Shown here: positions 1 to 64,000 of the stretch, one piece after another
Numbering within the stretch: position 1 is the stretch's first letter
How the letters are laid out: each line of letters begins with the position of its first letter
From: Pseudomonadota bacterium
Lineage (GTDB): Bacteria > Pseudomonadota > Gammaproteobacteria > UBA9214
DNA length: 64,000 bases
Reading direction: 5' to 3'
Assembly (NCBI GenBank): GCA_039714155.1
Contig: JBDLJX010000001.1
Span: 65,257-129,256 of the forward strand
Notes under the pieces: model-generated
Told to the model about the DNA's origin: nothing
Databases searched by the model: none
What the model saw: the letters and a program-made list of their open reading frames with translations, nothing else
Made by a program: the position numbers and the translations under genes

Positions 1-138
1 GGCAATGACCTGATCACGGCACTGGTGAAGATGTACAAGGAAAATGCCAGCACCCTGACACCCGATCCGCTGTATTCTGCCTTCCATGATTCACACCCGC
101 CAGCGCCGGTGCGAATCGCCCATATATCCGGTAACATA
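1..138 (+). CDS. Partial CDS (C-terminus only): M48/Ste24-like zinc metallopeptidase
   Basis: Frame 1 reads ...LVKMYKENASTLTPDPLYSAFHDSHPPAPVRIAHISGNI*. This matches the conserved Ste24/M48 C-terminal pattern (..NLSxLTPDPLYSAxHYSHPP..ERI..). The start lies outside the window. Confidence 0.45.
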
Positions 139-161
139 TAATCATGCTTACGGAGCCAGCT

Positions 162-440
162 ATGAATCGACTGTTACAAGCAACCGGACTCGCCCTGCTG
201 CTGTGCCTGCCGACGGTACAGGCAGCCGATATCAGCAAGGGCAAAAAACTCGTCAATGACAACTGCATGAGCTGCCATGATGACAGTGTGTATACACGCA
301 AGGACCGGCGCGTTACCAGCATGAAAGGTCTGCAGAAACAGGTAAAACGCTGCAAGCTGAACCTTGGACTGAAATGGTTCGATGATGATGTTAACGATGT
401 TGTGAGCTACCTGAACAACAAGTACTACAAGTTTAAATAA
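162..440 (+). CDS. Small secreted c-type cytochrome (one CxxCH heme motif)
   Basis: The N-terminus MNRLLQATGLALLLCLPTVQA is signal-peptide-like, and a CMSCH heme-binding motif is present. A GGAG lies 6 nt before the ATG at 162. The ORF track extends to 144. A TATAAT-like box is at about 134-142. Confidence 0.6.
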   Translation: MNRLLQATGLALLLCLPTVQAADISKGKKLVNDNCMSCHDDSVYTRKDRRVTSMKGLQKQVKRCKLNLGLKWFDDDVNDVVSYLNNKYYKFK

Positions 441-445
441 CATTC

Positions 446-796
446 ATGGCCAACAGCGACCTGCTCAACAAACACTGCCAACCCTGCGAGGCCGGCGACA
501 CACCATTAGCCGATGATCGGGTATCTGAACTATTAACCAACCTGCACAGTGACTGGCATATCGATGAGGCCGGCAAGGAAATCAGCCGCACCTTCAAGTT
601 CAAGAACTACTACCAGACCATGGCCTTCGTCAATGCGCTGGCCTGGATCGCACACGGTGAAGACCACCACCCGGATATCGAGGTCGGCTATAACCGCTGC
701 CACGTGCGCTACAGTACCCATGCCATCGGCGGTCTGTCCGGCAACGACTTCATCTGCGCAGCCAAAATCGATGCCCTGCTGCCCGAGCCGACGTAA
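446..796 (+). CDS. phhB: Pterin-4-alpha-carbinolamine dehydratase (PCD/PhhB family)
   Basis: 116 aa with the diagnostic (E)DHHPD..V motif of PCD/DCoH. It starts 5 nt after the cytochrome c stop, consistent with translational coupling. Confidence 0.8.
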   Translation: MANSDLLNKHCQPCEAGDTPLADDRVSELLTNLHSDWHIDEAGKEISRTFKFKNYYQTMAFVNALAWIAHGEDHHPDIEVGYNRCHVRYSTHAIGGLSGNDFICAAKIDALLPEPT

Positions 797-818
797 ACAC
801 CGGACATAATCCGTCTGC

Positions 819-1751
819 ATGCCCGCTCCCAGCAACAACGACAACCGAACCACTATACAAGACACATCCACCGGCCTGGTCATTGTTAATTACGGCAAGT
901 CCCTGCTGGTCGAGAACAGTGATGGCAGGCTGCATCGCTGCGTGGCACGCCGTAACCTCGACACCATTGTCAGTGGTGACTGCGTCAACTGGGAAGCCAC
1001 TGGCGATGGCGAGGGTGTCATCACCTCGATTGAACCCCGTCACAGCATACTGACACGTACCGATATTGCCGACCGGTCACGGCCGCTGGCCGCCAACATC
1101 GACCAGATCATTATTGTTGCCGCCCCCGAACCGGCACTCGATGAGTTCCTGATCGACAAATACACCATCGCCGCCGAACTGACCGGCATGATACCCTGCA
1201 TCGTTATCAACAAGGCAGACCTGCTTGATACGGACATGCGCGGTGAACTTGAAACCCGTCTTGATGACTATGCCGCCATCGGCTACCGGGTAATTTTTAC
1301 CAGCGCGTTGCAAGGCGATGGCCTGGAGAGCCTCTCGGACCAGCTGCAAGACAAGACCAGCATCCTGGTCGGCCAGTCCGGGACCGGCAAATCATCACTG
1401 ATCAAGCGCCTGCTGCCGGATCTGGATATCGCCATCGGCAAACTGTCGGATGCCTCCGGCCAGGGCCGACACACCACCACGACCACCACGCTGTACCACC
1501 TGCCGCACGGTGGCGATCTGATCGATTCGCCGGGCGTGCGCGACTTCCGTCTCGGCCGGGTGGAAGCCGGCGCGCTGGCAAGCGGTTTCCGGGAATTCCA
1601 TTCCTTGCATGGCCAGTGCAAATTCCACAACTGCCGCCACCTGTCGGAACCCGAATGTGCCATTATCGAGGCTGCCGGGAACGGCAAGATCAGTGCACGA
1701 CGCCTGGAGAGCTACCATCGACTGTTGGCAACAACAGGCAGCTCGCCTTGA
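819..1751 (+). CDS. rsgA: Ribosome small-subunit-dependent GTPase A
   Basis: 310 aa with a circularly permuted GTPase (NKxDL..., GQSGTGKSSL) and a C-terminal zinc finger C-x-H-x-C. The overall alignment resembles E. coli YjeQ. Confidence 0.9.
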   Translation: MPAPSNNDNRTTIQDTSTGLVIVNYGKSLLVENSDGRLHRCVARRNLDTIVSGDCVNWEATGDGEGVITSIEPRHSILTRTDIADRSRPLAANIDQIIIVAAPEPALDEFLIDKYTIAAELTGMIPCIVINKADLLDTDMRGELETRLDDYAAIGYRVIFTSALQGDGLESLSDQLQDKTSILVGQSGTGKSSLIKRLLPDLDIAIGKLSDASGQGRHTTTTTTLYHLPHGGDLIDSPGVRDFRLGRVEAGALASGFREFHSLHGQCKFHNCRHLSEPECAIIEAAGNGKISARRLESYHRLLATTGSSP

Positions 1752-1834
1752 CAGAAATCAATGGATAATCCGGCCTTCCGGGTTATGCTATATATCAACA
1801 GGACAACGTAACCGGCAGATCAAGGAGACAGAAT

Positions 1835-2878
1835 TTGCAAAGGCACAGCAACATTTTCGGCATACTGCTTGTAATAACGCTTATCGCCGGTATACCTGCT
1901 TTGGCATGGTCGGGTCCTGCCTCATTACCGGAGACCATCATGTCGGGACCGGGTGTTACCGAGTGGGATATCAGCAATGCCGGTGGCACCTCCAGCGGGG
2001 ACGCCTTCATCGGCAGCTGTGATGGTTCGGTCGGACTGGCCATCGACGATGCCACCAGTGCCAATGGTTCCGGTGACGCCTACGACACGGCCTGGCAGGT
2101 GTTCATCGACAGCCAGATCTTCGAGGCGCCCGATCCGGTCGGTATTACCGGTAACGTCATGACCGCCGGGCCGGCAATGGTCGGTGTGGCCAACCTGCCG
2201 GTAACGGTTGAATACCTGTTCTCCGATACCGTGCAGGCAGCACGTATCCGCGTGCTGTTCGAGAACACCTCGGGCAACGACATCAACATCACGGTCGAGG
2301 TGCCGGTAAATTTCGGCTCCGATGCTGCAACGACACTGGAAGCCACCTCATCAGGCGACCTTGTCTTTGGTATCGATGACCGCTGGATCGTAACCTCCGA
2401 CGGCGCACCAGCGGGTGACGCGGTCAACACAACGGTGATCTTCGGGCCGGACAACCCTGTCGAGCTACCGACCGCAGTCACCAACACCGTGTGTGACAGC
2501 TCCGGTACCGAGGGTGCCGGCATGACCTTCGAGATCAAGATACCGGCGAACTCGATTCGTGCGCTGATGTTTTTTGCCGGCCTTGGCAGTATCGAAGGCA
2601 TTACCAACACGATTATTGGCGCCATTAACAGTGCCGCCATGTTTGATGACACGGACAACATCGACCCCAGCCTGATCGGTGACCTGGACCCCACCGAACT
2701 CGACCAGATCCTGAACTGGCGATTTATCCGGGAAGGGAAAGTCAAGGTTTCCAGCGGTGGCGGCGGCGGTGGCTGCAGCCTGCAGGCTGCAGCCGGACCC
2801 GATCCGTTGCTGCCAGCGCTACTGGCCGTGTTGTCACTGCTGTTTATTTACCGGTACAGCGGCAGACGACAGCGCTGA
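1835..2878 (+). CDS. Secreted hypothetical protein with a GlyGly-CTERM-like C-terminal sorting signal
   Basis: TTG start with an AAGGAG 7 nt upstream. N-terminal signal peptide (ILLVITLIAGIPALAWSG). Asp/Thr/Gly-rich body. The C-terminus is SSGGGGGGCSLQAAAGPDPLLPALLAVLSLLFIYRYSGRRQR* (Gly run, TM helix, basic cluster). Confidence 0.55.
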   Translation: MQRHSNIFGILLVITLIAGIPALAWSGPASLPETIMSGPGVTEWDISNAGGTSSGDAFIGSCDGSVGLAIDDATSANGSGDAYDTAWQVFIDSQIFEAPDPVGITGNVMTAGPAMVGVANLPVTVEYLFSDTVQAARIRVLFENTSGNDINITVEVPVNFGSDAATTLEATSSGDLVFGIDDRWIVTSDGAPAGDAVNTTVIFGPDNPVELPTAVTNTVCDSSGTEGAGMTFEIKIPANSIRALMFFAGLGSIEGITNTIIGAINSAAMFDDTDNIDPSLIGDLDPTELDQILNWRFIREGKVKVSSGGGGGGCSLQAAAGPDPLLPALLAVLSLLFIYRYSGRRQR

Positions 2879-2904
2879 GGTACACACACAGAATTGCACC
2901 CTGA

Positions 2905-2976
2905 GTAGGAGCGAATTCATTCGCGATGTGTTTGTTGTATTTCACTTGCTGATCGCGACTGAAGTCGCTCCTACGG
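2905..2976. repeat. REP family D inverted pair (copy 1)
   Basis: GTAGGAGCGAATTCATTCGCGAT (2905-2927) and ATCGCGACTGAAGTCGCTCCTAC (2952-2974) are near-perfect inverted partners. They sit between the convergent 3' ends of the GlyGly-CTERM-like gene and the HIT gene. Confidence 0.65.
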
Positions 2977-3029
2977 TGTCTGTTTGTAATGATGAGGGAC
3001 AGCAGTGAATCTGCATGGAAAGGGCCTGA

Positions 3030-3383
3030 TCAGCCCGGCGGCCAGCCCATTGCCCGTCCACCCAGCAGGTGCAGGTGGAGGTGATACACGGACTGGCCCG
3101 CTTCCGGGTTACAGTTCATCACCATGCGGTAGCCCCGCTCGGCGATACCTTCGTCTGCTGCAATCTGTTTCGCTGCCAGGTACATTTTCCCCACGACCAT
3201 CGCGCTGGACTCGTCCAGGTCATTAGTGGTGGCAATGTGGGCCTTCGGGACCAGCAGCACATGGGTCGGTGCATGTGGATTGGCATCGCGGAATGCCAAT
3301 ACATCATCGTCCTCGTAGACCACGTCCGGCTTGATCTCACCGCTCACCATCTTGCAGAAAATACAGTCACTCATGGATTCCAC
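3030..3383 (-). CDS. HIT-family (histidine triad) nucleotide hydrolase
   Basis: 117 aa with a HLHLHLLGG histidine-triad motif and a CIFC N-terminal motif typical of HinT-like proteins. Confidence 0.85.
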   Translation of the reverse strand: MESMSDCIFCKMVSGEIKPDVVYEDDDVLAFRDANPHAPTHVLLVPKAHIATTNDLDESSAMVVGKMYLAAKQIAADEGIAERGYRMVMNCNPEAGQSVYHLHLHLLGGRAMGWPPG

Positions 3384-3409
3384 CCTTGTTGGAAATCTGG
3401 ATTAGATAA

Positions 3410-4006
3410 CTACAAGTCCTGCCGTCCGGCAAAGGCATGTGACAGGGTATTGCCATCAATATATTCCAGTTCACCGCCCATCGGCACACCGTGGGCAATG
3501 CGGGTCACGCGCACACCCTGCACATGCGCCAGTTCACCGATGTAGTGCGCCGTGGCCTCACCCTCGACTGTCGGGTTGGTTGCCAGGATCAGCTCACTGA
3601 TCTCGCCGGCTTGCAGCCGTGCAGCCAGCTTGTCCAGACCCAGTGCCTCCGGGCCAATGCCGTCCAGTGGTGACAGGTGGCCCATCAATACGAAATACAG
3701 TCCCCGGTAGCCGATTGACTGCTCCAGTGCCAGTACGTCTGCCGGTGTTTCCACGACGCACAGCAAACTGCGATCGCGGCGGTCGCTGGCACACAGGTTG
3801 CACACCTCATCCTCGCACAGGGTCCGGCAATCGCGGCAATGCCCGACCTGCTCGACTGCCTGTTGCAATACCTCGGCCAACCGGCTACCGCCATCGCGAT
3901 CATGCTCGAGAATATGGTAGGCCATGCGCTGGGCGGATTTCGGCCCGACACCCGGCAGGCATCGAAAAGATTCAATCAGCTGCCCGATCAGGCGGGAGGA
4001 ACTCAT
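3410..4006 (-). CDS. recR: Recombination protein RecR
   Basis: 198 aa with helix-hairpin-helix [12 protein letters not shown], a C4 zinc finger (CxxC...CxxC) and a Toprim region. Confidence 0.9.
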
Positions 4007-4014
4007 CAGTCAGG

Positions 4015-4338
4015 TCAGAACGGCAGTTTCATACCCGGCGGCAGGTTCAAACCACCGGCAAGACCGGACATGCTTTCCTGCGTTGCAGCTTCAACCTTGT
4101 GGACGGCATCGTTGATCGCGGCCGCCACCAGGTCTTCCAGCATATCCTTGTCATCACCCAGCAGGCTGTCGTCAATGTTTATCCGCCGCACCTCGTGCTT
4201 GCCGGTCATGACCACACTCACCATGCCACCACCGGATTCACCCGTCACTTCCATTTTGGCAAGCTCATCCTGGGCCTTCTGCATGCTGGCCTGCATTTCC
4301 TGGGCCTGCTTCATCAAGTTACCTAAACCACCTTTCAT
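4015..4338 (-). CDS. ybaB: Nucleoid-associated protein YbaB/EbfC
   Basis: 107 aa starting [16 protein letters not shown]..., typical of the family. It lies between dnaX and recR as in most bacteria. Confidence 0.9.
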
Positions 4339-4367
4339 ACCAAGTTCCTCGCTGGCTCTGTCTGTTT

Positions 4368-5963
4368 TCAGTCGCGCGGGCGGATCGAATCATAGTTGAT
4401 CGTCGCACCGAAATTGTCCTGGAACGCGCGGATATTCTCGTCCTGTTCGATAGATGCAACGGCCTGCGCCTGCCGTTCCGTCTGCTCGCGCACCTGTTTG
4501 AGCGCGGGTGTTTCAGTTGCAAGCTGCTCGGTCTCGCCCACCGTCAGCTTGATGTTGCGGCTGTAGTAGCCACTCAACGCCGCCTCAACCTGTTTGACGC
4601 GGTCCGGGTTTTTCAGGTGGCTGTGTGCCGGGTCCAGCGACAGCCGCACACTGGTCTCCGTGATATCCTGCAGCACACAATTATTGGCCAGCTCGCGCGC
4701 CACGGCCTTCAGGTTCAACTGACTGACAATGTCAGACCAGCCTGCCTTGTCATTCGAATCCGCTGCCGTCGCCGTGACTGGCGGTTGCTCATCCGCTGCC
4801 GCCCTGGCCTGTGTTTTCTGTTTGACGACGGCCGGCTGCGCGCTCATACCGGTCTGGCGAGGCTGGCGACTGGCAGCGGCGTCTGGCTGGAACGCCAGCA
4901 TCCGCAGCATCACCATCTCGAAACCACCGCGTGGTTCCGGTGACAACGACAGATCACGCCGCCCGATCAGACCAATCTGGTAGTACAACTGCACATCCTC
5001 GGGCGTCATGGCACCGGTCAATGCAACGACAGCATCGCGGTCATCGAAACTGTCATCGATGGCATCAGGCAGCGCCTGCGCCACGGCAATGCGCTGCAGC
5101 ACCGACAACAGATCGGCCAGTAACGCCGCATAGTCCGGTGCAAATGCGTCCGCCTTGCCAATCTCCTCGAGCAGGTCCGCGGCATTATTGTCGGCCAGCG
5201 CCTGTAACAGCCGGTAGACCGCATCACGTTCGATGGTGCCGAGCATGCTGCGCACTTCGGCCTCACGCAGCTCGCCATTGCCATAGGCAATCGCCTGGTC
5301 CAGCAGACTCAAGGCATCACGCATACTGCCATCGGCTGAAAACGCGAGCTGGCGAATGGCACCATCTTCCGCGCCGACGGACTCCCTGCCGAGAATATCC
5401 TGCAACTGCCCGCTGATCTGGGATGCCGTCAGGCTTTTCAGGTTGAACTGCAGACAACGTGACAGGATGGTCACCGGCAGTTTTTGCGGGTCAGTAGTCG
5501 CCAACAGGAATTTTACATGCGGTGGCGGCTCTTCCAGGGTCTTCAACAAGGCATTGAAGCTGTGCGTGGACAACATGTGCACCTCGTCCACCAGGTACAC
5601 CTTGTAGCGGCCGCGGGTCGGAGCATACTGGACATTCTCCAGCAACTCGCGGGTATCCTCGACCCTGGTGCGCGAAGCCGCATCCACCTCGACCAGGTCA
5701 ATGAAGCGGCCTTCATCGATCTCGGTGCAGGCACTGCACTGCCCGCAGGGTGTCGAACTGACACCGTCTTCACAATTCAGGGATTTGGCAAAGATGCGGG
5801 CAATGGTGGTCTTGCCCACACCGCGGGTACCGGTGAACAGATAGGCATGGTGCAGGCGGTCATTATCAAGCGCATTAACCAGCGCCTGCCGGACGTGCTC
5901 CTGGCCGACCAGTTCGCTGAAATTACGTGGGCGCCATTTGCGCGCCAGAACCTGGTAGCTCAT
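4368..5963 (-). CDS. dnaX: DNA polymerase III subunits gamma/tau
   Basis: 531 aa with a Walker [10 protein letters not shown], a clamp-loader AAA+ region and a zinc module CGQCSAC. Confidence 0.9.
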
Positions 5964-6065
5964 TATCTGATTACGTTTTTGTAAGGTGCGCCATTCGGAT
6001 TATCACTGTTGTTTGCTGGTGCGTACGGCGCACCCGGTACCGCAACATTCACCGGCAAAATAATG

Positions 6066-6180
6066 GAGGCGACCTGTACCAGCCACACCCCGGCGCCCGA
6101 GTCCACTGCTGCCGCTGCTCCCTTCCGGGCCTGACGGGGTTCACAGCTTATCGTCGCGAGGGGACCGGCACAAGCCACCA
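6066..6180 (-). ncRNA. ffs: Signal recognition particle RNA (small 4.5S-type SRP RNA)
   Basis: The minus strand reads ...GTGAACCCCGTCAGGCCCGGAAGGGAGCAGC...GCCGGGGTGTGGCTGGTACAGG. This matches the conserved domain IV of E. coli 4.5S RNA (GGUCAGGUCCGGAAGGAAGCAGC ... GCCGGGAUGUAGCUGGCAGG). The 5' and 3' ends can pair. A TATAAT box sits about 25 nt upstream (forward 6205-6210) and the dnaX start is immediately downstream. The ends are approximate. Confidence 0.7.
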
Positions 6181-6271
6181 TAAACTCAACTGGACAAGCT
6201 GGGTATTATAGAGCCTGGGGGCCTGCGATATTCCACGAAAAGGCAATGAAAATGCCATGACAGCAGGAATA

Positions 6272-7675
6272 TCAAGTTTTGGGGGCATCCTGCAGCAATT
6301 CATTGACCTGCACCAGGTCCGTGTCCTCCAGAATGCCGGCCGCCTGTTTCAGCTTCAGCGTATTCAACAGGTAGTCGTAGCGGGAACGGGCATGGTCACG
6401 CCGCACACGCAGCAACTCACGCTGCGAATCCAGCACATCGACAATGGTGCGCGTGCCGACCTCGAAACCGGCCTCGGAAGCCTCCAGCGCCTTCTCGCTC
6501 GAGACCCGTGCCTGCCTCAACGCCTTGACCTTGCTGAGTTCGGCCTGCACACCGCGGAAACTGTCGCGTGACTGGCGCTCTACTTCGCGGCGTATCCGCA
6601 CCTTCTCATCCTGTATCTGTTCATAGCGGAAACGCGACTCCCGGGTCTGTGACGATACCAGCCCGCCCTGGTAGACCGGCAGCACCACTTCCAGACCAAT
6701 GGCGCTGTCATTGCGCTTCAAGGGCACCAGCCCTCCGAAGTTGTTGTTGCGATGGGTGTAATCGGCTGTCAGGTCAACCGTCGGGTAATGGCCGGACCGC
6801 TTGATCTCGATCTCCTGACGCGCCGCCTCGGTAGCCGCCCGTGCCGCCAGGATCAGCGGGTTCTGTTCCAGCGCAGTGTCGACCCATTCCTGCTTGACTG
6901 CCGGCTCAGGCCCGACAAGTGGAATTTCCGGGCGCAGGATTTCCATTGTCCCCGGCGATTCACCCGTCAGTTCACGCAGTGCCTCGCGGGCGTCATCCAG
7001 CAGTTTCCCGGCATTGATCTCGTCACTGACGGCCGTGTCATAGCGCGCCTGGGCCTCATACACATCGGTGATTGCGGCCAGTCCAACCTCAAATCGTTGT
7101 TGCGCCTGCTCCAGCGTGCGCGCAATCGCCGCTTTGTCCGCCTTGACGAATTCAAGATTATCCATTGAACCGAGCACGACGAAATAACGGGTCACCACCC
7201 GGATAACCAGTTCCTGGTAGGCGGACTCCAGTTCGGCATCTGCCTGTGCCACCCGGCTGTCGGCCTGCTCCAGTGCAATAAAACGGTCACGATGATAGAC
7301 CGACTGCCGCAGGCTCGCGGAATAAACCTTGTTGGTGTAGTAGGTGTTTTCCTTTTCGCCGGGAGCCGGCTTGCGATCATGAAAACGGTTGCGGGAAACA
7401 TCGGCCCGCAGATTGATATCAGGCAACAATACGGCGAGGCTTTGCGGCACCACTTCAAGCGCGGCATCATGAGTTGCCATCGCTGCCTGGTACTGCGGGT
7501 CGGAATCCAGTGCCAGACCAAATATCGAGACCAGGTCATCGGCCCGGGCAGACACCGAAATCAGCAGTACACCCGTCAACAGCACGGACAATAACTGCCG
7601 CAGACAGATATCCGTTGTGGCTGACAGCAGAGCTGGACGTGAAACACGGCCTGTGTGGGAAGAGCGAACAATCAT
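6272..7675 (-). CDS. TolC-family outer membrane efflux/secretion channel protein
   Basis: 467 aa with a signal peptide. It has the TolC-like two-repeat architecture, including ..QRFEVGLAAITDVYEAQARYDTA.. (compare E. coli TolC QRFNVGLVAITDVQNARAQYD). It lies 242 nt downstream of the rhombosortase gene on the same strand. Confidence 0.8.
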   Translation of the reverse strand: MIVRSSHTGRVSRPALLSATTDICLRQLLSVLLTGVLLISVSARADDLVSIFGLALDSDPQYQAAMATHDAALEVVPQSLAVLLPDINLRADVSRNRFHDRKPAPGEKENTYYTNKVYSASLRQSVYHRDRFIALEQADSRVAQADAELESAYQELVIRVVTRYFVVLGSMDNLEFVKADKAAIARTLEQAQQRFEVGLAAITDVYEAQARYDTAVSDEINAGKLLDDAREALRELTGESPGTMEILRPEIPLVGPEPAVKQEWVDTALEQNPLILAARAATEAARQEIEIKRSGHYPTVDLTADYTHRNNNFGGLVPLKRNDSAIGLEVVLPVYQGGLVSSQTRESRFRYEQIQDEKVRIRREVERQSRDSFRGVQAELSKVKALRQARVSSEKALEASEAGFEVGTRTIVDVLDSQRELLRVRRDHARSRYDYLLNTLKLKQAAGILEDTDLVQVNELLQDAPKT

Positions 7676-7917
7676 GCCCTGCGTTCCGATAGTGATGTGA
7701 GTTTACTGGTAACAATGCCCGCATCGGGCAGCTGTAATTTGACGCTGAAGAATAATGTGACGCATGCTCAAAGTACAGCTGATACAGCAATTCAGCATGT
7801 AAATTCCGAGATCTCCTAGCGACACCGGGCACCATTCAAGAGTGATGTGGTATCATAGCCCGGCAACAGCCCCGGAAGAACAGTTCATCATTCACGACCG
7901 GCACTCATCTGATTCAG

Positions 7918-8592
7918 TCAGGGAAGCCCCCGAGTCTTTATTTCGACCGTCCCACCGGTCAGGTTGTTCCACCTCTCGCACAGTGGTAGTCGCCTGTTCC
8001 TGCCACTGAAACCCTTCTGACTGTTATCTTGCCGGTTGCATAAGCTGTTTCCGGAGATCCAGATCCCCCACCCCAATACCAGACCACACAGAAATCCCGC
8101 GGCATGTACCGTCGGCACGCTTGGCCAGGCAGTCTGGGTCAGGAGTGCCTGACCGGCATTGATCTCAACAATAATCTTCACGGCCGCACCCACACCGGTG
8201 AGCAGAATCAGTGGATGCCGAAGATCGCGCCACAGCTGCATCAGGCCCACGATCAGCAGGCTGTTCAGGATGCCCGACAACCCACAGTAGTAACGCAGTG
8301 CGGGATCACCCCACCACAGCCAGGCATCGACGCCGACGCTGCCGATCAACAGGGCCAATGGCAGGCGCCACTGCAGCCGTGCCTCGAACAATGCCCCGAG
8401 CAACAGTAGTGCGGTAATGTCCCAGATTGCATGCGCCAGATCGCTGTGCACCCAATGCCCGGTGATCAGCCGCCATAGCTCGCCCCGGGAAATTGCAGCG
8501 CGGTCGAACACCCAGGCCTCAGGTGCTGCACCAAGGCACAGGAAAGCAGACAGCGCCACCGTGCCAAGTAAAAGAGTACGCCATGGCAGCAT
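7918..8592 (-). CDS. Rhomboid-family intramembrane serine protease with rhombosortase features
   Basis: Contains WRLITGHWVH (TM2), a GLSG catalytic-serine motif and a HAAGF catalytic-histidine motif across about six predicted TMs. The start was chosen at the internal ATG at 8592, which has a GGAG 11 nt upstream. The ORF track extends to 8706 and would overlap the upstream gene by 73 nt. It is adjacent to a GlyGly-CTERM protein gene. Confidence 0.75.
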   Translation of the reverse strand: MLPWRTLLLGTVALSAFLCLGAAPEAWVFDRAAISRGELWRLITGHWVHSDLAHAIWDITALLLLGALFEARLQWRLPLALLIGSVGVDAWLWWGDPALRYYCGLSGILNSLLIVGLMQLWRDLRHPLILLTGVGAAVKIIVEINAGQALLTQTAWPSVPTVHAAGFLCGLVLGWGIWISGNSLCNRQDNSQKGFSGRNRRLPLCERWNNLTGGTVEIKTRGLP

Positions 8593-8633
8593 GATGCCGC
8601 CATGGTGTTCTCCAGGTTTAGAAGATGCGTCCA

Positions 8634-17263: not shown

Positions 17264-18895
17264 ATGACCCCGCAGCGTCGATACACTGAATCTATGAGCA
17301 CTGACTTTAACCGAACCGTCTTCCTGACCGGCATCATACTGTTGCTGTCCGGCTGCGCCACGACGAATACCGATACACATCGACAGGAGCCGTCCCGGCC
17401 AGCCGTCTCAACCAGTGCAACGGATCTCGGACACCTTGCTGCACCAGCCAGCGGTCACCCGGCTTCCCGATCTGGCCAGCCTACGAGTGCCACACAATCA
17501 ACGGCACCGGATTTCTGGCAACAGGTACGCAATGATTTCCGCTTGCCGGGCAAGCAACAGGCGGCGGTCAAGCGACGCGCTGCTATCTACGGTAATAACG
17601 CCAGCCAGGTGGAGCGTATTTTCAAACGCGGCGAACCGTACCTCGCCTATATCCAAAATGAAGTACACAAGCGTGGTTTCCCTGCCGAGATTACCCTGCT
17701 ACCCTTTGTCGAAAGCGGCTACGATCCATTTGCCTATTCCCGCGGCAGGGCCGCCGGTCTTTGGCAGTTCATTCCCGGCACCGGCAAGATGTATGGACTC
17801 ACACAGGACTGGTGGTATGACGGCCGCCGTGATGTTATCGCTTCGACACAGGCCGCACTGAATTACCTGGACTGGCTGCAAAAGAAATTTGACGGTGACT
17901 GGCTGCTGGCGCTGGCAGCCTATAATTCCGGCAGCGGCACAGTACGCAAGGCCATCAAAAAGAACCGCAAAACCGGCCGACCGACCGATTTCTGGAACCT
18001 GCGACTGCCGAAAGAAACTGCCGCCTACGTACCGAAACTGCTTGCCATCAGCGAAGTGGTCGCCCGGCCCCGAAACTACGGGGTAACACTGGCAGCCGTT
18101 AACACCACACCGGACTTCACCGTAGTCGTTACCGGCGGTCAACTGGATATCGGGGTTGCGGCCGACCTGGCGAACATGGAGGTGGATGAGCTGTACCAGT
18201 TGAACCCCGCCTTTAACCGCTGGGCGACACATCCCGATGGCCCGCACCAGCTGGTATTACCCGCAGCAAAAGCGACTGTTTTTGAGAACAACCTGGCCAC
18301 CCTGCCCGAGTCACAGCGCATGAAATGGGTGCGCCACAGGATCCGCAACGGCGAAACACTCAGCCACATTGCCCGAAAATATGACACGACGGTCGCGGTG
18401 GTCCGCCAGACCAATCAACTGCACAGTAGCAATATCCGGGCCGGCAAATACCTGCTGGTACCGGTGGCGGCACAGGATGCCTCACGCTATGCCGCCCTTG
18501 ACAGGTTCAGGGGGCGCCGCAAGCCGGCAGGCACGACATCCACCTACAAGGTCAAAAGTGGCGACAGTCTCTGGAACATCGCCCGCAGCAACAGCGTTAC
18601 GGTCAGCCAGATTACCCGCTGGAATGACCTGAACAGCAACACCGTTATCAAGCCGGGGCAGAAACTGGTTATCCGGAAAGGCAGCACGGTCTCAACAGGC
18701 AGCAACCAGTTCCGGACGATCCGCTATACTGTACGCAAGGGCGACTCGCTGTTCCGGATTTCCCGCAAGTTCAACGTCAGCATCGCAGACCTGCGCAGCT
18801 GGAATAACCTGACCGGCAAGAAGTACCTGCAGCCGGGACAACGCCTCAAGGTACACGTAGACGTAACGCAGCAGTCAGTCGCCCGCCGGGGTTGA
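17264..18895 (+). CDS. mltD: Membrane-bound lytic murein transglycosylase D (SLT domain + LysM repeats)
   Basis: 543 aa with a lipoprotein-like signal (LLLSGC). The SLT catalytic region is (..LPFVESGYDPFAYSRGRAAGLWQFIPGTG..LAAYNSGSGTV..). Three C-terminal LysM repeats are present (..YTVRKGDSLFRISRKF..). Confidence 0.85.
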   Translation: MTPQRRYTESMSTDFNRTVFLTGIILLLSGCATTNTDTHRQEPSRPAVSTSATDLGHLAAPASGHPASRSGQPTSATQSTAPDFWQQVRNDFRLPGKQQAAVKRRAAIYGNNASQVERIFKRGEPYLAYIQNEVHKRGFPAEITLLPFVESGYDPFAYSRGRAAGLWQFIPGTGKMYGLTQDWWYDGRRDVIASTQAALNYLDWLQKKFDGDWLLALAAYNSGSGTVRKAIKKNRKTGRPTDFWNLRLPKETAAYVPKLLAISEVVARPRNYGVTLAAVNTTPDFTVVVTGGQLDIGVAADLANMEVDELYQLNPAFNRWATHPDGPHQLVLPAAKATVFENNLATLPESQRMKWVRHRIRNGETLSHIARKYDTTVAVVRQTNQLHSSNIRAGKYLLVPVAAQDASRYAALDRFRGRRKPAGTTSTYKVKSGDSLWNIARSNSVTVSQITRWNDLNSNTVIKPGQKLVIRKGSTVSTGSNQFRTIRYTVRKGDSLFRISRKFNVSIADLRSWNNLTGKKYLQPGQRLKVHVDVTQQSVARRG

Positions 18896-19522
18896 GTCTT
18901 CTTTCAGCCCGCTGATTGTGATATCAGCCTGTTCATGCAACAGCTTTGCCGTCCCTGCACCACAACTGATAATCGACCGCATGGCATCCTGCACGCCAAT
19001 ATCCACGGGGTGCACATACCTGCCTTGCAGATGAAAGATCAAGCCGGATGTTGGATTTGGACCGGTCGGCATGAACACCGTGTAACTGCCGTCCTGATGC
19101 TTGTCGGTAATAAACACCGTCGCCAGCGTGTCGTTGCCATAGACCTGCGCCATCGCCACCGAGGAGAACGGTGATTCCTCGCGATTGCCGAAGATCTGCA
19201 ACACCGTTTCCTTGATCAGCGAGTAACCCGGCGCCAGCTTGAAGATCCGGTTTTCGATAAACCGGAACATGAAACCACCGAACCGGGTCCGCACCAGCAC
19301 ACCAACAAAAAAGCAGGCCGCGATTACCAGTGAAATGGCAACAATATTGGTAATTAATTCATTGTATTGGGAGTAATTCCTGAGAAAGTTCGAGAGCGGC
19401 AAAATCCAGCCGGTAATGAGCTTATAGAGCCACAGTGACACGGTCACCAGGATGGTGACCGGCAGGATAACCACCAGGCCACCGATCAACGACGTCTGGA
19501 TAAAACTGCGCAGCTTTTTCAT
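18875..19522 (-). CDS. DUF502-family membrane protein
   Basis: 215 aa with two N-terminal TMs followed by the conserved DUF502 block ..VFMPTGPNPTSGLIF... Confidence 0.6.
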   Translation of the reverse strand: MKKLRSFIQTSLIGGLVVILPVTILVTVSLWLYKLITGWILPLSNFLRNYSQYNELITNIVAISLVIAACFFVGVLVRTRFGGFMFRFIENRIFKLAPGYSLIKETVLQIFGNREESPFSSVAMAQVYGNDTLATVFITDKHQDGSYTVFMPTGPNPTSGLIFHLQGRYVHPVDIGVQDAMRSIISCGAGTAKLLHEQADITISGLKEDSTPAGD

Positions 19523-19612
19523 TGGATCACCAAAACAATTCCCCGCAACGCCTCTGTCTTTCAGTAACTCACTACGCCAGCAATGCGTGCAGGCTGCGGC
19601 GCGTGCGCCCTG

Positions 19613-21103
19613 CTAACCGGTCTCAGGCCGCATGTGCGGGAATAACAGGACATCTCGAATGGATGGCGAGTCGGTGAACAGCATCACCAGCCGGTCAATA
19701 CCAATGCCCTCACCTGCGGTGGGTGGCATACCATGTTCGAGTGCGCGGATATAGTCGGCGTCGTAGTGCATCGCTTCCAGGTCGCCGGCGTCTTTTTCCT
19801 CGACCTGTTTGCGGAAGCGTTCTGCCTGGTCTTCCGCATCGTTCAACTCCGAGAAGCCATTGGCAATCTCCCGCCCACCGACAAAAAACTCGAAACGGTC
19901 AGCGACAAACGGGTCATCGTTATTACGGCGCGCCAGCGGTGATACCTCGGTCGGGTATGCAGTGATAAACGCTGGATCAGCAAGATGGTCCTCAACGGTT
20001 TTCTCGAAGATCTCGATCTGCACCTTGCCGAGGCCATAGTTGTCCTTTAATGGAATGCCAAGCTTCTCCGCGACAGCACGTGCAGGCTCCAGGTCGTTAA
20101 TATCGTCCGCAGCAAGGTCCGGATTAAAATGCAGTATTGACTCGAATACGGTCATGCGCCGGAACGGCTTGCCGAAATCATACGACTGCCCCTGGTATTC
20201 AATGGTAGTGCTGCCGTGCAACTCCATCGCCATATTGCGCAACAGATCTTCGGTCAGGTCCATCAGGTCATGGTAGTCGGCATACCCCTGGTAGAACTCC
20301 AGCATGGTGAATTCCGGATTATGCCGGGTGGACAGGCCTTCATTACGGAAGTTGCGGTTGATCTCGTAGACCCGTTCATAGCCACCCACAACCAGCCGTT
20401 TCAGGTAAAGCTCCGGCGCGATACGCAGAAACAGGTCCATATCGAGCGAGTTGTGATAGGTCGAAAACGGCCGCGCCACCGCACCACCGGGGATGGCCTG
20501 CATCATCGGCGTTTCGACTTCCAGGAAATCGCGTTCGTTCAGGTACTGGCGAATGTACTGCACGATCTGACTGCGCATGCGGAAGGTATTCCGCGACACC
20601 TCATTCATAATCAGGTCGACATAACGCTGCCGGTAGCGGGTTTCCTGGTCGGCGAGACCATGGTATTTCTCCGGCAACGGCCGTAATGACTTGGTCAGGA
20701 TGCGAAGCGTGTCGGCCTTCACAGACAGCTCACCGGTTTTGGTCTTGAACAACACGCCCTCGGCCGCAATGATGTCACCGATATCCCAGCCCTTGAAAGC
20801 CTGGTAGACACCTTCCGGCAAGGCATCACGTTGCAGGAACAGCTGGATACGACCGGACATGTCCTGCAACTGTGCAAAACTGGCCTTGCCCATAACGCGC
20901 TTGGCCATCAGCCGACCCGCCACCTTGACCCGTATCGGCTCCGACTCGAGTACGTCATTGTCCCTGTCGTCATACTCGGCATGCAGTTCGCCGGCAATGG
21001 CATCACGGCGGAAGTCATTCGGGAAGGCATTGCCGGCCTCGCGCAAGGCATTCAGCTTCTCGCGCCGCCGGGCAATCAGTGCATGTTCGTCCTGGTCAGT
21101 CAT
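19613..21103 (-). CDS. lysS: Lysine--tRNA ligase (class II)
   Basis: 496 aa with an N-terminal OB anticodon-binding domain and class II motifs 1-3 (..FRNEG.., ..[11 protein letters not shown]..). It follows prfB as in E. coli. Confidence 0.9.
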
Positions 21104-21122
21104 GAGTAAATAATGTCAGTAT

Positions 21123-21228
21123 GTAGCCCGGATGCAGCGTAGCGCAATCCGGGGAAAAGACAAGCCAGCCCCGGATTCCGGTCCCCGCCTTCGCGGGGGC
21201 AGGCACTTACGGCCTCCATCCGGGCTAC
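21123..21228. repeat. REP-like element, family B, copy 1
   Basis: GTAGCCCGGATGCAGCGTAGCGCAATCCGGGG ... CCATCCGGGCTAC forms terminal inverted repeats with inner GC hairpins. It sits in the lysS-prfB spacer. The unit resembles E. coli REP in form (GTAGGCCGGAT..GGCGT..ACGCC..ATCCGGC). Confidence 0.7.
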
Positions 21229-21234
21229 CGTTTT

Positions 21235-22333
21235 CTACAGGCCACTCTTCAGACTGGCCTCGATAAACTGGTCAAGGTCCCCGTCCAGCACCGCCTGGGT
21301 ATTACCCGTCTCCACACCGGTACGCAGGTCCTTGATACGCGACTGGTCCAGCACATAGGAACGGATCTGACTGCCCCAGCCGATGTCGGACTTGCTGTCT
21401 TCCACCTCTTGCTGGTCGGAACTGCGCTTCTGCATCTCCAGCTCGTAGAGCTTGGACTTCAACTGCTTCATGGCCGTGGCCTTGTTTTTGTGCTGCGAGC
21501 GGTCATTCTGGCACTGCACCACGACACCGGTAGGCTCATGCGTGATGCGCACCGCCGACTCGGTGCGGTTGACGTGCTGGCCACCGGCGCCACTGGCCCG
21601 ATACACATCAATTCGCAGGTCTGCGGGATTGATATCGATTTCGAAGTCATCATCGATCTCGGGAGAGATAAACACCGCAGCAAACGAGGTATGACGGCGG
21701 TTGCCGGAATCGAACGGCGACTTGCGCACCAGCCGATGCACGCCGGTCTCGGTACGCAACCAGCCAAAGGCATAGTCGCCTTCCACCTTGACCGTGGCAC
21801 TCTTGATGCCGGCGACTTCACCCGCTGAGACTTCGATCAGTTCGGTCTTGAAGCCGTGCCGTTCGGCCCAGCGCAAATACATGCGCAACAGCATTTCCGC
21901 CCAGTCCTGGGCCTCGGTGCCGCCCGAACCGGACTGGATATCAAGAAACGCACTGGACGCATCCATCTCGCCGGAAAACATGCGCCGGAATTCCAGCCTG
22001 GCGATATCGGCTTCCAGTGACTCGACATCCGCCTCGATGGCTGCCAGCGTGTCTTCGTCGTTCTCCTCGGCCGCCACTTCCAGCAACTCACCGGCATCCT
22101 GCAGTGCCTGGCCCATCTTGCTGAGCGTCAACACCACTTCTTCCAGGCGCGCGCGCTCACGCCCGAGTTCCTGGGCGCGTTCCGGGTTATTCCAGATGTC
22201 AGGGTCTTCGAGCTCGCGACTGACTTCTGTCAGGCGTTCCTGGCGCACATCGAAGTCAAAGATACCCCCTGAGGGCAGCAGAACGCCCGTCGAGGTCGTT
22301 GATCAGCGCGCGGATGGCATTGATATCAGGCAT
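21235..22333 (-). CDS. prfB: Peptide chain release factor 2, with a programmed +1 ribosomal frameshift
   Basis: Frame 0 reads [28 protein letters not shown]. The minus-strand sequence AGGGGGUAUCUUUGAC contains an internal SD-like AGGGGG, then CUU UGA C. The +1 frame continues DFDVRQERL... and includes the GGQ motif (..[11 protein letters not shown]..). The ORF track shows only the downstream part, 21235..22248. Confidence 0.9.
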
Positions 22334-22385
22334 GGTATCCCGTTCAGGAGTTAAAAAATCGAAACGCGAGATCATACTATTGAAA

Positions 22386-24107
22386 TTACTGGATTTCTAT
22401 ATGTTCAACAATGAGCTGGGCTGACTCCACACCGCGAAATTCATTCACATCCAGCCGGTAGACGCAGCATGCCTGCCGGCAGTCCACGGGCAGCGGGGCG
22501 GTGTTGAATGCGATGGCATCAATGACTGTATCACCGTTAACCGGACGCAGGTTCATTTTCAGGTGCCGCTCACCGACAACCCGGCTGCTCAGCACCTCAA
22601 ATTCACCGTCAAACAGAGGCTCGGGAAAGCCCTGTCCCCACGGCCCGGCATCACGCAGGTCACGAGCCACAGCCAGACTGATTTCGTCCGCTGACAAGGC
22701 CCCGTCGCTGTGCAGCGCCCCGTCCAGGTCCTCTGCCGACAGGTGGTGCGCACTCTCGGCAGCAAAGGCGGCAGCAAAACCATCAAAATTTGCCGCCGCC
22801 AGTGTCAGGCCCGCCGCCATGGCATGGCCACCAAACCGGGTAATCATCCCGGGGTGACAGGTTGCGATGGCATCCAGCACGTCACGAATATGCAGGCCCG
22901 GCACCGAGCGTGCCGAACCTTTCAGTTCGGCCTCCCCGGCCTTCGCAAAGGCAATTACCGGGCGGTGGAACTGCTCCTTGATTCTTGAGGCGAGGATACC
23001 GATCACCCCCTGGTGCCAGCCGGGATCAAACAGGCACAGGCCGGTCGGCAGGGACTGTTCCTCCAGGTGCAACTGTTTAATGGCAACGAGCGCCTGCGAC
23101 TGCATGTCCGTCTCGATCTCGCGGCGTTCACGGTTCAGACTATCGAGTTGCGCTGCCATCTCGCGGGCGGCTGAGTCACTGTCTGTCAGCAAACACTCGA
23201 TACCCAGCGCCATATCATCCAGGCGACCGGCCGCGTTCAGCCGCGGCCCTGCTGCAAAGCCAAGGTCGGTTGCAACGGCCCGGGAGACCGTGCGCTTGCC
23301 AACCTCGAGCAAGGCGCGAATGCCGGGGATACAACGACCGGCGCGGATACGTTGCAGGCCCTGCTGCACCAGCAGGCGGTTGTTATGATCGAGTGGCACC
23401 ACGTCGGCAACGGTCCCCAGCGCCACCAGGTCAAGCAACTGGCCCAGATTCGGTTCCTCGATCGCCTGTTGCCGGAACCAGTCACGTTCACGCAAGCGGG
23501 CACGCAACGCCAGCATGACATAGAACGCCACACCGACACCGGCCAGGTTTTTGCTCGGAAAACAATCACCGTCCAGGTTCGGGTTAACGATGACATTGGC
23601 CTGCGGCAGCACCTCACCGGGTAAATGATGGTCGGTAACCAGCACCTTGATACCCAGTTCCCTGGCAGTGGCGACACCGGCAACACTGGAGACGCCGTTA
23701 TCCACCGTCACAATCAGGTCCGGCTGCATGTCAGCCGCGACGGCAACAATTTCAGGTGTCAGGCCATAGCCGTAATCAAACCGGTTCGGTACGAGATAGT
23801 GGACATCCTCCGCACCCATGGCGCGCAAGGCACGCATACACAGGGCACTGCTGGTCGCGCCGTCCGCATCGAAATCGCCGACAATGACGATGCGCTGCCG
23901 GTCCACCAGCGCGGTCTCGAGCAGATCAGCTGCCTGCGGCAGACCACCGAGTTGCTCCAGAGGTAACAGTTTGTTCAGGGAGTAGTCCAGCTCGTCCACA
24001 GATTCGACACCCCGTGCGGCGTACACACGGCGCAGCAACGATGGCAGGGAATCCGGCAGGTCGATGCTGCCAGCAGGTAGTGAGCGACGGAGGATGCGAC
24101 GGTTCAT
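22386..24107 (-). CDS. recJ: Single-stranded-DNA-specific exonuclease RecJ
   Basis: 573 aa with DHH motifs (..VGDFDADGATS.., ..TVDNG..DHH..) and a DHHA1 region. Confidence 0.9.
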   Translation of the reverse strand: MNRRILRRSLPAGSIDLPDSLPSLLRRVYAARGVESVDELDYSLNKLLPLEQLGGLPQAADLLETALVDRQRIVIVGDFDADGATSSALCMRALRAMGAEDVHYLVPNRFDYGYGLTPEIVAVAADMQPDLIVTVDNGVSSVAGVATARELGIKVLVTDHHLPGEVLPQANVIVNPNLDGDCFPSKNLAGVGVAFYVMLALRARLRERDWFRQQAIEEPNLGQLLDLVALGTVADVVPLDHNNRLLVQQGLQRIRAGRCIPGIRALLEVGKRTVSRAVATDLGFAAGPRLNAAGRLDDMALGIECLLTDSDSAAREMAAQLDSLNRERREIETDMQSQALVAIKQLHLEEQSLPTGLCLFDPGWHQGVIGILASRIKEQFHRPVIAFAKAGEAELKGSARSVPGLHIRDVLDAIATCHPGMITRFGGHAMAAGLTLAAANFDGFAAAFAAESAHHLSAEDLDGALHSDGALSADEISLAVARDLRDAGPWGQGFPEPLFDGEFEVLSSRVVGERHLKMNLRPVNGDTVIDAIAFNTAPLPVDCRQACCVYRLDVNEFRGVESAQLIVEHIEIQ

Positions 24108-24228
24108 TGCATCAATATTCCGGCCTTACGGGTAGCCTGGACAAAGGTGCAATAATGGCCGTGCCCAATCCTTATCTATTTGTTGGGCACGCTTCGCCTT
24201 GCCCAACCTACAGAACTTAAAAACCTGG

Positions 24229-24298
24229 CCACGGAAGCACACGGAAGTATAAATGCCCTGTTAGAAATATTTCCGTGTAATTCCGTGTGCTTCCGTGG
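24229..24298. terminator. Candidate bidirectional rho-independent terminator (downstream of hom-thrC)
   Basis: A perfect 18-bp inverted repeat, CCACGGAAGCACACGGAA ... TTCCGTGTGCTTCCGTGG, lies 50 nt downstream of the thrC stop. On the minus strand it is followed by GGUUUUUAAG. On the plus strand it is followed by AAATTTGATTTTTTTAT. Confidence 0.55.
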
Positions 24299-24348
24299 CA
24301 AATTTGATTTTTTTATAGACAGGATCACTTAAGCAAGAGCCATCCGGG

Positions 24349-25479
24349 TCAGACCAGGTTGCTGACAATCGCTGCCTTGACCGACTCAAGATCGGCATCC
24401 ACCGTCAACATGCCTTCACTGCATTGCTTGATCGCCGTATCCGGGTCCTTGAGGCCGTGACCGGTGAGGGTACAGACGACACGACTGCCAGCCGGGATCT
24501 TGCCGGATTTGATATCGCGCAGGGCGCCGGCAACAGACGTCGCCGAAGCCGGTTCACAGAAAATGCCTTCTTTTGACGTCAGCAGTCTCTGCGCAGCGAG
24601 AATCTCCTCGTCCGTACATTCATCAAACCAGCCACCGGATTCCTCCTTGACCTTCCAGGCCTGCTCCCATGACTGCGGATGGCCAATGCGGATGGCCGTT
24701 GCCACCGTTTCCGGGTGGTCCACCATGTCGCCACGCATGAACGGTGCCGAACCGGCAGCCTGATAACCCACCATGGTCGGGCGCCGGTCGGTTACCACCG
24801 CACCCGGGTGCCTGCAGTCACCGCCGCAGAATGCACAGGCCTGCGTCGCCACGCCGGCGTACTCACTGTAGCCAATCCAGTGGGCCGTGATGTTGCCGGC
24901 ATTACCGACTGGCAGGCAATGAAAGTCAGGTGGGCCGCCCAGTTCGTCAATAATTTCAAACGCCGCCGACTTCTGGCCCTGCAAACGATACGGATTGATG
25001 GAATTCACAATGGTTACCGGCGCATGTTCGGCCACTTCCTTGACCAGCCGCATGCCGTCATCGAAGTTACCGCGGATCTGGATGACAACGGCGCCGTGGA
25101 TCATGGCCTGCGCCAGCTTGCCGAGTGCAATCTTGCCTTCCGGGATAATGACAAAGGCGGTGATGCCGGCACGCGCGGCATAGGCAGCGGCGGCAGCCGA
25201 GGTATTACCGGTGGAGGCACACAACACGGCGCGGCTGCCCTCTTCCACGGCCTTTGTCACGGCCATGGTCATGCCGCGGTCCTTGAAGGAGCCGGTCGGG
25301 TTCAGGCCTTCGTACTTGATATAGAGTTCGGCATCGCTGCCAATCTCGCGCGGGATATTCTCCAGCCGCACCAGTGGCGTATTGCCCTCGCCAAGGCTGA
25401 TCACGCGCGTGGTATCGGTAACCGGCATGCGGTCACGGTAGTGCTCAATGATTCCGGTGTAACGGGTTCCAGTAGACAT
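24349..25479 (-). CDS. thrC: Threonine synthase
   Basis: 376 aa with a PLP lysine motif ..NPTGSFKDRG.. and a short-form ThrC architecture. Confidence 0.9.
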   Translation of the reverse strand: MSTGTRYTGIIEHYRDRMPVTDTTRVISLGEGNTPLVRLENIPREIGSDAELYIKYEGLNPTGSFKDRGMTMAVTKAVEEGSRAVLCASTGNTSAAAAAYAARAGITAFVIIPEGKIALGKLAQAMIHGAVVIQIRGNFDDGMRLVKEVAEHAPVTIVNSINPYRLQGQKSAAFEIIDELGGPPDFHCLPVGNAGNITAHWIGYSEYAGVATQACAFCGGDCRHPGAVVTDRRPTMVGYQAAGSAPFMRGDMVDHPETVATAIRIGHPQSWEQAWKVKEESGGWFDECTDEEILAAQRLLTSKEGIFCEPASATSVAGALRDIKSGKIPAGSRVVCTLTGHGLKDPDTAIKQCSEGMLTVDADLESVKAAIVSNLV

Positions 25480-25508
25480 ATTGTTTATCCAGGTTTTAAT
25501 GTTCAGAC

Positions 25509-25619
25509 GTAGCCCGGATGAAGGCCGTCAGGGCCTGCCCCGGCAATGGGTAAGCCGGGGCCGTAATCCGGGATTGAGACTTCATTCCCCCGGATTTCGC
25601 TACGCTACCTCCGGGCTAC
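25509..25619. repeat. REP-like element, family B, copy 2 (inverted pair of units)
   Basis: GTAGCCCGGATGAAGG...at the left end and CCCCCGGATTTCGCTACGCTACCTCCGGGCTAC at the right end. The right end is the reverse complement of the family B unit. It sits in the thrC-hom spacer. Confidence 0.7.
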
Positions 25620-25649
25620 AATGTTCGCGAGATCGTCAAACGTCAATAA

Positions 25650-26966
25650 TCAATCACAATCCAGGTGTTCCAGCCGTATGCGCGTCACCTTGCCGTGAAT
25701 CGTTTCCAGCGCCTCGATCTGGCTGATGGCGGCATTCATCTGCTGCTCGCGGACCGTATGTGTCAGCATGATAATCGGCACCTCATCGACTCCGTCTGCC
25801 GGCTCTTTCTGCAGGATCGCCTCGATACTGATAGCCGAATCACCCAGGATACGCGTCACCTCGGACAACACACCCGGTTTGTCGGTGGCCAGCATGCGCA
25901 GGTAACAGGCAGTCTCGACATCGTCCATTGCCAGGATCGGTGCATCCGACAGGGCGTGCGGCTGGAATGCGAGGTGTGGCACCCGGTTCCCGGGGTCTGC
26001 TGTCAGGGTCCGCACCACATCAATAATATCGGCAACCACGGCCGAGGCAGTCGGCTCGGCACCGGCGCCAGCGCCGTAATACAGGGTTGGCCCAACGGCG
26101 TCGGCCTTGACCAGTATGGCATTCATGACGCCATCGACATTGGCAATCAGGCGCCGTTCCGGTATCAGGGTCGGGTGCACCCGCAGTTCAATGCCGGCTT
26201 CCGTGCGGCGGGTAAGACCCAGGTGCTTGATGCGATAACCGAATTCCCCGGCATAGGCAACATCTGCACGGGTAATGTGACTGATGCCCTCGGTATATAC
26301 CTTGTCGAACTGCAGCGGTACGCCAAAGGCAATCGAGGCGAGGATGGTCAGCTTGTGTGCCGCATCGATGCCTTCAACATCGAAGCTTGGATCGGCCTCG
26401 GCATAGCCCAGCTGCTGTGCTTCTTTCAGAACGTCATCGAAATCACGCCCCTTGTCGCGCATCTCGGTCAGGATAAAATTACCGGTACCGTTGATGATGC
26501 CGGCCAGCCATTCGATCTCATTGGCCGCCAGCCCCTCGCGCAACGCCTTGATGATGGGTATGCCACCGGCAACTGCGGCCTCGAAGGCCACCATGACACC
26601 ACGCTCCTGCGCTGCCGCGAAGATCTCGTTACCGTGCAGGGCAATCAGCGCCTTGTTGGCAGTTACGACATGCTTGCCATTGGCAATGGCCTTCAGCACC
26701 AGTTCCCGTGCCGGTTCGTAACCGCCAATCAATTCAACCACGATATCGATGGCCGGGTCCTCGACCACCGCAAAGGCATCATTGGATACCGGGATGGACT
26801 CGATGCCGGGCAACCGCGCCGGGTCATAGCCCCGTGCTGCCGCATGGGTAATCTGGATACCACGCCCGGCACGCCGGACGATTTCATCGGCATTGCGATT
26901 CAGGACGTTAAAGGTCCCCCCGCCCACCGTGCCAAGACCCAGCAGGCCAACATTAACCGGATTCAA
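25650..26966 (-). CDS. hom: Homoserine dehydrogenase
   Basis: Contains ..VNVGLLGLGTVGGG.. (Rossmann fold), a catalytic domain and a C-terminal ACT domain. A TTG start was chosen at about 26966 with a GGGAGGA 7 nt upstream. The ORF-track extension to 27062 would overlap the upstream aminotransferase gene by 92 nt. Confidence 0.85.
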   Translation of the reverse strand: MNPVNVGLLGLGTVGGGTFNVLNRNADEIVRRAGRGIQITHAAARGYDPARLPGIESIPVSNDAFAVVEDPAIDIVVELIGGYEPARELVLKAIANGKHVVTANKALIALHGNEIFAAAQERGVMVAFEAAVAGGIPIIKALREGLAANEIEWLAGIINGTGNFILTEMRDKGRDFDDVLKEAQQLGYAEADPSFDVEGIDAAHKLTILASIAFGVPLQFDKVYTEGISHITRADVAYAGEFGYRIKHLGLTRRTEAGIELRVHPTLIPERRLIANVDGVMNAILVKADAVGPTLYYGAGAGAEPTASAVVADIIDVVRTLTADPGNRVPHLAFQPHALSDAPILAMDDVETACYLRMLATDKPGVLSEVTRILGDSAISIEAILQKEPADGVDEVPIIMLTHTVREQQMNAAISQIEALETIHGKVTRIRLEHLDCD

Positions 26967-26970
26967 TGAT

Positions 26971-28176
26971 TTATCCTCCCGATGCGCGCGCCTGGTCCAG
27001 ATCCCTGCGGAACATATCGCGAATACCGCGAACCGCCTGGCGCGTACGATGTTCATTTTCAATCAGACCAAAGCGGACGTGATCATCTCCATAGGAACCA
27101 AAACCGATTCCGGGTGAAACCGCCACCCTGGCATCAACCAGCAACTTCTTGGAAAACTCGAGCGAACCCATCTCGCGATACGGTTCCGGGATCGGCGACC
27201 AGACAAACATGGTGCCTTTCGGCCGTTCCACCGGCCAGCCCAGATTGTTCAGACCGTCGCACAGAACATTGCGACGACTGCGGTACATACTGCAAATCTC
27301 CTGCACGCAGTCCTGTGGTCCATCGAGTGCGGTAATAGCCGCCACCTGTATGGGTGTAAACATACCGTAATCCAGGTAGGACTTGATCCGCGCCAGCGCG
27401 GCAACCAGGGTTTCGTTGCCACACATGAAGCCGACCCGCCAGCCGGGCATATTATAGCTCTTGGACAGCGAGAAAAACTCGACCGCACAATCCAACGCGC
27501 CGTCGACCTGCAGGATGGATGGCGCCTTGTAGCCATCGAAGACCAGGTCGGCATAGGCCAGATCCTGGATGACCCAGATCTCGTTTTCACGGGCAATATC
27601 AACAACCTTCTGGTAGAAGTCCAGCTCGACGCACTGGGTGGTGGGGTTGCCGGGGAAATTCAGGATCAGCATCCTGGGCCGTGGCCAGGAATCCTTGATC
27701 GCCTTTTCCAGTTCGGCGAAGAAATCCACGCCGGGACGCAACGGCACGTGCCGGATATCGGCACCGGCAATAGCAAAGCCATAGGGATGAATCGGATAGG
27801 CGGGGTTTGGCACCAGTACCGCATCACCCGGCCCCATGGTCGCCAGCGCCAGGTGCGCCAGCCCCTCCTTGGAACCAATGGTGACAATGGCATGCCGGTC
27901 GTAGTCGAGGTCGACATCATAGCGACGACCGTACCAGTCGCAGATCGCCTTGCGCAGCCGCGGTATGCCTTTCGACAGTGAGTAGCGGTGGGTATCAGGC
28001 CGCTGCGCGGCCTCAACCAGTTTATCGACGATGTGCTTCGGTGTCGGCTGGTCCGGATTACCCATGCCAAAGTCGATAATGTCTTCGCCACGTGCGCGCG
28101 CCGTTGCCTTCAACTCGTTCACAATGTTGAAAACATAGGGCGGCAAGCGCTTTATGCGGGCGAATTCCTCAATCAC
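26971..28176 (-). CDS. PLP-dependent aminotransferase, class I/II (AlaA/AlaC-like)
   Basis: 401 aa with a fold-type I aminotransferase and a PLP lysine in [15 protein letters not shown]. The aminotransferase-hom-thrC arrangement is common in beta- and gammaproteobacteria. Confidence 0.8.
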
Positions 28177-28279
28177 ATCGACAACCGGAAGTTACGCAGG
28201 GTTTCAGGAGTTTTCCGTAAGTAGTTATAAGTGCTTACGTTACTTAAATTTTCATGTTGAAACAAGGGGGTAGACTGCA

Positions 28280-28702
28280 TTGCCTGCCCCGGCCTCCCTT
28301 GCCAGCCCCGGCATGCCTTTGTATGGTTGGGGCATGCGCTTCTCCCATGAAAAAGTCGAAGGCAACAGTATCAACGGCTATGCCAGCGGCCAGGTGACCG
28401 TCAATGGCGAGGTCATCACCCATAGCGTTGTGGTTACCCCTGACCAGATAATCCATGACTGGCTGCCGGCGGTTTTCGAGGAGCTGGAAGCGGCCCACCT
28501 GGAACGGCTTGGCGAACTGGAACCGGAAATCATTCTCATCGGCACCGGCGCGACCCTGCGCTTTCCGCCGCCGGCCTGGACGGCCGGTTACCTTGCAAAG
28601 GGAATCGGTGTCGAGATCATGGACACGCAGGCCGCCTGCCGCACCTATAATGTCCTGCTGTCGGAAGACCGGCACGTGGTGGCCGGCCTGTTAATCAGTT
28701 AA
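28280..28702 (+). CDS. Mth938-like (DUF498) domain protein
   Basis: 140 aa in the ORF track. The true start is possibly the internal Met at about 28334. The C-terminal ..IILIGTGATLRFPPPAWTAGYLAKGIGVEIMDTQAACRTYNVLLSEDRHVVAGLL is the conserved Mth938/NDUFAF3-like fold signature. Confidence 0.5.
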   Translation: MPAPASLASPGMPLYGWGMRFSHEKVEGNSINGYASGQVTVNGEVITHSVVVTPDQIIHDWLPAVFEELEAAHLERLGELEPEIILIGTGATLRFPPPAWTAGYLAKGIGVEIMDTQAACRTYNVLLSEDRHVVAGLLIS

Positions 28703-28726
28703 CGAACCCACATATCAAGAGCGCCC

Positions 28727-28993
28727 ATGAAAAAGAAAAAACTCAAGCACGAAGTCGAATTACTGAAGGAAGCCATTCTGGCCGGCATGAAATATGGCGA
28801 GCAACGCGGTGTCGTCGAGTTTGAAGCCACCGACTCGGCCAATGAAAAAATCGAATACATCTACAAGCTGCTGGTACATGACAAGGTGATCCAGCCGCTC
28901 GCAAAAGACCAGATTTCTTTACCCAGCATGAAACACAAACTCGCGCTCTGGTATGCACGCACGTTGCCGGCGGATCATCCGTTGCTGAAATAA
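28727..28993 (+). CDS. Hypothetical protein (88 aa, Lys-rich N-terminus)
   Basis: ATG start 24 nt after the previous stop, on the same strand. The coding potential is consistent with its neighbours. No family is recognised. Confidence 0.35.
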   Translation: MKKKKLKHEVELLKEAILAGMKYGEQRGVVEFEATDSANEKIEYIYKLLVHDKVIQPLAKDQISLPSMKHKLALWYARTLPADHPLLK

Positions 28994-29075
28994 AATAACT
29001 GACAGGCCCGTTACCTGACTCCGCCTCCCTTTTGATGACCGTCCCTCTCAAGATTGAACAACGGCCGCAGGACTG

Positions 29076-30194
29076 TCAACGCAGCGATTCGTAGCCGCCT
29101 TCCAGGCCCTCCCGCGAATAGACCAATTGCCATAACTGGTTACGCCGGGCCCGGAACGAGCCCGCGCCAGACAGGAGAAAGAACTTCCACATCCGGTAAA
29201 AACGTTCATCGTAGCCCAGTTTTTCCAGTTCATCCCGGTGCGTGTCTATGTTGGCCATCCATGCCATGAGGGTGGGGTCGTAGTGCACGCTGAAATTATG
29301 CCAGTCCTCAAGAATGAATACGCCTTCTGCAGCGCGAGCCACCTGGGACGGCGTCGGTAACACACCCCCGGGGAAAATGTATTTGTTGGTCCAGGGATCG
29401 ACGGCCGTTGCCGTGGTATTGGTACCAATGGTGTGAAGCAGGAACAGCCCGTCGTCAACCAGGCAGCGATCCACCACCTGCATGTAGGGCCGGTAGTTTT
29501 TTGGCCCTACATGTTCGAACATGCCCAGCGAGACGATCCGGTCGAAGCGCTCGTTGATATTTCGATAATCCTGGAAACGCAGCTCGACATCGAGTCCCTT
29601 GCACAGTTCCTGCCCCAGTTCAATCTGTTCTCTCGACACGGTGATGCCCACCACCTTCGCACCGTATCGCTCGGCGGCAAAACGGGCGAAACTGCCCCAG
29701 CCGCAACCAATATCCAGCACCCGCATACCACTGCTTAAACCGATCTTGCGGCAGACCAGATCGAGCTTTGCTTCCTGCGCCGCATCCAGATCACCGGCTT
29801 CCTTCCAGTAGCCACAGGTGTAGGTCATCCGCCTGTCCAGCATGCAGCGATACATCTCGTTACCCATGTCGTAATGGTGTGCACCGATGTGGTAGGCGCG
29901 TCTTCGGCTCTGCAGATTGATCAGCTTGGCCCGGATAACCGGGACCAGGAGTTTCAGTGGCTGAACCTTGTGCTCGAGGCCGGCCCGGATGACGCGATGG
30001 AACAGCGCATCGAGCTGTTCACAGTCCCACCAGCCGTCCATATAGGACTCACCCAGTCCGATGGATCCCCCATCGGCCAGGATGCGCTGATAGAAGCGTG
30101 GATCCTTGACCTGCAGGTCCCAGGGCTGGTTGCCGCCGACCTCGACCCCGGCAAGTTCAAGCAGGCCGCGAATGGTGGTTTCGGAACGATTCAT
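29076..30194 (-). CDS. cfa: Cyclopropane-fatty-acyl-phospholipid synthase
   Basis: From the internal Met (MNRSETT...) the protein is about 372 aa. It has a SAM-binding motif ..VLDIGCGWG.. and Cfa-specific C-terminal blocks. The ORF-track N-terminal 43 aa were rejected. Confidence 0.85.
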   Translation of the reverse strand: MNRSETTIRGLLELAGVEVGGNQPWDLQVKDPRFYQRILADGGSIGLGESYMDGWWDCEQLDALFHRVIRAGLEHKVQPLKLLVPVIRAKLINLQSRRRAYHIGAHHYDMGNEMYRCMLDRRMTYTCGYWKEAGDLDAAQEAKLDLVCRKIGLSSGMRVLDIGCGWGSFARFAAERYGAKVVGITVSREQIELGQELCKGLDVELRFQDYRNINERFDRIVSLGMFEHVGPKNYRPYMQVVDRCLVDDGLFLLHTIGTNTTATAVDPWTNKYIFPGGVLPTPSQVARAAEGVFILEDWHNFSVHYDPTLMAWMANIDTHRDELEKLGYDERFYRMWKFFLLSGAGSFRARRNQLWQLVYSREGLEGGYESLR

Positions 30195-30527
30195 CGTGGT
30201 CGGGTACCGGGAAGTTGCGTGAAGCTGCGGGTCAGTGAAACAAGTTGCGGATATTATCACAACAGCGTTGTGGATCATCCCGGGACATGAGCGGTGGCAT
30301 TCTTCACTTACCAAGGCATACATAAGTTAGCCGGCATAAGCTTTCGGGACCGTCGGCCGCATGGACGCGGCCATCGAGTGTACGACATACAGGGATGTAT
30401 TAGTGTCGCGAGAGGCAGGGATGCCGGAAGCGACCAGGGATGTATTCACAGCATGTCCCGCAAGCTCAGGTCGGCTCACTTCCGTACTTGTTAGTATATG
30501 GTCTTTCTCTCGTCTCTACGGTAAAAA

Positions 30528-31529
30528 TCATTTCAGCAACGCATCGATCGAGAAGCCCTCTGCCTCAAGGATCTTCTTCAGGCGCTTGAGTGCATCCATC
30601 TGGATCTGACGAACACGTTCACGGGTCACCCCGATTTCCCGACCGACCTGTTCCAGGGTTGACACCGCATGGCCGTGCAGACCAAAGCGGCGTTCGACGA
30701 CTTCGCGCTGCTTCTCATTCAACTGGTCGAGCCAGTCGTCGATACTCGTGTGGACGTTGTCCTCCTGAAGAGATTCAGTCGGGTCCGGCGCCTCCTTGTC
30801 CGGAATGGTCTCCAGCAAGGTCTTGCCGGAGTCATTCATGATGTTGCTGTCAGTCGAGGCAATGCGTTCATTCAGACCCAGCATGCGTTCGACATCCTCG
30901 ATTGGCTTGTGCAGCAGGTTGGCAATTTCCTCTGCACTGGGTTCGTGGTCGAGTTGCTGCGCCAGTCCGCGTGCTGCACGCAGGTAGACATTGATTTCCT
31001 TGACAACATGGATCGGCAAGCGAATGGTGCGCGTCTGGTTCATGATGGCACGTTCGATAGTCTGCCGTATCCACCAGGTCGCATAGGTTGAGAACCGGAA
31101 ACCACGTTCGGGATCGAACTTTTCTACGGCGCGTATCAGGCCAAGGTTGCCTTCTTCGATCAAATCCAGAAACGCCAGGCCGCGGTTCATGTAGCGGCGT
31201 GCGATCTTGACCACCAGCCGCAGGTTGCTTTCGATCATGCGCTGGCGCGCACTTTCATCCCCCTGCTGTGCCAGTCGCGAAAAGTACACTTCCTCTTCGG
31301 CCGACAGCAGTGGTGATATACCGATCTCGCTCAGGTAGAGACGGGTGGGGTCATGACTTTCGGAACCGGAGGATGGACGGTTACTGCGGGATGTCGTCGT
31401 GGAATTAACGCTGACCGTACGCTTCCCGTCACCCTGCCCTGCGGAGGTGTCTTGACTGGCTTGACCCGCTTTGGTCACAGCATCTTTCTCACTGTGCGTC
31501 GGGTCGGAATCCTCGTGACGCTTGCTCAC
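30528..31529 (-). CDS. rpoS: RNA polymerase sigma factor RpoS (sigma-38)
   Basis: 333 aa with sigma-70 regions 1.2-4. Region 2.4 reads ..[15 protein letters not shown].. and region 4.2 reads ..[21 protein letters not shown]... It lies downstream of nlpD as in enteric bacteria and Pseudomonas. Confidence 0.9.
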
Positions 31530-31576
31530 TGGCCATCCCGGCTTGTTATTCAGTGCCAGACTGTCATCGACGGTTT

Positions 31577-32572
31577 TTAGCTCTTTGGCAGATAGCGGAG
31601 CGGATTCACCGGCTTGCCGTCCTTGCGTATTTCAAAGTACAGCTGGGTCCGGTCCGTTCCACTGTTACCCATACGGGCAATGTTCTGCCCTGCCTTGACG
31701 TGCTGACCTTCTGCTACCAGCAGTTCGCTGTTGTGACCATAGGCACTCAGCAAACTTTCGGTATGTTTTATGATGATAAGCCGGCCATACCCGACAAGTC
31801 CACTCCCGGCATACACAACCTTGCCATCGGCTGCCGCTATCACTGACTGCCCGGTCTTGCCGCCGATATCAATGCCTTTTTGTCCTTCACTGCCGGGGTG
31901 AAATCCCTTCAGCAACTGGCCCTTCGTCGGCCATACCCAGCGCCTGACATTACCCGGCAACTGTTTGTTTGCAGTCGCAACCGGTTGTATTGATGGCACT
32001 GCCTTGTTAGCAGATGTTGGGACTGGCGCCGGTTTGGCTGTAGCAGCCGGTTTCGGAACGGACTTCGCCACCGGCTGGGGTGCCAGCGAAGATGATACCG
32101 GCCTGGCACGCAACCGCTGCCCGGTATAAATAGTATAAGGCGAATGAATATGGTTCATCGCAGCCAGTTCCCGAAAGCCCAGGCCATGCTGCCAGGCAAT
32201 CGAGTACAACGTCTCACCACGCCTCACAATATGATAACCGGGGGTTGTCCGTGGCACTGGCTGATGTGCCCGTGGCACCGGCTGCTGTGCCCGTGACACC
32301 GGCTGCTGTGCCCGTGACACCGGCTGCTGTGCCCGTGACACCGGCTGCTGTGCCCGTGACACCGGCTGCTGTGCCCGTGGCACCGGCTGCTGTTTACGTA
32401 CCGGGTAGGTTTGCACTGTCGCTGTTTCTGATGAAGTCCGATCTGCCGGCTTTGCGGTTGTGTGTTTCTGATTCGAGTCACGGCTGCCCACCGGTGCATA
32501 TACCGGTTGTGAACTGCAACCGGCAAGCAGCAACACCAGTAATGGCACGCACAGCAATCGCATCGACATCAT
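31577..32572 (-). CDS. nlpD: Lipoprotein NlpD (LysM + M23 peptidase domain)
   Basis: Lipobox start [19 protein letters not shown]. It has a LysM (..[15 protein letters not shown]..) and a C-terminal M23 domain. The ORF-track N-terminal 173 aa, which overlap the upstream gene, were rejected. Confidence 0.85.
32250..32396. repeat. Seven-copy 21-bp tandem repeat inside nlpD (encodes a (QQPVSRA)n linker)
   Basis: Forward-strand units GTG(A/G)CACCGGCTGCTGTGCCC repeat seven times. The protein segment is ...[51 protein letters not shown]... Confidence 0.85.
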
Positions 32573-32574
32573 CC

Positions 32575-33153
32575 TCACCGACTGAAATACAGGTAAGCCA
32601 GGACACTGGCGACGACCAGCGCCCAGCCAATGCGTTCGACATACACGCGCAGTGCCGCTTCCATTTTCGGGCCACCCCAGGCCAGCAGGCTGGCAACCAG
32701 GAAGAAGCGTCCGCCACGACCGATCAGTGAGCCGATGACGAACAGCGGCAGGCTCATGCCAAGCGAACCGGCAGCAATGGTAAACACCTTGTAGGGAATT
32801 GGCGAGAAGCCGGCAATCAGAATTGCCCAGAAGCCCCACTCCTCGAACCAGACCTTGGCCTTCAGATAGGCCTCCATGTACCCGGCATGTTCCAGCCATG
32901 GCGCAATGGCCTCGATAGCAAAATAGCCGATCAGGTAACCGAACAGGCCACCGACGACCGAGGCCAGCGTGGTTAACAGTGCATACGCGGTGGCACGCTC
33001 CGGCCGCGCCATGCTCATCGGCGCCAGCATGACATCGGGGGGCACCGGGAAGAACGAAGACTCGGCGAAACTCAGACCACCGAGATACCACGCTGCATGG
33101 CGGTGGCGCGCCCAGATCATGCAGCGGTCATACAGGGCAGTAAATATTGTCAT
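32575..33153 (-). CDS. YqaA/DedA-family (VTT domain) inner-membrane protein
   Basis: 192 aa with four or five TMs and a YqaA-like signature ..GLSFAESSFFPVPPDVMLAPM... Its stop overlaps the nlpD start (ATGA-type coupling). Confidence 0.6.
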   Translation of the reverse strand: MTIFTALYDRCMIWARHRHAAWYLGGLSFAESSFFPVPPDVMLAPMSMARPERATAYALLTTLASVVGGLFGYLIGYFAIEAIAPWLEHAGYMEAYLKAKVWFEEWGFWAILIAGFSPIPYKVFTIAAGSLGMSLPLFVIGSLIGRGGRFFLVASLLAWGGPKMEAALRVYVERIGWALVVASVLAYLYFSR

Positions 33154-33809
33154 CAGGCCTGCCCCTTCAGCAACGGCACAAACACCACCGCCTCACGGTC
33201 TTGCGCCTCGAATTCATCACCATGGCGGGTAACGAGTTTCAGTACCTGGTGGTCACGCCCGCCAACCGGGATCACCAGCCGGCCGCCCGGCGCCAGTTGC
33301 TGCAACAACTCCTCCGGGATGATGTCCGCCGCGGCAGTAACGATAATCGCATCATAGGGCGCGAATTCAGGCAGACCGACAGTACCGTCGCTGTAGGAAG
33401 CACGCACGTTGCGCAGTCCCAGCTGGCGGAAGCGCTGCCGCGCCTGGCTTGCCAGCGGTGCGATGCGCTCGACCGTATAGACCTTGTCGACCAGTTGCGC
33501 CAGTATCGCCGCCTGGTAACCGGAACCGGTGCCGACTTCGAGGACCTTTTTCGGGGCATTGGCAACCACCAGGTCGGTCATGGCAGCCACAATGTATGGT
33601 TGTGAAATCGTCTGGTTGTAGCCAATGGGTAAAGCGGTGTCTTCATAGGCGCGGCTCGACAATGCCTCGTCGACAAACAGGTGCCGCGGCGTATTGCGTA
33701 TGACATCAAGCACGGCCCCGTTTTGAATACCTTCACTGCGCAGGCGTTCGACCAACCGGTCACGCGTCCGCTGCGAGGTCATACCGATGCCACGTACCAT
33801 CGAATTCAA
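33153..33809 (-). CDS. pcm: Protein-L-isoaspartate O-methyltransferase
   Basis: 218 aa with a SAM motif ..[13 protein letters not shown].. and the conserved ..ISQPYIVA.. block. It follows surE as in E. coli and Pseudomonas. Confidence 0.9.
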
Positions 33810-33839
33810 GGTTTTGGCCCTTCTCTCATTGTTTACTCT

Positions 33840-33951
33840 GTAGCCCGGATGGAGCGTAACGGAATCCGGGGATGAATATGGATTTCCCCGGGTTCCGGCC
33901 CCCGGCTTACCCGCTGCCGTGGCAGGTTCTCCGAGCCTGCGCCCGGGCTAC
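33840..33951. repeat. REP-like element, family B, copy 3
   Basis: GTAGCCCGGATGGAGCGTAACGGAATCCGGGG ... GCGCCCGGGCTAC. It sits in the pcm-surE spacer. Confidence 0.7.
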
Positions 33952-33975
33952 TACTACTGCCTAATGCCTGCATAA

Positions 33976-34731
33976 TCATTCATCCAGCCAGCTACCCACC
34001 TGTTCCAGTGCTGTATAGCGGGTCAGATCGACATCCAGCGGCGTCACCGAGACATAGCCGCTACGCACGGCATGAAAATCGGTACCCGGGCCGGCATCCT
34101 GTTCGGATCCGGCTGGTCCAACCCAGTACACCGGTCGGCCACGCGGATCTTCCATTGGCACTACCGGTTCGGACTTGTGCCGATGGCCGAGGCGGGTGGC
34201 CTGCATGCCCTTGAGCGCATCTGCCGGCACGTCCGGCACATTAACATTCAGAATGGTATCCACCGGCAGTGAGCCGGGCTTCAGGCGCTGCACCAGTTCG
34301 AGCGCAACCCCGGCGGCCGTGTCGTAATGGCTCGGCTTGTCAGTCACCAGTGACACGGCAATGGCCGGCAAGCCAAGGAAACGCCCTTCCATCGCAGCAG
34401 CAACAGTACCGGAGTACAGTACATCATCACCGAGATTGGCGCCGGAATTAATGCCGGCGATCACCATATCCGGCTCTTCATCCAGTAAGCCGGTAATCGC
34501 GAGGTGTACACAATCGGTCGGTGTACCGTCGACACAGGTCACGCCATCCTCCATCTGCCGCGCCCGTATGGGGGTATCCAGGGTCAGCGAGTTGCTCGCC
34601 CCGCTACGGTCACGATCGGGCGCAACCACGGTAACCGTGGCGATTCCGGCCAGTGTGCGGGCAAGCGCCCGGATACCCGGCGCCTGATAACCATCGTCAT
34701 TACTGATCAGGATATGCATGATAACCAACAA
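33976..34731 (-). CDS. surE: 5'/3'-nucleotidase SurE
   Basis: SurE N-terminal signature [19 protein letters not shown].. The true start is probably the Met at 34719. Confidence 0.9.
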
Positions 34732-34875
34732 TTATTTCAAGGCAGGCATCCTATTATACGGGGTCCGGGAAGACAAAATACCCTGACTGCATCGCTTGCA
34801 CGGCCGGGGCAATCCGGTTAGCTTGCAGACACGAATACCAGCCTGTTGCTGTGCACAATCACACCATATTGACTG

Positions 34876-35421
34876 ATGGCCAAATCCCGCAAACCCGACC
34901 CTGACGACATTGAACTGTTCCGCCGCAGTGTCGGGCAGGTCAGAAAGGTCAATAACGATCGTGTCCAGCATCGGCAACAGCGGCCGGCACCACGACCACG
35001 GCTGATGACCGATGATGAAATCCCCCTGGCAGACCCCGGATTCCCGGAAGCCCCGGGTGGCCTCGATGTGAGCGCCGACGACAGCCTGTTTTTTGCCCGT
35101 TCAGGATTACAGAACCGGCTACTGCAACGCCTGCGGCGCAGCCAGTTGCCGGTCGGCGCCGAACTCGACATGCATGGCATGACCATCCCGGTTGCCCGGA
35201 ACGAGATCGCACGTTTCATTGCACACTGTTGCGACCGGCACATCCGCTGCGCACGCATTATTCATGGCAAGGGCTATGGTTCCAGGGCCGATGCACCAGT
35301 CCTGAAGAACCGGCTGAATAACTGGCTGCGACAACACCACGACGTGCTGGCATTCACCTCAACACCACGGGACGCCGGTGGTACCGGCGCTATCTACGTA
35401 CTGTTGCGGTCACGGCGGTAA
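34876..35421 (+). CDS. Smr-domain protein (SmrA/YdaL-like putative DNA endonuclease)
   Basis: 181 aa with a C-terminal Smr domain (..LDMHGMTIPVARNEIARFI...IIHGKGYGS...PVLKNRLNNWL..). Confidence 0.7.
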   Translation: MAKSRKPDPDDIELFRRSVGQVRKVNNDRVQHRQQRPAPRPRLMTDDEIPLADPGFPEAPGGLDVSADDSLFFARSGLQNRLLQRLRRSQLPVGAELDMHGMTIPVARNEIARFIAHCCDRHIRCARIIHGKGYGSRADAPVLKNRLNNWLRQHHDVLAFTSTPRDAGGTGAIYVLLRSRR

Positions 35422-35430
35422 GACGGCTGC

Positions 35431-35728
35431 GAATTCATTCTCGATTTACACCGGCCGGGCACCTGAATGCCTGATCGCGACTGAAATCGCTTTCTACGAG
35501 AAAGTCATAAAACCGCCGCAGGAGCGGCTTCAGCTGCGATCAGAACTATGGATGTCCGGCGGCATTTCCAGAGAAAGCAAGTCAGCCGACAGGGGTTCAT
35601 CCGTGGGTGTCGGCAGCAGGGACGCTGCCGTCAAGCCTACAGGGACGTATTTACGGCGTCCCACGGATGAGCCCCTGTCGGCTGGCCAATGAACTCATTG
35701 GTAATCGCGGCTGAAGCCGCTCCTACAG
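35431..35728. repeat. Intergenic repeat cluster: REP family D units flanking a family C element
   Basis: D-type units (core GATCGCGACTGAAGTCGCTCCTAC, a hairpin GCGAC-TGAA-GTCGC) lie at about 35431-35447 and 35470-35500 as one inverted pair. Two more lie at 35516-35543 and 35703-35728, inverted with respect to each other. That second pair flanks family C copy 1 (35577-35694). Confidence 0.65.
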
Positions 35729-35740
35729 AAAATTGTCGGG

Positions 35741-36799
35741 TTACGGCACTGATCTAATCAGCTCCCGCAACACGCTGGTTGCATAACAGCCGGCTGGTAA
35801 GGTGAATTCCAGTTGCAGGGTATGCTGTTCCGGCCATGACCAGGTCATGTTTGCCGGCACAACCCGCAAGGCACGGCGCTCCTGTTTCAGCCCCGCGGCT
35901 TCGAGGCCCTGTTGCCAGTCCGTAAACGGCGCCAGACAGTCTGCTTCCAGTTGCCGGCAGTCCGCGACTACCGGACTCTCACCCTTGCCATGCATTGGCC
36001 CGGTGGGATTGATATCGTGCGTCTGCAAGCGCTGCTGCAAATCTGCATCAATAACCTCGGCAATAAAGAAACTGTGACTGCCTGACAATTGCACTGCCTC
36101 GCCCGGTAACAGCTGGTTCCAGCTACCGGCAGCCACGCGGTGCGCCAGTACCCGGTTAAACAGGAACGCCCGCGCCGCTGACAATGCCAGGCCGCGCTGC
36201 TGCCGTGACAGGCGTCGACCGGTGCCGGCAAACAGCCGGTCAGCCGTGTCGAGGTTACTGCCACCCCGGCCAAAACGCTGTTCACCGAAGTAACCGGGCA
36301 CACCCGCGCGAGCTACCTGCTGCAGGCGGGTCATCAGCAAGTCCGTGTCACCGTCAATATCACGCACCCGGATACGAAACGCGTTACCTCGCAGAGCACC
36401 CCGGCGCAGCTTGCGGGTATGGCGGACATGACGCACACAGCTGAGGTCTTCGCTGTCCAGCGCAGGCCAGTCGGGTTCCTTGCTACCCGGCAGATGCACC
36501 GAGAACCACTGTTCTGTCAGCGCATGGCGGTCTTTCATGCCGGCAAAGCTGACGTTACGCAGCGATACATCGGCGAGTTGTGCCAGCCGCCCGGCGACCG
36601 CAACAGTATTCAGCCCGCGCTTGCGTATCAGCAACCAGACATGCTCACCCTCGCCCGTCGGTTCGACCAGCGGCAGTTCGGTAACCTGAAAATCCTCCGC
36701 CAGACTGCGCAAGTGACCACGTACCGGCGGCCCACCATGCGCGCAGGCAAGGCCGGCAATGGCATGGTCCAGTGAATACACCGATGAGCTAGCCCGCAT
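35741..36799 (-). CDS. truD: tRNA pseudouridine(13) synthase TruD
   Basis: 352 aa with TruD signature blocks (..LRNVSFAGMKDRHALT.., ..GVPGYFGEQRFG..). It is downstream of ispF as in many gammaproteobacteria. Confidence 0.85.
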   Translation of the reverse strand: MRASSSVYSLDHAIAGLACAHGGPPVRGHLRSLAEDFQVTELPLVEPTGEGEHVWLLIRKRGLNTVAVAGRLAQLADVSLRNVSFAGMKDRHALTEQWFSVHLPGSKEPDWPALDSEDLSCVRHVRHTRKLRRGALRGNAFRIRVRDIDGDTDLLMTRLQQVARAGVPGYFGEQRFGRGGSNLDTADRLFAGTGRRLSRQQRGLALSAARAFLFNRVLAHRVAAGSWNQLLPGEAVQLSGSHSFFIAEVIDADLQQRLQTHDINPTGPMHGKGESPVVADCRQLEADCLAPFTDWQQGLEAAGLKQERRALRVVPANMTWSWPEQHTLQLEFTLPAGCYATSVLRELIRSVP

Positions 36800-37273
36800 T
36801 CAGGCTTCAATCAGCACAACCGCAAACGCCACAATCCCTTCACCACGTCCGGTAAAGCCCATCTGCTCGGTCGTGGTGGCCTTGACGCTGACATGCTCAA
36901 CCGTGAGACCGAGATCGGCAGCGATATTGGCGCACATCGCCGGGATGTGCGTAGCAAGACGCGGCGTCTCCGCGACAACGGTAATGTCGGTATTGACGGG
37001 TTGATAGCCGGCCTCACTGACAAGCCCGACAGTGTGTTGCAGCAGGATGCGGCTGTCGATGTCCTTGTAGGCAGGATCATCCGGCGGGAAGCGCAGGCCG
37101 ATATCGCCAAGTGCGGCGGCACCCAGCAAGGCGTCACACAAGGCGTGCAACACGACGTCGCCATCAGAGTGCGCTGCAAGTCCCTGGTCATGCGGAATTT
37201 CCACACCACCCAGCACCAGCCGGCCACCCGATTTGAAGGCATGGGCATCAACACCCTGTCCGATACGAATCAT
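36800..37273 (-). CDS. ispF: 2-C-methyl-D-erythritol 2,4-cyclodiphosphate synthase
   Basis: 157 aa starting MIRIGQGVDAHAF...SDGDVVLHA.., with the zinc ligands conserved. Confidence 0.9.
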   Translation of the reverse strand: MIRIGQGVDAHAFKSGGRLVLGGVEIPHDQGLAAHSDGDVVLHALCDALLGAAALGDIGLRFPPDDPAYKDIDSRILLQHTVGLVSEAGYQPVNTDITVVAETPRLATHIPAMCANIAADLGLTVEHVSVKATTTEQMGFTGRGEGIVAFAVVLIEA

Positions 37274-37995
37274 GTGTCACGATTCTCCAGATAATGCGCC
37301 GCCAGTGCCAGGTCGGAAGCCACGGTAATCTTGATATTGTCTCGATGCCCCTCGACCATGCGCGGCGTGTAGCCGGCCGCCTCCATGGCGGAGGCCTCGT
37401 CTGTCAGGCTGATGCCGGCAGCGATACCCTGCTGCAACGCCGCGCGCAGTTGGCCGAGTCGGAACAGTTGCGGGGTCAGGGCATGCCACAGCCCCTGCCG
37501 ATCGACGGTTGCCGTCACCCCGCCAGTGGCAGCAACCCGCTTCATGGTGTCACAGACCGGTACACCAAGCAGGCCGCCATCCGTAGCGGCTACCAGCGTA
37601 TCGATCAGCACGTCGATGTCAGCCGGACGAACACAGGGCCGCGCCGCATCGTGCACCAGCACCCAGTCATCGTCACCGGCATGCCCGGACAGGTATGTCA
37701 ACGCATGCAGTACCGAGTGACAACGCTGCTCGCCACCGGCCACCTGCTCCAGCCGCTTGCCAGTGAACGTATCAGCCACGACAGGCCAGGCGCTGTCAGC
37801 ATCGGCGATGGCTACCACAACACCGGTAATGCGTTCGACCGAAAACAATGCCGCAAGCGTGTGTTCAAGTACGGTCTTGCCGGCGAGCGGCAGGTATTGC
37901 TTGGGGGTGGCTGACTGCATGCGAGCGCCACTGCCGGCCGCCGGGACCACGGCCCAGACCATCGGCTGGTTATTATGGGTAGATGCGTTTGACAC
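37270..37995 (-). CDS. ispD: 2-C-methyl-D-erythritol 4-phosphate cytidylyltransferase
   Basis: Contains ..AVVPAAGSGARM.. and ..KQYL... The true start is probably the Met at about 37962. It overlaps ispF by 4 nt. Confidence 0.9.
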   Translation of the reverse strand: MSNASTHNNQPMVWAVVPAAGSGARMQSATPKQYLPLAGKTVLEHTLAALFSVERITGVVVAIADADSAWPVVADTFTGKRLEQVAGGEQRCHSVLHALTYLSGHAGDDDWVLVHDAARPCVRPADIDVLIDTLVAATDGGLLGVPVCDTMKRVAATGGVTATVDRQGLWHALTPQLFRLGQLRAALQQGIAAGISLTDEASAMEAAGYTPRMVEGHRDNIKITVASDLALAAHYLENRDT

Positions 37996-38015
37996 GACAG
38001 AGGAAGGTGTGGCAG

Positions 38016-38285
38016 CTATTCAACCACCTGGTAGAAAACCTCACCTTCCTTGACCATGCCCAGGTCCTCACGCGCATGTTCCTCGACGGCATCAAGGCCC
38101 TGTTTGAGATCCAGCACCTCGGCATTCAGGGCCGCGTTGCGTTCTCGCAGGCGCTCATTCTCCTCGCGCTGCACCTCCACGTTCTGGTACTGGTCCCAGA
38201 GATCCAGCAGGCCGCCATCGCCAAGCCACAGGGTCAATTGCAGCACCAGCAGCAGCAGCAACAGTCCGAGGAACAGGTTCTTCAT
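38016..38285 (-). CDS. ftsB: Cell division protein FtsB
   Basis: 89 aa with an N-terminal TM (LFLGLLLLLLVLQLTLW) and a coiled coil (..QREENERLRERNAALNAEVLDLK..). It sits upstream of ispD as in Pseudomonas and E. coli. Confidence 0.8.
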   Translation of the reverse strand: MKNLFLGLLLLLLVLQLTLWLGDGGLLDLWDQYQNVEVQREENERLRERNAALNAEVLDLKQGLDAVEEHAREDLGMVKEGEVFYQVVE

Positions 38286-38560
38286 GCTAGTGTGGTGTAA
38301 CGGATAACGTGTACGTATCAGCGAGACGAGAAGCCGTTAGCTGCAAGGCGCGTCTCGCAGGGAATGGCGTGCCCTTTACAAGAGACGCAACACCGCAGAT
38401 GACGGCTTCTCGTCTCGCCCGAAGGGAGGCCCACAAATGACCCAATACTGCGTTGCAGCCTTTGTTAAGGGAATAGCCATTAACTGCAGGCTGCGCCTTG
38501 TCCTGGGTCATTTGTGGGCCTCTGATATGTGCACGTTATCCGTTACACCGCACTAGTGCC
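38286..38560. repeat. About 270-bp element made of nested inverted repeats (element E), MITE-like
   Basis: The outer 27-bp inverted repeat is TAGTGTGGTGTAACGGATAACGTGTAC (38289-38315) against GTGCACGTTATCCGTTACACCGCACTA (38529-38556). Inside are further perfect stems: CAGCGAGACGAGAAGCCGT with ACGGCTTCTCGTCTCGC, and GGCCCACAAATGACCCAA with TTGGGTCATTTGTGGGCC. The element starts 3-4 nt from the ftsB start codon. Confidence 0.6.
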
Positions 38561-38581
38561 CGCCCCGGCAGTCAATCTAGC

Positions 38582-38740
38582 CCGCACTTCTCACCGCGGG
38601 GCGAGATGATCGCGAAGAGATTTGGATTCACAGCGGATTTTCTGAAGAAGCGGAATACGGACTGTATTTCCGACTGAAGAAAATGCGCTGTGGATTCAAA
38701 GATCAAGCGAGGGCTCGTCATCGTGGTGAGAAATGCGGGC
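38582..38740. repeat. REP family A copy 2, split by an about 100-bp palindromic insertion
   Basis: 38582-38608 CCCGCACTTCTCACCGCGGGGCGAG and 38709-38740 CGAGGGCTCGTCATCGTGGTGAGAAATGCGGG together equal the reverse complement of copy 1 (17082-17134). The 100-nt insert between them (38609-38708) has its own imperfect terminal inverted repeats (TGGATTCACAGCGGATTTTC / GAAAATGCGCTGTGGATTCA). Confidence 0.65.
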
Positions 38741-38775
38741 TAGAGGCATGTGCGTCAAGGCAGCCGTCATCCGGA

Positions 38776-40071
<1,296 letters not shown>

Positions 40072-40137
40072 TTAGTTATCGTTAATTTCTACATCAATAT
40101 CTGAATAACCGGACAACCGCGGATTAGCGGGGAGAAC

Positions 40138-40251
40138 CCAAGTCAGCCGTCCGGGTTATCCGTGGGTGTCGGCAGCAGGGACGCTGCCGTCAAGCCTGCA
40201 GGGACGGATTCACGGCGTCCCACGGATAGTCCGGTCGGCTAACCAATGAAC
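40138..40251. repeat. Family C structured element, copy 2
   Basis: About 95% identical over an 85-nt core to 35577-35694 (ATCCGTGGGTGTCGGCAGCAGGGACGCTGCCGTCAAGCCT.CAGGGACG....ACGGCGTCCCACGGAT). The flanks diverge but both can pair. It sits in the kdsA-eno spacer. Confidence 0.6.
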
Positions 40252-40281
40252 GCACGGGTAATAAACCGGAAGTCCCACTGA

Positions 40282-41121
40282 CTACTGCATCAATTCCGTT
40301 TCCGGGAACGGCTGTGATTTGACCGTGCTGTCAATCTGTTTGAGTATCTCCAGCAGTTCCCGCATGCGCGACAACGGCCAGGCATTGGGACCATCACTCA
40401 GGGCCTTTTCCGGTTCGGGATGGGATTCCATGAACAGACCGGAGATACCCACTGCCATGGCGGCCCGCGCCAGCACCGGCACAAACTCGCGCTGGCCACC
40501 GGAACAGCTACCCTGCCCGCCCGGCAGTTGCACGGAATGGGTGCCATCAAACACGACCGGCACATTGCAGTCACGCATGACGGCCAGTGAACGCATGTCG
40601 GACACCAGGTTGTTATAACCGAATGATGCGCCGCGCTCACAAACCATGATCTGTTGATTACCGGTTGCGAGTGCCTTGTCGGCAACGTTCTTCATGTCCC
40701 ACGGTGACAGGAACTGGCCCTTCTTGATATTCACCGGTTTTCCCTGGCGCGCGACATTCTGGATAAAATTGGTCTGTCGGCACAGAAACGCGGGGGTCTG
40801 CAGGACATCGACAACCGCAGCGACTTCTTCCAGCGGCGTATCTTCATGCACATCGGTCAGCACCGGTACACTCAGCTGGTCTTTCACCATTTGCAGAATA
40901 CGCAAACCCTCCTCCAACCCCGGGCCGCGGAAACTCGCATGCGAGGAGCGGTTGGCCTTGTCGAAGGATGACTTGTAGATAAACGGAATCTGCAACGACG
41001 CCGTAAGTTCCTGCAGCTGGCCAGCGGTATCAATCGCGAGCGCCTCGCTTTCGATTACGCAGGGACCCGCAATCAAAAAGAAAGGCTGGTCAAGGCCGGC
41101 CTCGAAACCACACAATTCCAC
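40282..41121 (-). CDS. kdsA: 3-deoxy-8-phosphooctulonate (KDO-8-P) synthase
   Basis: 279 aa with ..[11 protein letters not shown].. and ..[11 protein letters not shown].. signatures. It lies between pyrG and eno as in Pseudomonas. Confidence 0.9.
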
Positions 41122-41152
41122 GTTACTTTACTCCTTGTGAGCCAGGTTACAC

Positions 41153-42880
<1,728 letters not shown>

Positions 42881-42929
42881 TCAGGCCGTACACCACAATT
42901 CTTTCGGCTGCCGGAACGGCCTGCTTGCG

Positions 42930-44270
42930 TCAATTCGGCTGGTCGGGCTGCCGGTGCCAGTGAATGGCCATACCGGGCTCGCCGGCAGCGGCACTGAATG
43001 GCTCGCAGACCCAGTGCCCGGCAACCGCGGCCAGCCGGTCATCGACATAGATCAGCGGGATACGCTGCCGTTCCCAGGGTGGCACCCCCCGCTCCTGGAA
43101 CAGCTTTTTCAGGCTGTGGTGATGTTGCCGCCCTGCCGGCCGGCAACGTTCGCCGCCACGCCGGTAACTGACACGCACCTGCCGGTTGATGGCCGCCAGC
43201 CGGATGCCGTTACCGGACTCGCGGCTCGCGGTCAGGCTGCCACCGGCGGCCGGCAACAACAGCGGTCCCCGCAGGTCCCAGTCCAGCACCATCGCCGGGT
43301 TGTGGACCGGGGCCTGCCGCTGCAGGTAGAGCCGGTCCCGGTAACGCCGCACTTCCTGCGCGGCAAAACGTACACAGGGTTCCGCATCAGCACGGCTGCC
43401 GAGAATATCGTTGCTGATGCGGGACAGCACCGCGGCCGACGGCGCCCCGCCACTGTGTTGTACCAGCCAGCTGCGCAGGACGTTGCGCTGTCGCGCCGGC
43501 GTCAGCTGCTGCAACGCGGGAATTGACAGGCAAGCCATCTGCTCATGGCAAACATCATTAATATCACTGTCAGCCAACTGGCCGAGCAAGGTGGCCGCTT
43601 CGGCGCAATGAGCGGCACTGCGTGCCAGCGTCTCACTCGTGGCCGGCCAGCGTTCCCGCAGCACCGGCAGGATACGGTGGCGCAGGAAATTCCGATCCAG
43701 CCCGGTGTCGGTATTGCTCGGGTCCTCGACCCACTGCAGGCCGTGCTGCTGCGCATAGGCCAGTAAATCGACACGCCTGACAGCCAGCAGGGGCCGCAAC
43801 AGGTGGCCAGCGCCAAATGTGCTCGCCGCCGGCATGGCAGCCAGTCCCTTAACGCCACTGCCACGCAGCAACTGCAGTAACAGGGTCTCGGCCTGGTCAT
43901 CCTGGTGCTGCGCCGTCAACAGGCAATGACCGTCCGGCAGCCAGTCCTGCAGCGCGCTGTAACGTGCCTGCCTGGCTGCCGCCTCGGGGCTTTCGCCACC
44001 GACCGCACGCCCGTCCACCTGCAATTCGACCAGTGGCACCGCCAGTGCCCGGCAAACCGAGCGACAATGTTCCTGCCACTTTCCGGCTGCCGCCTGCAGG
44101 CCATGATTGACATGCACCGCACCAGGCGCTGCGGCAAGCGAGTCTCGCAGGGCCGTCAGCGCATGCAGCAAGACGTGGGAATCAACACCACCACTGTAGG
44201 CCACCCAGTAGTGTGTATCAGCCGGACCGGTCGATAATGCGTGCTTGAGAGTGGCGGGAGAAAAATCCAT
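42930..44270 (-). CDS. tilS: tRNA(Ile)-lysidine synthetase
   Basis: 446 aa with a PP-loop SGGVDS near the N-terminus and a TilS C-terminal domain. Confidence 0.85.
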   Translation of the reverse strand: MDFSPATLKHALSTGPADTHYWVAYSGGVDSHVLLHALTALRDSLAAAPGAVHVNHGLQAAAGKWQEHCRSVCRALAVPLVELQVDGRAVGGESPEAAARQARYSALQDWLPDGHCLLTAQHQDDQAETLLLQLLRGSGVKGLAAMPAASTFGAGHLLRPLLAVRRVDLLAYAQQHGLQWVEDPSNTDTGLDRNFLRHRILPVLRERWPATSETLARSAAHCAEAATLLGQLADSDINDVCHEQMACLSIPALQQLTPARQRNVLRSWLVQHSGGAPSAAVLSRISNDILGSRADAEPCVRFAAQEVRRYRDRLYLQRQAPVHNPAMVLDWDLRGPLLLPAAGGSLTASRESGNGIRLAAINRQVRVSYRRGGERCRPAGRQHHHSLKKLFQERGVPPWERQRIPLIYVDDRLAAVAGHWVCEPFSAAAGEPGMAIHWHRQPDQPN

Positions 44271-44312
44271 CGGTCTGCAGAACGGCTGCCGGTCATAACC
44301 GGCATGGGTCGG

Positions 44313-45272
44313 CTATTGCTCGGTGAACTCGCCATAGGCCATCAGGCGCTGGTAACGTTTCTCGATCAACTCATCCAACCCGTCTTTTGACAGTGCAGCC
44401 AGTTCCTCGACCAGCGCCTTGCGCAGCCTCTCGGCCATGGTGTCGATATCACGGTGCGCACCGCCGAGCGGTTCATTGATGATCCGGTCGATCAGGCCGA
44501 GTTCCCGCAGGCGACTGGAGGTAATACCCAGCGCCTCGGCGGCCTCCTCCGCCTTTTCGGCGCTCTTCCAGAGAATCGAGGCACAGCCTTCCGGTGAAAT
44601 GACCGAGTAGGTGCTGTACTGCAGCATCAGGGTGCGATCACCAACACCGATGGCAAGCGCGCCACCGGAACCGCCCTCCCCAATTACGGTACAGATAATC
44701 GGGGTATGCAACTGCGACATGGCAAACAGGTTCTTCGCAATCGCCTCACTCTGGCCACGTTCCTCGGCACCGATTCCCGGATAGGCACCCGGGGTATCGA
44801 TAAAGGTCAGCAGCGGCAGCTTGAAGCGCTCCGCCATCTGCATCAGGCGCAGTGCCTTGCGATAGCCCTCCGGCCTCGCCATACCAAAGTTGCGATGCAA
44901 CTTCTCCCTGGTGTCACGCCCCTTCTGTTGACCGATCACCATGACCGGCATGTCCTCCAGACGACCGATGCCGCCGATGATGGCGTGGTCGTCGGCGTAG
45001 CAGCGGTCACCGTGCAATTCCTGGAACCCGGTAAAGATCCTGACCACATATTCCATCATGTAGGGTCGTTGCGGGTGGCGCGCCAGCTGGGAAATCTGCC
45101 ACGATGTCAGGTTCGAAAAAATGGTCTCGGTCAGCGCCCGGCTCTTGGCCTCAAGCTTGGTGACTTCGTCACTGATGTTGACATCGGCATCATCGCCGAT
45201 ATAACGCAGCTCGTCGATCTTGGCTTCAAGTTCGGCGATCGGCTGTTCGAAATCCAGGAAGTTCAGGTTCAT
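44313..45272 (-). CDS. accA: Acetyl-CoA carboxylase carboxyltransferase subunit alpha
   Basis: 319 aa starting [23 protein letters not shown].. with a crotonase-like fold. It is adjacent to dnaE as in E. coli. Confidence 0.9.
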
Positions 45273-45349
45273 TCAGTTATCCAGGTATTGTCTGTAATTC
45301 AGTATACCGGCAGAGAGTCGGCAGGGTGTTGATTATGCAGTTACGAACG

Positions 45350-48300
45350 CTAAGTATATTCGACGGCCACCCGCTCTTCACCTGCCAGTTCCTGCAGGCG
45401 GTGCAGCAATTCATCCGTGGGATGCACGCTCCAGTCATCACCAAGCGCGACCCGCGCATCGGCATCGCCACCATGGTAGTCGATACAGACACGGCATTGC
45501 CCTTCCCTGAACGGTTGCAGAACCTCGGCCAGTGACCGCATGAAGCCATTCCGCGCCTGCCCCGATTCTACACCGACAACAACGCGACGCGCGTAGTTCT
45601 CACGCGCCTGGTTGATATCGTAGATCGCCTGTGCGGTTACCTGCAGGCGGCCCGAGTAGTCATCCATACCGATCACACCCTGGATTACCAGCAGTTTGTC
45701 CTTGCCCAGCATGGCCTGGTACTTGTCAAACACATCGGAAAAAATGCGCACATCGATACGTGCCGTGTGATCGTCCATGCTCAGGAAGGCAATCTTGCCA
45801 CCACGCTGGGTTTTGCGCACCCGCATGGTCATGACCAGCCCGGCAATGGCGACCTGCCGTTCACCCGCCTCGGGACGGCCGGCCGGGTTATCGCCATTCG
45901 CGCTTACCAGGCTGGCGAGTCTGCCACTGGTGATATTTTCCAGTTCGCGCACATATCGGCTAATCGGGTGACCGGTCAGGTACAGGCCAAGCGTTTCCTT
46001 TTCGCCCAGCAGCTTCTGTTCTTCACCCCATTCAGGTACTACCTGCTTCTCTAACGGCACAATACTTTCCTGCCGGGTTTCACCAAACAGGTCGTCCTGG
46101 CCGGTGTCCTGGTTGCGCGCCGACTGCATTGCCATCTGCAACGCCATCGGCAGATTGGCGATCTGCGCAGCACGGGTATCACCCATGGAGTCAAGCGCAC
46201 CGGCACGGATCAGTGAATCAAAAACCCGGCGGTTGAGCTTGCGAGTATCGACCCGCTGGCAGAAATCGAACAGGTCGGTATAGCGCCCATGTTCGTGACG
46301 TTCCTGCAGGATGCATTCAATCGCCGACTGCCCGACACCCTTGATGGCGCCAAGCCCGTAAAGAATGATGTCATCCGACTGCACGGTAAAATAATAGTCC
46401 GACGTATTTACATCCGGTGGCACTACTTTCAGTTTCATGTCCCGGCATTCAGCAATCAGCAACACGATCTTGTCGGTGTTGTCCATGTCAGTCGACAGCA
46501 CCGCCGCCATGAACGCCGCCGGGTAATGCGCCTTCAGCCAGGCGGTCTGGTAGGAAATCAGCGCATAGGCGGCCGAGTGGCTCTTGTTAAAACCGTAACC
46601 GGCAAACTTCTCCATCAGATCAAAAATACCACTGGCAACAGCTTCGTCGACGCCTCGCGCCAGTGCACCTTCGAGGAAAATGGTGCGCTGCTTGGCCATT
46701 TCCTCGGGTTTTTTCTTACCCATGGCACGGCGCAGCAGGTCGGCTCCACCAAGCGTGTAGCCGGCCAGCAACTGGGCGATCTGCATGACCTGTTCCTGGT
46801 AGAGAATCACGCCGTAGGTGGGTTTGAGTATCGGCTCGAGATCCGGGTGCGGATACTTGACTGTCGCCATACCGTGCTTGCGCTTGATGAAGTCATCGAC
46901 CATGCCCGACTGCAACGGGCCGGGCCGGAACAGTGCCACCAGTGCAACAATATCCTCGAAACTGTCCGGTTGCAGGCGCCGGATCAGGTCTTTCATGCCG
47001 GTGGATTCGAGCTGGAACACCGCCGTGGTGCCGCAGGCCTTGAGCAAGCTGAAGGCCGCCTTGTCAGTCAGCGGAATGCCCTCGATATCAATGACCGGCT
47101 CACCGGCATTGGCACGCAGCGCATTAATGGTTTGCAAGGCACGGTCAATAATCGTCAGGGTGCGCAGACCGAGGAAATCAAACTTCACCAGCCCGACGGC
47201 CTCGACATCATCCTTGTCATACTGGCTGACAATGGCGTCACCACCCTGTTCGCAATACAGTGGTGTGAAGTCGGTCAGGCGTGAAGGCGCGATCACGACA
47301 CCACCGGCATGCTTGCCGGCATTTCGTGACAAACCCTCCAGTGATTGCGCAAGATCGATAACCGTGCGCACATCCTCGTCGGCATCGTACAACTCCGCCA
47401 GTGCCGGCTCCTGGTCCAGCGCCTTGTCCAGTGTTATGCCGATTTCGAATGGAATCAGCCTGGCAATGCGATCGACAAAGCCGTACGGATGTCCGAGTAC
47501 ACGGCCAACATCCCTGACTACTGCCTTGGCCGCCATCGAACCATAGGTAATGATCTGTGAAACACGATCCCGGCCATAACGCCCGGCGACGTAATCAATG
47601 ACACGGTCACGCCCCTCCATGCAGAAGTCAACATCGAAATCCGGCATGGAAACACGTTCGGGATTGAGGAAGCGTTCAAACAGCAGGTCATAACGGATCG
47701 GATCAAGATCGGTGATCGTCAGCGCATAGGCCACCAGCGAGCCGGCGCCGGAACCACGGCCGGGACCTACCGGCACACCGTTCTGCTTGGCCCATTTGAT
47801 GAAGTCGGCAACGATAAGGAAATAACCCGGGAAACCCATGGACACGATGACCTGGACCTCTGTTTCCAGCCGGTCGAGGTATTGCTGACGTAGCGTACCG
47901 TCCTTGTCCGCAGCAGGCATCAGAATCTTCTGCAGACGCAGTTCCAGCCCTTCCCTGGCCTGGCGCCTGAAATATTCGTCCAGTGTAAGGTCAGCCGGTA
48001 CTGGAAAATCCGGCAGGTAATTCTTGCCCAGTTCAACCTCGAGATTGCAGCGGCGGGCAATGGCAACCGTATTCTCCAGCGCTTCCGGTATATCGCTGAA
48101 CAGTTCCGCCATTTCTTCCGGTGACTTGATGTATTGCTGTTCCGAGAATGCATGGCTGCGGCGGGAGTCATTCAGTACACGGCCCTCGTTGATACAGACG
48201 CGTGCTTCGTGGGCTTCGTAATCTGACGCCGCAATGAAATGCACATCATTGGTGGCCACCACTGGTAACGCAGTTTCGGTGGCCAGTGCCACGGCACGGT

Positions 48301-48844
48301 GCAGGTATTCTTCATCCCCTGCCCGCCCGGTACGCTGCAACTCCAGATAAAAACTGTCAGGGAAAAGTTTCTGCCAGTGCTGCAGCAATATATGTGCGCG
48401 GTCCGGCTTGTTCACCAGCAGTGCCTGGCCGACATCACCTGCCCGCCCGCCGGACAATGCAATCAGTCCATCCGTACAACCTTCAAGCCAGGCCTTTTCC
48501 AGTACCGGCAGACCGGCATGCTGACCCTCGGTGTACGTGCGCGACACCAGCCGGGACAGGTTCAGATAACCTGTACGGTTCTTGCACAACAGCACAATGC
48601 GTGTCGGTTGCTCCTTGCTGTCGCCATCCGCAACCCACAGGTCGACCCCGATAATCGGTTTCAAGCCGGCCGACATTGCAGCCCGGTAAAACTTGACCAT
48701 GGCGAACAGGTTGCCCTGATCGGTTACTGCAACCGCCGGCATGCCCGAATCGGCTGACTTTCTGACCAGCGCCGGTATCCGGACCGTGCCGTTGGCGAGT
48801 GAATATTCAGTGTGGACGTGGAGATGGATGAAGGTCGATGACAT
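45350..48844 (-). CDS. dnaE: DNA polymerase III alpha subunit
   Basis: 1164 aa with an N-terminal PHP domain (FIHLHVHTEYS), a polymerase core and an OB fold. Confidence 0.95.
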   Translation of the reverse strand: MSSTFIHLHVHTEYSLANGTVRIPALVRKSADSGMPAVAVTDQGNLFAMVKFYRAAMSAGLKPIIGVDLWVADGDSKEQPTRIVLLCKNRTGYLNLSRLVSRTYTEGQHAGLPVLEKAWLEGCTDGLIALSGGRAGDVGQALLVNKPDRAHILLQHWQKLFPDSFYLELQRTGRAGDEEYLHRAVALATETALPVVATNDVHFIAASDYEAHEARVCINEGRVLNDSRRSHAFSEQQYIKSPEEMAELFSDIPEALENTVAIARRCNLEVELGKNYLPDFPVPADLTLDEYFRRQAREGLELRLQKILMPAADKDGTLRQQYLDRLETEVQVIVSMGFPGYFLIVADFIKWAKQNGVPVGPGRGSGAGSLVAYALTITDLDPIRYDLLFERFLNPERVSMPDFDVDFCMEGRDRVIDYVAGRYGRDRVSQIITYGSMAAKAVVRDVGRVLGHPYGFVDRIARLIPFEIGITLDKALDQEPALAELYDADEDVRTVIDLAQSLEGLSRNAGKHAGGVVIAPSRLTDFTPLYCEQGGDAIVSQYDKDDVEAVGLVKFDFLGLRTLTIIDRALQTINALRANAGEPVIDIEGIPLTDKAAFSLLKACGTTAVFQLESTGMKDLIRRLQPDSFEDIVALVALFRPGPLQSGMVDDFIKRKHGMATVKYPHPDLEPILKPTYGVILYQEQVMQIAQLLAGYTLGGADLLRRAMGKKKPEEMAKQRTIFLEGALARGVDEAVASGIFDLMEKFAGYGFNKSHSAAYALISYQTAWLKAHYPAAFMAAVLSTDMDNTDKIVLLIAECRDMKLKVVPPDVNTSDYYFTVQSDDIILYGLGAIKGVGQSAIECILQERHEHGRYTDLFDFCQRVDTRKLNRRVFDSLIRAGALDSMGDTRAAQIANLPMALQMAMQSARNQDTGQDDLFGETRQESIVPLEKQVVPEWGEEQKLLGEKETLGLYLTGHPISRYVRELENITSGRLASLVSANGDNPAGRPEAGERQVAIAGLVMTMRVRKTQRGGKIAFLSMDDHTARIDVRIFSDVFDKYQAMLGKDKLLVIQGVIGMDDYSGRLQVTAQAIYDINQARENYARRVVVGVESGQARNGFMRSLAEVLQPFREGQCRVCIDYHGGDADARVALGDDWSVHPTDELLHRLQELAGEERVAVEYT

Positions 48845-49143
48845 GCAAAAAGTGTCCGTGTTTATGAACTGCGTTTCAAGTCCGGGGCCATACCTAGGAT
48901 ATTTCTTGATTGTTTTTGTATATATCTGTTTTTACTGATTAATTATTTTTTAATGGCCCTGCCAGTCAGGGCAGCCGGACGGGCCATGGGTTGGCGCAGG
49001 CAGCCTGCCCGGCAAGCACCCCGGTGCCGGTGCAAAAAACTGCCGATCAGGACCGGATCCAGGATCTAAATATTATGCTGCGATTGTCGATATAAAAATG
49101 ACATTACGTACTTCAGGTATCACTGTCAGGAAGACACACTGGA

Positions 49144-50226
49144 TTGAACATGCAAAGTCGTACTTCCTCCGTATTCGAGGAAGAAGAATTAAAAGGTTTC
49201 TCACGCAGCATGGCCGAATTACAGTGGCTGTTGCTGATTCTTGCCGTTCTGTATTTCTTCATCCCGACCCGCCCGATCAACAACACCGACACAGTGATCA
49301 TCACCATGATCAGCTATGCCGGTTTCATCATGGCATTCCGTTATATGAATTTCCATGCCAGGGAAACCCGCTGGAAACTGGCGATAGAAACCTGGGTCAT
49401 GATTGCATTCATTACCCTGATTATCTGGCATACCGGGCTGGTGGAAAGCCCGTTGCTTAACCTTTACCTGCTGGTCATCATTGCATGCGCCATTACCCTC
49501 GGCAAGGTCATGACCATACTCGAGGTTGTACTGATCGCCGTCTGCTACCTGTACATGGGATTCGAAACCTTTGCCGCCGACATATTTGCGCCGGCAACCT
49601 TCACCATCCTGATGGCAAAGTTCTCACCGTTCCTGCTGGTTGCCTATGTCACTTCCATGCTGGCCTCGGACATTCTGTTTGCCAAGAAAAAAACCACCAT
49701 CCTCTCGCAGACGGATGAACTGACCGGGCTATTGAACATGCGTGCTTTCAGTACAATCCTGGACAAGGAGATCGCAGCGGCTGCACGTTATAACAACCCG
49801 TTCACCATTGTCATGATCGACGTGGACGGCCTGAAAGATGTCAATGACCGCTTCGGGCATACCACCGGCAGCCGGCTGGTAAAAGTGGTTGCCAACGCCA
49901 TCAAGAACAGCGTCAGGAACTCCGATGTCCTGGCACGCTTTGGCGGCGACGAATTTATTGCCCTGATGACACATACCACCACCGAGCATGCGCGCTACGC
50001 AGCCGAGCGTATCCGTGCCGCCATCGACAACAGCTCGTTCGACACGGACGGCCACCGCGTTGCGGCTACCGTCAGCATCGGTATTGCCAGCTTCCCGGAC
50101 TGTGTTGATGAAGCGAACAAGGTACTGGACAAGGCCGACGTCGCGCTCTACAAGAGCAAGAACACCGGCCGCAATCGTGTCACCTACTACGACGCCAGCC
50201 TTGAAGCCAGCCAGGTCTATGCCTGA
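49144..50226 (+). CDS. Membrane-anchored diguanylate cyclase (GGDEF domain)
   Basis: 360 aa with about six N-terminal TMs followed by a GGDEF domain with an intact active site ..RFGGDEFIAL... A candidate I-site (RxxD) is upstream. The promoter region (48845-49143) is AT-rich and shared with dnaE. Confidence 0.8.
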   Translation: MNMQSRTSSVFEEEELKGFSRSMAELQWLLLILAVLYFFIPTRPINNTDTVIITMISYAGFIMAFRYMNFHARETRWKLAIETWVMIAFITLIIWHTGLVESPLLNLYLLVIIACAITLGKVMTILEVVLIAVCYLYMGFETFAADIFAPATFTILMAKFSPFLLVAYVTSMLASDILFAKKKTTILSQTDELTGLLNMRAFSTILDKEIAAAARYNNPFTIVMIDVDGLKDVNDRFGHTTGSRLVKVVANAIKNSVRNSDVLARFGGDEFIALMTHTTTEHARYAAERIRAAIDNSSFDTDGHRVAATVSIGIASFPDCVDEANKVLDKADVALYKSKNTGRNRVTYYDASLEASQVYA

Positions 50227-50243
50227 GCTTCTTTTTTGCCCGG

Positions 50244-50840
50244 CTACTGCCCTTGCAGTAATTTTCTGACCGGCGCATACGAGCGCCGGTGTATTGCCGT
50301 TACACCGAGACGCTGCAGCGCCTCAAGATGTGCGCGACTCGGATAGCCCTTGTGCTGCGCGAGACCATAACCCGGATATTCTGCATCCATTACCAGCATC
50401 TCCCGGTCACGCGTGACCTTGGCAATGATCGATGCCGCACTGATAGCCGGCACCAGGCTGTCCCCCTTGATAATCGCGTCTGCCGGACAGGCCAGGGCCG
50501 GCAACCGGTTACCATCCACCATGGCATATTCTGCTGCCGGCAGCAGACCCGCTACTGCACGCTGCATGGCCAACAGGGTTGCCTGCAGGATATTCAGGCT
50601 GTCTATCTCCTCCACATCCGCTCGCCCGATCGACCACGCCAGCGCCTTGCCGGTGATTTCGCCATACAGCAGGTCACGCCGTTTCTGTGAAAGTTTTTTC
50701 GAATCCCCCAGCCCGGTAACCGGCATATCGGGATCCAGAATAACGGCACCAGCGACCACCGGCCCGGCCAGTGGTCCGCGTCCGGCCTCATCGACACCGG
50801 CAAGCATGCGGGTACCGGCCCTGCTATACCATTCGTCCAT
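50244..50840 (-). CDS. rnhB: Ribonuclease HII
   Basis: 198 aa with ..[16 protein letters not shown].. and the DEDD catalytic residues. It overlaps the lpxB end by 17 nt. Confidence 0.9.
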
Positions 50841-51996
50841 TCCGTCCTACCATATCCAGCACAATATCTGTAATCTGCCGGTTCGCATCACAGCGCAGCG
50901 ACTCGTGCAACCGGGAGAAGATTCCGGCGAGTTCATCAACCCGTTGTGGATTGTTGATTAATTTCATGATTTCCCTGCCGAGGATTGCCGGTGCCACTTC
51001 GCCCTGAATGACCTCACGCACCAGCGGCTCGCCGGACAGCAGGTTTGGCAATGAAAACCAGCGTGTCTTTACCAGCCGCTTTGCCAGCTGGTAACTGAGT
51101 GGTGACAGGCGGTAGGCAACCACCATCGGCCGCTTCAGCAGCATACACTCGAGCGTTGCCGTCCCGGACGCCAGCAAGGCAGCGTCGCAGGCCGCCAGGG
51201 CTTCCAGCGACTTGCCATTCAGCAGGGTCATCGGCAGCGTGCAACGCAATCGCCGCAGGCGCCGTTCAAAGACATCCCGGCAGGCAGCATTGACAAATGG
51301 CACGACAAAACCGGTATCGATTCTGCGTTCATAACACCATTTGGCCGCCCGGATGAACGGGCCTGCAAGCCGCCTGACCTCGTCCACCCGACTCCCCGGC
51401 AACAACGCCACCAGCTTGCCCCGGCCATCGATACCGAGATGCTGCCGCGCCAGCGCCGGGTCGACAGCATTTGCCAGCGTATCCGCCAGCGGGTGACCGA
51501 CATAACGCACCGGAATATTATGCCGGCGATAAAACTCTTCCTCGAAGGGATACAGGGTCAACATGCAGTCAACACTGTCGGCTATCTTGCGCAGCCGGTA
51601 ACGGCGCCAGGCCCAGACCGACGGACTGACATAGTGCATGGTCCTGATGCCCGCCCTTTTCAGATCCTTCTCCAGTGACAGGTTGAAATCAGGTGCATCG
51701 ACGCCAATAAAAATATCCGGCGGCGTTGCCAGAAAATGCCGGCGCAGGTCACTGCGGACAGATACCAGCCCTGGCAGATGCCTGACGACATTGGTCAGGC
51801 CCATAACGGACAGTTTCTCCATCGGGTAAAGACTGAAGCAACCGGCCTCGGTCATGCGTGGACCACCAATACCCTCAAACACGACGTCCGGCACCTGCTC
51901 CCGGATAGCCTGTATCAGGCCTGCACCCAGGCGGTCGCCCGAGGCCTCGCCCGCCACAATGCCAATATGAAGAGGATGACCGCTCATTACAGACAA
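50824..51996 (-). CDS. lpxB: Lipid-A-disaccharide synthase
   Basis: 390 aa with a GT-B fold and an N-terminal ..[11 protein letters not shown].. motif. Confidence 0.9.
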
Positions 51997-52002
51997 GCCC
52001 CG

Positions 52003-52773
52003 CTAACGGATTATTCCGCGGCGGTGCTGCTCCAGAAAGCTGACCAGCACCTGCAAGTGTATGTCCGAAGCAGACTGTTCACGCAGCTGGTCAAGAATTT
52101 TCTCCGGCGAATTCTCCGAGCGATACAATACCCGGTAGGCCTGCTGCAGGTGATTCAGTTCATCTTCCGAGAACCCGTGTCGTTTCAGCCCCTCCTTGTT
52201 CAGACCACGGGCACGTGCCGGGTTACCGGAAACCGTCATGTAAGGTGGAATGTCCTTGCCGATAACACTGCCGAATGCAGAAAACACATAGGCGCCAATG
52301 ACGCAGAACTGGTGCACCAGTGTATAACCGCCAAGTGTCACATGGTCTTCAACGCTGACATGCCCGGCCAGCGATGCGCCATTGGCAAAGGTTGTATCAT
52401 TGCCGACCTGGCAATCATGTGCGATATGCGCCGAGGCCATGATCCAGTTGTGGTTGCCCAGCCGGGTCACACCAGCGCCGGCACCGGTACCACGGTTGAT
52501 GCTGACATATTCACGGATGACATTGCCGTCACCGATTTCGAGGGCGCTGTCTTCGCCCCGGTATTTCTTGTCCTGTGAAACATCGCCGATCGAGGCAAAC
52601 TGGTGAATCCGGTTTTCGGCGCCAATCCGGGTTGGCCCGTTAATAACGACATGTGGACCGACCCGGCTACCCGGCCCGATTACGACGTTTGGCCCGATGA
52701 CGCTAAACGGCCCGACATGAACATCATCGGCAATTTCGGCAGCGCTATCGACAACTGCCCGTTGGTCGATCAA
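52003..52773 (-). CDS. lpxA: Acyl-ACP--UDP-N-acetylglucosamine O-acyltransferase
   Basis: 256 aa with left-handed beta-helix hexapeptide repeats and an LpxA C-terminal helical domain. Confidence 0.9.
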
Positions 52774-53210
52774 GTGTCGATATCCCGTTCAGTGCACATG
52801 ATCTCGGCACAGGCGACGACCTTGCCATCAACACTGGCATTGCAATCAAACAACCAGAGACCCCGCCGGGTGCGTAACAGCTTTACCTTGAGCACCAGCT
52901 GATCACCCGGCTCAACCGGTTGCTTGAAACGGACCTTGTTCATGCCAACCAGGAAGTAAAGTGTCTCCCGTTCAGCCGTCTGCTCCAGCGTACGGAAGGC
53001 CAGCAGACCGGTTGCCTGTGCCATGGCCTCCAGGATCAGGACACCCGGCATGACAGGCCGCTGCGGGAAGTGCCCCTGGAAGAAGGGTTCATTGAACGTG
53101 ACGTTCTTGATGCCGGTCAGTGATTCACCCTTGTTGAATTCAGTCACCCGATCTATCAGCAGGAACGGATAACGATGGGGTAAATGATGCAGTATCTGGT
53201 TTATATCCAT
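52770..53210 (-). CDS. fabZ: 3-hydroxyacyl-ACP dehydratase FabZ
   Basis: 146 aa with a hot-dog fold and ..FFQGHFP..PVMPGVL.. motifs. It overlaps lpxA by 4 nt. Confidence 0.9.
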
Positions 53211-53257
53211 AGGTTCAGCTTGCGCTCACATGGTTTCTGTTTATCGTGGGCAGACAG

Positions 53258-54277
53258 TCATCCGTCAGCGGATTTCCGTTCCAGCGCCTGCAGCCGCCTG
53301 GCCAGTTCATCCAGCTGCCGCAGGCGTGCCGTATTCCTGCACCAGGCAGTACTCTCCTGGGCTGACAGACCTGAAGAGTATACACCCGGCTGGTCGATGG
53401 ATTGGGTCACCATGGTCATACCGGTGACCGTGACATGATCGGTAATCTCGAGATGTCCGACGATGCCGACGCCGCCGCCGATCATGCAGTGTTTGCCAAT
53501 GCGCGCGCTGCCGGATATGCCGACGCAGCCCGCGATCACGGTATGTGCGCCGATATGGACGTTGTGGGCAACCTGGATCTGGTTATCCAGCCTGACACCG
53601 TCCTCGATGACCGTATCATCCAGCGCGCCGCGGTCAATCGTGGTATTCGCCCCGATTTCGACATCATTGCCGATGCTGACACCGCCCAACTGCGGCACTT
53701 TCAGCCACCGCCCGTCTTCCCGTGCATGCCCGAAACCATCACTGCCAATCACCGCACCCGGATGGATCATGACCCGCGCGCCGATACGAATGGCGTGTCT
53801 GATAACAACATTGGGATACAACACAGTACCGGCGCCAAGTACACTGCCCTCGCCGACAACACAACCGGCAGCCAGCTGCACACCGGCGCCAATATCCACC
53901 CCGTCCGCCAGCACACAGTTGGGCCCGATCCAGGCAGATGCATCAATGCGGCAATCTTCACCGATGACTGTCGCTGGATGAACACCCTGTTCTGGTGGTA
54001 CCGGCGGACTGATCAGTGTGGCCGCCCTGGCAAAGGCAGCATAGGGATTGGCAACGACCAGCACTGCACCCGGTGCTTGCCCGGCATAATCGGCCTGCAG
54101 GATAATTGCGCTGGCACGGGTCGTGGCAAGGTATTTGCGGTACCTGGCGTTGGCAAGGAAACTGAGCGCTCCCTCACCGGCCTGCTCAAGCGACCCTACA
54201 GATGTGATCAGGCAGTCAGGATCACCACGCAGTTCGGCACCGATCCTGTTTGCCAGTAGCCCGAGTGCAAGCCCCAT
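53258..54277 (-). CDS. lpxD: UDP-3-O-acylglucosamine N-acyltransferase
   Basis: 339 aa with an N-terminal LpxD domain, hexapeptide repeats and a C-terminal coiled coil. Confidence 0.9.
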   Translation of the reverse strand: MGLALGLLANRIGAELRGDPDCLITSVGSLEQAGEGALSFLANARYRKYLATTRASAIILQADYAGQAPGAVLVVANPYAAFARAATLISPPVPPEQGVHPATVIGEDCRIDASAWIGPNCVLADGVDIGAGVQLAAGCVVGEGSVLGAGTVLYPNVVIRHAIRIGARVMIHPGAVIGSDGFGHAREDGRWLKVPQLGGVSIGNDVEIGANTTIDRGALDDTVIEDGVRLDNQIQVAHNVHIGAHTVIAGCVGISGSARIGKHCMIGGGVGIVGHLEITDHVTVTGMTMVTQSIDQPGVYSSGLSAQESTAWCRNTARLRQLDELARRLQALERKSADG

Positions 54278-54315
54278 GCCATGAATTATTTCAAAGGAAT
54301 AATATGCTTGTTAGA

Positions 54316-54849
54316 TTATTTGTGATTCCTGACGAGCATCTTCAGGATATCGTCGGTAATGTCGGCACGCTCGCTGGCATACACCACGCCCTGGCTCAGG
54401 ATCAGGTCGTATTTCTGTTCCTTCGAAAATGTGTCTATGGCTTTAGACAAGTCACGCTGAACATTTGCCAGTACCTCGTTACGGCGGATATTCAGGTCAT
54501 CCCCGAATTCCTCCTGCGAGCGCTTCAGGTCCCGGCGCATGGACAGGATTTCCCGTTCCAGCTTGCTGTTCTCTGATTCGCTCATCACGGCACTGTCCCG
54601 CGCCAGGCGTTCCTCCTGTTTGCGAATCTTGCTCTGCAGTTCCACCAATTCCTTCTCGCGGGGTGAAAACTCGGCTTCAATCTTGCTTTGCGCCTCCTTT
54701 ACCTGTGGCGCACTCTCCATAAGTTTGGCGGCATCCACAAAACCAACCTTCATCTCGGCAACCACGGTACCGGAAAACAGTATGGCTGAGGCCAGCAGCA
54801 CGGTAGCCAGCTGCGATATTTTAGGTATGTTCAAGATAGTTCTCCACAT
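54316..54849 (-). CDS. skp: Periplasmic chaperone Skp (OmpH)
   Basis: 177 aa with a signal peptide and a Lys/Glu-rich coiled-coil body. It sits between bamA and lpxD. Confidence 0.8.
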   Translation of the reverse strand: MWRTILNIPKISQLATVLLASAILFSGTVVAEMKVGFVDAAKLMESAPQVKEAQSKIEAEFSPREKELVELQSKIRKQEERLARDSAVMSESENSKLEREILSMRRDLKRSQEEFGDDLNIRRNEVLANVQRDLSKAIDTFSKEQKYDLILSQGVVYASERADITDDILKMLVRNHK

Positions 54850-54857
54850 TGTCTGTT

Positions 54858-57146
54858 TTAGAATAATGATCCGAAGGTAAACTGGAAGTTCTGTACGTCG
54901 TCCTTGCCCTCGTCATTTAGCGGGTAAGCAAGACTGATTGCCAGCGGGCCCATCGGCGACAGCCAGAGACCCCCGATACCGACAGAATAGCGCAAATCAC
55001 TGGTTTTAAAGGTATCGTAATTCTCGTAGACATTACCAATATCAAAGAATGCGCTCATGCGATACGAAGTGCTTGCCTCCAGAAACGGGATCGGGAAGAC
55101 CAGCTCGGTACTGCCGACGAGCTTCATACTGCCGCCGATCGGGTTACCCCTCGAGTCGCGCGGGCCCAGGGTGTTGTCTTCGAAACCGCGCACCGAACGC
55201 ACGCCACCGGCAAAGTAATTCTCGAAAAACGGTAATTCATCATAGTCCCCGTAGCCATCACCATACCCCACATCCGCTTTCATCGACAGAGTCAGGTTCT
55301 TGGTCAGCGGCACATAGCGCTGCTGCCGGTAACCCAGCTTGTAATATTCCAACCCCGACCGTGGCACGGCCGCTTCCACAGTAAAGCGCTGCAGACCACC
55401 CTGGTCAGCAAAGATCGCCCTGTTGGTGGTATCGTGGCTCCAGCTGCCGGTCAAACGTACGGAATTGTACTGGTCACCGTGGTCATCGATAAACTCCTTC
55501 ACCTCCTTCGGAGAATTCGAGGTCTTTTTCAGCTTCAGATTTTCGTACTCGGTATTGAGCCGAACGGTATCGTATTCGTTGATCGGGATACCGAAGCTGA
55601 TATTTGCGCCAAAGGCGTCTGTCGTGTAATCGGACAGGTTGGCCTCCTCGGCATCTGTCTGACGGAAAAACGCGCCAAAACCGCGACTGACACCATCGAT
55701 GGTGTAATACGGGTTCGTGTAATTGAAGCTGTAGACGGTATTTACATTACTGTTGTTGAATGAAAAGCTGATGCGTTTGCCACTACCCAGGAAATTATCC
55801 TGACTGACGCTGGCATTGAAAAGCAGGCCGGATGTCTGCGAAAAACCGAGGCCGGCAGTGATGTTGCCGGAGGATGTCTCGGTCACCGAGTAATTAATAT
55901 CCACCTGGTCGGTGGTACCGGGAACAGTGGGTGTCTCGACGTTAACATCCTCGAAGAACCCGAGACGCTGCAAACGGGTCCGTGACCGTTCCACCTTGCT
56001 GGCCGAGAACCAGCCGGCTTCCATTTGCCGCATTTCCCGACGCAACACTTCGTCACGCGTCGAGACATTACCGGAGACATTGACGCGGCGTACATACACC
56101 CGGTCGCCCGGATCAATGAAGAACGCCAGCGACACCTCGTTGGTTTCATCATCCAGCTCCGGCACGGTATTCACATTGGCAAAGGCATAACCCTGATCAC
56201 CCAGTTTCTCGCTGATCCGGTCAACAGCCTCGGTCACCCGCTTGCGCGAAAATACGTCATCAGGATTGATCCGTACCAGCGGGAACAGCTCCTCAGGCTC
56301 CACTACCAGATCGCCGGACAGGGTCACTTCACGGATCCGGTACTGCTCACCCTCGGCAATATTGATGGTGATGTAGATGTCCTTCTTGTCCGCTGTTATG
56401 GATACCTGGGTAGAGGTGATATTGAAATTCAGGTAACCGCGATCCAGGTAGAATGAGCGCAGAATCTCGAGATCAGCCGCGAGTTTCTGCTTGGAGTACT
56501 GGTCGCTCTTGGTCACGAACGAGAAGATGTTCGGCGGTTCAAGCGAAAAATCATCGGTCAGTTCCTTGTCAGGAAACTGATGATTGCCAACGATATTGAT
56601 CTGCTTGATACGCGCTACCTGGCCCTCGGAAATATCAATCAGGATACCGACCCGGTTTCTTTCCAGTGGCGTTACGGTGGTGTTGATCTTGACGGAGTAT
56701 TTGCCACGACTGAAATACTGGCGCTGCAGTTCCTGTTCCACCTTGTCCAGCAAGGAACGGTCAAACACCCGACCTTCCGCGAGCCCGATTTGCTTGAGAC
56801 CGTCCAGTAGCGCCTCGGTCTCCAGGTCCTGGTTACCGGTAATCTCGATGCTGCTGACGGCCGCACGCTCCGTAACATTAACGACCAGTACATTGCCATC
56901 GCGTTCCAGATTGATATCGCTAAAGAAGCCGGTCTTGAACAGCGCCCGCATGGCCTCTTCCGATGACTCAGTGGTCAGATAATCACCGACCTTTACCGGC
57001 AGGTAATTGAAGACCGTACCCGCCGATATGCGTTGCAGGCCATCGACCCGGATATCAGCCACTTCGAAGGTCTCGAACGCCTGCACCGGCGCAAACACAA
57101 GACCGAGTATCAATATAAGAAGGATGCTTCGCATCAATGTATGCAC
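54858..57146 (-). CDS. bamA: Outer membrane protein assembly factor BamA
   Basis: 762 aa with a signal peptide, five POTRA repeats and a C-terminal 16-strand beta-barrel ending ..FQFTFGSLF. Confidence 0.9.
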   Translation of the reverse strand: MHTLMRSILLILILGLVFAPVQAFETFEVADIRVDGLQRISAGTVFNYLPVKVGDYLTTESSEEAMRALFKTGFFSDINLERDGNVLVVNVTERAAVSSIEITGNQDLETEALLDGLKQIGLAEGRVFDRSLLDKVEQELQRQYFSRGKYSVKINTTVTPLERNRVGILIDISEGQVARIKQINIVGNHQFPDKELTDDFSLEPPNIFSFVTKSDQYSKQKLAADLEILRSFYLDRGYLNFNITSTQVSITADKKDIYITINIAEGEQYRIREVTLSGDLVVEPEELFPLVRINPDDVFSRKRVTEAVDRISEKLGDQGYAFANVNTVPELDDETNEVSLAFFIDPGDRVYVRRVNVSGNVSTRDEVLRREMRQMEAGWFSASKVERSRTRLQRLGFFEDVNVETPTVPGTTDQVDINYSVTETSSGNITAGLGFSQTSGLLFNASVSQDNFLGSGKRISFSFNNSNVNTVYSFNYTNPYYTIDGVSRGFGAFFRQTDAEEANLSDYTTDAFGANISFGIPINEYDTVRLNTEYENLKLKKTSNSPKEVKEFIDDHGDQYNSVRLTGSWSHDTTNRAIFADQGGLQRFTVEAAVPRSGLEYYKLGYRQQRYVPLTKNLTLSMKADVGYGDGYGDYDELPFFENYFAGGVRSVRGFEDNTLGPRDSRGNPIGGSMKLVGSTELVFPIPFLEASTSYRMSAFFDIGNVYENYDTFKTSDLRYSVGIGGLWLSPMGPLAISLAYPLNDEGKDDVQNFQFTFGSLF

Positions 57147-57165
57147 TTGTCGAACATGTTACCGT

Positions 57166-58536
57166 TTAGCCGAACAACCGGGTCAGATCGTTATAAAATG
57201 CCAGTGTCATCAACATCAGCAGCATGACGATCCCGATACGCTGACCAACTAGCTGTGCAGCTTCGGAAACAGGACTCCCCTTGACCAGTTCAAGAAGGTA
57301 ATACAACAGGTGCCCGCCATCCAGAATCGGGATTGGCAACAGGTTCAGCACACCCAGGCTGACACTGACAATTGCCATAAAACCGAGGAATGCAGCCAGG
57401 CCAGTAACCGCTGTCTGGCCGGCATACCTGGCAATACTGATTGGCCCACTCAGGTTTTCAATCGATGCCTTGCCGGTCACCATTTTCCATAATATTTGCA
57501 ACGTCAGGGCCGACATTTCCCAGGTCTTTCCCAGCGCAACCGGTATGGCTTCAAGCGGGCCGTAGCGAACAACGACGCGCATTGTATCATGCTGCCCGGT
57601 CGCGGAAAGTCGCACGTAAGCACCGATACGACCGAAAGATTCTCCGCCTTCCGCAACCGCATCGGGGGTCAGCTCCAGCCGCACCGGCGTGCCATCGCGG
57701 TCCACCTCTACCTCGATGGTTTCTCCTGGACGGGCCCGCACATACTCGACCAACTGGCCCCAGTCTGCGATAGCTGTGCCGTCGGCACTGATTACCTGGT
57801 CACCACTGCGCATGCCGGCCCGTTCGCCGGGACCACCGTCAACCAGTCGCTCGATAATTGCCGGATAGGCCGGCCGCCACGGTTTCAGGCCAAAATTCTC
57901 CAGCAGGCCACCCTTGCCCAGCAACCGGCCGGATTCGTCCAGCACCACCTGCAGGTTTCTGCCGGCGCCGGCCTCGTCCTGTACCTGCACCTGGAACGAC
58001 ATGTTTTCGGTCAAACCGGCATCCAGCAGGGCCAGCACCGCGGTTTCCCAGCTGGGTGTATCCCTGCCATCGACAGCAAGAATTTCGTCACCGGAGCGGA
58101 AACCCGCCTGCTCGGCATAACTTGCCGGGATGACCTCGCCAACCACCGGGCGCAAACCCGGCACGCCGCTGACAAACATGACCCAGTAGGCAAGAATGGC
58201 AAAGACAAAATTGAACAGCGGCCCCGCTACCACCACCGATATCCGTGTCGACAGGGGCTGGCGGTTAAATGCCCGGTCACGTTCCGCCTCGGCAACCTCC
58301 CCGTCGCGCTCATCCAGCATCTTCACATAACCACCCAGCGGAATGGCGGCCAGCACCAGCTCGGTATTATCGGCGCCAAAACGCCAGCTCCACAGCGGCT
58401 GACCAAAACCGATCGAGAACCGCAACACCTTGACACCGAGTTTCCTTGCCACCCAGAAATGACCAAACTCGTGCACGGTCACGAGTACGCCGATGGCAAC
58501 AAGAAATGCAACAGTAGATATCAGGAAACTGCTCAT
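57166..58536 (-). CDS. rseP: Sigma-E protease regulator RseP (site-2 zinc metalloprotease)
   Basis: 456 aa with a HEFGH zinc motif in TM1, two PDZ domains and an LDG motif. Confidence 0.9.
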
Positions 58537-59738
58537 GGCGCTGCCCGATTGATGTACTCATGCGCCCATTCGCGTGCCAGTGCATCATCCTCGAGGATGA
58601 CTTCGAGGCTGCTTGCGGCACGTACCGAACACTGTTCCAGCGCAACGCCTGTTAACTGCGGGATGGCTGTGAAAGCAATCTGCCGGTCAAGAAATGCCTG
58701 CACCGCAACTTCGTTGGCGGCATTGAGGATCGCCGGTGCGGTGCCGCCGGCACGCCAGGCCTCGCTGGCCAGCGCCAGGCAGGGGAAGCGATCCAGGTCG
58801 GGGGCTTCGAACTGCAATGCGCCGACTGTCATCAGATCGAGTGGTTCGGCGCCGGAACTGATCCGTTCCGGCCAGGCCAGCGCATGACTGATGGGAATGC
58901 GCATGTCAGGATTACCCAGTTGTGCCAGCACAGAACCGTCATCATATTCCACCATTGAGTGCAGAATACTCTGCGGGTGGATAACAACACCGACCTTCTC
59001 CACCGGCAGGTCAAACAGCCAGCCGGCCTCAATAAGCTCCAGGCCCTTGTTCATCATGGTAGCGGAATCCACCGATATCTTGCGCCCCATCTCCCAGTTG
59101 GGATGGGCACAGGCCTGCTCCGGTGTCACCGCTGACAGCTTGCCCGGCGGCAGGGTCCGGAACGGCCCACCCGATGCGGTCAACATGACCCTGCGCACAC
59201 CGCGCGGCACCTGCCCGGTTGTGTAGTTGTCCGGCATGCATTGCAGGATTGCATTGTGTTCACTGTCGATCGGCAGCAGCACGGCATCATGGTCACGCAC
59301 CGCCTGCATGAACAGGGCACCCGACATAACCAGCGCTTCCTTGTTTGCCAGTAACACGCGCTTGCCGTGCCGAACAGCTTCCAGTGATGGCAACAAACCG
59401 GCTGCACCGACAATCGCCGCCATCACATAATCCACTTCCGGTAGCGCTGCAACTTCGGCCAGTGCGGCCACCCCGCCCAGTACCTCGACATCCGGCGCCG
59501 TATTCTGCAATTGCGTACGCAGACGTTGTGCTGCATCACTGTCCGCCATGACGGCATAACGGGGCTGAAACCCGGCACACTGGCGTGCCAGCGTATCGAC
59601 GTCCGAATTTGCAGTCAGCGCGACGACACGATAGAGATCAGGATGACGGGATATGACTTCCAGGGTACTGGCACCAATGGAACCGGTGGCGCCAAGAATA
59701 GTGATACCTGCAACTTGTCGGTTGTTACCGGACATCAC
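58533..59738 (-). CDS. dxr: 1-deoxy-D-xylulose 5-phosphate reductoisomerase
   Basis: 401 aa with ..[15 protein letters not shown].. NADPH-binding motif and a Dxr C-terminal domain. Its position, between cdsA and rseP, follows Pseudomonas and differs from E. coli. Confidence 0.9.
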
Positions 59739-59740
59739 CG

Positions 59741-60559
59741 TTACAGTTTCAACCAGTGTATGCCGAGGTAGAACACCGGTGCCGCCGCAGTCAGGCTGTC
59801 TATACGGTCGAGCACGCCGCCGTGTCCCGGTATCAGCTTACTACTGTCCTTGATACCTGCCTGGCGTTTCATCAGGCTCTCAAGCAGGTCACCCAGAATC
59901 GAAAACATCACCGTCAGTAATGATACCAGCGTGAATCCGGCCGCCCATTTAAGCGTTGCACCGTAAGTAAAGCCGACAACCAGCGCGAAGACACCGCAGG
60001 TTGCCATGGCGCCGTAGACGCCTTCCCAGGTCTTGCCCGGACTGATCCCCGGTGCGAGTTTGTTGCGGCCCCATTTGCGTCCGGCGAAATAGGCGCCACT
60101 GTCAGCCAGCCATACCAGTACCAGCAGATACAGAATGGTGAGTGCACCATCGGTTTCACGCCCGTGCAACAATACCAGTGCGGTCCAGGCCGGCAGCATC
60201 ACCAGCACCCCTGCCATTGCCTTGATGATGCGCCTGCCGGGTCCATGCTCAAGACTGACTCCGGCCCGCGGCAGATACAGCAACACTGCCACCCAGAAAG
60301 CCAGGCCGGCCCATAGCAGTGGCAGTGCCGTCATACCCGGAGCGGCAGTCCAGAGTTGCCACAGCAGGATTGCAACAAGCAGCGGGTAAGCGATCTGGCC
60401 AGCCAGGGTTGCGAGCGGAATCATCCGTGACCATTCCCACAGTCCGGCAACGATAACCAGCGACAGCGCCAGTGCAAATGCCGGGGTCGGCAGGTAAAAA
60501 AGACCACCGACAACAATCACAATCATGATTGCTGCCGATATCAAGCGTGTCCTAAGCAC
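59741..60559 (-). CDS. cdsA: Phosphatidate cytidylyltransferase
   Basis: A GTG start was chosen at [19 protein letters not shown]..., which aligns with the E. coli CdsA N-terminus MLKYRLISAF... The CTP-transferase signature is in the C-terminal third. The ORF-track N-terminal 97 aa, which overlap uppS, were rejected. Confidence 0.8.
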
Positions 60560-61298
60560 CCTTGAGCTGCTCCACCTGCTCACCGGTACGGCCAAATCTG
60601 CGCTGGCGATTGGCGTAGGAACGTATGGCCTCATCCAGTGCCTGTTCATCGAAGGCCGGCCACAGCGTATCGGTGAAGTGGAGTTCCGTGTAGGCAAGCT
60701 GCCATAACAGGAAATTACTGATACGTTTTTCACCGCCGGTGCGGATAAAGAGGTCCGGTTCCGGCAGGTCAGACAGCGAGATCTCACGGCTGATGGTCTC
60801 GTTGGTAATATCCTCAGGCGCCTGCTCGCCCGCCTGCACACGCCGGGCAATCACCCGGCAGGCCTCGCTGATGTCCCAGCGCCCGCCATAGTTGGCCGCA
60901 ATCACCAGGTCCATGCGCCTGTTCATCCTGGTCTTGTTTTCAGCCTGAATAATCAGCTCGCGCAAATCAGCCGGGAACGCACCGCGATCACCAATAAACC
61001 GGATCCGTATACCATTACGGTGCAGCGTATCCACCTCCTTGCGCAAGGTCCGGATAAACAGATCCATTAATAGGCCGACCTCGCTGCTCGGTCGGTGCCA
61101 GTTCTCGCTGCTGAAGGCGAACAGCGTCAGCGCACATACACCCTTGTCACGGCAGGCCTCCACGACACGCCGCACCGCCTTGACGCCCTCGCGGTGTCCG
61201 ACATAACGCGGCAGCATCCGCGCACGCGCCCAGCGGCCATTGCCATCCATGATGATGGCGATGTGCCTGGGTATGCCGTTATCTACTGTTGAGGTCAT
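60552..61298 (-). CDS. uppS: Undecaprenyl-diphosphate synthase (isoprenyl transferase)
   Basis: 248 aa with ..HIAIIMDGNGRWA.. and ..LTLFAFSSENW.. motifs. Confidence 0.9.
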   Translation of the reverse strand: MTSTVDNGIPRHIAIIMDGNGRWARARMLPRYVGHREGVKAVRRVVEACRDKGVCALTLFAFSSENWHRPSSEVGLLMDLFIRTLRKEVDTLHRNGIRIRFIGDRGAFPADLRELIIQAENKTRMNRRMDLVIAANYGGRWDISEACRVIARRVQAGEQAPEDITNETISREISLSDLPEPDLFIRTGGEKRISNFLLWQLAYTELHFTDTLWPAFDEQALDEAIRSYANRQRRFGRTGEQVEQLKGA

Positions 61299-61323
61299 GC
61301 AATCACACTTTAATCAGTTGTTG

Positions 61324-61881
61324 TCAGATTTCCATCAGTTCGGCTTCTTTATCGGCCAGCACCTTGTCAACACCGGCAATGAACTCATTGGTAATCTGCT
61401 GCACATCGTCCTGCCCCTTGTGCTCGTCGTCTTCAGAGATCTCTTTCTCCCTGAGCAGGTCTTTCAGGTCATTGTTGGCATCACGTCGAATATTGCGGAT
61501 CGCAACTTTTGCCGCCTCGCCGTCCTTGCGCACCACCTTGACGAGATCACGCCGGGTTTCCTCGGTCAGCGGCGGCATGGGTATGCGCATTACCGTACCG
61601 GCTACCACCGGGTTCAGACCGAGATCTGATTTGATAATGGCCTTGTCGATAACCTGCACCATCTGTTTTTCCCAGGGAGTTACCGTCAGGGTTCGTGCAT
61701 CCTCGACGGCAATATTGGCGACCTGCGAAATCGGCACCTCACTGCCGTAATAATCGACCGTCAGGTGGTCCAGCAAGCTGGGATGGGCACGACCGGTGCG
61801 CACCTTGCCCAGCGTCTGCTTCAGTGCATCAACACTTTTCCCCATTCGCTCACGGGCATCTTTCCTGATGTCTTCAATCAT
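61324..61881 (-). CDS. frr: Ribosome recycling factor
   Basis: 185 aa with the conserved RRF three-helix bundle and a ..[11 protein letters not shown].. block. Confidence 0.9.
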
Positions 61882-62597
61882 TACGCAGACTCCTGTTCCA
61901 CCAGTGTTCCCAGGCTTTCGCCCGCAACGATACGGCCAAGATGGCCATGTTCGAAAATATTGAATACCCGCACCGGCATCTTGTGCTCATTACAAAGCAC
62001 CAGTGCAGTCGCATCCATTACGCCGACCTTGCGCTGCAGTGCCTCATCGAATGTGAGATGGTCAAAACGCGTGGCATCCTTGTCGACGAGGGGATCAGCG
62101 GTATACACGCCATCTACCCTGGTGGCCTTTAACATGATATCGGCCTCGATCTCGATCGCACGCAGACTGGCGGCAGAATCCGTGGTAAAAAACGGGTTAC
62201 CCGTACCGGCCGCGAATACCACCAGGCGGCCTTTTTCGAGATGCCGGATCGCACGTCCACGAATATAGGGTTCGCATACCTGGTTAATCCGCAACGCCGA
62301 CATGACCCGGCAACTGCAACCGGCCTTTTCCAGTGCATCCTGCAAGGCCAGTGAATTGATCACCGTTGCCAGCATGCCCATGTGGTCGCCGGTCACCCGG
62401 TCCATGCCGCGTGACGCCATACCGGCGCCCCTGACAATATTACCGCCGCCAATCACCAGCCCTACCTGGACACCCGCGGAAGTGACCTCGTGAATCTCAC
62501 TGGCGATACGCTGGATAACCCCGGGATCGATACCGTGCTCGCCGCCACCCATCAGGGCTTCGCCACTGAGCTTCAACAGAATGCGATTATATTGCAT
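61881..62597 (-). CDS. pyrH: UMP kinase
   Basis: 238 aa starting ..[13 protein letters not shown].. with a ..GGGN.. motif, amino-acid-kinase fold. Confidence 0.9.
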
Positions 62598-62692
62598 AAA
62601 TACCTTATATATCAGTAAGTTATAATATACCCGGCGGGGACCCTAAAAACCTCGATATTGTCTTACTTTTTCCCGTTAAAAGCCATCATTCA

Positions 62693-62728
62693 TGCAAAAG
62701 AAAAGGGGCCGATAATCGACCCCTTGCC
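62693..62728 (-). terminator. Rho-independent terminator downstream of tsf
   Basis: The minus strand reads AGGGGTCGATTATCGGCCCCT followed by TTTCTTTTG. It lies about 50 nt past the tsf stop, before the pyrH promoter region. Confidence 0.6.
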
Positions 62729-62779
62729 GGTACGCTTGCGATTCACAGAGTAAGGCAGCTGATCTTCCGGGCTCTGTGA

Positions 62780-63670
62780 CTAACCACCCTTGATCTGTGC
62801 CATGACTTCATCGGCAAAATTCTCGGTCTTCTTCTCGATACCCTCGCCCAGTTCGATACGCTCGAAACCGGTGACGCTGGCGCCGGCACTGTCAAGCAAC
62901 TTGCCGACCGTCTGGTCCGGGTCCTTGACGAAAGGCTGACCCAGCAAGGTGATCTCGCCAAGATACTTGCGAATACGGCCCTCGATCATCTTTTCGATGA
63001 TGTTATCCGGCTTGCCGCTCGCGCGCGCCTGTGCGGTAAAGAAATCACGTTCCTTCGCCAGCATGTCCGCAGGCACCTGCTCCTCGGAAACACACACCGG
63101 CCGCGGGTCGTGCGCAGCAATATGCATGGCCAGGTCCTTGCCCAGTGCGGCATCACCACCATCCAGGTTGACCAATACACCAATACGCACGCCATGACGA
63201 TAGCTGGCAATCTCGCCACTGCTCTCGATACGTGTAAAGCGCCGCACACTGATGTTCTCGCCAATCGTGGCAATCAGGGCCTTGCGGGCATCTTCGATTG
63301 ACGTTGCATCCCCGTCTTTCAACGGCATTGACAGCAGGCTGTCCATATCGGCGGGGTTATCAGTCAGGACACGCCTGGCAATAGCGGTCGCAAAATCCTG
63401 GAAATCGTCCTTCTTGGCAACAAAGTCGGTTTCGCAATTGACTTCGACCATCGCTGCTGTCTTCCGGTCATCACTGACTTCGACTACAACCAGCCCTTCT
63501 GCGGCCACACGACTGGCCTTCTTGTCGGCCTTGGCCATGCCGGCCTTGCGCAGCGCTTCTGCCGCTGTATCCATATCACCATCGGCATCGAGCAGTGCAT
63601 TCTTGCACTCCATCATGCCGGAACCGGTACGTTCGCGCAGTTCCTTCACTTGCGCTGCTGAAATAGCCAT
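62780..63670 (-). CDS. tsf: Elongation factor Ts
   Basis: 296 aa with an N-terminal UBA-like ..[24 protein letters not shown].. and a dimerisation core. Confidence 0.9.
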
Positions 63671-63719
63671 ATCTCATAAACCTCGTCTGGGTTCTCAAAC
63701 TGTTATTCGTGCAGGGAGA

Positions 63720-64000
63720 TTACGCCTCGCCCTTGCCTTCGGCCGGTGCTGCTTCTGCTGCTGCCGGTTCAGCCGCTGGTGCCTCCTTTGCTGCCGGTTC
63801 AGCCGGTGCTGCCTCCGCTGCTGCCGGCTTGGTCGCTTCAGCCGGAATTTCCCCGGCCTTTGCCCCGGCCTTCTTGCGAGGCGCCGCTTTCTTCTTCACG
63901 GCAACCTTCCTGGCTGTTTTTTTGCGTGCCGGCGCCTTTTTCGGCGCGGTCTTGCCGCCTTCATCCAGCTCGACAAACTCGTCTTCTGCCTCACCCGATA
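63720..64000 (-). CDS. rpsB: Partial CDS (C-terminal 93 aa): low-complexity Ala/Glu/Pro/Lys-rich tail, probably a C-terminal extension of ribosomal protein S2
   Basis: The minus-strand frame ends ...KKAAPRKKAGAKAGEIPAEATKPAAAEAAPAEPAAKEAPAAEPAAAEAAPAEGKGEA* with TAA at about 63720. No globular S2 sequence is in the window. The assignment rests on the universally conserved rpsB-tsf adjacency. Confidence 0.45.
   Translation of the reverse strand, partial: SGEAEDEFVELDEGGKTAPKKAPARKKTARKVAVKKKAAPRKKAGAKAGEIPAEATKPAAAEAAPAEPAAKEAPAAEPAAAEAAPAEGKGEA

Follow-up and report, generated by a model that had tools for sequence, protein, structure and literature searches.

The gene that lies between rsgA and hinT in this stretch of DNA encodes a protein with an export signal at one end and a tail resembling a sorting signal at the other, and it raises the question of which sorting system recognizes this tail and where the protein is finally displayed. 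A preliminary description of the window (the whole 64-kb stretch of DNA that was analysed) took the protein, hereafter the target, for a candidate substrate of the rhombosortase encoded in the same window, with a PEP-CTERM-like variant as its alternative. Here we examine the gene, its tail, the enzymes that might act on the tail, and the domain that the tail carries.

An exported protein with a TTG start

The target is encoded on the + strand by an ORF of 347 aa that begins with TTG and ends in ...SSGGGGGGCSLQAAAGPDPLLPALLAVLSLLFIYRYSGRRQR, directly before the stop codon; in the ORF listing of the window, the frame and tail agree exactly with those written in the preliminary description (Table 1). 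The GenBank entry MEN8106439.1, named 'JDVT-CTERM domain-containing protein' by the NCBI pipeline, is identical to the target from Met36 on, and its start is placed at the ATG at 1940, by which the signal peptide is lost. We favour the TTG at 1835 over this ATG because the alignment of the homologues with the target begins at residue 1, with the signal peptide and an 'A-x-LPQTI' segment conserved. The public annotation thus likely contains a start-codon error that hides the signal peptide.

The signal peptide combines a basic n-region with a hydrophobic core of 18 residues and A-L-A ahead of the likely cleavage site, it lacks a lipobox Cys, and its position is conserved in the homologues. AlphaFold2 places a helix at residues 7-18. 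The peptide is presumably cleaved, and the earlier view of the target as a secreted protein holds. Its description as rich in Asp, Thr and Gly was roughly right (D 8.4%, T 8.0% and G 12.1% of the processed protein, beside A 10.2% and S 8.7%). Residues 25-305 are strongly acidic, with 39 D+E against 9 K+R.

The gene belongs to a co-directional cluster, M48-cytochrome c-pcd-rsgA-target, and is inserted on its own between rsgA and hinT. The target gene and hinT are convergent, and a long hairpin lies between them. Its repeat pattern occurs at only two places in the window, 2905-2926 and 2953-2974, against 0 expected by chance, and a weak terminator-like site is found at 2911-2924, within the hairpin region. 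The hairpin is likely to be a transcription stop or a REPIN-like element.

Table 1. Coordinates of the target gene, the segments of its product and the downstream hairpin (positions are those of the window)
Feature	Position	Strand	Evidence
Shine-Dalgarno AAGGAG	1822..1827	+	7 nt 5' of the TTG; read from the sequence
Target CDS, complete, 347 aa and stop, TTG start; JDVT-CTERM domain-containing protein	1835..2878	+	ORF listing
Putative Sec signal peptide, residues 1-24, MQRHSNIFGILLVITLIAGIPALA followed by WS	1835..1906	+	Sequence features
Mature extracellular domain, residues 25-297	1907..2725	+	AlphaFold2 mean pLDDT 87.9, pTM 0.80
Flexible linker, residues 298-313, Gly6 run at its end	2726..2773	+	pLDDT <50 for residues 306-320
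NF033191 JDVT-CTERM match, residues 309-340	2759..2854	+	30.5 bits, E 2.5e-7, curated cut-off 27
Cys314 codon; invariant Cys, presumed lipidation site, cleavage expected directly after	2774..2776	+	Alignments; presumed role after Haft 2023 and the MrtX experiments
D323-P324, JDVT-CTERM 'DP' motif, +9/+10 from Cys314	2801..2806	+	Invariant in alignment A3 (11 tails)
Leu-rich transmembrane helix, residues 325-339, LLPALLAVLSLLFIY	2807..2851	+	AlphaFold2 helix 325-342; hydrophobicity scan
Cytoplasmic basic cluster, residues 340-347, RYSGRRQR	2852..2875	+	Read from the sequence
Inverted pair of 22-nt repeats, 2905-2926 and 2953-2974, 2 mismatches; long hairpin between convergent target and hinT	2905..2974	.	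RNA fold -54.2 kcal/mol, z = -3.1

The tail and the JDVT-CTERM class

The tail has the three parts of a C-terminal sorting signal that the preliminary description had recognized: a Gly6-Cys motif (G308-G313 and C314), a transmembrane helix at about 325-339, and a basic cluster, R340...R344 R345 Q346 R347. The JDVT-CTERM signal was described as one Cys in its motif, a DP nine residues further on, a Leu-rich helix and an Arg cluster (Haft 2023, 10.1101/2023.06.07.544157). The target follows this layout and passes the curated model NF033191; the whole-protein score is just 3.5 bits over the cut-off, and the tail alone scores 28.7 bits (cut-off 27). C314 is the sole Cys in the tail and is invariant in two alignments, A2 (13 sequences) and A3 (11 tails). 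The E-value of the match, taken with the invariance of C314, D323 and P324 across 11 homologue tails, indicates that the tail is more than a chance resemblance. The linker ahead of Cys314 differs in length among the homologues; even at an overall identity of only 50-61%, the orthologues show strict conservation of the Cys, the DP and the Gly run, which argues that the recognition motif is still under selection. The same pattern, G-run-C-x8-DP-hydrophobic-basic, is common to the target tail and to clients encoded beside MrtJ, the protease of this system (P0094, L031, L114 and L115, the last from Vibrio breoganii). A profile search with the 42-residue tails gave only four small matches, one of which, P0094, led to a verified MrtJ.

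Other tail models gave a different picture. Neither GlyGly-CTERM (TIGR03501) nor PEP-CTERM (TIGR02595), the two models proposed earlier for scoring the tail, was reported for it at E<=10, and MYXO-CTERM (TIGR03901) stayed below its cut-off of 20, with 11.8 bits for the whole target and 17.9 bits for the tail alone. The tail has no P-E-P; its motif is G-P-D-P, which had been read as PEP-like and is the DP motif of JDVT-CTERM, nine residues past the invariant Cys. The preliminary description would have fallen back on a plain transmembrane anchor should both models fail. This is not the best reading because the Cys and the DP are conserved and a curated model is matched. Judged by its sequence, the tail is a JDVT-CTERM sorting signal, neither a rhombosortase nor an exosortase signal, and the target is an ordinary member of this recently described system. 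The earlier proposal of a C-terminal sorting signal on a secreted protein therefore stands, while neither of the identities that it gave to the signal is supported.

The comparison with the described JDVT-CTERM/MrtJ cases (NF033191, NF033192; 10.1101/2023.06.07.544157) extends beyond the invariant Cys, the DP, the Leu-rich helix and the Arg-rich end. The host is gammaproteobacterial, and JDVT-CTERM usually marks one protein per genome; the target is the only one seen in the window. Unlike the described cases, 16 of 17 of which are adjacent pairs, the target has no mrtJ beside it or within 64 kb; its gene also lies, in an Arenicellales-like clade, at a conserved position among housekeeping genes (rsgA|hinT), and its mature domain belongs to a family that the literature consulted does not discuss. 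[quoted passage not shown] The MYXO-CTERM tag, however, often reads GCGC, has a helix without Pro or charged residues, and marks dozens of proteins per Myxococcota genome. We regard it as a sister class, outscored by JDVT-CTERM on the target tail.

Candidate enzymes and the proposed pathway

Since the tail is of the JDVT-CTERM class, the enzyme expected to process the target is MrtJ, an Rce1-like CPBP glutamic intramembrane protease, rather than a rhombosortase or an exosortase. No MrtJ was found in the 64-kb window, where tblastn with a verified MrtJ (L030:1610-2101, NF033192 114.7 bits, cut-off 75) gave a best E of 5.6 and a motif scan was negative. Motif, transmembrane and tblastn scans of the window for CPBP proteases, exosortases and T2SS genes were likewise all negative. 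Within up to 10 kb of 29 family loci, at least 7 of them syntenic orthologues, no MrtJ or other CPBP gene was detected (best tblastn E = 2.3). Among the best 120 of 529 MrtJ homologues, none has an accession of the MEN81... series to which the target belongs, a sample that does not count as evidence of absence. The multi-TM ORFs of the window are NhaD, a GGDEF protein, RseP, CdsA and a 3-TM protein of ~215 aa. The last of these, at 18875..19522, matched no NCBIfam family.

In the original description, mrtJ was adjacent in 16 of 17 clients (Haft 2023, 10.1101/2023.06.07.544157). In L030, L031-L033 and L114, mrtJ lay within a T2SS operon or next to one, and in L031 and L114 within it, which implies that it need not adjoin the gene of its client. 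Consequently, adjacency to mrtJ is typical of JDVT-CTERM clients and not a strict definition of them. Because mrtJ is found inside T2SS operons elsewhere, it is probably encoded remotely in the genome of the target.

Taken as a whole, we consider it likely that the target is a Sec-exported surface protein with a JDVT-CTERM tag and MrtJ-type processing. It would consist of a signal peptide, one acidic beta-supersandwich module, a Gly-rich linker and the JDVT-CTERM tag, with the cell surface as its destination. By analogy with MYXO-CTERM/MrtX, the exported target would be held in the inner membrane by its C-terminal helix, the RRQR end facing the cytoplasm; Cys314 would then be modified enzymatically, probably by lipidation. 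Next, a protease of the MrtJ family would cut directly after Cys314, removing the helix, and the T2SS would carry the lipid-anchored protein to the cell surface. MrtX, a close relative of MrtJ, experimentally cleaves a Cys-containing tag and is needed for surface display (PMC11980579). T2SS export and prior lipidation of the Cys are parts of the working model for MYXO-CTERM/MrtX, and the lipidation is hypothetical even there (PMC11980579). The T2SS is described as the route of surface delivery in both the GlyGly-CTERM/rhombosortase and the Cys-tag systems (PMC11980579 for the Cys-tag side).

An unlikely alternative, which still deserves some weight, is that the target stays in the inner membrane as an unprocessed C-terminal anchor facing the periplasm, its JDVT-like tail being a relic left after the protease was lost in the lineage. 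This idea fits with the lack of mrtJ in the window and in every flank of the syntenic orthologues, and with the isolated insertion of the gene between rsgA and hinT. A relic, however, sits badly with the strict conservation of the Cys, the DP and the Gly run at such modest overall identity, and the other members of the module family are extracellular or displayed on the surface.

It is also conceivable, and in our opinion quite improbable, that in the Arenicellales-like clade the link between client and MrtJ has been lost for good. MrtJ may then be missing altogether from the genomes of this clade, and another protease, such as the resident rhombosortase or some enzyme not yet described, would process the tag with its conserved Cys and DP. 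If true, this would mean cross-talk between sorting systems that are thought to be strictly cognate.

The main reading of the preliminary description made the target a substrate of the rhombosortase at 7918..8706 on the - strand, 5 kb from the target. On this reading, the enzyme would cut the tail near the Gly run and leave a glycerophosphoethanolamine-type anchor, as on GlyGly-CTERM proteins. The enzyme itself is a true rhombosortase (TIGR03902, 112.2 bits, cut-off 84), correctly identified as the one rhomboid or sortase-like enzyme in the window, since the window yielded no other gene of the rhomboid, sortase, exosortase or CPBP kind. The tail moreover shares with GlyGly-CTERM signals (TIGR03501, TIGR03902) a Gly-rich motif that precedes the C-terminal helix and basic cluster, and MrtJ was not found in the window. 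Against this, TIGR03501 went unreported for the tail, eleven residues (C314 to P324, with the conserved DP among them) separate the Gly run from the helix, and the conserved Cys and DP play no role in GlyGly-CTERM. The rhombosortase gene also overlaps the gene of its own VIT-vWA client (8634..10724; client tail SGGGALDAW...), and no rhombosortase/VIT-vWA pair was found at the matching position near the target orthologue in the syntenic relatives L005, L009 and L023. We thus regard this reading as very improbable.

Another protease is encoded at the head of the gene cluster. Positions 1-138 of the window encode the C-terminal 46 residues of a Ste24-type M48 protease, a CAAX-protease homologue whose counterpart in L001 matches PF16491 (205.8 bits) and PF01435 (123.7 bits). 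Wherever an orthologous locus extends far enough upstream, the M48 gene is found in synteny with the target. In eukaryotes, both Ste24 and Rce1 cleave behind the modified Cys of CAAX motifs, and an M48 enzyme acting on the target would fit this precedent. However, the 80 metagenomic loci with this M48 (53-78% identity) contain the M48...rsgA cluster in 50 cases and the target in none, and in 7 of them rsgA is directly followed by hinT. Because of these target-free loci and the direct rsgA-hinT junctions, we interpret the M48 as a housekeeping backbone gene and the target as a later insertion. Furthermore, family members that have Cys-containing tails outside this synteny (L007 and L116) show no M48 among their called neighbours. 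The M48 as the protease of the target is therefore largely refuted, and we give it hardly any chance. Finally, a PEP-CTERM-like variant served by an exosortase encoded elsewhere, the earlier alternative, can practically be dismissed: the Pro-containing GPDP stands directly ahead of the helix and a distant paralogue from Leptolyngbya (P0086) has a PEP-CTERM-like tail with VPEP that, at 15.9 bits, narrowly misses the cut-off of 16, but the tail of the target went unreported by TIGR02595, below the JDVT-CTERM model, lacks a P-E-P and has an invariant Cys foreign to PEP-CTERM, and the window contains no exosortase-like polytopic ORF.

A widespread module that changes its tags

For the mature domain, AlphaFold2 confidently predicts a beta-supersandwich whose strands span residues 26-250. 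Three short helices (260-291) come next, and an invariant N294-W295 stands at the end. Foldseek matched it to the N-terminal beta-supersandwich domains of GH94/GH65-type phosphorylases, to cyclic beta-1,2-glucan synthase and to YidC P1, with probability 1.0 and E from 1.7e-8 to 1e-4, at a query TM-score of 0.3-0.46, an rmsd of 6-9 A and ~10% identity. On these models the likeness is one of fold, a resemblance and not membership, and the target is without the catalytic domain. The preliminary description had found no family for this part of the protein and suggested a structure prediction and fold search. Its impression is borne out by the sequence models: the target has no significant Pfam match, NCBIfam reports nothing besides the tail, and a PDB sequence-profile search with the family alignment gave no significant match. 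The domain possibly binds glycans or other ligands.

The family of this module is large, with 2,543 cluster representatives at E<=1e-3 and no Pfam model. A scan of our genome collection with the family alignment returned 20 loci, all in MAGs, the best from an Arenicellales MAG at 58% identity. NF033191 is matched by 13 of 36 family members, and other homologues have IPTL-CTERM (4) or VPXXXP-CTERM (1) tails or are GEVED-containing forms. Carriers of IPTL-CTERM (TIGR04174 / PF18203) and PEP-CTERM (TIGR02595) have a ~270-residue module homologous to that of the target, at 35-50% identity, and differ from it in the class of their tails. This swapping of tags on one module shows that module and tag are independent units. 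There are also proteins of 2,000-6,000 aa that contain up to 8 copies of the module alongside TSP3, PKD, He_PIG and RTX repeats. The varied sorting tails and the multi-copy, repeat-rich architectures together give the module the signature of an extracellular, surface-displayed unit. Matches of family members to 'midcut-by-XrtH' might have pointed to the nature of the mature domain; the match that we inspected (P0043, residues 285-334, 14.4 bits) falls within the sorting tail.

In summary, the target is unusual in two respects: no gene for its processing protease adjoins it, and its main domain belongs to an uncharacterised family. Our analysis corrects a plausible but wrong assignment, as the tail is one of the Cys-containing signals on which Rce1-like proteases act. 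The gene of a JDVT-CTERM client can lie far from mrtJ, and finding mrtJ embedded in type II secretion operons lends support to the T2SS route proposed for the system. The list of JDVT-CTERM cargo gains a large, unnamed extracellular module family of ~2,500 cluster representatives, and a single module that carries at least four different sorting tags across lineages should be useful for studying how tags and cargo recombine.

The gene and its sorting tail

The preliminary description had delimited an open reading frame ending in SSGGGGGGCSLQAAAGPDPLLPALLAVLSLLFIYRYSGRRQR*, and both frame and tail were borne out by the ORF listing, which gives 347 aa. Its TTG start codon is preceded, 7 nt upstream, by the canonical Shine-Dalgarno sequence AAGGAG. 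The encoded N-terminus, MQRHSNIFGILLVITLIAGIPALA/WS, is built like a Sec signal peptide and aligns with the N-termini of homologues. The identical GenBank protein MEN8106439.1 (312 aa) begins at Met36 (ATG at 1940), dropping 35 conserved residues (1835-1939). Because both the signal peptide and a conserved A-x-LPQTI segment are lost with this start, TTG at 1835 is the better start model. The TTG with its AAGGAG and the homologue alignment argue for the longer form, and the public start codon is likely mis-called, a new but small point.

Features of the target, its locus and the mrtJ loci compared
Feature	Location	Strand	Remark
M48 metalloprotease gene, 3' end	window 1-141	+	Ste24-type; last 46 codons (nt 1-138) and stop
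98-aa cytochrome c	window 144-440	+	M48 cluster
Pterin-4a-carbinolamine dehydratase	window 446-796	+	M48 cluster
rsgA	window 819-1751	+	M48 cluster
Target	window 1835-2878	+	347 aa
Inverted repeat, first arm	window 2905-2926		GTAGGAGCGAATTCATTCGCGA
Inverted repeat, second arm	window 2953-2974		near-complement, 2 mismatches
Rhombosortase	window 7918-8706	-	
VIT-vWA protein	window 8634-10724	-	696 aa
Extra gene, 563 aa	L009 8291-9982		
mrtJ	L030 1610-2104		
mrtJ	L031 6001-6474		
mrtJ	L114 7001-7489		
Large beta-sandwich, strands	target residues 26-250		AlphaFold2
Three short helices	target residues 260-291		AlphaFold2
Gly-rich linker, disordered	target residues 306-320		AlphaFold2
Terminal helix	target residues 325-342		AlphaFold2

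Among the NCBIfam models, JDVT-CTERM (NF033191) matches the target with 30.5 bits against a curated cut-off of 27 (E 2.5e-7). MYXO-CTERM remained below its cut-off of 20, with 11.8 bits for the whole protein and 17.9 bits for the tail alone. GlyGly-CTERM (TIGR03501) and PEP-CTERM (TIGR02595), the two classes initially considered for this tail, were not reported even at E<=10, and the GPDP taken earlier as a hint of PEP-CTERM is the DP motif of JDVT-CTERM. The JDVT-CTERM section of Haft 2023 (bioRxiv 10.1101/2023.06.07.544157) describes one invariant Cys, a near-invariant Asp-Pro nine residues on, a Leu-rich helix and an Arg cluster; in the target, D323-P324 lies at +9/+10 from C314. The aligned tails of 11 homologues show no variation at the Cys, the Gly preceding it, the Asp or the Pro, while the upstream linker differs in length.

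As independent references we used the tails of clients encoded beside verified genes for MrtJ, the predicted protease of this tag class. These were P0094, which adjoins the mrtJ at L030:1610-2101 (NF033192, 114.7 bits; cut-off 75), the clients upstream of type II secretion (T2SS) operons in L031 and L114, and a client in a Vibrio breoganii cassette (L115). All share with the window protein the pattern G-run-C-x8-DP-[TL]L...-basic. JDVT-CTERM is a known class, and this very protein already bears that name in the automated annotation of GenBank.

Candidate processing enzymes

MrtJ is a small Rce1-like (CPBP) glutamic intramembrane protease predicted, only in silico, to cut JDVT-CTERM, and in that section of Haft 2023 mrtJ adjoins its client in 16 of 17 described cases. 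Experiments on its relative MrtX showed Cys-dependent cleavage of MYXO-CTERM and a requirement for MrtX in surface display; lipidation of the Cys beforehand and transport by the T2SS were proposed in the same work (PMC11980579). No MrtJ was found in the window: a scan for EExxxR/HxxxN motifs returned only LpxB, the multi-TM ORFs were NhaD, a GGDEF protein, RseP, CdsA and a 3-TM protein of about 215 aa matching no NCBIfam family, and tblastn with verified MrtJ gave a best E of 5.6. Up to 10 kb of flanking sequence at 29 loci for mature-domain homologues likewise contained no MrtJ, none of the MrtJ homologues among the matches listed traced to the source MAG, and the window holds no T2SS genes.

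In L031-L033 a complete T2SS operon carries mrtJ between gspF and gspG, and a JDVT-CTERM client directly precedes gspC. In L114, mrtJ comes after gspF, a multihaem cytochrome gene separates it from gspG, and the client is immediately upstream of gspC; L030 is a variant in which client and mrtJ precede a multihaem cytochrome gene and T2SS genes. Thus, mrtJ can accompany the secretion machinery instead of a client, a partial explanation for the target's lack of an adjacent mrtJ. The JDVT-CTERM section of Haft 2023 does not mention this linkage. Since mrtJ is also missing at the loci of the target's positional orthologues, non-adjacency is a stable property of the clade, and this uncoupling is a new, if minor, point.

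The target had been read primarily as a rhombosortase substrate, and the window does encode a true rhombosortase (TIGR03902, 112.2 bits; cut-off 84). The start of its gene shares 73 nt with the 3' end of a gene for a VIT-vWA protein ending in ...SGGGALDAWTLLLLLPLVWLTWQRRQPRVRS, which resembles GlyGly-CTERM but, at 9.3 bits, falls below the cut-off of 15.5. Given this overlap and this C-terminus, the two are a dedicated enzyme-client pair whose tag is divergent. The pair was not found at the corresponding position in L005, L009 and L023, relatives whose loci reach past dnaX or tolC, despite the target being present. Because these relatives keep the target without the pair and the GlyGly-CTERM model failed, rhombosortase processing of the target is unlikely. 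That the genomes of this clade lack MrtJ and leave the Cys-type tag to another protease seems to us quite improbable.

Ste24 is the other eukaryotic CAAX protease, and linkage was therefore tested for the M48 gene heading the target's co-directional cluster (its L001 homologue matches PF16491, 'CAAX prenyl protease N-terminal', with 205.8 bits, plus PF01435). It was rejected as the processing enzyme: of the 80 metagenomic loci in which this M48 occurs (53-78% identity), the M48...rsgA cluster is kept in 50; the target is present in none, and in seven rsgA is followed directly by hinT.

The rsgA/hinT junction

At least seven positional orthologues occur among the 29 loci (L001-L006, L009, L010, L011, L013, L023). 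Their gene order is M48 protease, small cytochrome c, pterin-4a-carbinolamine dehydratase, rsgA and target, with hinT, recR, ybaB and dnaX on the opposite strand. Neighbouring genes are 57-93% identical to those of the window, the target only 50-61%; of the named genomes, the closest is an Arenicellales MAG. The M48 gene belongs to the backbone, into which the target has been inserted, between rsgA and hinT, in this clade specifically. In GC and GC3 the target equals the neighbouring genes and so shows no sign of recent acquisition.

The M48-cytochrome c-dehydratase-rsgA cluster is itself widespread in metagenomes without the target. In L009, rsgA and the target orthologue are separated by an extra gene without a Pfam match, and in L001-L004 a sulfate transporter (SulP/STAS) is inserted between the orthologue and hinT; the junction looks like a recurrent insertion site. 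In the window, the convergent target and hinT are separated by a long hairpin made of two 22-nt inverted repeats, each partly palindromic itself. This arrangement is unique within the window and resembles a REP doublet (REPIN).

The mature domain and its route to the surface

The mature domain had been described as belonging to no recognised family; indeed, it has no significant Pfam match, no NCBIfam match beyond the tail and no PDB sequence match. AlphaFold2, run on a 36-sequence alignment, gave a confident model (pLDDT 87.9, pTM 0.80) that includes a large beta-sandwich. Foldseek against the PDB retrieved the N-terminal beta-supersandwich domains of GH94 and GH65 phosphorylases, cyclic beta-1,2-glucan synthase, GH63 and GH116 enzymes, and the YidC P1 domain (E 1.7e-8 to 1e-4, query TM-score 0.3-0.46, identity about 10%). 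The likeness is at fold level and no more than hints at carbohydrate or ligand binding. By composition, the processed protein is rich in Gly, Ala, Ser, Asp and Thr and strongly acidic.

The gene, tag class, motif conservation and fold prediction are shown here; inferring the individual steps from the MrtX work and the JDVT-CTERM description, we propose that the target would be exported by Sec and retained by its C-terminal helix. C314 would then be modified, and MrtJ encoded elsewhere would cut just after it. T2SS-dependent movement would place the protein on the outer surface, and its acidic supersandwich module may bind a ligand there. We consider this mechanism as a whole probable, its main uncertainty being the presence of MrtJ in the genome.

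A profile search of 1.84 billion cluster representatives recovered 2,543 family members at E<=1e-3 and 533 at E<=1e-30. The module occurs singly, in tandem pairs or in up to eight copies within proteins of 2,000-6,000 residues, which also hold TSP3, PKD, He_PIG and RTX repeats, companions typical of extracellular adhesin-like proteins. Tandem neighbour genes or two-module proteins of about 680 aa are frequent (P0230-P0365 among family members), and L016, L024, L025 and L026 each contain two adjacent matches. The family has no Pfam model despite its roughly 2,500 cluster representatives.

One group of paralogues (P0014, P0016-P0018, P0021, P0022, P0026, P0027 and P0031; loci L007 and L116) carries a different Cys-containing tail, G-x-C-S-L-G-x(8-9)-AGD-LWLLL-...-LGLWR-x-RR, lacking the DP. 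No sorting-domain model accounted for these tails in the scan of the family alignment, and P0014, the member checked, had no NCBIfam match at E<=0.1. Neither L007 nor L116 has an adjacent protease gene. This tail may be an undescribed sorting signal.

In a survey of 36 sampled family members, JDVT-CTERM tails were found in 13, IPTL-CTERM in four and VPXXXP-CTERM in one, and a Leptolyngbya member has a PEP-CTERM-like tail (15.9 bits; cut-off 16). The other C-termini are GEVED-domain extensions, an unmodelled Cys-containing tail, or none. The nameless cargo family and its tag swapping are a new, minor point; this exchange of tags on a constant module argues strongly, if circumstantially, for surface display as their shared purpose.

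What the first reader, a model, noticed from the sequence alone, without database searches (positions are those of the whole stretch)
38286..38775. The eno-ftsB spacer is filled by nested palindromic insertions abutting the ftsB start codon
In Pseudomonas-type genomes the eno-ftsB spacer is short. Here it is about 490 bp and consists almost entirely of two things.

- Element E (about 270 bp) has a 27-bp terminal inverted repeat and at least three internal perfect stems of 17-19 bp.
- A REP family A copy is split in two by a 100-bp insert that has its own terminal inverted repeats.

Element E begins 3-4 nt from the ftsB ATG, which leaves ftsB with no recognisable Shine-Dalgarno sequence. This is a natural example of MITE-into-REP nesting. 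It is also a structured leader that could gate translation of an essential divisome gene. Alternatively E could be an unannotated structured RNA.
Basis: seen in the sequence. Interest (0 to 1): 0.65.

Follow-up and report, generated by a model that had tools for sequence, protein, structure and literature searches.

The report
Two mobile palindromes fill eno-ftsB spacer
The 490-bp gap between eno and ftsB is a 52-bp spacer swollen by two small non-coding transposable elements (MITEs) that landed on rare CTAG sites. One of them separates ftsB's likely ribosome-binding site from its start codon, which is a tidy but fairly ordinary case of selfish DNA.

Summary
The spacer at 38286-38775 contains two palindromic elements.

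- **E**: 264 bp, 38290-38553.
- **R**: 161 bp, 38580-38740. It is a 55-bp hairpin element, with an intact copy at 17081-17135, carrying an extra 101-bp palindromic segment in its loop.

Close relatives (FtsB 97-98% and 87% identical) have a 52-bp spacer. Deleting E plus one TA and R plus one TA restores gapless colinearity with them. Both elements are flanked by duplicated TA inside CTAG.

E is a dispersed family. It sits at nine or more unrelated loci in sediment metagenomes and MAGs, as full-length, internally deleted and TIR-only forms, in both orientations. Its stems are kept by compensatory changes. E has no Rfam match, no promoter-like or terminator-like site, and no strand bias.

CTAG is almost absent from this genome (9 observed, 237 expected). 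Scarce targets would explain why elements pile up here.

E is a new MITE family, probably mobilised by an IS630/Tc1-type transposase. No transposase was found.

E sits between a Shine-Dalgarno-like GGGGCGGG and the ftsB AUG. Its 35-bp outer stem could bring the two back together. That idea is untested.

The "REP" label and the RNA-gene reading are not supported.

The parts
38776..40053 (-). eno (enolase, 425 aa), the upstream gene of the spacer
   Evidence: ORF found. Pfam Enolase_N and Enolase_C hit the orthologues in L004-L007.
38743..38775 (-). Ancestral spacer segment 1: from the eno stop to the first CTAG target
   Evidence: Colinear with L001, L002 and L003 once the elements are removed.
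38741..38742 (.). TA, one copy of the target duplication of element R (inside CTAG 38740-38743)
   Evidence: Relatives L001 and L002 have a single CTAG here.
38580..38740 (.). Element R: a 161-bp hairpin MITE (GCCCGC...GCGGGC).
   Evidence: Arms of 23 nt, 91% complementary. Intact 55-bp copy at 17081-17135. Absent from relatives.
38606..38706 (.). A 101-bp palindromic segment inside the loop of R, bracketed by GCGAG direct repeats at 38601-38605 and 38707-38711. Its own inverted repeat is 38621-38643 / 38678-38700.
   Evidence: No other copy was found in the window, in the loci or in viral contigs.
38578..38579 (.). TA, the second copy of the target duplication of R (inside CTAG 38577-38580)
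38556..38577 (-). Ancestral spacer segment 2. It includes the SD-like GGGGCGGG (plus-strand CCCGCCCC, 38559-38566).
   Evidence: Identical to the L003 spacer. Predicted duplex with the anti-SD is -7.0 kcal/mol.
38554..38555 (.). TA, one copy of the target duplication of element E (inside CTAG 38553-38556)
38290..38553 (.). Element E: a 264-bp MITE (GTGTGG...CCGCAC). It has outer TIRs, two hairpins of about 97 nt (38321-38418 and 38426-38522) and an invariant CCCGAAGGG junction (38418-38426).
   Evidence: Family members occur at other loci.
38288..38289 (.). TA, the second copy of the target duplication of E (inside CTAG 38287-38290)
38016..38285 (-). ftsB (89 aa). Its ATG lies 4 nt from the end of E.
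   Evidence: Pfam PF04977; sources name it FtsB.
17081..17135 (.). Second, uninterrupted copy of element R (55 bp), flanked by TA on one side and CA on the other

Best explanation
**What the spacer is.** It is an ancestral spacer of about 52-61 bp into which two unrelated, non-coding, cut-and-paste-type elements inserted independently. Each inserted at a TA inside a CTAG and duplicated that TA.

**Element E.**
- E is 264 bp and belongs to a previously undescribed MITE family of uncultured sediment Gammaproteobacteria.
- It has terminal inverted repeats of about 32 bp enclosing two long hairpins and a small junction hairpin.
- This shape is maintained across diverged copies.

**Element R.**
- R is a 55-bp hairpin MITE. 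Here it carries an additional 101-bp palindromic segment.
- That segment is most likely a third insertion with a 5-bp duplication.
- Alternatively, the long form is original and the 55-bp copy is a deletion product.

**Likely mobilising enzyme.** TA duplication with CTAG preference is the behaviour of IS630/Tc1-mariner transposases. A trans-acting enzyme of that type is therefore the likeliest mobiliser. This is inferred; no transposase was found.

**Why the elements pile up here.** CTAG is about 25-fold under-represented in this genome, so the few intergenic CTAGs act as traps. Each insertion also regenerates CTAG at both junctions.

**Consequence for ftsB (inferred).**
- There is no promoter-like or terminator-like signal in the spacer, so ftsB is probably still read through from eno. 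The leader would be a very stable 490-nt structure.
- E now separates the SD-like GGGGCGGG from the AUG.
- The insertion is tolerated for one of two reasons. Either the outer stem of E loops the element out and restores SD-AUG proximity, or ftsB in this clade does not depend on an SD. The 87%-identical relatives have none.
For: **Empty sites**
- L001, L002 and L003 (FtsB 97-98% identical) and L004-L007 (87%) have a 52-bp spacer.
- Removing E+TA and R+TA gives a gapless alignment with L003.

**Dispersal of E**
- Full copies are in L009, L012/L019/L020 and L017.
- Copies cut off by a contig end are in L015, L018 and L024.
- Internally deleted copies are in L013, L021, L023, L022/L026 and L029.
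- TIR-only forms are in L027 and L030. Single-end remnants are in L008, L016 and L025.
- The flanking genes are unrelated to one another: sdhD-sdhA, folC-dedD and others.

**Target duplication**
- Six of 11 copies with both ends present have TA on both sides.
- The base next to each TA on the element side (G on the left, C on the right) is invariant. The base on the outer side varies (mostly C...G, also G, T, C, A). This fits a TA duplication with CTAG preference better than a 4-bp CTAG duplication.
- IS630 and ISY100 behave this way (PMC2170065, and the Tenzen & Ohtsubo 1991 title in its reference list).

**Structure kept**
- 94.6% of cells are paired. Ten pairs show changes on both sides. 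0 of 500 shuffles, and 0-1 in the slid controls, reach this.

**CTAG scarcity**
- 9 observed against 237 expected in the window, and 4 of the 9 are these junctions.
- Observed/expected is 0.11 in the related loci.

**Signals in the spacer**
- No promoter-like or terminator-like site.

**SD-like motif**
- -7.0 kcal/mol in relatives and in the 5' flank of E, against +1.2 for the 24 nt now preceding the AUG.

**R as a TIR element**
- The same 19-nt end, with CTAG junctions, bounds contigs L031 and L032.
Against: - No cognate transposase, and no full-length element with E or R termini, was found in the window, in the 32 fetched loci or in plasmids.
- Only one E copy and two R copies lie in the 64-kb window, so copy number in this genome is unknown.
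- At the E site the relatives read CCAG, not CTAG. The precise pre-insertion target is therefore inferred.
- Two E copies (L009 and L019) have an extra T before the right-hand TA.
- The polarity of the 101-bp segment (insertion or deletion) is unresolved.
- Everything about transcription, RNA processing and translation of ftsB is inference from sequence and predicted folds.
Confidence: 0.85

Rival explanations
1. E is a functional structured RNA (a cis-regulatory leader or a small RNA gene) selected at this site to control ftsB, rather than selfish DNA.
For: - The predicted fold is very stable (z = -16.4).
- Stems are kept by compensatory changes.
- The junction motif CCCGAAGGG is invariant in all copies.
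- E lies next to cell-division genes in three settings: upstream of ftsB here, downstream of ftsB in L003, and upstream of dedD in L009 and L027.
Against: - E is absent from the eno-ftsB spacer of the closest relatives.
- It occurs at unrelated loci and in both orientations relative to transcription.
- It decays to deletion forms.
- There is no Rfam match and no promoter-like or terminator-like site.
- There is no excess of G-U over A-C mismatches on either strand.
Confidence: 0.05
2. Element R is a REP/REPIN mobilised by a RAYT (IS200/IS605-like) transposase, as the label 'REP family A' implies.
For: It is a short GC-rich intergenic palindrome present more than once in the window. A separate, classical-looking REP family also exists in the window (families D10 and D12).
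Against: - R is flanked by duplicated TA at a site that carries a single TA in relatives. REPs make no target duplication (established knowledge of the family).
- Each arm is not itself a palindrome.
- Its 19-nt end also terminates longer repeats in L031 and L032.
Confidence: 0.08
3. There is no nesting. The 161-bp form of R is the original element, and the 55-bp copy at 17081-17135 arose by deletion between the two GCGAG repeats.
For: - E-family members repeatedly lose their interior by deletion. L009 and L027 are the same site carrying the full form and a 45-bp form. L013, L021, L022 and L029 are further examples.
- A 5-bp direct repeat is equally what a microhomology deletion would leave behind.
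- No second copy of the 101-bp segment was found anywhere.
Against: - The 101-bp segment has its own near-terminal inverted ends (TGATC...GATCA) directly inside the GCGAG repeats, and a self-contained palindrome.
- The loop sequences on either side align with the intact copy.
Confidence: 0.35
4. The arrangement is an assembly artefact of the MAG: repeats wrongly joined.
For: Related metagenome contigs break at E (L001, L002, L003, L015, L018, L024, L028).
Against: Both elements are embedded in unique sequence that is colinear with three independent assemblies. Both have exact TA duplications. A chimeric join would not create these.
Confidence: 0.02

Closest known systems
Correia repeat-enclosed elements (CREE) of Neisseria
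   Same: - Small non-coding elements with terminal inverted repeats and a TA target duplication.
- Inserted close to gene starts and co-transcribed into mRNAs.
- Their long paired TIRs are RNase III substrates that alter expression of the neighbouring gene (PMC2649163 abstract; PMC10969869).
   Different: - No sequence similarity was detected.
- E is longer (264 bp) and has two large internal hairpins and a junction hairpin.
- No promoter-like hexamers lie at its ends.
- An IHF site was not tested.
- The hosts are uncultured sediment Gammaproteobacteria.
IS630/Tc1-mariner insertion sequences and their MITEs (such as ISY100 and Stowaway-type elements)
   Same: Insertion into TA with TA duplication. 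IS630 itself prefers TA within 5'-CTAG-3' (PMC2170065 and its reference list). E and R show the same junctions.
   Different: No transposase gene or full-length partner with matching ends was found. The assignment rests on target behaviour only.
REP/REPIN elements mobilised by RAYTs
   Same: Short GC-rich intergenic palindromes that accumulate between genes of an operon.
   Different: R and E have target duplications and TIRs, and empty sites show precise insertion at TA. REP arms are themselves palindromic units; the R arms are not.
ERIC/IRU and other enterobacterial palindromic MITEs
   Same: Imperfect palindromes transcribed within operon spacers. They can change mRNA stability (PMC10969869).
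   Different: Unrelated sequence, and a different architecture and size.
Split ribosome-binding sites of phage T4 genes 38 and 25
   Same: A hairpin between the SD and the AUG brings them to a functional distance (PMC3014915). The outer stem of E lies exactly between an SD-like motif and the ftsB AUG.
   Different: The T4 hairpins span 22-27 nt and are experimentally proven. Here the looped-out segment is 268 nt, it is a transposon, and nothing has been tested.

Membership tests
MITE (miniature inverted-repeat transposable element) | Small (under about 500 bp) with no coding capacity | tested here: met
   E is 264 bp and R is 55 or 161 bp. The only ORF in E (74 aa) is not kept open in L009, and it differs at about 14 of 74 residues between the window and L012.
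MITE (miniature inverted-repeat transposable element) | Terminal inverted repeats | tested here: met
   E: 35 nt at 91%. R: 23 nt at 91%. The TIRs are the most conserved part across copies.
MITE (miniature inverted-repeat transposable element) | Target-site duplication, shown by comparison with an empty site | tested here: met
   TA lies on both sides of E and of R. There is a single TA (or CA) at the empty sites of L001-L003, and colinearity is gapless after removal.
MITE (miniature inverted-repeat transposable element) | Multiple copies at unrelated loci | tested here: met
   - E occupies at least 9 distinct loci across MAGs and metagenomes.
- R has 2 copies in the window, and its termini occur in L031 and L032.
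- Copy number within this genome is unknown.
IS630/Tc1-mariner-mobilised element | TA dinucleotide target, duplicated | tested here: met
   - Six of 11 two-ended E copies have TA on both sides. Two have a 1-nt offset and three have one mutated flank.
- The element-side neighbours of TA are invariant and the outer neighbours vary.
IS630/Tc1-mariner-mobilised element | A cognate DDE transposase gene bounded by the same TIRs, somewhere in the host genomes | not testable with these tools
   None is present in the window or in the 32 loci. Plasmid searches were negative.
REP/REPIN (RAYT-associated) | No target-site duplication; the unit is itself a short imperfect palindrome | tested here: not met
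   R has a TA duplication. Its 19-23-nt arm GCCCGCAYTTCTCACCRCG is not self-complementary.
REP/REPIN (RAYT-associated) | A RAYT gene in the genome, flanked by the repeats | not tested
   Only 64 kb of the genome was available and the ORFs were not screened for Y1 transposases.
Described structured RNA family (Rfam 15) | A match to a covariance model | tested here: not met
   Only two sub-threshold microRNA-model hits, with E-values of 0.09 and 5.9.
Intrinsic terminator or promoter-bearing element | GC hairpin followed by a T-run, or -35/-10 hexamers | tested here: not met
   No site of either kind in 37900-39000 on either strand.
Split (hairpin-bridged) ribosome-binding site | An SD-like motif and the AUG immediately flank the base of a stable stem; disrupting the stem lowers translation | tested here: inconclusive
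   The geometry is met: GGGGCGGG-CA-[stem]-C-AUG. The functional criterion cannot be tested here. The 87%-identical relatives lack any SD.

The most novel reading that the evidence does not exclude
E was inserted exactly between the Shine-Dalgarno-like GGGGCGGG and the AUG of the division gene ftsB (essential in E. coli). It may be tolerated because its 35-bp terminal stem folds the 264-nt element out of the mRNA. That would rebuild a 'split' ribosome-binding site of roughly the original 7-nt effective spacing. If so, the self-complementary architecture of this MITE family, kept by compensatory changes, acts as a self-masking device that lets the elements occupy the few CTAG targets even inside translation-initiation regions. 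It would also make ftsB translation depend on stem folding or on RNase III.
Probability: 0.15. Interest if true: 0.6.

Novelty: new member of a known kind. Interest (0 to 1): 0.3.

Why it matters
- This is a clean natural before-and-after example. There are empty sites in sister populations, and a second independent E insertion lies on the other side of the same 270-bp gene.
- It shows how TA/CTAG-targeting MITEs colonise operon spacers in a genome that has almost eliminated CTAG.
- It adds a new MITE family, with an unusually elaborate and conserved four-helix architecture, from uncultured sediment Gammaproteobacteria.
- It offers a testable case of a transposon sitting between an SD-like motif and the start codon of a divisome gene.
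- For annotation, it warns that such spacers are selfish DNA rather than riboswitches or small RNA genes.
- It does not reveal a new kind of system.

Tried and rejected
- **Rfam scan of 37900-39000, E-value up to 10.** Only noise hits to microRNA models.
- **Promoter and terminator scan.** Nothing found.
- **blastn of E, and of the interior flanking the R-like terminus in L032, against PLSDB plasmids.** No match, so no annotated parent IS could be identified.
- **Search for copies of R, the 101-bp segment and family F in all fetched loci.** None outside the window.
- **Viral-contig scans.** The 101-bp segment and E gave 0 hits. The R terminus gave 2 phage-like contigs, which showed only that this terminus also bounds longer repeats.
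- **Strand-of-selection test, G-U against A-C mismatches.** 21 against 14, with about 12 of the 21 coming from two invariant pairs, so there is no bias. RNA-level selection in one orientation is rejected as unsupported.
- **A 4-bp CTAG duplication (IS5-type).** Considered, and judged less likely than a TA duplication. The element-side positions next to TA are invariant while the outer positions vary.
- **IspD homologue search, meant to recover the far side of the sister lineage's E insertion.** No close relative above 74% identity, so the right flank of that insertion remains unseen.
- **The 74-aa ORF inside E.** Rejected as coding (see the membership test).
- **A possible excision footprint in the window's ftsB-ispD spacer (CCACAC).** Too weak to claim.

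Full report
**1. What is there**

All genes in this region are on the minus strand:
- kdsA, 40282-41121
- eno, 38776-40053
- ftsB, 38016-38285
- ispD, 37270-37995
- ispF, 36800-37273
- truD, 35741-36799

The ftsB product (89 aa) is identical to a protein named FtsB in an NCBI MAG labelled 'Pseudomonadota bacterium', on a 153-kb contig. Its relatives come from Thiohalobacterales and other uncultured Gammaproteobacteria.

The eno-ftsB spacer is 38286-38775, 490 bp.

- **Element E.** The outer inverted repeat is 35 nt (91%). Inside it are two hairpins of about 97 nt. Their outer stems are 24 nt (17 of them perfect) and 19 nt (perfect).
- **The second element.** It has 23-nt arms, and an inner segment with its own 23-nt inverted repeat.

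None of these arm sequences recurs in shuffled windows. As RNA, the spacer folds far more stably than its shuffles (-265.9 against -167 kcal/mol, z = -16.4).

**2. Empty sites**

FtsB homologues at 97-98% identity (L001, L002, L003) come from three independent assemblies. Homologues at 87% identity (L004-L007) lie in the same kdsA-eno-ftsB-ispD-ispF-truD context. All have a 52-bp eno-ftsB spacer.

On the transcribed strand the relatives read:

...GCCTCTAG(A/C)TTGACTGCCGGGGCGGGCACCAG-CATG

The window reads:

...GCCTC-TA-[R]-TA-GATTGACTGCCGGGGCGGGCAC-TA-[E]-TA-GC-ATG

Deleting 38290-38555 and 38580-38742 gives a sequence that aligns with L003 without a single gap. The remaining 9 bp of extra length arise because the window's eno stops three codons earlier.

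Exact limits:
- E is 38290-38553 (264 bp), with TA at 38288-38289 and 38554-38555.
- R is 38580-38740 (161 bp), with TA at 38578-38579 and 38741-38742.

**3. E is a dispersed family**

An 18-22-nt TIR pattern was scanned against one genome per species and against JGI metagenomes. It found four real loci among MAGs (plus three chance hits) and 16 metagenome loci.

The copies fall into these classes:
- Full-length copies at 88-96% identity: L009, L012/L019/L020 and L017.
- Copies cut off by contig ends: L015, L018, L024, L028.
- Internally deleted derivatives: L013, L021, L023; and L022/L026, L029.
- Forms retaining little more than the two TIRs: L027, L030.
- Single-end remnants: L008, L016, L025.

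The flanking genes are unrelated to one another: sdhD-sdhA in L012, folC-dedD in L009, and others. Relative to local transcription, both orientations occur.

L009 (full length) and L027 (45-bp remnant) occupy the same folC-dedD site. Internal deletion therefore happens in place.

In the sister lineage of the window, L003 carries 30 nt of E, 100% identical to the window's copy, starting 9 nt after the ftsB stop codon. Contigs L001 and L002 break exactly at that TA. E has therefore landed independently on either side of this 270-bp gene in two closely related populations. The far flank of the sister insertion could not be recovered.

**4. Target and likely mechanism**

Of 11 E copies with both ends present, six have TA/TA. 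Two have TA with one extra T, and three have one mutated flank.

The base directly inside each TA (G on the left, C on the right) never varies. The base outside does vary: mostly C and G, but also G, T, C and A. That asymmetry fits an element GTGTGG...CCACAC that duplicates TA and prefers CTAG. It fits less well with a 4-bp CTAG duplication.

R shows the same junctions. In L001 and L002 its empty site is a single CTAG.

Insertion into TA with TA duplication, and preference for TA within CTAG, are documented for IS630 and ISY100 (PMC2170065 and its cited Tenzen & Ohtsubo 1991). I therefore infer mobilisation in trans by an IS630/Tc1-mariner-type transposase.

This inference rests on target behaviour alone. 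No transposase gene and no long element with matching ends was found in the window, the fetched loci or the plasmid collection.

**5. Why here**

CTAG occurs 9 times in the 64-kb window, against 237 expected from base composition (ratio 0.04). Other 4-bp palindromes range from 0.5 to 1.9. Four of the nine CTAGs are the junctions of E and R. The related loci are also CTAG-poor (ratio 0.11).

With so few targets, a spacer that holds a CTAG is a trap. Each insertion also regenerates CTAG at both ends. This accounts for two unrelated elements landing 22 bp apart.

It also fits the wider picture. A third palindromic family ('F') occupies the kdsA-eno spacer and the region downstream of truD.

**6. 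Structure of E**

The predicted fold is a four-helix junction:
- the outer stem;
- hairpin A;
- a tiny hairpin at the invariant CCCGAAGGG;
- hairpin B.

Nine aligned rows represent about seven independent lineages. Across them, 94.6% of cells are paired and ten pairs show changes on both sides. No shuffle of 500 reached this, and the slid controls gave 0-1.

The palindromic architecture is therefore maintained. There is no excess of G-U over A-C mismatches in either orientation. The constraint could thus act on DNA, on RNA in both orientations, or through arm-to-arm correction.

There is no Rfam match and no promoter-like or terminator-like site.

**7. Element R and the 'nesting'**

The 55-bp copy at 17081-17135 matches the two halves of R. 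The matches overlap by 5 nt (GCGAG), so the extra 101 bp at 38606-38706 is bracketed by a 5-bp direct repeat.

The segment has inverted ends (TGATC...GATCA) and an internal palindrome, which favours a third insertion. However, no other copy of it was found. The E family also shows that interiors are often lost by deletion. The opposite polarity, with the long form ancestral, therefore remains possible. I put it at about 35%.

R is not REP-like. It makes a target duplication and its arms are not palindromic units. Its 19-nt end, again joined to CTAG, bounds two phage-like contigs whose ends carry about 100 nt of a longer repeat.

**8. Consequence for ftsB (inference)**

In the empty-site relatives a GGGGCGGG lies 7 nt before the AUG. 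Its predicted pairing with the anti-SD is -7.0 kcal/mol, comparable with the better SDs in this window.

In the window that motif is intact but lies on the far side of E. The 24 nt now preceding the AUG are the E TIR, with no SD (+1.2).

Nothing in the spacer looks like a promoter or terminator, so ftsB is most likely read through from eno.

Two readings explain why the insertion is tolerated.
- **(a) Split RBS.** The outer stem of E pairs from the base next to 'GGGGCGGGCA' to the base before 'C-AUG'. This would loop out the element and restore proximity, as in the hairpin-bridged RBSs of T4 genes 38 and 25 (PMC3014915).
- **(b) SD-independent initiation.** The 87%-identical relatives have no SD-like sequence at all.

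Long perfect stems are also potential RNase III substrates, as shown for Correia elements (PMC10969869; PMC2649163). None of this can be decided by computation. Predicted folds near the AUG change with the boundaries chosen.

**9. Verdict**

The mobile-DNA reading is right, the REP label is wrong, and the RNA-gene alternative is unsupported.

This is a new MITE family behaving like known TA/CTAG-targeting elements, so it is a new member of a known kind. Interest is modest. The split-RBS possibility and the extreme scarcity of CTAG are the points worth following up.

Noticed in passing
window 40142-40243 and 35583-35684: A third palindromic repeat family ('F': 25-nt inverted repeat ...ATCCGTGGG / CCCACGGAT..., 95% identical over 70 nt). 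It sits in the kdsA-eno spacer, which is 228 bp here against 141 bp in L004, and downstream of truD. One 5.5-kb operon therefore carries at least four palindromic elements (two copies of F, plus E and R), and a fifth if the 101-bp segment inside R is counted as a separate element.
   Followed up: partly
whole window (CTAG at 7816, 8634, 36789, 38287, 38553, 38577, 38740, 48894, 57249): CTAG is extremely depleted: 9 observed against 237 expected (ratio 0.04), while other 4-bp palindromes range from 0.5 to 1.9. Four of the nine are the E and R junctions. Related loci show a ratio of 0.11.
   Followed up: yes
L003 1144-1173; ends of L001 and L002: In the sister lineage (FtsB 97-98% identical) the eno-ftsB spacer is empty. 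A copy of E starts 9 nt after the ftsB stop codon, and three independent assemblies break at or just inside it. This is an independent insertion on the other side of the same small gene, or a local hop.
   Followed up: partly
L009 6065-6330 versus L027 481-525: The same folC-dedD site carries a full-length E in one assembly and a 45-bp TIR-only remnant in another. This shows in-place internal deletion of the element.
   Followed up: partly
L020 2470-2520 versus L019 9310-9355: Two contigs share the E copy and its right flank (the sdhD end) but have different left flanks. This is either a rearrangement at E or a chimeric assembly.
   Followed up: no
L031 1-124; L032 1-124 and 4668-4768: Two phage-like contigs (terminase, portal and capsid ORFs) are bounded by inverted copies of a repeat of about 100 nt. 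Its outermost 19 nt equal the R terminus, and it is joined to CTAG. R termini therefore also belong to a longer repeated element in another community.
   Followed up: partly
window 21122-21155, 33839-33872, 25497-25523: A separate, classical-looking REP family (GTAGCCCGGATG.AGCG.A.CG.AATCCGGGGA) is present in the window.
   Followed up: no
window 36789-36800: The first codons of truD (ATGCGGGCTAGC) share 12 nt, including one of the rare CTAGs, with the R terminus (AATGCGGGCTAG). In the window truD abuts the ispF stop and encodes 352 aa. In L004 there is a 27-nt spacer and the protein is 371 aa. An element remnant may supply the start codon, or this may be coincidence.
   Followed up: no
window 38762-38779 versus L003 800-817: The eno C-terminus differs: ...AAAFNKV* in the window against ...AAGFNQPSSG* in relatives. 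The perfect small hairpin CCGTCATCCGGATGACGG that overlaps the eno stop codon in relatives is half lost in the window.
   Followed up: no
window 32225-32413: A tandem array of seven 21-nt units (TGCCCGTGACACCGGCTGCTG), 90-94% identical. It is probably a coding heptapeptide repeat.
   Followed up: no
window 37996-38015 and 37962: ispD also lacks an SD before either candidate start: GTG at 37995, or the ATG used by the NCBI annotation that gives a 230-aa protein. Weak or absent SDs seem usual for ftsB and ispD in this clade.
   Followed up: no
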